64,000 nt of DNA from Raja brachyura (taxonomy: Eukaryota): the NCBI GenBank assembly GCA_963514005.1, contig OY740795.1, forward strand, positions 40,114,001-40,178,000. The letters are read 5' to 3'. Of this stretch, positions 1 through 64,000 are shown one piece after another (position 1 is the first letter of the stretch; the number at the start of each line of letters is the position of its first letter). The translations under genes were made by a program, and so were the position numbers. The notes under the pieces were generated by a model. It was not told the DNA's origin and ran no database searches. It saw only the letters and a list, made by a program, of their open reading frames with translations.

Positions 1-727
1 CTAGTGTTTGATATAAGAATTCCCAATTAACCCTATCAAAAGCCTTTTCCGCATCTAGGCTTATCAGGACAGCACGTGTACTTGCCTTTTGAATCTTGTG
101 TATTATATGTAGGGTTCTTCTAATGCTGTCCTGTGTTTGTCTGCTTATTATAAAACCAGTCTGGTCTTCATCAATTAAATCTGGCATGAACGTTTCAAAT
201 TGTTTGGAGATAATTGAAGAATATAATTTATAGTCCACATTCAGAATTGATATCGGTTTGTAGTTGGTACAATTTTCCTTGTCTTTGTTCTCTTTGGGGA
301 TTAATGTTATAATTGCCTCCTTCCATGACGGGGGTGTCTTGCCTTCTTTGATAATCCAGTTAAAGGTTCTCAGAAGAAGTGGGTTCAGCTCATTCCAAAA
401 TATTTTATACCACTCTATAGGGAAACCGTCGCTGCCTGGGGCCTTGTTTGTTTTCATCCTACCGATTGTCTTCTCTATCTCCTCCAGTGATATTTCTGCT
501 GTGATTATTTTATTTTGTGTCTCTCCAATACAGGGCAGATCTATTATACTTAAAAAAGTCCTCATTGATTCCCCATCTACTGTAGAGGTTTGTGTATATA
601 ATTCTTTATAATATTCCTGGAAGATATATTCTATTTATTTTGAATTGCTCTTCAAATTCTGTGTACAGGGGTCCTTCATTTTGTGTATGGTGTTGTCAGC
701 CTGTTGTTTGCGTAGCCTTCAGGCAAG
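1..727 (-). mobile_element. L1/Tx1-type LINE (L1a) ORF2, post-endonuclease linker into RT; continues beyond window start
   Basis: Minus strand reads IL A*RLRKQQADNT..., [42 protein letters not shown] (L1 RT motifs); joins the 6056-8890 half in frame once DIRS-A is removed. Confidence 0.9.
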
Positions 728-738
728 TATTTCGTTTC

Positions 739-788
739 GGAGTCACGTGAGTGACTTTGTGAAGCACCCAGCACGCATGCGCGACATA
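739..788 (+). promoter_or_regulatory. Left terminus with E-box palindrome (TCACGTGA) and NRF1-like GCATGCGC; putative internal promoter/recombinase-binding region
   Basis: Both motifs recur at the left end of DIRS-B (26411-26461); function is inferred. Confidence 0.4.
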
Positions 789-927
789 TCGTCGCAACGC
801 ATTGCAGTCGACGGCTGGAGGAGGAGCGCGGCTCAAAACCGGCCCTTCATAAGGGCCGCTCAGGTAAGTGTAACTAACCTTGAGTTGGTTGGTTTCTGTT
901 GAGAGAGTGTTTTCTTTCAACAGGAAC

Positions 928-2666
928 ATGGACAGGAAGAACAAGGGCTGTAGGACGTCCGCACGGAGTCGCCGGCCACCCATCCCGGAGCCCTCATCAA
1001 CGGCTACACCTGCGAGTCAGGCCGGGAAAAAGGTGAGGAAGTCGGGGAGCCCTGTCGCCACAGGACCCGACCCGCCGATACACCGGAGCTCCAGCGAGGA
1101 TTCCACGGAGCAGGATTTCGGTGTGCCACCGGAGCAGGTTGATCCTGACTCCGTATTGCTGTCGCCAACGGGCTCGTTGGTCGACCAGGGCAAACAGGGT
1201 TCACGTGCTGCCGCACGGCCCTTCTCCCTGAGCCCTCGGAGGAGAGGGAGGGATAGAGCCCGTCAACCTAGCCCTTCACGGGCAAAGGTATCGCCTGCCG
1301 CTAGATTGCGGACTGGTGATTTGGCGGGACTCAAGTCCACTGGGAGACCTGTGTCGACTCACCAACCACCAAGACAAGGAAGAGTCATTCGGGTGGAGTC
1401 CCGCCACAGTCGCCGAGTCCCCCGTGGATGGGAGGACGGGACCGTACGCCGTCTAGGCCCAGGATTAGGGCAGTCGGCAAGCCCGCGCGGATGTCGGGTC
1501 ACCACGCCGAGGCGTTGGGTGCCGACCTCTCACCGCGTTTGCCCTCCGAGGCAGCGGGATCGAGCTCCGCCAAAAGGAGGCGTTTGAGCGGATCCGCGCG
1601 GGAATTGCTCAGCTTCGCTGCGGCGGCTGGTAGCGACAGTTTCCGGCACCGAGATTACCTCGACGAGGTGCGGGCCGATGAACGGAGCCTCAGCAGTTCC
1701 GTTGAACATGAGGACTCCGACCGCCCGGGTTCGAAGGGCGAAGGGCGTATTGACAGAATGGAGCGGATGTTGGAACTTCTCCTGCAACAAAATCAGAGGC
1801 GGGAGACATCTAGTTCCAGAGGGCACATGGAGTTATCCCCATCGTCAGCGGGAAGCCTGAGGCAGCCGGAGGATGAGGACATCCTGGTTCATGCACCATC
1901 TACATCGGAGGCCCCTCAGGAGGAGCTCCTGGATGTCGCAACCAAATTTGCACTGTCCGAGTCATCAGGACTACCCCTCAACCCCAAACTGGCTGCCACC
2001 GTGGACTTCCTGATGAACCATCAGCTTCAGGAAGAGGTCCTGTCGGAGGCCATGAATAGGCACAAAGCCCCAGCGAATTGAAACTCCCTCAACGTGCCCA
2101 TTGTCAATACGCCGATTTGGGGCAATATCAGCCCAGGGATCAGAACCCAGGAGATGAAGCTCCAGCGGATCCTGAAGCTGCTTACTGCTGGGATTTCCGC
2201 GTTTGTATGGTCGGTGGACGGGGAGGATCTGAACACCGAGCAGGAGGATGCTCTGGCACAGTATGAGATCAACGCCTTTCGGAAGAGCATTATTAAACCC
2301 ACTCTAAACCCAAAATTTGCGGGGTTATGCAAAGAACCTCCGACGCCACCCAGACAGTTGTTCGGGGAAGACCTCCCGAAGCGGGTCAAGGAGCTGGATG
2401 ACCACGCTAAGACGGTGGGACTCATGCGGTCACATATCTCGACCAGGCAGCCGGCCAGGAAAGTGCCATTTTTCAGGCCACGAGGCCCTACCGTTAGACC
2501 AGCGAGGACCTACGCTCCAGCTCCGCCTCAATTTCAGCTGCCTCAACAACCTAGGCCTTTTTTAGGGCTAGGCCCCCAGCGGCCACCATGGAAGATGCGG
2601 ACGCTGCATCGTCAGCTCAACCCAGCACCTCCACGTCCCGCCAAACATATCAGGGACCGCCGGTAA
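928..2666 (+). pseudogene. DIRS gag-like ORF, disrupted by one frameshift (between ~1320 and 1587) and an in-frame TGA at 2079-2081
   Basis: ORFs 880-1587, 1428-2081, 2094-2666; the last two share a frame across PAN*NSLNVPIVNTPIW; downstream IKPTLNPKF...LFGEDL resembles DIRS ORF1. Confidence 0.75.
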
Positions 2667-5572
2667 CCATGGAGGTAAGGCGGTCTGGATTTCATGCACC
2701 TGCATGCTTAACTTCACATGTTGGTGGGAGACTACGGTTCTTTATGGAGGCATGGGGAACCATCACTTCTGATGAGTTTATCTTACAAAGTATTCAAGGC
2801 CATGAGATTGAATTCATCAATGGTAAAATCCCTCCATCCCAGCATATGCCAGATCGGAAATTTACACTGGCCAGCAATGAAATGGCAGTAGGCTATGCTG
2901 AAATCTTAAGGCTACAAGAAAAAGGCGTGATAGAAAGAACTATACACGAACCAATTGAATTTGTATCCAACATATTCACAAAAACCAAGAAGGATGAAGG
3001 ATGTCGGGTTATTATTGATCTGACCCATTTGAATACCTTTGTAAAATATACCCATTTCAAAATGGACACGTTCGAAACAGCCAAGTTGTTGATTTCTGAG
3101 GGCTGCTTTATGGCATGCATTGATTTAAAAGATGCATACTATTCAGTATCCATTCAGAAACACCACAGGAAGTTCTTGAAATTTACCTGGATGGATCAGC
3201 TCTGGCAATACAGGGCTTTGCCAAATGGGCTTACCACAGCCCCTAGATTATTTACTAAATTGCTCAAACCAATACTGGCTACACTAAGGAGACAAAATCA
3301 TATAGTGATGGCCTATCTGGATGATATCCTAATTATTGGGAACACCCTGGAATCAGCGGAACTGGCAGTTTCAGCCACCGTGGAAATTTTTCAGAAAATG
3401 GGGTTCATTATCCATCCAGATAAATCAAAGTTCTGCCCTTCACAGGTCATGGATTATCTGGGGTTCACGGTGGATTCCAATCGCTTGAAAGCCACCATAC
3501 CAACTAACAAAGTTGGGGATGTCACCCAAGTATGCAAGGATCTAGTCTGGGCCAGTATACCATCAATTAGACAAACTGCTAAGGTGATTGGCAAGATCGT
3601 AGCACTTTTTCCAGCTGCCCAATACGGACCTTTGCATTATCAAAATTTGCAGAGAGCCAAGATCTCAGCGTTAAAACTGAACGCTGGACATTTCGATAGA
3701 CCAATGCAGCTGCCTCTAAAGGCAAAGATTGAGTTACAAGGGTGGATTGACAATATTTGTGACTCATTTAAACTCATCATTTTGCCCAATCCGATGGTAT
3801 ACTTACAAACAGACGCAAGCTCCCATGGCTGGGGAGCTACGGACAACTACTCTAGTTGTGGAGGCAGATGGGACACCCTTGAATCTACCCTGTTGTTGTC
3901 ACAAGGGATAAACTATTTGGAGATGCTAGGAGCATTTCACGGACTTCGAGCTTATTGGTCTAACCTTACTGATGCTCATGTCTGTCTCCAAATAGATAAT
4001 ACCACTGCGGTGGCACATCTAAATCATATGGGCGGTACCCGGTCAGTTTCATGTGATGAATTGGCAAATACAATTTGGCTCTGGTGTATTCGACGGAATA
4101 TTTGGATTTCAGCTACCTATTTACCAGGTAAGCTCAATACAGTGGCAGACACCAGGTCATGCAAATTCAATGACAACATCGAGTGGATGTTGAATCCCCA
4201 AATATTCGCCAAAATTACGGCCAAATTTGGTAAACCGGATATCGACCTTTTTGCGTCACGGTTGAACCATCAGGTACCAACATATGTTTCGTGGGAACCA
4301 GATCCTGGGGCAATGGCGATGGATGCGTTCTCGCTAGACTGGGGGAAATGGTTTTTCTATGCATTTCCTCCATTTTGCCTCATCAGTCGGGTATTGCGGA
4401 AAATCCAGACAGATACTGCTAAGGGCATTCTTATCATACCCGACTGGCCTACACAGCCATGGTATCCGGTGGTCCTTGATATGATCAGTCAACCTTGGGT
4501 CCTCTTAGAGGGTTGCCCACAATTGGTAACAAACCCTGTCTCGGGAACCACATCCCTGCCACAGTCATCTAAACTTATTGGCTTGCAGGTTCTGAACAGG
4601 CCATTACTGCGGTATGGCCTATCATCTAGAACCATGGATACCATTGGAGCATCATGCTGGGAGTCCACCAGGCGGCAATATCTCACACATATCCGGAAAT
4701 GGGAAACCTACTGCGGCCGCTCCCACATTGCATACGACTCCGTTACCATCACCGACGTACTGGAATTCCTGGCTGGGTTGCATCACGATGAACATCTCAG
4801 CTACAGTGCCATCAACAGCGCCAGGAGTGCGCTGTCATTCTACCTCAATATCGAGGTAGGATCCAACAGGCTGGTGTCCAGACTCATGCGGGGAATATTC
4901 AATTCCAATCCGCCCAGACCTCGTTATAACATCACCTGGGATATTGGGAAGGTATTAACCCTGCTCAGGACGTGGTCGCCCGTGGAGGGGCTTGAGCTGG
5001 ACAAACTCACCCTGAAGCTGGTGATGTTACTGGCACTGACTTCAGCGCAGAGGGTACAGACACTCCACACGGTCAGGATCGACAGGATGATCTCTACCCC
5101 TGGTGAAGTAATCTTCTTCATAGATGAATTACTCAAGCAGCATAGGCCTGGGTTCACAGGGCTGCAGCTGAAGTTTCCGGCATACCCCGCTGATGCAAGG
5201 CTATGTTTAGCCGCCCATATCCGCCACTATGTCAAAGTGATGAGAATATTGAGGAGAATGGAGAAATACTTGCTCATCAGCCACAAGAAACCTCACCATA
5301 GAGTGACGGTGCAGACGATCTCCAGGTGGCTCAGGATCGTCTTGGGTGAGGCAGGTATTGACACTAATGTCTTTAAATCCCATTCCACCAGGGCTGCATC
5401 GACGTCGGCGGCAAGGGTCATGGAGGTGCCCATGGACCATATTCTTGCCACAGCAGGATGGGCGAACGAAGCCACCTTCCAGCGGTTTTACAATAAGCCT
5501 GTTGCCGCTCCTGCATTGTTCGCGGAGGCCGTGCTGGATGCAGGTCAAGAACGTGCAGATGTCCCCCCGTGA
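2588..5572 (+). CDS. DIRS polyprotein: reverse transcriptase, RNase H, N6-adenine methyltransferase-like domain and tyrosine recombinase in one frame (likely start ATG 2669)
   Basis: RT: IDLKDAY, LPNGL, YLDD; RNase H: TDAS, INYLE, DNTTAV, NTVAD; MT-like: DIDLFAS, FYAFPPF; YR: SAQRV, LLKQ, HSTR, AGW, FQRFY. Confidence 0.93.
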   Translation: MEDADAASSAQPSTSTSRQTYQGPPVTMEVRRSGFHAPACLTSHVGGRLRFFMEAWGTITSDEFILQSIQGHEIEFINGKIPPSQHMPDRKFTLASNEMAVGYAEILRLQEKGVIERTIHEPIEFVSNIFTKTKKDEGCRVIIDLTHLNTFVKYTHFKMDTFETAKLLISEGCFMACIDLKDAYYSVSIQKHHRKFLKFTWMDQLWQYRALPNGLTTAPRLFTKLLKPILATLRRQNHIVMAYLDDILIIGNTLESAELAVSATVEIFQKMGFIIHPDKSKFCPSQVMDYLGFTVDSNRLKATIPTNKVGDVTQVCKDLVWASIPSIRQTAKVIGKIVALFPAAQYGPLHYQNLQRAKISALKLNAGHFDRPMQLPLKAKIELQGWIDNICDSFKLIILPNPMVYLQTDASSHGWGATDNYSSCGGRWDTLESTLLLSQGINYLEMLGAFHGLRAYWSNLTDAHVCLQIDNTTAVAHLNHMGGTRSVSCDELANTIWLWCIRRNIWISATYLPGKLNTVADTRSCKFNDNIEWMLNPQIFAKITAKFGKPDIDLFASRLNHQVPTYVSWEPDPGAMAMDAFSLDWGKWFFYAFPPFCLISRVLRKIQTDTAKGILIIPDWPTQPWYPVVLDMISQPWVLLEGCPQLVTNPVSGTTSLPQSSKLIGLQVLNRPLLRYGLSSRTMDTIGASCWESTRRQYLTHIRKWETYCGRSHIAYDSVTITDVLEFLAGLHHDEHLSYSAINSARSALSFYLNIEVGSNRLVSRLMRGIFNSNPPRPRYNITWDIGKVLTLLRTWSPVEGLELDKLTLKLVMLLALTSAQRVQTLHTVRIDRMISTPGEVIFFIDELLKQHRPGFTGLQLKFPAYPADARLCLAAHIRHYVKVMRILRRMEKYLLISHKKPHHRVTVQTISRWLRIVLGEAGIDTNVFKSHSTRAASTSAARVMEVPMDHILATAGWANEATFQRFYNKPVAAPALFAEAVLDAGQERADVPP

Positions 5573-5717
5573 GGGTTTTTTTCTTTGTTGTTAATAAATA
5601 TTGTTATTATTTTTCAGTACAAGCAGTCTGGAAAGTTGATTACTCCTATCCATCCTTATAAGTTGTGTGTGACAGCATGGACGTGGTCCAGGGCATGGAA
5701 TCACAGAGCTTTGAAGT

Positions 5718-5829
5718 CTTCACGAAGTCACTCACGTGACTCCGAAATGAAATAGTAAGATTAAACGAGAACTTACCAGTTCGAAGGTTGATCTTTATTT
5801 TATGAGGAGTTGCGATGAGGGATTTCGTG
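5718..5829 (+). repeat. Internal complementary region (ICR) of DIRS-A
   Basis: 5718-5754 is the reverse complement of left end 728-764 (2 mismatches in 37); 5750-5829 is the exact reverse complement of right end 5976-6055 (80/80); the halves overlap at AAATA. Confidence 0.97.
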
Positions 5830-6055
5830 CCCTCCGCTCCCAACCCTCGATCATAAATCAACTGGTAATTAGAGTCTCTTCAATCTTACTATAACAAGTC
5901 ATTTCTCTGTTGTTGGTCCTGTGATTCCACACCGCTACTTTGAAGTATGTCGCGCATGCATGCTGGCGGGTTCTTCACGAAATCCCTCATCGCAACTCCT
6001 CATAAAATAAAGATCAACCTTCGAACTGGTAAGTTCTCGTTTAATCTTACTATTT

Positions 6056-8890
6056 TAGTGGATTTAGGGCCAAGCTCATAATGTGCCTGTTTTACAAATC
6101 TTGCTTTTTTCTCCACCTCTTGACCCAATGTTCCATCCATTTGTCCCCTCAAATCTTCTATTTGCTTATAAGTTCTCTGGTCCTTATTATTTTTGTACTT
6201 CTGTTCTAAATCCTTCAGGTCTGATATCAACTTATTATATGTTTTCATTCTGGCATTTTTAATATGTGATGCCCTGGCTATTAACCTACCTCGTATTACA
6301 GCCTTCAATGAGTCCCATAGTATGGATGGGTCCACTTCCCCATTGTCATTCTCCTCTAGATAAGTTTTGATTTCCAATTTAATATCATTAACAGTTGTTT
6401 TATCATTCAGTATTCCAACATTTAATCGCCACACTGTGTTTTTCCTTTACTGTCCATTTGAATTTTTAAGTATATGGCATTACGTTCTGATACATCTGCC
6501 ACACCAATTCTGCGATCCATTACCCTATAACAGTCTTCTTTCTGCATTAAGAAATAGTCTATTCTGGAGTAAACTGAGTGCGGTATTGAGTAATGTGTAT
6601 AGTCTCTTTCTAGAGGGTGAAAATTCCTCCAGACATCAAGAAAACCAAATTCTTCACAGGTAGTGTTTAGTAGTTTTGTTAACTGGTTCTTATTCTTCAT
6701 TTTACTTGTCGTATCAAGCCTATGATTCAGTACAACATTCAGATCCCCCCCACATATACAAATTCCTTCTGCTTCCATTGCAATAATATCAAATAGGGAT
6801 TTGAAAAAATGTTCATCACTACCTGGGGGAGCATAGATATTCACCAGTGTCAGGATATTATTATCAACTTTGCCCTTAAACTATGATATAACTCCCTTCT
6901 TTGTCTTTTATTTCTTTAAACATTTTGAATTTAACTGAGTTTGATATCAAGATTGCCGCTCTTCTTTTATGACTACAAGTAATTGAGCTATAATATGTGT
7001 TTTTATATCCAAATCTTTTCAGCTTCTCATGCTCTTGTCGCGTTAATGGGTTTCTTGTAAGTAAATAATATGCATCTTCACTTTTTTCAATTTGGTCATG
7101 ACTTTAGCCCTCTTAATTGGGTTACCCAAACCATTAACATTTAGAGACATCAACTTAAGTCCTTGACATTGCATCATTACACTTAGTGTGATTGATTTCA
7201 CCGTATCCCCTCAACTCAACACCCAAACCATTCTGAACAACAAACAAAAACATATGAACAAACAAAGGTGTTTTACCTGACAAAACAAAACAAAACATCA
7301 AATCATATATGGACTCCCAAAAAAGGGTATTCTCTCTCCTCCATAGATCCAGAATCCCTTTGTAAATTGACGGGGGAAGCGTAAAACACTAAGAAAGGGC
7401 CCTCTCCTAAATAAGGGGGGGTAACCCTCTACAGCTCTAATATTTCGCTGATCTCCCTAACAGTCGGATTTATCTAATACAGAAAGTTGTATTAAATCAA
7501 CATTAATTACACTCACATGAGGTCTGTGATGCTTGGTGATATTTTTAGAACCAGGCTTATAAACAGATTTGTCTATGAATATACATATCTATACACATAT
7601 TTGTAAACTTAGGATTCCATAAGAACTCAGCATTCTAACATATTGTGGCGGAAGCCACTGTGTTACCCATGTCTGTGCGTACCTTCATAATCATATCTCA
7701 GGTCAAGCATGAGTCTTTTGTTGTAATTCTTGAAGGCGCTCCAATGCCCGTCTGATTGTCTCTGATTCTCCGTGTCTCTCGACGAGCTGCCACCGCGCCG
7801 TTCGGTGGAGTTGTTTATGCAGTGGCGGCATGTCCGTGATTCCCGCAGCTCTTCCACTTTATAGCCTCTCTGTTGTAGCTCTTGCATGACTTCCCTTGCG
7901 TTGTTGTAGGTTTGGTGTCCGCGTTCCCAGTAAATACGTATCTTGGTAAATGGTGTCTGATAGCGGATTCCTTCCTCTGTTAGGAAGCTTTTAACATGTT
8001 TGTATGCCTTATGTTGTTGTACTACAGCGGTAGTATAGTCGTGGTCAAAAGACAGCATTCGTTCTCCAAGTTGGATCTTCTTTTGCCATGCCTGTTTGAG
8101 AACCATCTCTTTAACTTTAAATTGGAGAAAGTGGACAATGATGGATCTCGGGGGGGAGCTGAGGCTTGGTTTCTGTGCCAGGGATCTGTGTGCTCGTTGA
8201 ATCTGTAAATCTGTCATTTCAGGGATTGACATTTCACTTCTGAGAAGATTCTCCACAAACTGAAGTACTGAGCTTCCTTCCGCACCCTCCGGCACACCGT
8301 ATATCCGCAGATTATTTCTTCGGGATCTGAACTCCAGATCATTCAATTTGTCGACAAGTAACTTCTGGTCTTTCATCGTTTCTTGGAGTGTAGTGTTTGC
8401 AGCGACACTCCATGTTTCCAGCTCCTCTATTCGGGTGGGGGCTTCTTCCGTTGTTTTTTTGGTCTTTTATTACTTGCGCATTCGCTGCCATCTGAAGATT
8501 CATTTCATGTTTAAGTTCAGCCAGCTCTTCTCTCATATCCTGCTTGATATCGTCTTTGAATGATGTGAAGTCCGCTTTTAATTCTCTTCTCAAGTTGCTG
8601 ATTTGTGTACTTATACTTTTTAATCCCTCATGGAGGGCCTCTGTTACATCGTCTCCACCAGCCTGTTTGTTTTTGTCTTCGTCTGTGTCGCTTCGAGCCT
8701 GACCTTCTGTTTCTTGCTTTTCTAGCTTCTTTTTTTGCAACTTTCTGCTCTTTGTTTTGACTCCCCCACTCATACTGAACTCATAAAAACTTAAATACTC
8801 GCTTACTTTGAATTTAGGGGAGGTTTATTTATCTGACTGTACGGAGTTCTCTGTCTAATCAGCCACCATGCTCTGCCGCCTACCGGAAGT
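6056..8890 (-). mobile_element. L1a 5' half: 5' UTR, ORF1 (8773 to ~7700, frameshifted) and ORF2 endonuclease (from ~7177)
   Basis: ORF1 DLEFRSRRNNLRIYGVPEG, IQRAHR, FDHDYT; APE endonuclease NIYAP, GGDLN, YSRIDYF, WRLN, LWDSLKAVIRG; 5' end ACTTCCGGT. Confidence 0.92.
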
Positions 8891-9142
8891 GGGAAGATTT
8901 AATAGGAACCTGAGGGATAACTTTTTACACAAAGGGTTGTGGGTACATGGAACAAGCTGTCGAGGGAGGTAGTTGAGGCAAGTAGAATCGCTACATTTAA
9001 GATGCATTGGATGAGATAGGATAGGTTTAGAGGGATATGGGCAAAGCACAGGCTGGCTGGACTAGTGTAGATGGGCCACGGTGGTTGGCATGGGAAAGTT
9101 GAGCCGAAGGGCCTGTTTTCATGCTGTCTGATTCTATGACTC
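8891..9142 (+). mobile_element. CR1-type LINE 3' fragment (apparent target of L1a)
   Basis: TTTACACAAAGGGT...TGGAACAAGCTG...GAGGTAGTTGAGGC...GCCGAAGGGCCTGTTT...CTATGACTCTA tail. Confidence 0.75.
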
Positions 9143-11074
9143 TATTAGAGCCAGGTGGAACAATGACACATCCTTGCTTAATCCCAATTTAGACAATGAA
9201 TGGGTTAGTCTTTCAACCATTGTAATTATTTCAAAAATGTTTTGTACTCCTCTTTGTCTATGTAATAATGTACACATTTTGTTGTTCTCACTCACTTCTG
9301 AGATCTGCTTGGCAATCAAGATCAAGCCAGTTGTCCACAAGAATATCCAAATCTAAAGTGAGATTGCAGCAGGGCTTCTTTGATAGGGCTGCGATGGGGA
9401 GAGAAATGCCCCAATAATTTTCACACATTGACTTGCCTAAGTTCTTGAAGTATTCTTCAAATTCTTTGGAATTTCATAATTGTTCCATATTTGAATAAGC
9501 TTGCGGAGATTTTTTTATCAGCACATGACCTCCAGCCTTACAACAGGGTGACATTGGTCACCCATCTTTGCTCTTGAACTGCTGTAAGGCTAAGACCTTT
9601 TCTTTAGTGGTAGAGAGGTTGGCTAAAGGTTGTTTTATGGCTTCAACAGACAGAGTTAAAAGTATTATAGTTGGCTCTTATTCTCTAAGAAATTGAATGT
9701 GAATGGCTTCATTTCCCTTTAGAGGCATGAAGCCATATTGAGATTGAAAGATAGTGGCATCAGGGTGCATTAGGTCTGTGTGTAATATGTAAATGAATGA
9801 TATGTACGTATGATGATGTAACCGTACGTGTGATCTGAGCACAGATGCTAATTTTCATCTTCATGAAGTGTTTGCACATGTTCTGAAATTGTTTGTTTCT
9901 CCGAGAGTTTATCTAATACATTAATCATCAGCTCAACAAAACTTGTGCACAAATTCAATACATTTGGTGAGAAGAACAGTGAATAAAGTCAAGACATTAT
10001 GATGTAGGAATAAAATTAATTCTGTGCTGAAACTGGGTGGAATATGCAGGGAGTCAATGATTGGACTGTAATGTACTGGCTATACAGAAACTATAAACTC
10101 TGCAGAACAAAAAATTGGTTGGTAATCAACATTTTTGAAGACCATTGGTACAGAGTGAGCCAGGCAGCAGCTACTAAGTAAACAGTGATTGTCAATGGTT
10201 CTGTGAGAGTTAGAGAGATACTAATCCTAGGGAAGACATGGGGAAATAAAATACAGGAGAACCAAATGCTGCCTAGAAAAAAAACAAGACAAGATGGCAG
10301 TGCAAGTGCAGATAGAATCTAAAGGCAACCTTGGAGGACATAATTATGTGCAGAGGAAATGGACGATTTCTTCACTGAAAATAATATTTTGTAAGGAGAG
10401 GATCACCGATATCATACAGGCACCAATATCATCAAAAGAGAAAAATAAACAATATGATTGGTTTTGAGGGCTTGCTCTTCCAGTACTCCTAGTGAAAGAC
10501 AAAATGTTTGATTCACTAAGGCAGTGCTGGGCATTGTGGAAAGGTGCTTACAGGGCACATCAAATCAAAGAGTAGGAAAACAGTCAATGGCTATTACATT
10601 GATTTGAAGGATTCATCCAGAGATTGCAACTTTGACAATGTTTTGGTTGTGTGCTGCAGGATAGACTTGCAGATGGATGAAAAGGTAATTGGAATTGGTT
10701 CAAATTGTGAACCTTAAATTTGATTAGGCTTGCAAAATGTGCAACCTCCATGGAAATAGCAGAGAAAATGTCATGGAACATTATCCAACACAAATGTGAA
10801 TGTAATTTGCAGTCTAGGGACAATATAAATAACTTGATTCCTGAAACAAATTCCACGTTGGATGAGTACACAAGGTGTTAGTTTATTGAAGATGCAATTG
10901 CATCAAACATTGCAATTTTTCTTCAAGACAACAATGCATGTGTATGAAGTAACTGCAGTTGTTGGTTTAAACTGAAGATAATAGAACAATGACATTCTTA
11001 TTTGCGACAGCTAAGTAAGACCTGCAACTTAAGAAACAAAAAGAGAAGGTTCAACAAATTAAAAAAAACATCAA

Positions 11075-11552
11075 TTCAAAAGCTCGAAGGAAACTGTCCC
11101 TGAATCTGGAGGTGTGCATTTTCATTCTCCTGTACCAACGTGAAGTGGAGATGGAGTCAATGGAAGGCAGGTTGGTTTGCATGATTGTCTGGCCTGTTTC
11201 CACAATTCTCTGCAATATCTTGCAGTCTTGGATGTAGCAGTTCCCAAACCATGCTGATGCACCCTTCTAAGCAGATCTGTAGAAGTTGATGAGATTTGTT
11301 GGGGAGATGCCGAATTTCCTCAGCCAGAAATAAATAGAGGTTTTGGTGTTCTTTCTTGGCTATTGCTTCAATATGGTAGTCCAGGACAAGTTGCTGGTGA
11401 TATGTACTCCAATAAACTTGAAGCTTTCAACCATCTCTACTTTGGTGCCATCAATGTATAGCATGTGCATGTGTACCACTTTGCTTCCTGAAGTCGATCA
11501 CTATCTCCTTTGTCTTGCAGACATTGACAGAAAGGTTGTTGTCTTGACACCA
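11075..11552 (-). mobile_element. Degraded Rex1/Babar LINE 3' fragment
   Basis: Minus strand resembles NLxLNVSKTKExxIDFRK...VESFKFIGVHIT.NLSWT, like the 51012-51773 copy. Confidence 0.65.
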
Positions 11553-12169
11553 GGTCATAGAATCATAGAAAATAGGTGCAGGAGTAGACCATTTGGTCCT
11601 TTGAGCCTGCACCGCCATTCAATATGATCATGTCTGATCATGAGGCTCCTATTTCTCCGGGGGGGGGGGGGGGGGGGGTGGGGGGGGAGGTGGGGTGGGT
11701 AATGGGGGATGTGTTGTTGGTTAGTCATCTTAAACAGGATAATTCAATGGTCATGAGGCTCTCAATCTGTCTCATCACTATTAGATATGTGGCCCACTAC
11801 GGTGGTGTCATCCACCTCTCTAGGGCAAATGAGATCTTAATATAAATAAATAATCGGCTGTATTTCTACAGCAATGGCTTGGTCATGGTTGGGGAAAACT
11901 ATAGCAGGAAATTTGACCATCTCTGCATCAGAAAATATTAAATTAGCTTCAATAGCCACTTCAGTGAAGTACTGAAACCATGGGTCAAATACGATGCCTT
12001 GTGTATTAATGACCAATAGTTAGAAAGGCCAATCATCACATCTAAACACACACACATAATGAGGCAACTATTGGTTACGGAAACTAAGAATCAGTTAGAA
12101 GATTATGTATATTATCTACACCGTTTGTGCATAATCTCCCTTGGAAATTCTTGGGAAGGTTTAAAAAGG

Positions 12170-12630
12170 ACTGCAGATATACAAAAAGACACAAAGTGCT
12201 GTAGAAACTCCGTGGGTTAGCCAGCATCTCTGGAGGACATAAATGGATAATGTTCCGGATCAGACTGATTGTAGTGGGGGGGGAGGTGAATGTTGGAAGA
12301 GAGGTGAAAGAAGAACAGGCAAATGATAGGCTGCTACAGGTGAGGGGGCTTAATTGGCAGATGGTTGGACAAAGGCCAGAGATGAAAAGCCTGGAGGCTG
12401 TGAGGTAAGGAAATAAAACGTGTGAAATGAGATGATGGATAAATAGTAAAGGGGAAGATAGAGGAAGGGGAAAGGCAGTGGGATTATGGGAGAAATGGGT
12501 TCGTATGCAGGTGGTACACAGGGAAGAGGGGCGGGAGGGAGGGAGGTGGGGTGGGTAATAGGGGATGTGTTGTTGGTTAGTTATCTTAAACAGGATAATT
12601 CAATGTTCATGCCCATTGGGTTGCAGGTAT
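12170..12630 (-). mobile_element. Penelope-like element terminal fragment, degraded
   Basis: Begins with the ACACAAAGTGCTG..AAACTC..GCAGCATCTCTGGAG arm shared with the other pLTR-type repeats in the window. Confidence 0.5.
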
Positions 12631-13794
12631 ACTTATACCGGCTACAAGGCACACACTGTCTGATGCCACACTAATATAGTGTAAACTTCACCTATAGATA
12701 TTTTCTCAAAAATATCAAGTGAAAGAAGAAGTAGACAAGCTAGAGAAGAATGGAGTCCGAATGAAAATGGCTCAAAGTGAAAGTGAAAGCCCAATGGAGA
12801 TGCACTTTCTTATCCCTTTATTCCTTATACCGCGCTTACAACGATCTAACACACACTCGCACATGGTGTTGATTTCACCAAGAAGAATGATCTATACCTC
12901 TTTAGGGATACAGTTTGTAGAATGATGGTTCCTGAGATCCTCGTCGGCATTGAGTAATGGGGTGTTAGGCTGATCACTGCAGCCTGCTGATTGTCAGATA
13001 GTTTTGAGGCAAAGATTCTGGCAAAAGAATGCCACAAAGTCAATTGGTTGATGAGCTTGTTTCCAGCCACAGGCTATTCAGTCTCCAGCTGCCTTCCCTT
13101 TCCAGAAGAAATGAAGTCCTCAACTTCTTCTCTTCCATCTTGTATCTTGCCTCACAGAAGAGCCTCGGGCAGAGAAGCAGGAAGGGTGGGGGGTGACTGA
13201 AATAGTTCTTCTTTTAACTGTTGTAGACAGAATGGTCCAAATGGTCTCCTTCTGTACCACAAGTTTCTATAACTATACGATTTAATGCAACATCTTGAGT
13301 CATAGATGCCTAGTGCTTGTTTTCGAATTTCGGATTTGTCCACAAACTAGCCTAGATGATGACATTTGACAAATCTTAAATTTTGTGGAATTAAAGAAAG
13401 AGACATCAGTTGTATGATGAAGCCCAGTTTATGGATCATGGGTATGCAATGGACTAGAGGCTAGACATTAAAGTATTTCAAGTCAATGAACAATGATGCC
13501 CATGATATGAAATTTCGTAAAATGTTAGTGGAATTTATTTAAATGAGCATAAAGCCCAGAATTTCATTCTGGACTTTTGCTAATGTTCATCAATGAAATT
13601 ACTAATTTAATTGTGGCATTTACAAAGCATAGTATGCCAAAGTTGCAAAAAAGCAAAAGAAGACAATTTCAGTTTGAAGATGAACTATGTGTGATTCATA
13701 TATTGTTTTGATTCATAGGAGCATCAACATTTTATATCCCATCAAACAGGAACTCTGATAGAATAATATTTAACATATCTAAAAAAGGCAGATA

Positions 13795-14046
13795 GTGTTG
13801 GAGTAACTCAGCAGGTCAGGCAGCATCCCTGGTGAATATGGATAGGTGATGTTTCGGTCTGAAGAAGAGTTTCGGCACAACACGTTGCCTATTTCCGTCG
13901 CTCCATAGATGCTGCTGCATCCATTGAGTTTCTCCAGCAATTTTATCTACCTTCAAATATCCAGGTTCTTCAGGTATGCAGCCTGACCTGCTGAGCGACT
14001 CCAGCATTTTGTGTCTTTTTTTGTCAAACAGCCTCTGCAGCTCCTT
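13795..14046. mobile_element. Nested or inverted Penelope-type terminal repeats with a decayed hammerhead-like core
   Basis: GGAGTAACTCAGCAGGTCAGGCAGCATC arm and inverse arms; CTGAAGAAG at ~13859. Confidence 0.6.
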
Positions 14047-14353
14047 GATTCGACTACTTGTCATATCTAGATTTGTAAAAGGTGTCAGGAGATCAGGTCA
14101 CATGTTAAACTAATTCAAGGTAATCAATCCAGTGTCCACAAGCAAGTCTGTCCCTTTTTATCACGAGATTACAATGGATCTGCAGTTGCTTACAAGGAAA
14201 AAGTTATGTTCTACTGACTCAAATGCATCTTAAGAAGTTGCTTCTTCCACATGATTGCACGTGATTGCACTCTGGCACTCTCGGACCGGCATTGAAAATT
14301 ATTCTCTGCAATACTAGTTCACAAATACAGTTCACAAATTCACCACTGAACTT

Positions 14354-14603
14354 GGGCGGCATGATGGGGCACTGGTAGAGTTGCTGCTTTACAGCGCTTG
14401 CAGCACCAGTGACCGCGTGGGTTTTCTCCAAGATCTTTGTTTTCCTCCCACACTCAAGACGTACAGGTTTGGTTAATTGGTTAATTGGTTAAGTGTAAAT
14501 TGTCCCTTGTGTATGTAGGATAGTGTTAATGTCCAGGATTGCTGGTCGTTGCAGACATGATGGGCCGAAGGGTCTGTATCTCTAAACTAAAACTAAACTA
14601 AAC
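14354..14603 (+). mobile_element. V-SINE (HE1-like), internally deleted
   Basis: tRNA-like head GGTAGAGTTGCTGC, V-domain GCGTGGGTTTTCTCC...TTCCTCCCACA, CR1-derived GGGCCGAAGGG and (CTAAA)n tail. Confidence 0.7.
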
Positions 14604-15407
14604 ATAAAATCTTTTTAAAAAGAATGCAATATAGAATCTGTAATTATGATGGGACATTTCAAATACTGGAATTGTCTGAATAAGGATCTTGGCCTGAAGC
14701 ATTGCCTATCCATGTTCTCCAGAGATGCTATCTGACCCACTTAGTTACTCCAGCACTTTGTGTCTTTTTGTGTGAGCAAGGTCCATGTATTTTGCAGGTC
14801 CATGTTTCTACTGGAATTGTTTTTCCGGTGAAGCGGTAAGGAAGATAAGGTTCAACCACAATTTGAAAAATATATTAAGAATTATTCTGCGGTTGAGAAT
14901 TATTTTTGTAGTTATTAATATGAAGTGAATAATAAGAGAGATGAGAAAAATAACTTATTAGAAAGAACTTGGAATATTGATTGCTTTGCCACTGGCAGAG
15001 GATGACACAGAATCGCTGAATTTAACAATAAAGTTCACAAATGATTGAACGTTGAAAAATAAGGAATCAGATGAGCAGAAAGGGCAGCAGAATTAATTTC
15101 AGATTGTTCTGATATACACATGCACTCGTTGTGGGAAAATTGATTGTTATGTTGAAATTCAGGAAGATTGCATTACTCAGAGCATTCCATCTTTCTGGCT
15201 GCAACAAAATATTATCTGAGGGATAATAAACACCCATTTGATGTGATGTACCAATTGTACATTCTATGATATTAGCAGATCACTTATTTTATATTTTCTC
15301 ATGTAAACTTTGGAAGTGATGACCATGTTATTGTAAGGTAATATTCTTACCTCTTGCTTCATGTGCAGGGATATTTCAAGTGACAATAGTGGATCAGCTG
15401 TGCCACT

Positions 15408-15501
15408 CTCACACAGGCACACGCACACACATGCATGCACACATGCACGCATGCACACATGCGCGCACACACACGCACACACATGGCTGCACAAACACAC
15501 A
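15408..15501. repeat. Imperfect (CA/CG/TG)n microsatellite
   Basis: Direct observation. Confidence 0.9.
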
Positions 15502-16254
15502 AGTGATTATCACACAGTGAATGAAGTGAATGCTGTTGACTATACAGAAGCCCCTAACCTATTTGGCTACTCTGTTAACCGGAGGAGAAGAAATTGAGCT
15601 GAGTAATCCTTAATAGAGTAGAATGGAGGTGGGGAAGAAAATGTGTTAATTATGAAGGATAATTATTTTTTAAAAAGGTAATGAAGCAAGGTGTTTGATT
15701 TCTCTCAGGATTTCTGATTAAACAAAAGTTTGTAAACAGCATCTTTTGTTTTACATAAAGAATTTGAACAGATGTTATGTCTTCAGAGATTCAGGGGATT
15801 TGAGGTAAATTAAGCTTTCATTTGTGCCCTGGGGAACTATTTGCTCAAAGTGATGTACACCACACAGGACTGTAACTGTCAGTCTGTGTCATGTCAGACA
15901 CAGACTGTAGTAAGCAGCTCAGATGGTTCCTGCCCTAAATTCTGACGGCTTTACCTAGCTGATGATGCTTGTTACAGATGGTTTTCATTCAGAAACATTC
16001 CATGGATTGCCAGGCTAGAATGCTAACGCCATTGTGTTGTGTAGGCTGTCTCTGACCTTCTGAAATGGCTGCCTTTCCCAATTTGTTTATCTTCACGTTT
16101 GCTTTCAAGTTAAAGTGCTATGAAATTAGGATCATTTGTGTGAATAGACACTATTACTGATGGTGTATTCCAACCCAATTCTCGGAATGCTCAAGTGCAG
16201 GAAGGGGAAAATGAAAACATTGGGAGTTGATAAAGCAATAATTGATTTAACCAT

Positions 16255-16424
16255 TGTTTAAGAAGGAACTGCAGATGGTGGAAAATTGAAGGTAGACAAA
16301 AATGCGGGAGAAACTCAGCGGGTGAGGCAGTCTGAAGAAGGGTTTCGGCTTGAGACGTTGCTTATTTCCTTCGCTCCATAGATGCTGCCTCACCCACTGA
16401 GTTTCTCCAGCATTTTTGTCTACC
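16255..16424. mobile_element. 170-bp Penelope-type inverted terminal mini-insertion with 14-bp TSD
   Basis: ATTGATTTAACCAT at 16241-16254 and 16425-16438; inverted arms ~16290-16330 and 16385-16424; central CTGAAGAAGGG...GAGACGTT. Confidence 0.75.
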
Positions 16425-17609
16425 ATTGATTTAACCATAGTTAACTGTGACACTCATAGACCACATAAATCACAGCTTGGCTGACTAGAAATTTGTGTTT
16501 ACATCTGGCAATCTGTTTACTGCTGTAACATCAGTGTTCTTTACTTGGCGATAAAATGATGGGGGGGAACTACTTTCAGATTGTATTTAATGATCATGTA
16601 TTTGTGAGAACTTGCACAAGATTAACATGTACCACTTGTTAAACATTTAAATTTTATTCTTCCGTAAGTGTGTTGTAACTTCACCCTGAAGTTACATCTT
16701 TTCAAATATAGTGCTTCTGTACTGAAGCCTCTGGCTCTCCTTTTCTGAATTGAATGTTTTGTGACTGTTAATTGTTGTGAATTCATGGAACCTCATCAAA
16801 TTTCCAATGAGCCATTTATATGCTTTTCTTTCAGTTAATGTCTTCAATACTGAGTGATAGTTTCTAGCCCATAATTTTTAGCCCTTGAACCCATCTCATC
16901 CATGCCAACCAAGATATCCCATCTAAGCTAGTCCCATTTGCACTCGAGCAACAATACGTATCAATGACAATGAGGCCATCACACTTGTCTTCATTTATTC
17001 AGAGGCAGCTCTAGTGAGACTATTGATTATGCCATTACTTTATCAACGATATTTGACTTAATAATCAAAGGAGCGATGTGCTCAAATATTTCTCCATTAA
17101 TGTGCTAAAATCTCACGTTCTGACTTTGACCATTGCTTGTGATGCCGAAATCCTGACAACTTCATTTAAAAGCTTTTTTTTCATTTGATTTAATGTTTCT
17201 TCATGATATACATTTTTATTTAAAAAGCGACAGATCTGTGAAGTGTTTGTGCTCCATTTCAAAGAGTCTTCTGGAGGTAAAACCCAAACCTGCGCTCCGT
17301 TCTACAGACCAGGGAGGTATTGTTCATTCTTGGTGATTCTTTGTCAATGAACTGACCCTCAGTCATGAGCACCATTCAACACACCGCTGCCAGCTTTGCT
17401 ATCACATGCAGACAACTCAGTTTCCCAGTTCCATCTGTATGTGTGTGCCAAATCAACCAGATTTATCCAGTACGTAATTATGTAATCCCATGTAGGCCCA
17501 GAATTGAACTTGTTTATCATGTAACTCACAATTGAATGGTCAGTCCACTCATGATGAGCATGTTGGTAAATGTGAAGAATTCCTACAGAAAATTAATAGG
17601 AACGTCAGG

Positions 17610-17840
17610 GGCAGCTTTTTCCACTCATTGTGGTGATCAAAGGGAACAAGCAGCCAGGTGAGGTAGTTGAGGCAGGGACCATAACGGCATTTAAAAGCCT
17701 TTTGGACAGATACATAAATAAAGGTTTAGAGAGATGTGAGCCAAAGAAGGGCAAATGGGACTAGCTTAGACATGACATCTTGGTTGGTATGGATGAGTTG
17801 GGCTCAAGGGCTTGCTGCCCTACTGCATGACTCTATGACA
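17610..17840 (+). mobile_element. CR1 3' fragment
   Basis: Similar to 8891-9142; ends CATGACTCTATGAC. Confidence 0.7.
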
Positions 17841-18184
17841 TTGAAAATACCAAGTTGCAGCACAGCCACTCTTGGAAAGGCTTGATGCATTCTACACATG
17901 TTTTGCTAGGGAAAACACTGATGTGCCTTCTCAGGCCCCCATAGCCCCCAATGCTATGTAATCTATCATTGAGGCCAATGGTAGAAGATCCTTCAGGGAA
18001 GTCCTAAGATCCTTAGGAAAACATCTGGACCTGATGGTGTATCTAGTCATGTTCTCAGAAGCTGTGTAGAGCAACTGGCTGGAGTTTTTGAGGACATTTT
18101 CAACCTCATTACCGAGGTCTGAAAATGTTTCTAAATATCATCAGTAATCACCAGTTTTTAAATATCATCAGTAATACAGGTGCC

Positions 18185-21100
18185 TTTTGTGATTCTGTTG
18201 TTTAAATAACTGACGTCTTACACCGTGATAAAGATCTAAAGACTTTATTAAAGTTACAGTTATTAGTTATATAGTTATTAATGTAACTTCATACTAGCAC
18301 GTTCCTCTAAAAGTGTGGGAATGAGGCAGGGAAGCTTGCTGTTAAGCTAGTGGGCGTAGCTACAAAATATGAATCATAACATGAGTGACACTGTTCTACA
18401 TTCTCTCTCTTAACGAATTAGACATCAGTACAAAACCATTAACTAAGTAGGGCTTGGATAGTAATTCATAATAAACTAGAGGAAAATCAAACATAGCCCA
18501 GGTACTTCATGGTGGGCTTGCAAACTTGACCGGCACGTGTACAATAAAGACCATCTCCGTTTTTTCCCCCCGGGGGCAGAGCTGGAGGCTTCACAGGTGA
18601 GGGGGACTGAACCAGCATTCTCGTAGATTAAGCAGGAGACTGTGGCACAGGCAAACCTGCCACTGGCAAACCAGCCGTTGCAGACGTGGGCTGTTGTACT
18701 GGTATAGGCGGCGGAGTGCCGCTAGACACAGATGGAAGTACACTTATATGGTCTGGATAATACGTAGGTGGAACTGGCTCGTTCACAAGCAGGATATGTT
18801 GTCTGTTACGCCTGTAGGTGCTGCCATCGGCACTGACCAGATACGAGTGTGGCTCAGAAGCAGTTCCAGAAATTACACCAACGCGGTCATGGCCTTTCTC
18901 AGTCTGCAAACGAACCACCTGCCCCTTGGTTAATGGTGGCAGTGGCCTACTTGTATTGTTGTACCATTGTTTTTGAATGTTACGCTTTTGTTACAACCTG
19001 GACTGAACCTCCTCAGGTGGAACCACCTGAGGGATCAATGTCTGATCCGCCACAGGCACCGTGGCATGGGTCTGCCTCGACAATAAACGTTGAGAGGGAG
19101 ATGTTGCGTAAGTTGAGTAGATCCAGGAATACGTCGGAATTAGCTCTGTGCGAATGTTTCATGAGCTGTTTGGCACTCTTGACAGCCTGCTCAGCCAGTC
19201 CATTCGACTGTGGTAATGTGGCGAAAATTCCAACGTGTAGCAAACTCCCTGAAGTGTTGGCTTTTAAATTGACTGCCGTTGTCAGATAACAGTAAACCCA
19301 GAGATCCGTGGACTGAAAAATGGCGAGATAGCTTCGAAACCACCCACTTGAGAAGTGCTAAGAAAATCAATGTCAAACCATCCTGAATACGAATCGACGA
19401 GTACTGGGTACTGCTTGCCATGTCACTCAAATATGTCAGTTGCCACTATAGACCACGGGGGTGCAGGAACCGGATGTGAAAGAAGTGGTTGCTTTTGTTG
19501 GTGAGGTACCAAGCTGTTGCACACTGCACAGGACGCCCCATTCTCTGTGATGTATTTGGCCATGCCAGGCCAGTAAAACATGCTTCAGCGCCTGGGTACC
19601 CTGCATGGACAGTGTTAAAATACTTGTTGTGCAATGAAGCAGGGACCACAGCCTTGTGTCCTGTTAAAACAATGCCATCCTGCAGCACTAGCTCATCACA
19701 GATGGCAAAGAAAGGCCGGACTGGCAGCGGAACGTTGTCGTGTTGGTCTGGCCAGCTGCGTTTAATGAAGGAGGTAAGCGACCATAGGGTACTGTCAACA
19801 GCATTGTGAGCAACCAAATCCTCCATACAGGATCAGGGGATAAAAGACACACCCATTACAATAAGTCATCTTCCGGCGAGAGCGGATCCTTGCAGGTCTT
19901 CCAGGGTGCACACAAGAGAGTGTCAGCGAGGTGCATTTCCTTACCGCATTTGTGGATCAGAACAATGTCATATTTGTGAAGTTGCAGCAGCATCCATTGT
20001 AAGCACGCTGGAGAGGCATGGATCGATTTGTTAAAGATGCTGATCAGAGGTTTGTGGTCAGTTTCAATCGTTACCGTTTGTCCGAAGATAAAATCGTTAA
20101 ATTTCTTGCAGGCGAAAACAACCCCCAACAGCTCTTTCTCAATTTGGGCGTACCGTTGTTCCATGTCAGTCATAGTTTGCGAGGCATAGGCAACAGGCTT
20201 GTAGCCGTTACCATCATTTTGAAGACATGCTGCGCCCAGCCCGTGTTGTGAGGCATCAGTGTGACCGGTCGTTTAGGATCAAAGTAAGCGAGAGTAGGTG
20301 CACAAGACATCTGCTGTTTAAGAGTGTCGAATGCCTTCTGCTGTTGCTCGTGCCAGGTCCAAGTAGTGTCTTTGTGTGTAAGCTGGCATAATGGGGCTGA
20401 TATTTTGCTGAAACCCGGAATGAATTTGCTCAAGTAGTTAGCCATGCCAAGGAATCTCTGCAAACACATCTGTGGGTGCTGGGAGCTCGTTGATAGCACT
20501 AGTTTTTGCCGGATCAGCTTTTAGGCCATCTTTAGTAAACACATGGCCTATGTATTTCACCTCATTTACCTTGAATTTGCATTTTTGAGGGTTCAGCTTG
20601 AGGTTGATGGCCTTGGCGTGATCCAAGACCTTCATCAGATTAGCATCATGTACTTCGACAGTTCGTCCCGCAATGAGGATGTTATCCACTACGATGGAGC
20701 ATGGGTAGCCTGCAAACAACTGCTCCATAGCTTCACTAGCAGAACTTATTCCAAAAGGCATGCGGAGAAATCTGTAACGCCTGAACGGAGTGCTGAAAGT
20801 GGTTAGTTGGAAACTTGGAGGAGTTGTATTCCAGCTAAATCTGCCAGAATGAACTCTTGGCATCTCGCACTGTGAATACAGTTGCCTCAGTCATCTGCGG
20901 TGCAATTTCGTCCACAGTGCACATGGGATAGTGGGGTCGTTTAATTGCTGTGTTTATGTCCTTGGGGTTGATGGAAATCCATATCTCGTCTTTATTCCAA
21001 TTGGTAGCCACGACCATGGTGGAGACCCAATCCGATGGGAGCAATCACACCTAGAGACACAGAATTAAGTTCACTTTGAACACAGTCCCGCATGTGGAAT

Positions 21101-22768
21101 CTTATGAGCTGGACGAACAATTGGAATTGCCTCAGGGACAAAGGTAATCATATACCTGACAGGCAAGCTGCCCAGCTTATCGTCAAACAAAATCTTGTAT
21201 TGTGTCAGGATTTGTTGGTTAAAATCACAGGCTGTAGTCAGATGACAAACAGAAGGGCTGAGAGAAATCAGACCCATGTCTTGACATGCGTTGATACCCA
21301 GCAGAGATGGCCCATTTTCACGAACCACATAGAAATTCAGGTTGTAAACACATGAGTTAAGACAGCAGCGTAACTCAACTTGACCGATCAGGTGCACTCG
21401 ACCTCCTGCAAATGGAACAAGGGAGATAGCCGTTGGAGAAACAATCTCTGTTTTTCGTAACTTTTTAAACACAGCCAGGCAAATGATGTTGCACCTGGCC
21501 CCTCGTCAGATAAAAAGTCTTGCCATTAACGAACAAAGGGACCTTGGGGTCTAGTTGTTTATGCATTAAATCAGATAAGGCATGTACATTGACGTCAAAA
21601 CTTTCGCCAGCAGCCTGTAAATCCGTGGGAGCTGGTTGTGAAAATTCTGAGAGTGACCTTTCACAGCCAAGCAAATTAACAGATTGTCTTGTTTGAACTC
21701 TGTTGCTACGTGAATGACAGCATTTAAATAAATTATTTATTTTATTGCAAAATCGACATAATTTTCCATACGCACGGCAATGGTCATGAACAGCAGCATG
21801 TGAACCCCCACAGTTAAAGCAATTGTCTATCAGTCTCAACTTGGTATCAGGCACTTGAGGAAAACAAGGAGAAATTTGATAAGACATACCGGCAGCATTA
21901 ATTTCACAACCAGCAGAGTGTCCCAAGACTTTGGTGGGAGTGTCAGCCATTTCAGCAATGCGACAGCGGTTTTCAGCAGTCTCTAGAGTAAGGTCAGCAT
22001 CCCGCAGTAACTCGTCGAGTAATTTATAATTGCGGGCGCCATGAACCAGACGGTCATGGACAAGGCTATCACATATATCCCTGAAGTTGCATCGACTGGC
22101 ATGTGCTTCAGTGCACTGACATACATTTCCACAGGTTCTCCCTGTCTCTGGCATCGTGAAAAGAACAGATGCAGCCCCATGACTAAGTTGATACTTAACT
22201 CACATAACTGTCGAAATTTGCGCAGTAGGCAGTCAGGGTCTCGAATAGATTCAGCAGGAGCGATCTGGACACCAGCCAGGTCAAATCTAGCCGGTGCATA
22301 GTGAAATCTTCTGGCAATTCAAGCAGCTTCTGTGCCTGCCAGATTAAGAAGAATTGACGCTCGAACACCAGGAGTAGCAGTAGGGTGAGCTGCTTCAATG
22401 TAGATTGAGAAATCTTCTTCAAATACACGCCACCGTTCTGCAAGATCCTCATCAAATACCAGGATCTCTGGTTATCTGAGAGCGGAAGCCATTGCAATAC
22501 ACTTGAGAAAACAACAAACTAAAATAAAACAGTACAATTAATCAAGAAGTGAGTCCGTATACTCTGACACCATGTTGTGATTCTGCTGTTTAAATAACTG
22601 AAGTCTTACACCGTGATAAAGGTTCAAAGACTTTATTAATGTTACAGCATCGGTAACGTCACTAACACGTTTCTCTAAAAGTGTGGGAACAAGGCAGGGA
22701 AGCTTACTGTTAAGCTAGTGGCCGTAGCTACAAAGTATGACGCATAACATGAGTGGCACTGATCTACA
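18185..22768 (-). mobile_element. Gypsy (Mag-like) LTR retrotransposon, decayed
   Basis: LTRs 18185-18400 and 22573-22768; 5-bp TSD GTGCC (18180-18184, 22769-22773); PBS TGGTGTCAGA (rc of 22563-22572, tRNA-Leu-like); PPT AAGAGAGAGAA (rc of 18401-18411). Confidence 0.93.
18628..22497 (-). pseudogene. Fragmented gag-PR-RT-RNaseH-IN polyprotein
   Basis: Cys/His knuckles (CFNCGGSH...CRFCNK), RT (DAKSSFWQ, RMPFGISSA, VVDNIL), RNase H (YAQIEKELL, ETDHKPL), integrase (SDNGSQF, QSNGLAE, YRRNRQH); integrase after RNase H is the Gypsy order. Confidence 0.9.
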
Positions 22769-34524: not shown

Positions 34525-37349
34525 AAGCCAATAGAACATACTTAAGCACATATGTGCCGGCAGTGAATAGCGCTGACAGGGGGATGTGAGAGCCAGCAAC
34601 TGAATCTGTTATTCAGGTAGGCCTATTCAACAGGGAAGAAAGCCTGGCAGATGAATCAATTAGGCCAATGGCGGGCAAAAGTCATCATTTCAGAACACAC
34701 CCCAGGCGCTCATCGGCAGTAAGCGGTTCACTGGAGCTGGGGGCAGCATGATAGCTCAGAAATTCCATGCACCTTACCAATCCTACTCAACAAAATGGGT
34801 CTAGCACTTCCAAAATATGGATAGTGCACTGTTCACAAGTTGTAATATTTACATTTGTTTTGTACAACACACAAAGGGTAAAAAGATCTGGTCGAGGCAC
34901 AGGCTGAGCATTCCAAGCAAGTTTGGATTATGGCCAGGGTTTTTTTTAAATATTAAGGTTTGGAAATTGGGCAAAAGTTCTCATGCAAACCACACATGGA
35001 ATAAGGCAGGAATGGCATGTTATTACTGTAATACAATACAAGGGATGTAATTAAAAAAATTAAAAAAATTAAAAATTAAAAAAAATAAGTCAATAGAACA
35101 TACTTAAGCACATATGTGCCGGCAGTGAATATGAACTTTCCGAATATGAAAACTTATTTTCCTGACTAACAACAGATTCATAAGGGTCAGAGATCCATGC
35201 TATGCAAATCCCATTACAGAGGTTATCAAAGACAATATAACTGTATTATAACAGTAAAGCTTTGGGGTATGGGATAAACTGTTTGTTGGTCATTGGGATT
35301 TACCTTTAATTATTATTAGCCTTGACTCCGTCTTGTGGCAAGAGATTGGAGTTATAGCAATCTATTTTAAAACTGAGTTTTATTTTCGTCAAGAGTAGTT
35401 GGCAATCTAGCAGCTGTGTTTCAGCCGAGCAAATCAAGGATCTGATATCGTGCAAGTAGCAATTAAACCATTGTTAACAACCTTATGCTATTGTCAGCTG
35501 AAGCTGCCTCAGTCACAATGATGACGTAACAGTATTTAGCATTGCTGAACATGACAATAACTAATTGAACTTGAACTTGAAACTCACTACAGTAGTCTGA
35601 TCGGTTGAATTCAGTTATGACAAACTGATGCTAGGACTCTAAGATGAGAAATTCCAAATACCATCACCGACTTCAAGGTATTTGAGATTGCATGAGTTAC
35701 CAATTCTTGAATTGTTTGTATCAACTAACTATATACACTAGATGCACCCCATGGGTAAGGGGCTATTGAGCGAATATACATATTCTACATGCTCAAATTC
35801 AAGTTGCTACTCTACGATGGTGACACATTAGTCACATGGTAATCAAGTAACAGTATCCTGTAATAATTACCTAAATCTCCTTTGCCACTGGTGTATCATC
35901 CAGTTCAGATCGATAACACAGAATAAGTGTTGGATTTCAAAGTATGATGAAAGTATGGTTCAATACTACATCGAATATCGACATGTTGGTGCATGTTTAT
36001 TCACTAATTGCAAAAATATGTGGCACAACAGTGCGGAGAAATACATTCTTCAATAGGAGGAATGGTCTTTTATGTCTTCCTCATTTTTGCCTCATTAGCC
36101 GGGTCTTAAAACAGTCAGCAAGACCTCGCTTGGGTTCGTACGGTCGGACTGGCCAAGCGTCCTTGTTGCCTGCTTCATCAGGCATTATGGCACAACGGTA
36201 TACGGTTGTTCCAAAAAACAAGAACTTGCTGTTTCAAGCTGTGGTTCAGGAGACCGGCCTTTGCACAGTAAAACAATTATTGACTTACACATTTTGAATG
36301 GATTGACTTATGCCTCAGGTTGTCACATCAAGACATGAAGGTGCTCACTGCAGTGTGCAGGGATAGCACCCAAAAAAGCAGTGCATTCCTATTGAGGGGA
36401 TCAGAAGTGTTTTTGTTAAATGTTAATGTTACATTTAATACGGTACAGATTACTGACATGTTCCAGTTCATTTTAAGTGGTATTTGACAATAATTCAGTT
36501 ATAGAGACACTACAGCAGCAATATAAGGGAACTACGCTGTCGGGTTCAACCCTTGTTAAAAGATCTTGACACAAGTTTTCCCACTACAAGATTATGCAGT
36601 TGGTTATTGAAAATGTGTGAACATTACTTCACCAAGGGGTTCCAGCTACATCCTTAGTTATGACACTTATATCAGCAAAATTACGGCAAACAATGCAAAC
36701 GCTGTGGCTGGATAGGATGGAATTGGCTGCAGGTGCCATTACATTTACATTCTGGTCTACACAAGCAGAGTAGACTAGGGGTGGCATGATTTAAGATCAT
36801 TTTCGGATACCCCACGGCCTCACGTCTATGTTACCATGCCCACCAGAATCCTAAGAAGTATGGAATCAGCATTGTTTATTAGTCAACAAACAACTACACA
36901 AAGGAAGGTCGGTTCAGACTATTTCAAGGTGGCTGCAGCAGGTTCTGGGTTATACAGGTATTAACACTGACGATTGTATATCTCTTTCCACCAGGTCAGC
37001 ATCAACGTCAGCGTATCATTTAGATATTGTGTTTACATCTCATTCCACTAGGGCAGCAGCTACTTCGGCGGCCAAGGCGAGGGACGTGCCCGTCGACCAT
37101 ATTTTGGCGGCCGCCGGATGGGCAAATGAGCTGATGTTTCAGAATTTCTATCAATGCTATTTTAAGTTATGTTTAAAGTACCCTGGGATAGAGGGGTACT
37201 GTTGTTTGTTTATATTTTTTAAATAAACTTTATTACTGCATTAAATGCAATGTTACTACTAATGCATTAATTTCTCATTTGAGTCAATCCATGCAGTGGG
37301 ATGCCGAGATTTGTAATCTGCGGCATGAAATCACAAAGCTTTGAACTCC

Positions 37350-37455
37350 TCATGGAATCACTCACGTGACTCCGAAGTAAAATAGTAAGTTTAAATGGGA
37401 ACTTACCAGTTTGAAGTTTGATCTTGATTTTATGAGGAGTTACGTTGGTGATTAC
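37350..37455 (+). repeat. ICR of DIRS-B
   Basis: 37350-37382 is the exact reverse complement of 26403-26435; 37381-37455 matches the reverse complement of 37606-37680 at 73/75. Confidence 0.95.
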
Positions 37456-38822
37456 GAGCCCGCTATGCCCAACCCTCTCTCATAAAGGATCATCTGGTAG
37501 TTCCCGAGTCACGCATCTTACTATGTCACTTCGGTGTTGTTATTTGTGATTTCATACCACTGCTTTGAAGATTGGTGTGCAGGTGGCCTGGAGGGTCTTC
37601 TTCATGTAATCACCAACGTAACTCCTCATAAAATCAAGATCAAACTTCAAACTGGTAAGTTCTCATTTAATCTTACTATTCTTTGAAATTTTCACTGGCA
37701 CTGTTCTAAGGAAGAGCTTGAGTATTATTACCGATGACTTGCTTTCTATTGACAACTTGAGAAAGATTTTCACCTGTTGGTTTCAGAGGAAATTCATCCC
37801 AAATGATGCACTGTGATAGATATTCAACCTAACATTTATTAATTATTTGTGTCCTCATTTCTGTGAATGAGACTGTTTTGTTTGAATACCTATGAATTGT
37901 TTAAGCTCACTGTGTGTGTCCATCAATAATGTACTTCAAATAGAAAGTTTTTAATTAAGCATATGAAGAATTGATTTAATTTGAATAATAAATGCCAAAT
38001 ATTAACTATTTCAAATGATGAATTAACATTTCCATTCCATGGAGCTGTGTCATATATTCATTGAGATGATTTAATTAAGCTGAAAAACATATATAGAATA
38101 ATACATCAGCGTGCCTGTATCTCTCTCCTTCATTTATCTTACAATTAAATGCTCCCCCTTTATTATTATACCCTTTGTTCTCTTCTGCCAATTAGCTTTC
38201 GTTCCTCCTTGCTTGCTGAATTTTGTAATGTTCATGAATTGCTTTCTCAGGTTTAACACGTTCTTTTGTTTTACTTGCATTTAGTAAAGTATTTTTGTTG
38301 GCATTATCCATTTTATGATCCATTCCTTTGTGCCACGAACAGTGGAATAAGATTACAGTGGCTTGACCTGAAGATGCATCCTTTCTTGAAATGCAGGCAC
38401 CTTCCCTGAAGAAATTTCTGTAAATATGCATGTAAATTACATCTCTGAAGCAGCTGTCTGTTACTTTGACAGTATGTGTGCAAGGATTTTTCTAAAGCCT
38501 TTTATATGCCCTAGAGTTCAAAAGGCAAGGGTCAGTTGCATCAACTGTCAAGATGTAAAGTGGAGCTTGTCAGCACACGCAGAGTTACAAATTGACACTG
38601 TGTACATTTCCTTCCATCTGCCACTTGGCTCCTCTGCACAAAACATGGTTTGCATTCCTTTCTCTTTTGCTTTCTCTTATTTTGACAATAAATTCCGCTT
38701 TGTTAACAATCTCTTTGAGTACTTCCATGACATGTCAACGTGCCAGTTAGGTAAAGTGACTTCTTTCAGAATTTGGATATGTGCTACTGGTGTACTGATA
38801 TAGTTTGAGATGCTCAAAGATA

Positions 38823-39386
38823 AAGAAGGGTCTCGACCCGAAACGCCTATTCCTTTTCTCCAGAGATGCTGTCAGACCCGCAGAGTTACTCCAGCTTTCT
38901 GTGTCTACGTTTGGTTTAAACCAGCATCTGCAGTTCCTTCCTACACAAAATAAAATCTATATGTTTCTGTGTCTGCATATACACGTTTTTGGCTTGCGCA
39001 TTGCTTTTCAAGCACGTAACCCCCGCGTAAAACATGAGGTGCCTGTACACTGATTCTAGCTGAAGACACCGATGTCCTGGCATCTAATTGTTCAGAAATG
39101 CTGGCGCAGCATCTGGCTCACTCATTGACGTGGAATGTGACCATGGGTGCAGCGCCAGGGATCTGGGGCTAGGGGCCTGGCAGTGGGTTAGGTGTGGGGC
39201 AGGTATTAGAGTTGGGATCCAGGACACTACAGAGAAGGAATGGGTGACGTTTCGGGTTGAGACGCTTTTTCTCGACCCAAAATGCCACCCATTCATTTTC
39301 TCCAGAGATGCTGCCGATCCCGCTGAGTTACTGCAGCATTGTGTGTCTATCTTCGATTTAAACCAGCATCTGCAGTTCTTTCTTCA
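38823..39386. mobile_element. Two Penelope-type terminal repeats (38823-38946 and ~39230-39386)
   Basis: AAGAAGGGTCTCGACCCGAAACG...CTCCAGAGATGCTG...GAGTTACTCCAGC...AAACCAGCATCTGCAGTTC; second copy has an inverted 5' arm. Confidence 0.7.
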
Positions 39387-40049
39387 CAGGATCATTGGTT
39401 TAGGTTTAGCTTTATTATTGTCATATGTACCAAGGCACAATGAAAAGCTGTTGCTTGCATGCTATCCAATCAAATCAGATAATACTCTGCATTAATACAA
39501 TCAAGCCAGGCATGTATACAACAGGTAGAGCGAAGGTTTAGATGGGTAGATTAGCAGATAGAGCCAGGGTCTAGGGGACGAGTATATTTCCCACTCCCGT
39601 TACACTCACCAGGTTCACTTTAAAATGTATTATGTTACCGCATAAGGTGTAAAAACATGAAATAGTATTAATGGGAGTAACATCCAATAGTCTCGAAAAA
39701 ATGTATGATCGGCACCACCAACCTCGCAAGCCTGTTAAATTATTGTAATGTTACTGCACCTCTTATTTACATAATGAAGTGTCCAAAGTCTGCAATAGAA
39801 GCATTAACTCGCTGGTTAGCGATCAAGAGCTTAATAAATGTAATCTTGAAAGAGGTAGTTGAGAAATGAGGTTTAACAGCACACTAGGAAAACATGCTGA
39901 AGGCACGAAAAGTACTTGGGAAGTAAAATTTATGAAAATCTAAACGTATACATTTGGAACAAGAGGAAAGAGTGGGGCTATTAATAATCAAACGACCAAT
40001 TCACATGTGGATGGGCAAGTTGTGGACTATATTCTTAATGTTTATGACT

Positions 40050-41590
40050 GCCTTCACAAAAGGTGAAGGTGAAATCAAGCTTATAGTTAAAGGCAAAAGA
40101 TAATGATATATTGGATGGGGTAAACTCAGTAAAAAAAATTATATTAAAGCCCTTATTATCTTTGAAAATGGGTAAAGTGCAAGGTTTGGATGAAGAAAAT
40201 CCCAAATTACCAAAAGAAACAAATGAGGAAATAATAGCATGTCTGATTTTACTTTTTCAATTCTCTTTACCTATAAAAGTGGAATTAGTGGAACTGATCC
40301 CAGCTAACCATGTTAAACGAAAGAAGTAGGAATAAACTATGTAATTGCAAACTAGTTAGGTTAAACTTTGGTGGAATCCATTTGAAGGGAAGGTGGCACA
40401 GATTAATTGGGCAATATTGATTCAGGAGAGATAATCAGGAGAGCAGATGAGGGAAGCAGTTTAACGCAGTGGACATGGACATTTGCAAGGCACTGACAAA
40501 GTCCCACTTAGCTGTTTTAAAAAAAAAGGCCTGTGGGATCCAAAGGAGACAAGCAAATTGGACCAAAATTGGCAGGAGGCAACATTTTAGAGTTGACAAG
40601 TGCTTACATAGCTGCTATAGCTCTCTATCTGGTCCCTTCCATTGTAATATATATTAATGATGTACATGAAAGTGCTGGGGGCATGATGAAAGGATTTACA
40701 AATGATTTAAATAAAATATATAGAGCAATGCAACATGGTAACAGGCCTAAGATAGACACAAAATGTTGAACATCACCCATTCCTTTTCTCCAGAGATGCT
40801 GCCTGTCCCGTTGAGTTACTCCAGCATTTTGTGTTTATCTTTGGTTTAAAACAGCATCTGCAGTTCTCCCCTACACATGGTAACAGGCCTTTTGGCCCGA
40901 GTTGTCCATGCAGGCCAATCCATGCAGCTGACAATGAAGGAAAGCATGATATTGCAAAAAGGTATAGATTATCTGGTAAATTGAGCAGATGGAATTTGAT
41001 TCAGAACTAATGCATTTAGCAAGATGCAACTGGACAAGGGAATATACCATAAATGGGAGGGTAGTGAATGCAGCTGAGGAACAAAGGGACGTTGGTGTGT
41101 GTGCACAGATTGTTAAAGGCAGCAGGAAAAAGCCATAAAAGGCTAAATTGGCATATGGGATGCTATGCTTTATTAGGTGCGGCAAAAAATATAAAAATAG
41201 GAAAGTAACAGTAAAACAGTACACGGCACTAGTCAGGCCACAGCTTGCACATTGCATACAGTTCAGGTCACACACTGGAGAGCATGCAGAGGAGATTTAT
41301 TATTATTGTATTGAATAGGGTGAGATTGTTTGCTGAGGGACAAAGGGGAGTCTGAGGAGAGACTTAATTGGGCCATATAAAATTATGAAGGGCCTAGAAA
41401 AGAATAAACCCTTTCCCTGTAACAGAGGGGTCAAATATGAGGATGCATAGCTTTTGGGGGGGATTCAATTTAGAATTTGAGGGGAGATTATGAAAAGCTT
41501 TCTCACACAGAATGTAGTAGAGATCTGAAACTCTCAGCTGGAAACAGTGGTGAAGGCAGAAACCCCATCTTTTTAAACGTTTAGATGTTA
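40050..41590 (+). mobile_element. Old, heavily degraded CR1 ORF2 with younger nested insertions at ~40720-40925
   Basis: Remnants MDICKALTKSH, IYINDV, YTALVRPQLAHCIQF, TQNVV; interrupted by a minus-strand CR1/SINE tail. Confidence 0.65.
40749..40874. mobile_element. Penelope-type mini-insertion with 16-bp TSD
   Basis: ACATGGTAACAGGCCT at 40733-40748 and 40875-40890; short inverted AGACACAAAATG arm. Confidence 0.78.
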
Positions 41591-43299
41591 GAAGGAGAAA
41601 TTAAGCTGGATTTTTTTTCAATTAGTATTATAAATTCATGTTGTAGGAGAAAAATTAGGCCATTCGGCCCATCGAGTCTACTCGTCATTCAATCATGATT
41701 AATCAATCTTCACCTCTCAATCCCATTCCTCCGTCTTCTCCCCATAAGCCCTGACACCTGCACAAATCAACAATTAGTATCAGCCCAATGGGTCCAAACA
41801 TCCTCCTTTTGAGTTGTTTATTAATAGAATATTTATCACTCAGTTCGTGCAATCGATTTTTTTAAATTCTCTAATTATATTGATGTGCTCACCTGAATCC
41901 TCTGAATAGAGGGTGTCTTTCCCTCTGTTCATGTGAGCCAGTCTTTTTTGCTTGCTACACTGCACTGTTCTTCCGTTTCTTATATTTACTTCCATTACTA
42001 CTACCATAAGTTGGTCTCCTTCCATGCCACCTCGGTACACTGTTTCCAGTCTAGACTTATGTTAATAAACTGAGTTGGGGTCCTTGCTCCATTCTACTTC
42101 CTCTGCTTTTCAACGCTGAGGTTCTAGCTGGTGAACAATCTCATCAGGTTCAGGAATCGATCCCTGGGCTGTGACAACAAGCTTCCACAATTCACCTCAA
42201 TGAGCTCTCGAATGGAAAACAAAACTGGCCACAGTTACAGTTCATGATCATTATTGAGTGACCTGTGCTGCAATGTAAACTTAAGGAAGAAGCTCAGGTT
42301 AAGCTCAGCTTTGATGTAACACAGCCATTTGTCCTGCTAAGAGATCTTTGCTAAATTTACTTCTAAGGAATACACTTTTGTTGAAACTCCTGATAGGTGC
42401 CGATACTTTTAGATCCTGGTACCTTTTAGTCCTAACGTCGTTCTCTGGAACAATGTTGCAGCCTTTCAAAGACTGTTGATCTTTCCTGTGATGCAGTGCC
42501 TGGTCGACTCTAATTGGAACATTATGTAGCATCAAACATGTAGGTAGTCCAGCTCCTCGTGAAAAGTTGTACATTTCATTACCTACATAATTGTTTTCTT
42601 TTAAATGTATCTATTAATGTGCGTACAAGATAGAATTCAACCTTATCATATTGTTAAACAGCAGAGGCAAGGCTAGTGAGATGATTAGAAGGAACAGAAA
42701 TCTTTAAATTACGCTGGGAGGTAATTCCAATAGATTTGTTGTCAGTGGCCTTGCAACATTGTTTACTTCAAAGCTATTGAAAATGGACAGAGTGAAGTGT
42801 GATATGAACATTTCTGGGCCATTTTGCATTGTTTTGGATATTTGACAGCACCCTTCTTGGCACAAAACATGCTGCTGCATCAACAACAACTGCACAACAA
42901 AGTATTATCTGAGTGTTGTTGTTCATTACTTGTGCTCAAGTAACCCAATTACATCATGTTTACAGTATTGCGATGCTAATGGAGGTGGCTGATTAGACTA
43001 TTCTGGGCTTCAAAGTTTCTTTCACATGGGCGATGCTGTATGAGGAATAGGGATGCTGTAACATCAGTGATTCTTGATTTTTGAGATTCCCCTTTCCTCT
43101 TTCCCTCCTCCATTTGAGCTTCCTCATTTGTGCACAAACCATTTTTCACTCGGGGTTGCCAACAGGAATATTCAATACTTGCTATTCCCAGTAGTATGTA
43201 TCAATGTTGACACTCTTCAGGGCTGTTTGTTTTAAGACAATCCTTGAATCTCTTCCTCAGTCCATCATATGATTGCTTGTCCTCAACCAGGTCTCTGTA

Positions 43300-45090
43300 A
43301 TGTAACTGCTTTGTCAGCTTGAGTCTATTGTCATGTGCATGAGAATGGTGAGGTACAGGTACAATGGAATTCTTGCTTACAGCACCATCACAGGCACATG
43401 AATTCATGTTCATAGGTGATAGGAGTGGAAGTAGGCCATTCGGCCCACCATTCAATCATGGCTGATCTATCTCCCCCTCAACCCCCAATCTCCTGCCTAA
43501 TCCCTATAACCCCTGACACCCATACTAATCAAGAATCTACCTATCTCTGCCTTAGAAATACCCATTGTCTTGGCCTCCACAGCCTCCTGTGGCAATGAAT
43601 TCCACAGATTCACCACGGACAATACACAAAACATAAATTATACTTTGCAATGAAAAGCAAAAGACTGTGGCAAAACAGGACATTTAGAAATTAAAAGAAA
43701 AACAAATAGCAAATACCCCCATGGTAGTGCAAGAGGTGGTCCTTGGTGTTCCGTTACCAAAATGGGATTAGGATTGTGCAGACCTTTTCAGGAACCTGAT
43801 GAGTGGAGGAAAGTATCTGTCCCTGAATTTGCTCATCCTTTCAACAGTCCACCTGTGGGTGTGTGTGTGTAGAGTATTTGGTAACATATCAAATCCATTT
43901 AACCATCTAAGAAAGTTGGGGCACTGGTGGCTGTCTACATGATTACACCTCTATGATAGGCCTCAGATGCTAAAGCCCAGAAATTTGAAACTGCTAAAGG
44001 GCCTGTCCCAGTTGGCCATCATTTTCGCGACAGGCCAGTAGTGACGGACGCATGAGAGTCGCGCGCGCCATCATGCGTCCGCACAGCTGTCTGCAATACG
44101 TGACATGGGACAGGCCCTTAACTCTCTCCACCACTGACTCATCAATGAAATCTGGCACATTGTCTCCTCATTATTAATTTGTGAAGCCAACAACTCATTC
44201 CTCTGAGCAAGAGGTTGTTGGTTTGACATTGTTCAGCAAGGTGTTCTGTACACATCACCATCAGTGATTCAACCAAAAATATGGGTGTCATCAGTGAATT
44301 TATAATGGTATTGGAGTTACGTTTAGCCACACAGTCATGAGTTCAAAGAGAGTAGAGCAAGGGGAAAATGCAGCCTTGAGGTGGATCTGTGTTGTTGGTC
44401 AATGAGAAGGAGATGTTGTTACTGATCTGCACTAATTAAGAACTGCTGAATGAGGAAGTCAAGGATCAAGTTGCAAAGGGAGGTAGAAGGCCCAGGACTT
44501 GCACCTTGGTGATAAATTTGGTGCAGATGATTGTGCTGAATGCTGAGCTATAGTTAATGTGCAATAGCTTGATCTATGTGATCATGCAACCCAGCTGGTC
44601 CAGAACCGAGCAGAGAGCCAGTGAGACAGTATCTGGTGCTGACCCGTTGTAGTGATAGGGAAATTGAAGAAGATACAGATGATTTCTGAAGTACAAATTG
44701 ATTCATGCCATAACCAACATCACGAATCATTTTGTTACAATGAATGTAAGTGCTCCAAGTCAGCGATCATTGAGCCAGTTCACCATGCTTTTGTTGGGCA
44801 CCAGTATGATAGATGCCCCTTTGAAACACGCAGGTAGCTCTAGCCAGTTGGTCCGCACATATCTTTAACACTCATTCAGGTACGCTGTGTGGCTCTGGTA
44901 TCGGCCTCAGTGGATCATCAAGGGCTGTGAAGGTGTGCTAGTTTCCTCCCTTTCAAAGTATGTACAAAAGGTATTGAATTCATCCAGAAGTGTTGTGTTA
45001 TGGCCGGTCACGCTACCTGGCTTTGACTTGTAGGAACTGATAGCGTGCAAGCTGCGTCACAGCTGTTGAGTGTCCATCTGTGAGTCTGAT
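43300..45090 (-). mobile_element. Old Rex1/Babar LINE remnant, with a CR1 tail at ~43410-43615 and a MITE inserted
   Basis: Minus-strand remnants of FSSAFSTII, CNLILDFL, PQGC, VERVSSFKFLG; tail AAGAATTCCATTGT...GACAATA. Confidence 0.6.
43998..44118. mobile_element. PIF/Harbinger-type MITE (121 bp)
   Basis: 13-bp TIR AGGGCCTGTCCCA/TGGGACAGGCCCT, TAA TSD (43995-43997, 44119-44121); removing it restores the Rex1 sequence. Confidence 0.88.
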
Positions 45091-45917
45091 TTAGAATTGC
45101 CCCAGGATACTAAATATATCCTGATGGTAGAATATATTTAGTTTCCTGTCCACAGATATTCTTCTGCTATGTACTGCCCACCTGATCTCTGCTTCTTTTT
45201 ACATTATGCAAATGCTGCGGAGGTTTGTTTGGATCAGAATCTTGTCTTTCCATTTGCTGTGCAGGCAGGTCATGTGGAAGTGGTTAAGCTGCCTGGCATG
45301 TCTGTCATCCATGTCTCACAAGCATACAGTAAGTTGGGTAAGACAATCGCACAATTCAGCTTCTTCTTTAGGCTTATTCTTCTTCATTCCCACACGTTCC
45401 CTGTTAGTCTTCCAAAGGCAGAGCTGGTTGTTTCTATCGTACTGTGGGCTCGTCATCAGTCTTGAGAGAATGGCGCCAAGGTGTGTGAACTTGTCCAAGA
45501 GTGAAAACCTTTGACTATTCTCATGGATGTTTGGTTCTATGCATGGGGTTTTTGGTTGGTTTATAATTTCAGGGTTTTTGGTGCAAATTGTAAGGCCAAA
45601 ATAGTCATAGACACTGGCATTTTTTACAAGCTTTCCTACATATCAGCTTCTGAGCTTACATTGAGTACAGAGTCTTCAGAGAAGAGGAAATCCCTTAAGC
45701 TGGTTTCTCATACCTTGGTTTTGGTATCTAAGTGTTGATCCCACCTTTAAAAAAAAATCAGAGTAGACATCAAACAGCATTATGGAGAATATCTGACTGA
45801 CCAGTGCAGGAGCAAGCAAATAGCTTTATTACACACCATTGGTGACCAGAAATGTGTCTGAGGATTCTCCATTATCCATTATTCTAACTATTATTCTGTT
45901 GTGTATTTTATTTTAAG

Positions 45918-46199
45918 AGATACAGCATGGAAACAGACCATTTGGCCCACCGAGTCAGCGCCAACCATCGATCACTTGTACACTATTTATATTGTGTACT
46001 CTAGGGACAATTTACACAAGCCAATCAACCTACAAACCTGCACGTCGTTGGAAAGTGGGAGCAAACTGGAGTACCCAGAGAAAACCCACGAGGTCACAGG
46101 GAGAATGTGCATACTCCACACAGACAGCACCCATTGTCAGGATTGCACATGGGTCTCTGGCGCTGTAAAGCAGCAACTTTACCACGGTGCCACTGTGCA
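45918..46199 (-). mobile_element. V-SINE (HE1-like)
   Basis: Reverse strand: GCACAGTGGCACCGTGGTAAAGTTGCTGC head, GTGTGGAGTATGCACATTCTCCCTGTGACCTCGTGGGTTTTCTC V-domain, CR1-like tail. Confidence 0.8.
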
Positions 46200-47556
46200 G
46201 CTATCAGAGAATTGTCAACAAAGTTTTTTTGGCAGCCATACTTGCCAGGATCTTCCAAAGGCACTCACGGTGAACATTGTCAAAAGATTTAATGAGAGCG
46301 ATAATGAGTGGTGAACAAGTGTAGTTTCATTCTTGGCACTTCTCTTGGACTTATTTTGCTGGAAGCCGCGTCTACTATTGCACCCCCTTCACAATGGCTG
46401 TTTTGGAAGCAGGCCTCCGTCAAGATGAGTGATGAGTTTGTTTAACGGGACTCCGTTCAGCAGTATAGAGTATAGATATTCCTCTGTGATTATTGCAGAC
46501 TTGTTGGTTCCCCTCACAGTTGTACAGGTGTGTAGTTTTGGCATCCTTGATGTTTAGGTGTGCATTTTTCTTGTTCCGTAGCTTCCAGATAAGTAGCTCT
46601 GTCACTTTCTCAATCAACAATAGGCCCCCTTCTTTAAAGGCTTCTGCGTCTGCTCCTCGAGCTTCTCCACAAGAATAAATGAATGAATGAATAAGTTTAT
46701 TGGCCAAGTATTTACACATACAAGGAATTTGCCTTTGTGCTCCGCTCGCAAGGAACAACAATTGTGACACTGACTATTGAACTTTCACTCGGTCTGTGGG
46801 TTAAGCAAGAGCAAGAAACTTCATATTACAACCCCACAAGGAAATCCAATCCTTATCCTTTGTACGCTTGCTAATTCCATTATCCAATCCTCAAATGTTT
46901 AACTCTTTGAACTCACTGACAACCCTAATTCTTTGTTTTTTAACTAGCCCAACTGCAAGACTCCCGTCATTTTCTGATAGATGATCGACCAGACTCTCTG
47001 ATTAAGGACCCACCATCCATCTCTTACTGTGAGGTACTAATGTCCAGTCAGCTGATTTTTCCCATCACACCTCAAGTCCCAATTATTGTTTTCAATGCCA
47101 GCAACACCCATACTCAGCCAGGCCTCCATTTGGTTGCATCGTCCCCAGGTCCCTCTGAGTGGCCACTCTCAGCCACCATCCCACATCCTCCAAACACCCA
47201 GGATGCAACCTTGCTTTTGATCTCCGTAATTTTCTTCATTATTATAAAGCATGCAAAGGATATATGTAGTGGCTATTCACCAAAGACCAGGTATGCTGCA
47301 AAACAAGCATACCTGTAGAGCAGCAACTGACACAACAAACAACAACTTCTAGCAACATGCATTTTCATTTTTAAATAGATAGAATTAAGGAGAAAATTGG
47401 GCCAAATTTCATCTATGCCAGACTTCCTCTATCACTCTACCCACTTAAATCTACTAGTCGACTAGTATTAAAAAAAGCAATGAACAATAGATGTGGTAAA
47501 TCTGAAAGATACAATTAAAAATGCCAGAAATATTCAGTAGCTCAAAGCAGCAAGTA

Positions 47557-47575
47557 AGGAGAGAGACAGTCAGAC

Positions 47576-47641
<66 letters not shown>
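47557..47641. repeat. (GA)n/(GACA)n microsatellite
   Basis: Direct observation. Confidence 0.95.
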
Positions 47642-47643
<2 letters not shown>

Positions 47644-49719
47644 CAGCAACTCTCCAGCATTTTGAGTTTTAATCTTTCAGAGTCCAGTACTTGATTCCCA
47701 ATCCCCATGCCCATTTCTTCCACTTACTCCAGAGAGAGCTAAATGTTATCTACTTCCTCCACCTGGCATTCAGTGCCATAGGCAGCATTTTAATACTTGT
47801 TTATTTTATTGCCCACGTATTTATCCTTGTACTTCCTACCATTGTTAAAAAAAAACCCAAAACATTATTGTTTCTTTATGTATTTCTCTACCAGCATTAA
47901 CATGGAACTACATATTTTAAGCAATGCCTCTGTTCACTCACACCTTCAGTGCATTTCAACTAATTTTTATAAACACGTTGATTTATCTTCCCAACTATAT
48001 TATCAACCTGTTTGCTCTATTTATTACAGCAAAACACAAAGTGCTGGAGTAACTCAGCAGGTGAGGCAGCACCTGTTGAGAGAATGGACAGGTGACATTT
48101 TGTCCAGCCAGACCTGCCGAGTTACTCCATCACTTTGTGTCTTACTCAATGTTCCAACATCTGCAGTTCTTTATATCTTTGTTCTTTTTACTAGCCCGTT
48201 ATGTTGTGAGATATTTAGCAGTTCTCCTGTTTGCCCATGAAAAGACAATCTTCCCCCCCCCCGGGAATACACCAGTGCCAATCTTTCTCCAAAACTATTT
48301 ATCTTAACTATAGATTTCCCAGCCAATAGTTAAGGACTTCATTATATCAATTTCACTTAGAAATGAATAGGCGTGATAAAATATTTAATTCCACTTACTA
48401 TTTAATTACAAATCCACAGGTAAATGGCAGGGAAGTAATGGAGATTTCTCAAAACAATATTACAGGAGTTTTGCCTTACTTGGCAAAAATAAATCCCAGC
48501 CTCCCCTTCCTCTAATTCAAAATATAATTCCATGAAGCAGTTAGCTCTTTAATACCATGTATAGGCAGGCCATTGTACATGGAGTAGTCTGTAGCTAAAG
48601 TGATTAATAATCTCATTGCAAATTATACAAACATTCCATCAGAGAGCAGGGACCCTACCTAATTTCTATGTATCCCTGCACAGGGACACCGAGACCAATT
48701 GAAGAATTGGCCAAGATCCATCAACATAACATGGATCAAGAACCGAAACTGTGACAGTCTGGAATTTGTGACCTAATTAATACTTCAGTTGTTGCAATTT
48801 AGCCAGGGGCTATTGGGAGATTCTATTTATTCAATGACATTTTGAGAATAATAACGAGCACAGTGACTGCAGAATCTGAATTTGTGAACTCCTGAAAACA
48901 GCAGTTTGAACATTGCCTAAGTTGTTATTATGGGCCTGTGCATTGCAGAAATTAGCATTTGCAATGTCTAAATTGGTATTGATTTGAGATTTATGCTGTC
49001 TGCAATAGGCTTAAAGATGACAAGATATGTTATTGACTGACCTGATGAGTGGGTCAGCACGATGGGATGTGATGCTCATCTGTTTGGAAAGAGAAAAACT
49101 GGCATGTGTTGCCTTGCCACACTTCATGTTCCCATCTCATCAGCAAAATTGAAACTGGCAAGAACAGATGCCCAGGAGAAGTTTACAGTCACATAACTCT
49201 ACATGCCTGGCTGAAGGAGCATTACAATGAGAAGCTAAATAGATAAATGAGAGTTATAGAGCATGGATTAGATGGATGCAAATGTCATGTATAAGAACTG
49301 ATATAAGCTGAATGCATACATTGGGGAAAAAAATCAAACTGTTTTAAGTGACTTCATCGCTACTACACATCATTGATTTGACAATATTTTATTATTTTTA
49401 CCTGCGCTTGGGGACATTTGAATTTATGAAGCTATGTGAAATGCATTTGGCATCAGAGTATTGACTGGGTTATTTGAAGGGCAGATCCTTTCTGACAACA
49501 ATAAAGATACATTTTGATTTCTTAACATAAAAACAAATTTACATGTGAAAGCATGGCTGTACAGCACACTTCCATTAAATTTTAATTACATCTAAAGCTA
49601 TTATTGGGATTATTCAATGCATATTAAGTTTTTATGGATTTTAGGAAAACAGTGAAACTTAGTTAATTTAGTATATGCATGTGTTATATAAAATATGCAT
49701 TAAGCAGCATTTGGAGACA

Positions 49720-50498
49720 TCATAATCATAATTATAATCATAATTTATTAGCCATGTATGTTTTGCAACATACGAGGAATTTGATTGGCCATACAGTCAC
49801 ACCAATAAAAAGCAACAAGACACACAAAGTACATTTTAACATAAACATCCACCACAGTGACTCCTCCACATTCCTCACCGTGATCGAAGGCGCAAAAAAG
49901 TTCAATCTCTTCCCTTCTTTGTTCTCCAGCAGTCGGGGGCCTTGAGCCTTCCGTTGACAGGGCGATCTTGGCTCCCGTAGCCGGGGGCGTTTGGGCCCTC
50001 GCGTCGGGGTGATCAAGCTCCTGCATCGGGGGGAATCTCAGCTCCCCAGCGCGGGGCGATCTGATCCCAGGTCGGGGCTGGTCGAAACCTTCTGTGTCGT
50101 TTGGAGCTCCCGACATCGGCCTCTACCCGAGACTGCGAGCTCCTCGATGGTGAAATCCGCAGCCCGCAGATTGGAGCATCGATCCCAGGCAAGGGATCGA
50201 TGCTCTGATGGTAAGTCCACGTCCTCGCGGTGGGGCTCAAAGTCAGTCCCGAGCAAGGCCGCCAACTCCATGATGTTAGGCCGCAGAGCGACCGGAGAAA
50301 TGATCCGGTAAACAATTGCATCTCTGGCAAGGTAAGAAATTGGAAAAAAGTTTTCCCTAACCCCCTCCTCCACCCCCCACATAAAACAAACCAGAGAACA
50401 TTAACACATACTTTTAAAGCACACTAAAAATAACAAAAAAAAGACAAAAAGACAGACAGACTGTTGGCGGGGCTGCCATCGCGGCACAACCCGGTGGC
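49720..50498 (-). mobile_element. ~780-bp CpG-rich non-autonomous retroelement with Rex1-like tail
   Basis: Minus strand ends AAATTCCTCG...GCTAATAAA(TTATGA)n, resembling the AATTTC...ACAAT(A/T)AA + short repeat tail of Rex1 copies here; no coding motifs. Confidence 0.55.
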
Positions 50499-51011
50499 AA
50501 CTACATATAGTGGCAACCTCAAGCCACTGGCTACTGAACCAAAAGTGCCTTAATGGTACAGTTAATCGTATTTTATTAAACTAAACATCAGATTAGCCTG
50601 AGCATTCTGTCACTCCAGACTACTGACTTGCATTCAGTGCAAGTATAGTGGATCTAGGCCAATTGTGAGCTATCGTTGAGGTTACAATTTGGAAATATGC
50701 CTGAATGTTAAGGATAAAGTAAATGGTGCTCTACTGTGTCAAAATCAATACAATCTAAACCTGAACAGGTTAATTAGACCTGAACCTAAAATAATTAGCT
50801 CATCCTGCTCATTACAGAATCAAAGCTCAAATCAACACCAGTCTTTTGTTTTGGAACAGTGTGGATGTGATTACATCACAATTCAATATGTTATTTTGGC
50901 CAAGTCAGGACAAATGAGCCTTTCTAGAATTTTCCAACAGTATGTATTAATATTGTACCTCTAACAAAACCAAAATGTTTCAAAGCATTTCACAGGATAT
51001 GACAACAACCT

Positions 51012-51773
51012 GACAACAACCTGGCCCTTAACTCCAAGAAGACCAAGGAACTCATTGTAGACTTCAGGAAGTCAAGGGGCGGCACGCACACCCCCATCCA
51101 CATTAACGGTACGGAGGTGGAACGTGTTTCTAGCTTCAGGTTCCTGGGAGTCAACCTCTCCGACGACCTCTCTTGGACCCACAATACCTCAACTCTGATC
51201 AAGAAGGCTCACCAGCGTCTCTTCTTCCTGAGGAGACTGAAGAAGGTCCATCTATCTCCTCAGATCCTGGTGAACTTCTACCGCTGCACCATCGAGAGCA
51301 TCCTTACCAACTGCATCACAGTTTGGTATGGCAACTGCTCTGTCTCCGACCGGAAGGCATTGCAGAGGGTGGTGAAAATTGCCCAACGCATCACCGGTTC
51401 CTCGCTCCCCTCCATTGAGTCTGTCCAAAGCAAGCGTTGTCTGCGGAGGGCGTTCAGCATCGCCAAGGACCTCTCTCACCCCAACCATGGACTGTTTACC
51501 CTCCTACCATCCGGGAGGCGCTACAGGTCTCTCCGTTGCCGAACCAGCAGGTCCAGGAACAGCTTCATTCCGGCGGCTGTCACGCTACTCAACAACGTAC
51601 CTCGGTGACTGCCAATCACCCCTCCCCCCCCCCCCCCCCCCCGGACACTTATTGTTATTTATTCAAATCATTTGCTGTGTCGCTCTTCCAGGGAGATGCT
51701 AAATGCATTTCGTTGTCTCTGTACTGTACACTGACAATGACAATTAAAATTGAATCTGAATCTGAATCTGAAT
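51012..51773 (+). mobile_element. Young 5'-truncated Rex1/Babar LINE
   Basis: Open frame NNLALNSKKTKELIVDFRK...ERVSSFRFLGV...LLPSGRRYRS (to 51608); tail (GAATCT)n. Confidence 0.9.
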
Positions 51774-52000
51774 ATCATCCAAATTTGGCAGAGACAATTC
51801 AGGAAACTTTATCATGAAACGTGAACATAGGGAAAGATTGTAAGGAGCATCTTAAAGGAGAATAGAGGTAGAAATTGCAGAAGAAATTCTGGAGTTTAAT
51901 TTCAACAGCTGAAAGGACAGCCTCTAATTACCTAGGAGTAGGCCATTCGGCCCTACGAGCCTACACCGCCATTCAATATGATCATGGCTGATCAACCAAA

Positions 52001-55000
52001 TCAGTATTCTGTACCTGCCTTCTCTCCATACCCCCTGATCCCATTAGCCACGAGGGCCACATCTAACTCCCTCTTAAATATAGCCAATGAACTGGCCTCA
52101 ACTACCTTCTGTGGCAGAGAATTCCAGAGACTCACCACTCTCTGTGAGAAAAATGATCTTCTCATCTCGGTCCTAAAAGACTTCCCCCTTATCCTTAAAC
52201 TGTGACCCCTTGTTCTGGAGTTCCCCAACATCCGGAACAATCTTCCTGCATCTAGCCTGTCCAACCCCTTAAGAATTTTGTAAGTCTCTATAAGATCCCC
52301 CCTCAATCTCCTAAATTCCAGCAAGTACAAGCTGAGTCTATCCAGTCTTTCTTCATATGGAAGTCCTGCCATCCCAGGAATCAGTCTGGTGAACCTTCTC
52401 TGTACTCCCTCCATGGCAAGAATGTCTTTCCTCAGATTAGGAGACCAAAACTGTATGCAATACTCCAGGTGTGGCCTCACCAAGACCCTGTACAACTGCA
52501 GTAGAACCTCCCTGCTCTTGTACTCAAATCCTTTTGCTATGAAGGCTAACATACCATTCACTTTCTTCACAGCCTGCTGCACCTGCATGCCTACTTTCAA
52601 TGATTGGTGTACCATGACACCCAGGTCTCGTTGCATCTCCCCCTTTCCTAATCGGCCACCGTTCAGATAATAGTCTACCCTCCTGTTTTTGCCGCCAAAG
52701 TGGATAACCTCACATTTATCCACATTATACTGCATCTGCCATGCATTTGCCCACTCACCCAACCTATCCAAGTCACCTTGCAGCCTCCTAGCATCCTCCT
52801 CACAGCTAACACTGCCCCACAGCTTCGTGTCATCCGCAAACTTGGAGATGTTGCATTCAATTCCCTCATCCAGATCATTATATTGTAAATAGCTGGGGTC
52901 CGAGCACTGAGCCTTGCGGTACCCCACTAGTCACTGCCTGCCATTCTGAAAATGACCTGTTTATTCCTACACTTTGCTTCCTGTCTGCCAGCCAGTTCTC
53001 TATCCACATCAACACTGAACCCCCAATACCGTGTGCTTTATGTTTGAATGCTAATCTCTTATGTGGGACCTTGTTGAAAGCCTTCTGAAAGTCCAGATAC
53101 AACACATCCACAGGTTCACCCTTATCCACTCTACTAGTTACATCCTCGAAAAATTCTATAAGATTTGTCAGACATGATTTACCTTTCATAAATCCATGCT
53201 GACTTTGTCCAATGATTTCACCACTTTCCAAATGTGCTGCTATCCCATCTTTAATAACTGACTCTAGCATTTTCCCCACAACCGATGTTAGACTAACTGG
53301 TCTGTAATTCCCCGTTTTCTCTTTCCCTCCCTTTTTAAAAAGTGGGGTTACATTAGCTACCCTCCAATCCTCAGGAACTACTCCAGAATCTAAAGAGTTT
53401 TGAAAAATTATCACTATGCATCCACTATTTATGGGGCTACTTCCTTAAGTACTCTGGGATGCAGCCTATCTGGCCCTGGGGATTTATCGGCCTTTAATCC
53501 ATTCAATTTACTTAACACCACTTCCCGGCTTACCTGGATTTCACTCAGTTCCTCCATCTCATTTGACCCCCGGTTCCCTGCTATTTCCAGCAGATTATTT
53601 ATGTCTTCCTTAGTGAAGACAGAACCAAAGTAGTTATTGAATTGGTCTGCCATGTCCTTGTTCCCCATGATCAATTCACCAGTTTCTGACTGCACGGGAC
53701 CTACATTTGTGTTTACTAACCTTTTTCTCTTCACATATCTATAAAAATTTGCTGTACGTTTTTATGTTCCCTGCCAGTTTTCTTTCATAATCTATATTCC
53801 CTTTCCTAATTAAGCACTTTGTCCTCCTCTGCTGGACTCTGAATTTCTCCCAGTACTCTGGTAGGCTGCTTTTTCTGGCTAATTTGTACGCTTCATCTTT
53901 TGCTTTGATCCTATCCCTGATTTCCCTTGTTATCCACGGATGCACTACCTTCTTTTGCCAAACTGGGATGAACAATTGTTGTAGTTTATCCATGCAGTCT
54001 TAAAAGGCCTTCCATTACATATCCACCGTCAACCCTTTAGTCTATCCAGTCTATCTTGGCCAATTCACGTCTCATACCCTCAAAGTTAACTTTCTTTAAG
54101 TTCAGAACCCTTGTTTCTGAATTAACAATGTCACTCTCCATCCTAATGAAGAACTCAGCCATATTATGGTCACTCTTGCCCAAGGGGCCACGCACAACAA
54201 GACTGCTAACTAACCCTTCCTCATTACTCAATACCCAGTCTAGAATAGCCTGCTCTCTCATTGGTTCCTCTACATGTTGGTTTAGAAAACTATCCCACAT
54301 ATATTCCAAGAAATCCTCTTCCTCAGCACCCCTGCCAATTTGATTCACCCAATCTGTATGTAGATTGAAGTCACCCATTATAAATGTTTTACCTTTGTTG
54401 CACACATTTCTAATTTCATGTTTGATGCCATCCCCAACTCCACTACTACTGTTAGGTGGCCTGTACACAACTCCCACTAGCGTTTTCTGCCCCTTAGTGT
54501 TTCGCAGCTCTACCCATATCGATTCTACATCCTCCAAGCTAATGTCTTTCCTTTCTATTGCATTAATCTCCTCTCTGAACAGCAACGCTACTCCACCTCC
54601 TTTTCCTTTCTGTCTATCCCTCCTGAATATTGAATATCCCTGGATGTTCAGCTCCCAGCCTTGGTCACCCTGGAGCCATGTCTCCGTGATCCAGGCACGT
54701 GCCATGAGTAATTACTCAGGGTAGGCAGTCTATTGGCATTAAAAAAAAATTAAACCGTGCATGCGCAGATTGTTCTCCGTAAAAATTAAAAATAAAAATA
54801 AAAACAGTAACAAGTCAATTTGCCCAAGGCTTCCAAGTCTCCTTTATTCTGAATTACTGAATGGGCGGGGGGGGGGGGGGGGGGGGGGATGAAGGGTGAT
54901 AGCAGGTGGAGAGATGGTGGGAAAAACGGGAGTACAGAGAATAGTTGAATCAGTTCTCATCTAATAGAATGACAACACTTGTTCAAGGGACCAATTGGGG

Positions 55001-56425
55001 GGACAGTTCCTTTCACAGCATGTTGAGAGTCTGTGCCAGGGGTAAAGTTGTGGGGAGGGCAGGAGTGTTGAGATGGAGGGGGTCGGGGATACTGCCAGTA
55101 ACTCCCTCACTCACCGCTGCCGCAGCTCTCCAGGCGCGAAGCCACCGCAATGTGTCCGGGGTTAGAAGCAGCTCGGGGAGCTGCTAGCGGCCGCCGGGAT
55201 CCTACAGCAGAACTGGCCCCCACTTCAGCGCCTTCTGCCGGCCCGCTCACCTTTGGCAGTGCTCTCAGTCGGAACACCTCTCACCTGCCACTCGCCGACA
55301 TTACTCATGTCAGCGGCTTCCTGCTAATCCTTAAATTCCCACAGCCGAGTAACCTCAATCGCGCTGTCAGAATTTAAGGACATGAGTGAGGCCAGTGAGT
55401 GGCAGGAGAGAGGTTTTTAGACGGAGAGCTAACAGAGGTGAGCGGGGACCGGCAGAAGGAGCTAAGGTGGCAGCTGGTTCCGCTGTCCAGCCCGGCGGCC
55501 GCTCAGCTACCCAAGCTATTTCTCCACCCCCCCCCCCCCCCCCGGCCTCAATGCGGTGGCATTCCACGCCTTCGTGCAAGGAGCATTGCATGTGGCATTA
55601 TCCCAATCCCCTCCTTCATAACATTTGTGCCCCACCCGCAACTTTACCCCAGGCCAGACTCCCCAAACGCTGTGATAGGAGCTCTCCCCCCACCCCACAC
55701 CCCGGGAAATACGGTATTTAAAAACATCACCAATAAATGTACTTACCACATCATTGGTACACGAGCTCCATTCTTCTCTCCCTGTTTCCTAAGATACACT
55801 TAAAATATTGCCAATCCATATTTGAAAACCCCGGCAAGAGACTTGCGCTGCGCATGCACAGTAGGCTGCTGTGCATGCGCAGTGCTGCAAAGGCAGAATT
55901 TCTGCTGCCTTCAGCCCCGCTTGAAATTGATGGCTTCAGGCAGCACTGATGGCACGTGGACTGCACAGACCTTCCCGTGTTACATGCGCTGCGGATGAAA
56001 GGCACGGAGAATTATGCCTACCTCAGAGATTGATCTCTTAGATAGGCATAATTCTCCCATGCCTTTACTATTTATATTTAGTTATTACCATTTTATAATT
56101 TTAGTCAGCGTAGGCAGTGCCTACCTTGCCTACCTTGACCGCACGTGCCTGCCGTGATCCCAACTATATCATATTCATTAATAACTATCTGCACATTCAA
56201 CCCATCCACCTTATTACGAATGCTCCTTGCATTGAGACATAAAGCCTTCAGGCTTGTTTTTACAACACTCTTACCCCTTATACAATTATGTTGAAAAGTG
56301 GCCCTTTTTGATTTTTTCCCTGGACTTTTCTGCCTGCCACTTTTACTTTTCACCTTGCTCATTGCTTCTACCCTTATTTTACATCTCTCTGTCTCTCTGC
56401 TCATGCTCCCACCCCCCTGCCACAT
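52001..56425 (-). pseudogene. CR1 ORF2 (APE endonuclease + RT), frameshifted and split at GITETW by the hAT insertion
   Basis: LNARSIRNK, DIVGIT|ETWL, VYRPP, MGDFN, KSDH, KSPGPD, NYRPVSLTS, LDFQKAF, VPQGSVLGP, FADD. Confidence 0.93.
54692..56151. mobile_element. Non-autonomous hAT-type DNA transposon (1460 bp)
   Basis: 11-bp TIR CAGGCACGTGC/GCACGTGCCTG; 8-bp TSD CCGTGATC (54684-54691, 56152-56159); subterminal GGTAGGCA motifs; no transposase motifs seen. Confidence 0.9.
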
Positions 56426-56439
56426 TAGTTTAAATCCTC

Positions 56440-57356
56440 CCTGACAGCACTAGCAAACACGCCCCCAAGGACATTGGTTCCCTTCAAGCCCAGGTGCAGA
56501 CCATCCTGTTTGTACTGGTCCCACCTCCCCCAGAACTAGTTCCAATGCCCGAGAAATTTGAATCCCTCCCCCTTGCACCATTTTTCAAGCCACGTATTCA
56601 TCTGCAATATCCTCCTATTTCTATTCTGGCTAGCACGTGGCACTGGTAGGAGTCCAGAGATTATTACCTTTGAGGTCCAACTTTTAAGTTTATCTCCTAG
56701 CTCCCTAAATTCGCCTTGAAGGACCTCATCCCGTTTTTTACCTATATCGTTGGTGCCAGTGTGCACCATGACAGCTGGCTGTTCACCCTCCCCCTCCAGA
56801 ATGTTCTGCAGCCGTTCAGTGACATCCCTGACCCTTGCACCAGGGAGGCAACATACCATCCTGGAGTCTCATTTGCGGCCGCAGAAATGACTATCTATTC
56901 CCCTTACAATTGAATCCCCTATTACAATAGCCCTTCCACTCTTCTTTCTCCCCTCCTGTGCCGCAGAGCCACCAATGTGCCATGAACCTGGCTGCTGCTG
57001 CCTTCCCCTGATGAGCCTTCTCCCCCAACAGTATCCAAAATGGTATATATGTTTAGGAGGGAGATGACCGCAGGGGACTCCTGCACTACCTGCCTACTGC
57101 TACGCTGGCTAATGGCCACCCGTTCCCTTTCTGTCCGCTTAACCTGCGGTGTGACCAACTCACTGTACGTGCTAGTCACGAGCTTCTCAGCATCATGGAT
57201 GCTCCAGTATGAATCCAACCGCAGCTCCAATCGTTCAATGCGGACTGCCAGGAGCTGCAGCTGGACACACTTCCTGCAAATGTAGTCACCAGGAACACCG
57301 ACCATATCCCTGATCTCCCACATGTTGCAGGATGAGCAAACCATGGGGCATGGCAT
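56440..57356 (-). pseudogene. CR1 ORF1: N-terminal Cys-rich zinc finger/leucine zipper plus SGNH/GDSL esterase domain
   Basis: CSSC...CRKC...LELRL; IGDSIV, CCLPGARVRDV, HTGTND, DGLHL. Confidence 0.88.
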
Positions 57357-57440
57357 GGCTTGCCCCCAAATTAAATCAGCTCACTCACACTAAAAAAATC
57401 TTAATTCTTTAAACTAACCTTTACTAAAAAGCACTGTATC

Positions 57441-57635
57441 CTTTGCTCACTGAACCCTTTTGCTCACTGAACCCTTTTGCTCACTGACCCTTTTGCTCAC
57501 TGAACCCTTTTGCTCACTGAACCCTTTTGCTCACTGAACCCTTTTGCTCACTGACCCTTTTGCTCACTGAACCCTTTTGCTCACTGAACCCTTTAGCTCA
57601 CTGAACCCTTTAGCTCACTGAACTCTTTAGCTCAC
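57441..57635. repeat. 17-bp tandem repeat x12 (TTTTGCTCACTGAACCC) in the CR1 5' UTR
   Basis: GCTCAC at 57445, 57462, 57479, 57495, 57512, 57529, 57546, 57562, 57579, 57596, 57613, 57630. Confidence 0.95.
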
Positions 57636-57929
57636 CTTACCTTTAATGCAAACCAGGGGTTGCACCCAATCAGCTGCTTCCACCAATCAGCGGCTTCCAC
57701 CAGAACACTTGTGTAGAACGTTACAGGTTTGGGTACTCCTCCTCTTGCTCCAACGGCTCCTGGGCCTCTGTTAAAACAAAGCCCCGCGCTCGATTTTTAA
57801 ACTCACCGCCCGGAGACCATTCACTCACCATTCATTCACCAATGGGTGAGTAAACTCACTGAATGATGGGGCACAAGCAGATGAGTTTCAAATTACCTAC
57901 ACATTGCAATGATACTGACCAAGAATGTT

Positions 57930-59637
57930 ATAGACAATATACAATAGGTGCAGGAGTAGGCCATTCAGCCCTTCGAGCCAGCACCGCCATTCACTGTGAT
58001 CATGGCTGATCATCCACAATCCTGCCTTCTCCCCGTTCCTGCCTTCTCCACATATCCCCTGACTCTGCTATCTTTAACAGCTCTATTTAACTCTCTCTTG
58101 AAAGCATCCAGAGAATTGGCCTCCACCACCCTCTGAGGCAGAGAATTCCACAGCTTCACAACCCTCCGTGTGAAAAAGTTTTTCCTCATCTCCGTTCCAA
58201 ATGGCTTACCCCTTATTCTTAAACAGTGGCCTCTAGTTCCGGACTCCCCCAACATCGGGAACATGTTTCCTGGCTCTAGTGTGCCCAATCCCTTAAACTA
58301 TATTACTAAAAGACTGATCTTGACCACTTCCTGTTGTTCTGTATATTGATTTTAGAAAAAACGCTGCCGCTTACGGCTGTGATTTTTGGCCATCTCACTC
58401 AGAGTCCCCCTCTGCTGCACAGGACAAGAGGATTTTTCCGATCGATTAAAAATAAAAGAGTTATTAATGTTTAAAAATGTTGAGATTCTCTCTCCTGAAG
58501 GCCACGCTCCTTCTGGAGGGACTATAAAACCCGGAAGTGTTGAGTGCTTCAGTCAGTCTCTGCAAGATGGGGGAGAGAGAGGGTCACGTCTCTCAGTCTG
58601 AGCTGAGAATAACACTGAACACATGTCTACTAAACTGTGAGTGGTTTTACTGACCAGTCAGTGCCCTTAATGTGGTTTGAAAATATAGTTTGGAAATGCT
58701 AAAGCTGTGTTGCCTAATTAAAGTTGCCTTGCCTAATTAAAGTTGCCATGTCTTGTATATAATTATAAGTCTAATCTTGACCATTTCCTGTTCGCGCTTT
58801 ATATTGATTTTAGAAACGACGCTGCTACATACGGCTGTGATTTTTGGCCATCATACTCAGAGTCCCCGTCCGCTCATCAGGTGCCGAGGATTTTTCCCAT
58901 CAATGAAAAATAAAAGAGTTATTAGTGTATAAAAAATGTTGAGATTCTCTCTCCTGTCAATCATGCCATGAAAGCCACACCCCTTCTGGTGGGGGACTAT
59001 AAATCCCAGAAGTGTGGGCATGGTTCAGTCTCTGCAAGATGGAGGAGGGAGAGGTCATGACTCACTGTCTTTAGTGGCCTTGCACCCTGCTTGAAATGGC
59101 ATGAAACTGCACTTGAATTTGTGGCCTTGCACCCTGCTTGAAGTGGTAAGAAACTGCACTTGAATTTGATGGCCTTGCACCATGCTTGAAATGGAATTTC
59201 AAGGAATTGCCGTGAGTCAACTGCCAGCCCACCAGCCGTGAAGGAGTGAGCTGCCAGCACAACAGGCTTGAGTGACTGAGCCGCCAGCCCAATAATCCAT
59301 TCGGCCCACAATGTCCATACTAGCCCTCTGGAAACCAGTCCCTTCAGCCCACAACCCACCCCCCCGCTCCAGTCCCAACCCCCTCCCCCCCCCCCCCCCC
59401 ACTGGCCACCAATATTGGAACTGGCGGAGAGGTGGAAAATTGCGTTGGGGGACCAGCCCTCCCGTCTGATGCTGGGACCCAACGGGTCTGACTTAGTCCA
59501 GTAATCATATATATTTCAATAAGATCACCTCTCATCCTTCTAAATTCCAGAGTATACAAGCCCAGCTGCTCCATTCTCTCAACATATGACAGTTCCGCCA
59601 TCCCAAGAATTAACTTTGTGAACCTACGCTGCACTCC
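57930..59637 (-). mobile_element. 5'-truncated CR1 3' end split by a Helitron-like insert
   Basis: QRRFTKLILGM...RGDLIEIYMI (59502-59634) resumes as KGLGTLEPGNMFP...WNSLP (58296 downward). Confidence 0.85.
58297..59501 (+). mobile_element. Non-autonomous Helitron-like element
   Basis: Inserted between host A and T with no TSD; 5' ACTATATTACTAAAA, 3' hairpin GACCC-AAC-GGGTC then TTAGTCCAG (each end one change from TC.../CTAG); internal ~290-bp direct repeat. Confidence 0.72.
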
Positions 59638-61379
59638 TGTTCTAGAAAGTCACGTTTAGTGGCAACTCTTGTATCACTAGGATTTCAGCAGCAGGGGTGC
59701 TGAAGCAGAGGTAAAGACGTATAATGTTAAGAAGGCTTAAATACTGTTAGCATTGTCAACGATTGGAAATAGCTTGCCTTCACATCAGATATAACACCAG
59801 GTTGTAAATAGCAATCTTCAATTTCAGATTTTTTCAGATGTCTTAAGTGATGGAGTTAGTTACTGAGGGGCAGAGTTTGTGTTGATGATAACCAAAGATC
59901 GTTACTGCAATCTTGGAAAATAGAGGTGATTTCATAGATCTGACTAATTTTTCATTTCTGGGAAAAGTTTAGATGACACAAGCTATGTAGAGGGGAAATA
60001 TTTACTCATACATTATACAATTAAAAGTTATGGTCATGATATTTTTATCAGGAAGAAATAAAAAATACTCTCTGGCAGTGACAAATTAACCCCTTGTACT
60101 CTTAAGCAGTTCCACTGCGCTCTAAATTGAACCACTCAGTCATGAGAGGCTCTGCTTCAATGAAACAGATGGCATTGATGCTTTGAGACAACAAGAGACA
60201 AAGCAAAAGATTTATTTTTCAAAATCAGTATTTATCGGTGAATTTCAAATGATGCCACATGGGGACAAATAAGTCTTTGCTTTTGAAAAGACTCGGGATT
60301 GACACATTCAATATTATTACAAAACAAAATGCAAGGGAAAAACATCACTTTAAGTGTAAAGGAATGATTAAACCTTGATTCTAAAAAGAACATTCTGGAG
60401 ATTTAAAGGAATTTGCTTAAAGGAATGCATTTTTAATTAGGAAGCAAAACAAAAATATTTTGTTCTGCAAAATCTGTCAGCAAAAATATTTAGACTTTGT
60501 ATTTTCAAATGAAAAATATGGACTTCTATGCAATATACTACAATATTTCTGGAACATTTCAGGAATTAAAAATAATTGAACGACTACGTCCCAGTATGTG
60601 TCAGGTACATGGTTCCTTGAAAGGGTGTCACAGGTAGATAGGGTGGTCAAGAAGACATTTGGCATATTGGCTTTCATCAGTCAGGGTATTGAGTATGGAA
60701 ATTGGGATATTACTCCAGCATTTTGTGTCGATCTTAGCTCAAATAATGTACAGTATGTTTTTAAAATGGAGAAGTGACAAATCATTTGTTTACCTTTGCA
60801 ATTATTTTATTTGTCTGCATATGCTATCTATAGAAGTTAATTGGAAAACTGGGAAACAAGCATGTGACCTGGACATGGTAACGATTAATTGCAAGAAATC
60901 GATAAGAAATAATTTGGCTTCAAGTTGGAAATATTTACAATATTGCGAACAGCATTATTATTAAAAGTTATGTTATGAATAATTTGGTGCAAGCATACTT
61001 GGTAAGATGGAGGGAAAATATTAACTGCTAATTATCTTATATCATGCAATGGCCATAATGTTGTGATCAGGAAGGAACTCGTATTAGGACAGAAAGTACA
61101 AGGAACAGATGAGACAAATAGGTCAACATCCGTGGATCAGGATTAACCCCCTTCGGTTAGTAGCCATAAGGGTCTTGCTCTTGATTAGTCTGGTAATTCC
61201 TTCCTGTTGTGTAGAAGGATTAATCTGAAAGATATGTATAATAGTAATGACCATCAGTGTCCAATGCCAATTCGAACTGCAAAATGTGCAATGTTGTTGT
61301 GCTGCTGTGCTGATGTAAACTCCATGTTAATGGAGTAAAATATCCCTAAGGTGCTTTGTGATACTACTGGATGATTTAC

Positions 61380-61551
61380 TGGATGTTTTCAAGAGAGAAT
61401 TAGATTTAGCTCTTAGAGCTAACGGAATCAAGGTTTATGGGGAGAGCATGAACAGGGTACTGATTTTGTATGATCAGCCATGATCATATTGAATGGCTCG
61501 AAGGGCCGAATGTCCTACTCCTGCAAATATTTTCTAGGTTTCTATGTTTCT
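61380..61551 (+). mobile_element. CR1 3' tail
   Basis: TTCAAGAGAGAATTAGAT...GATCAGCCATGATCATATTGAATGG...GAAGGGCCGAATG...(TTTCTATG)n. Confidence 0.8.
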
Positions 61552-61761
61552 TAAAGTGTAAATGGATCTTGTTCGAAATACAAACAATATAACTTGGATA
61601 TGACACATATCTATGTTGGTAGACCATAGTATCACATAAACCATACCTGATTGTTTATTTGTGAATAATTGCAAAATTATAATCACTAAGAACAATGGAA
61701 AGACTGTCTAAATAAATTAAAGGTTAAATAATTGTGTAACTAATACGTAAATCAAACATGT

Positions 61762-61974
61762 TGTGGCGGTTCCCAAGGGTCGGGCCATCCTAAGGGTCAA
61801 ACCCCTCGGCACGGGAATGGATCGGTCCAGAGGCGGCCCTTGACCAGAGGGTTTAAAGGCAAGGGTTTTGGGTGCTTCTCCCTCTCGTGGACTTCCTTCC
61901 AACACGAAGGGACCGAATAAAGGTACTTCTCCTACACCTGGCTTCTCGCCTTGATTTCGGTATCGTACACTACA
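61762..61974 (+). mobile_element. Solo LTR (213 bp)
   Basis: TGTGGCG...CACTACA ends, 4-bp TSD ATGT (61758-61761, 61975-61978), TTTAAA box ~61852 and AATAAA ~61916. Confidence 0.8.
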
Positions 61975-62592
61975 ATGTGTTACTATTTGTGCAGCTATAG
62001 TATGAATTTTTGATTTTATAATTACGAGAAAATGCTGCAGAATTGAGATGATCTCTTTATTCATGTAAATTTTCTGAGCAAAAATTATTAGTACAGTTAA
62101 TTGTCAATTTGTTATTTTGCAAGATCTGTCCGGACCAAACTCTGTGGTTGTTAAATTGACCATGATAAGGGGTATGTTCAATTTGAGATAAGTAAGACGA
62201 ACAAGGTAGGAACAAGCATGGAAGTAACATTGCTAAAAAGGAGCTAATTGAACAGAAATTGGGATTATAACTTTCCTGCAGAGTAACATTTTCAAATAAT
62301 CAACAATGTCAGTGGCGAACCTTTTTTAATGTAATCAACAAATGACCTAATGTTGAGAAAAGAGTTACTTGTGTGAGGTAGATAATGGGAAACAATGGCA
62401 TGACTGCCATGAGGTCACATGGGATCTTGTTGTAGTGGCATTCGCCAATAAAAACAAGGAAATCTAGTGGATTTTGTATAAGACTATTTATGGACCTTAA
62501 TTGCGTCTTAAAGATTGTATGGAAGGCACAAAAGACAAACTGAGGACATCACCTGTGTCTCAGACACCACAGTGATTAAAGGCTCTGAGGTG

Positions 62593-62810
62593 GTAGACAC
62601 AAAATGCAGGGGTAACTCAGCGGGTCAGGCAACATTTCTGGAGAAAAGGAAAGGGTGACGTTTTCGTGTCGAGACCCTTCATCAGTCTGTAGAAGGGTCT
62701 CGACCTGAAACGTCACCCATCCCTTCTCTCCAGAGATGCTGCCTGTCCCACTAAATTACTCCAGCATTTTGTGTCTACTTGCGATTTAAACCAGGTTCTG
62801 CAATTCTTTC
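62593..62810. mobile_element. Palindromic Penelope-type terminal repeat with hammerhead-like cores on both strands
   Basis: 62593-62685 and 62687-62778 are imperfect reverse complements; minus CTGATGAAGGGTCTCGACACGAAAACGTC, plus CTGTAGAAGGGTCTCGACCTGAAACGTC. Confidence 0.75.
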
Positions 62811-63075
62811 CCACCCAAAGGCTATGAGCCACTCAACAACTGCAGATGTATAGAATAGGATCTTGTACAGAAATTCTTGATCCAGGGAGTAGCGTGTGCA
62901 GCGGGAATGTCCCAAGCTGCCGCGTGGGCCCGATTCACCCGCCAAACAACCATGCCACCGATGACCAGAACGATGATCGAAGACCGGAATAGGCCCCGGT
63001 AGGCCTAACACCCCACAGGCCTCCCAGAGAACTGCGGTGAAGCTGGACGGCAAGGCTTGGCTGGGCTGAAGGAGC

Positions 63076-63772
63076 CTCAGTGGCGACGGGAGCCTCGGTG
63101 GTGGCAGTGGGAGCCTCAGCGGCGGCAGCGGGAGACTCAGCGGCGGCAGCGGGAGACTCGGCGGCAGCAGCGGGACACTCGGAGGTGGCAGTGGCAGATG
63201 CGGCGGTGGCAGTGGGAGATGCGGCGGTGGCCGTGGCAGATGCGGCGGTGGCAGTGGGAGATGCGGCGGTGGCAACGGGAGCCTCGGCAGTGGCAGCGGG
63301 AGATGCGGCGGTGGCAACGGGAGCCTCGGCAGTGGCAGCGGGAGATGCGGTGGTGGCAGTGGGAGCCTCGGCGGTGGCAACGGGATCCTCAGCGGTGGCA
63401 GTGGGAGCTTCGGCGGCGGCAGCGGAGGACTCGGCGGTGGCAGCGGGAGACTCGGCGGTGGCAGCGGGAGACTCGGCGGTGGCAGTGGGAGATGCGGCGA
63501 TGGCAGTGGGAGATGCGGCGGTGGCAGTGGGAGCCTCAGCGGTGGCAGTGGGAGATGCAGCGGTGGCAGTGGGAGATGCGGCGGTGGCAGTGGGAGATGC
63601 GGCGGTGGCAGTGGGAGCCTCAGCGGTGGCAGTGGGAGATGCAGCGGTGGCAGTGGGAGATGCGGCGGTGGCAGTGGGAGATGCGGCGGTGGCAGTGGGA
63701 GCTTCGGCGGCGGCAGCGGGAGACTCGGCAGTGGCAGCGGGAGATGCGGTGGTGGCAGTAGGAGTCTCGGCA
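63076..63772. repeat. GC-rich 21-bp minisatellite, about 33 units (GCGGCGGTGGCAGTGGGAGAT and variants)
   Basis: Direct observation; the heptad repeats in four overlapping ORFs follow from the 21-bp period. Confidence 0.95.
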
Positions 63773-64000
63773 GCAATGTGGGCCTCGTGGTCTATGAGCG
63801 TGATGGGGGGGAGGGGAAGACCATGGGGACCCGACATGGGGGGACCACCGTGAGGGATGGTGGGAGAACAAAGTGGGTCCCGGTGTTGTGGTCCCGGTGT
63901 TGGGCGCGTGGGGGGGGGGGGGGGCACTCTAGTTTAGAATCCTCTTCCCAGGGGATAAGCCTGCCTGCCTTCGTTTGTTTGTTTGTTCATTTGTTCTGGT

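Follow-up and report, generated by a model that had tools for sequence, protein, structure and literature searches.

An enclosing stem and twin edge motifs in the 3' domain of DIRS1-type retrotransposons

A DIRS1-type element and its 3' domain

The window, that is, the whole stretch of 64,000 nucleotides analysed from contig OY740795.1 of Raja brachyura (GCA_963514005.1, positions 40,114,001 to 40,178,000), harbours a DIRS1-type retrotransposon, element A, at 729-6054 (all features described here are on the plus strand). Its ATT...ATT ends were set from the sequence and from an empty-site joint (727 to 6051, with five ambiguous letters) found in 4/4 sequencing runs, and the insertion is therefore missing from other individuals or related organisms. 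Element A displays the features of DIRS1-like elements, namely (i) ATT (NTT) ends without a long target duplication, (ii) ITRs plus an ICR complementary to both ends, with an overlap at a 3-bp junction and (iii) coding regions for reverse transcriptase (RT), RNase H, methyltransferase (MT) and tyrosine recombinase (YR). These coding regions lie in a single open frame (2555-5572) recognised by Pfam (RVT_1, Phage_int_SAM_4, Phage_integrase and a weak Dam match) and by patterns, RNase H being identified by its motif pattern. RT-RNase H-MT and YR thus share one 1005-aa frame; DIRS elements usually have separate or overlapping frames for the two. Upstream of 2555, in the place of a Gag-like ORF1, the frames are broken into three pieces without Pfam match. 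The flanks (1-728 and 6055-7100) appear LINE-like on the minus strand, and the window also contains a broken element of the LINE type (30190-34160), which has an endonuclease domain and whose 3' part is duplicated, as well as tandem arrays of 21-nt and 17-nt units (62977-63885 and 57425-57659).

At the left of element A, the outer end (lE, 729-764) is the complement of ICR-L, with two differences in this copy, and the left ITR spans 758-788. Across families, the inner edge of this ITR reads TCAGT, TCATT, TCATA or similar, which resembles an initiator consensus, and the RNA would therefore be likely to retain only 2-4 nt of the ITR. In the R. brachyura genome the left end agrees with ICR-L and with the right ITR within each subfamily, which is what renewed copying in every cycle would produce. 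Two further motifs, GTCACGTGA in the left outer end (741-749) and a GCGCATGCGC-like motif in both ITRs (773-784 and 5950-5959; present in 16/24 families with ≤2 mismatches), are presumably E-box-like and NRF1-like, respectively, and together likely constitute a promoter, judging by their sequence. The 5' leader contains a candidate intron-like stretch (864-923, CAG/GTAAGT ... TTTCAACAG/, with an ATG at 928), whose donor is kept among subfamilies of the same genome; the stretch is not evident in the metagenome families. Since it has no second copy, the replicated RNA would need to retain it. Back-splicing from a terminal donor to the leader acceptor was considered as a replicative form and rejected, the leader (790-923) having no second copy from which it could be rebuilt.

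The 3' domain of element A opens with the 5' arm of a closing stem, P1 (5696-5706), and a CTTTGAA motif lying 3' of it (motif 1, 5709-5715). ICR-L (5717-5753) starts 8 nt after the motif start with TCTTCACGAA and ends at the AAT junction (5751-5753), from which ICR-R (5751-5829), containing the conserved core GAACTTACC, extends to a conserved C-rich tract (5830-5848) that closes an apical hairpin with 5830-5834. An anti-ICR patchwork (5843-5892), a degenerate complement of ICR-R, precedes the 3' arm of P1 (5919-5929; both arms are supported by an own-arm pairing test, exact match and pair probability) and a second CTTTGAA motif, again 3' of the arm (motif 2, 5938-5944). The right ITR (5946-5981), with its inner edge 8 nt after the start of motif 2, ends in a microhomology (5972-5981), the TCTTCACGAA of the ICR-L start standing also at this outer edge. 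The right end complementary to ICR-R (5976-6054) includes a candidate splice-donor-like CTG/GTAAGT (6026-6034), 26 nt from the element end. An earlier note on this DNA had described the duplex between ICR-R and the 3' end, and it is perfect (80/80 bp, 5750-5829/5976-6055). ICR-R of A has three possible partners: ICR-L (to form a self-rod), the anti-ICR and the right end. The second element of the window, DIRS-B, reduced to a decayed 3' remnant without an intact ORF among those listed, has the closing stem that the note had claimed (arms 37325-37337 and 37543-37555, motifs 1 and 2 at 37339 and 37563), and its 37381-37680 region comprises ICR-R (37381-37455), an anti-ICR and a right end (37606-37680) that is 97% complementary.

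The same layout – P1 5' arm, CTTTRAA, ICR-L, AAT, ICR-R, C-rich tract, spacer, P1 3' arm, CTTTRAA, right ITR and right end – is common to 24 DIRS1 families, that is, A and B from the window and 22 from metagenome contigs (34-49% YR identity to A). These 22 are the non-redundant loci used among 80 that a recombinase alignment retrieved, the others being near-duplicates, loci too short to reach the 3' arm or the right end, or loci with rearranged downstream DNA (L103, L109, L117 and L155). Six of the 22 were located by the core motif itself, and 15 of the 16 found by the inverted repeat alone carry the core. In the R. brachyura genome, 40 stretches around the first listed end-motif matches on one contig yielded 35 copies with ICR and right end, and the conservation set, to which further loci were added, comprised 47 sequences reduced to 17 representatives below 93% identity. 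The best 40 copies of A in this genome are 98-100% identical and the best 40 of B, with B itself apart, 93-95% identical, while an 18-nt end motif has 42,667 genome matches (versus 0 for its control), which corresponds to roughly 20,000 elements. A head-to-tail array with alternating 6.1- and 4.6-kb spacing lies at G000:C1:725050-763017. Two pattern searches were discarded: a class II core pattern with 11 matches versus 10 for the control in the same genome (those viewed were main-family variants), and a scan of viral contigs whose 8 matches, with no DIRS-type domain in the folds inspected, were taken as chance.

The closing stem P1 and the rods it encloses

The earlier note had proposed that the DNA downstream of the ICR folds back on it as a nested rod of six stems, covarying between A and B. 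All six stems are exact Watson-Crick (GGAG/CTCC falling at 5806-5809/5837-5840), and both regions fold better than shuffled sequences (5680-5945 in A, z = -4.62, 0/200 shuffles as good; 37300-37600 in B, z = -4.30, 0/100). In A, four of the stems are predicted on the plus strand, with mean pair probabilities of 0.994 for P1, 0.944 for the 5752/5892 stem, 0.876 for the 5773/5868 stem and 0.987 for the apical GAGGG/CCCTC. The two inner stems, TTTATGA/TCATAAA (0.001) and GGAG/CTCC (0.002), are predicted to be absent because another register is better by 10 kcal/mol (-71.8 for the full six-stem structure versus -81.6 for the MFE). As for compensatory changes between A and B, there are two such pairs, both in P1, which is thin covariation, as expected from a comparison in which 303/426 aligned columns are identical.

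With the P1 arms of the 24 families anchored on the two CTTTRAA motifs (motif 2 is degenerate and was placed by hand in 3/24 families), the own-arm duplex averages -19.8 kcal/mol, a value reached by 0/100,000 permutations, versus -7.7 with the arms of other families, and the own 3' arm is the best partner of the 5' arm (rank 1) in 20/24 families, with arms that are only ~32% identical between families. When ranked among 300 random windows drawn from its own locus, the true partner falls in the top 5% in 22/24 families and in the top 1% in 19; it fails this control in L170 and L173. These are fewer than 24 independent cases, since related families share arms. P1 is a covarying helix adjoining the proposed acceptor sites, as would be asked of a template-switch pairing element. 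G·U pairs are rare in it whichever strand is read (11 among the 348 pairs of the plus strand, 20 on the minus strand), and internal mismatches occur in several families, which argues that P1 is not simply recopied like the ends; taken together, the scarcity of G·U and the mismatches indicate a helix kept by selection and workable on either strand. Two loci outside the 24, L109 and L117, have the ICR of a P1 family and no matching 3' arm in the fold, and may be chimeric contigs or counter-examples to P1.

The twin motifs form a dyad with P1, one beside each helix arm, and keep a nearly constant distance to the segments that match the left end. Nine metagenome families have both ends. Counted from motif 1, the ICR-L edge falls at +7 to +9 in all of them (9/9), and counted from motif 2, the ITR inner edge does so in 8/9; among 31 copies of the R. 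brachyura genome, the former is at +7/+8 in 25 and the latter at +8/+9 in 24. Both edges thus show the telomerase-like arrangement of a helix 5' of the template with a fixed linker, here of +7 to +9 nt. The orientation of the motifs is such that they mark the start of a copied segment on minus cDNA and the end of a copied segment on plus RNA. In addition, the right ITR outer edge and the ICR-L start have at least 7 nt in common in 16 of the 23 families whose sequence covers both.

Inside P1, the anti-ICR rod of the note (ICR-R paired with the spacer) is not common to all families. Ten of the 24 have it, with z between -5.1 and -9.7, and 14 do not (z -1.9 to +1.6). Its register shifts between families, its longest contiguous run is 10-23 bp (versus 80 bp for the perfect end duplex) and neither strand is consistently favoured (plus in 6 families, minus in 4); where present, the own spacer ranks first for pairing in 7/10 families. 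RNAalifold, the check that the note had put forward, returned from 13 anti-ICR-bearing sequences a self-rod between ICR-L and ICR-R (37 pairs, 11 with compensatory changes) instead of the anti-ICR rod, and recovered neither the latter nor P1, because the arms of both do not align. This self-rod is found in all 24 families, more stable on the plus strand in 24/24 (G·U/A·C counts of 83/0 on plus and 11/22 on minus), with a plus-minus gap of -12.8 kcal/mol of which, according to shuffles, composition accounts for -5.3; two of its G·U positions recur in many families, which are related, so that the counts are not independent. On plus RNA, the two rods of A differ by less than 3 kcal/mol (-81.6 versus -78.8); on minus, the anti-ICR rod is by far the more stable (-96.1 versus -71.3). 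Self-rods are weaker in anti-ICR families (p = 1.3e-4), and these families are not one clade (p-AU 0.0017, in a tree with two long branches from which 3/34 rows with short hits were left out and in which L103 was coded anti-ICR-absent without determination). The anti-ICR rod is thus an optional substitute, the shared outcome being an ICR-R held in an imperfect rod inside P1.

Locus L165 (4100-4532) is a natural test case: it has no conserved core or donor-like motif, but its end match still measures 80 bp, its P1 is perfect over 17 bp and it has an anti-ICR of its own, although it groups among families without anti-ICR. Elsewhere, perfect inverted duplications of 75 and 177 bp in or around the ICR (L132:1150-1296 and L107:5763-6206) may be assembly artefacts or snap-back products.

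One condition under which the note would have given up its fold was neutral decay of a right-end duplicate, with stems no better conserved than loops. In the 17 representatives, paired columns of the 3' arm region (5849-5929) are 0.83 conserved versus 0.64 for unpaired columns and 0.65 for upstream DNA (p ~1e-5), a supportive but not clean comparison since A alone served to define the stems and indels depress the loops, and we know of no other job for this region. Likewise, the anti-ICR is kept in elements at 41-49% YR identity. The fold-back region is therefore real and under selection. Conserved in it are the closing stem P1, the CTTTRAA motif beside each arm and the self-rod, which the note had not described.

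That ICR might switch between the local fold and the 80-bp end duplex, as also suggested by the note, is plausible, the nested fold and the duplex being mutually incompatible and the duplex helix crossing that of P1. With the right end included, the duplex state is far more stable than the P1 state, both on RNA (-178 versus -100 kcal/mol) and on minus DNA (-113 versus -58). Since the duplex wins at equilibrium by ~78 kcal/mol, the local rod and P1 must be kinetic, protein-held or pseudoknotted, and a kinetic role would fit the fact that the rod is complete before the right end is transcribed.

The right end carries a candidate signal of its own. A donor-like G/GTAAG lies 24-26 nt from the end in 23/24 families (e.g. 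L118, L130 and L140), 15 of these 23 having the CAG/GTAAGT version, which places a candidate 5' splice site, matching the donor consensus, at a fixed right-end position. Its ICR copy reads ACTTACC(TG), which resembles the 5' end of U1 snRNA, and the motif also forms half of a terminal hairpin. A poly(A) hexamer is found between the YR end and P1 in 19/24 families, at variable positions in AT-rich tracts and counted without a control.

Possible roles in rebuilding the left end

Directly observed are the closing stem, the twin motifs with 7-9 nt between each of them and the segment matching the left end, and the energies of the folds. To account for these, we favour, by analogy with the paired elements of hepadnaviruses and with about an even chance of being right, a conserved cis-domain in which P1 and the twin motifs would be a two-sided docking platform on single-stranded minus cDNA, positioning reverse transcriptase for two template jumps that would rebuild the left end. 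In this scenario, (i) transcription would begin within the left ITR, 2-4 nt from its inner edge, to give an RNA that, judging from this edge, lacks ~60 nt of the left end, (ii) while the right end is still to be transcribed, an imperfect rod would occupy ICR-R of the RNA and so delay the 80-bp duplex, this rod being the self-rod with its many G·U pairs or, in families with a weak self-rod, the anti-ICR rod, (iii) the self-rod would weaken in cDNA (G·U becoming A·C) while the Watson-Crick P1 persists, (iv) the cDNA 3' end would land beside motif 2 and copy the right ITR, (v) it would stall at the ICR-R/right-end duplex and jump, via the short shared microhomology, to a site beside motif 1, at the opposite end of P1, and (vi) it would copy ICR-L to the AAT junction, closing a circle for the recombinase. 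The anti-ICR rod would then be an optional keeper that prevents ICR-R from pairing with the end until P1 has formed.

A reading on cDNA is favoured because of the RNase H motifs present in the element, which argue for a DNA template, the Watson-Crick nature of P1 and the Dictyostelium data, in which deletion of the ICR leaves first-strand cDNA intact, the ICR acting afterwards on single-stranded cDNA (PMC7192593; here and below, this paper, PMC3266345, PMC8812780 and PMC4712671 are cited from excerpts). The same deletion disfavours the priming role that the earlier note had entertained. For DIRS elements the ICR has been shown to be essential, no primer is known and the steps are those of a 1985 model (PMC7192593). 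Plain self-priming from the ICR for the full minus strand was rejected in any case, as everything 3' of the ICR would be omitted. The docking platform does not explain the terminal donor-like motif, and the geometry of the twin motifs fits a stop signal on RNA equally well.

The domain might instead act on RNA only, as a shield or packaging signal without part in template jumps, P1 and the rods blocking the 80-bp dsRNA (to avoid RNAi or editing, or to free the 3' end) or binding Gag. The G·U bias of the self-rod to the plus strand, the short anti-ICR runs (10-23 bp, as opposed to an 80-bp perfect duplex), the way the two rods compensate each other and the control of DIRS-1 by RNAi (PMC7192593) all point in this direction, which we nevertheless consider rather unlikely as a complete account, because it leaves unexplained both why the same motif stands 7-9 nt from the two copied-segment edges and why P1 avoids G·U, and because the 80-bp duplex wins at equilibrium. 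A shielding or packaging role is likely true as part of the docking-platform explanation.

The donor-like motif and the stop-like geometry would both be accommodated by a telomerase-like boundary on RNA. An RNA 3' end cut at the donor-like site would prime on ICR-R, RT would copy ICR-L, stop ~8 nt before P1, jump to the right ITR, copy it and stop again 8 nt before the other P1 end, so that the left end would be appended to the RNA 3' end in a circularly permuted genome. The order of 5' helix, short linker and template-3' is that of the vertebrate telomerase P1b boundary (PMC4712671), here twice, both stops are strictly required by the scheme and G/GTAAG is at 24-26 nt from the end in 23/24 families. 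Against this, RNase H, whose motifs are present, would destroy the copied RNA ICR and ITR, there is no branch point after the donor inside the element, L165 has kept its 80-bp end match without a donor-like motif, and first-strand cDNA in Dictyostelium is independent of the ICR and without left LTR (PMC7192593), which makes this boundary unlikely. The bolder version, in which a spliceosome- or U1-defined 3' end at CAG/GTAAGT primes on the ICR with P1 as a double template boundary, is doubtful, although it would, if true, identify the primer that DIRS elements have been lacking and constitute a new retroelement replication route, with an RNA-DNA genome in circularly permuted form.

Folded single-stranded DNA is a recombination substrate in other systems, such as integron attC and CTX phage sites, and the recombinase could similarly bind P1 and the two-fold symmetric motifs to integrate a folded cDNA. 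This would suit the dyad arrangement of motif and helix, the Watson-Crick P1 and the ability of single-stranded cDNA to complete transposition (PMC7192593), but insertions end at ATT, with the AAT junction inside the ICR, ~45 nt from P1 and not within it, which renders this improbable. We find it very improbable that the patches are mere leftovers of right-end template-switch duplications in neutral decay: the anti-ICR does resemble a deleted right-end copy, with a register that differs among families and an absence in 14/24, and may well have originated by such a duplication, but stems are better conserved than loops, the anti-ICR persists at 41-49% YR identity and P1, which copies no terminal sequence and covaries, largely refutes a neutral by-product reading for itself. 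Finally, some retroelements carry ribozymes, but a self-cleaving one is scarcely credible here, since Rfam 15 gave one chance match in 5500-6100 (E 0.52), its covariance models none at gathering score in 16 loci, and the residues that do not vary are the ones with a mirror copy at the end of the element.

Relation to known systems and significance

The ITR/ICR/right-extension layout is that of known DIRS1-like ICRs (Cappello model; Piednoel 2011, PMC3266345; Malicki 2020, PMC7192593). Aplysia elements have the ATT ends and AAT junction of element A (Table 3 of PMC3266345), and in the same paper the partial ICR-L/ICR-R complementarity, that is, the outer stem of the self-rod, is the 'divergent ITR', and the shared microhomology the conserved boundary sequence. 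Dictyostelium DIRS-1, whose ICR data are used above, is a distant element with long ITRs. The 3'-terminal hairpin proposed as its primer (Poulter and Goodwin, cited in PMC7192593) is a 14-nt, terminal structure, whereas the fold-back is ~230 nt and internal; the ICR-R core being self-complementary, the right end of our elements forms a terminal hairpin too. As far as they are covered by these excerpts, published descriptions of the DIRS1 ICR contain no closing stem, twin edge motif, anti-ICR rod, strand bias or terminal donor-like site, and the words 'hairpin', 'stem' and 'secondary structure' have zero occurrences in the main texts of PMC3266345, PMC9210276 and PMC2685390. The P1/twin-motif domain was not found in the DIRS literature searched, in part excerpts, and an earlier mention in classic DIRS papers is possible.

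Outside DIRS, hepadnaviruses (phi-epsilon and minus-DNA paired elements, PMC8812780) are alike in that intramolecular pairing unites donor and acceptor for jumps with few-nt homology, but they are protein-primed and use direct repeats, whereas in DIRS one local helix would serve two acceptors. Vertebrate telomerase P1b (PMC4712671) is similar in that the helix encloses the core and is separated from a template edge by a single-stranded linker of fixed length; it stops RT on RNA, whereas P1 of DIRS would, on the docking-platform reading, mark a start site on DNA, at both helix ends.

In conclusion, P1, the twin motifs and the self-rod amount to a real, selected cis-domain of a known retrotransposon class that was apparently not described before. 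P1, the motif spacing and the strand-biased self-rod are short, exact and mutable targets that separate the cDNA-jump model from the RNA-boundary model, while the covarying stem and the core motif provide a means to annotate DIRS ends, in a family that, with its roughly 20,000 elements, makes up a large part of this genome.
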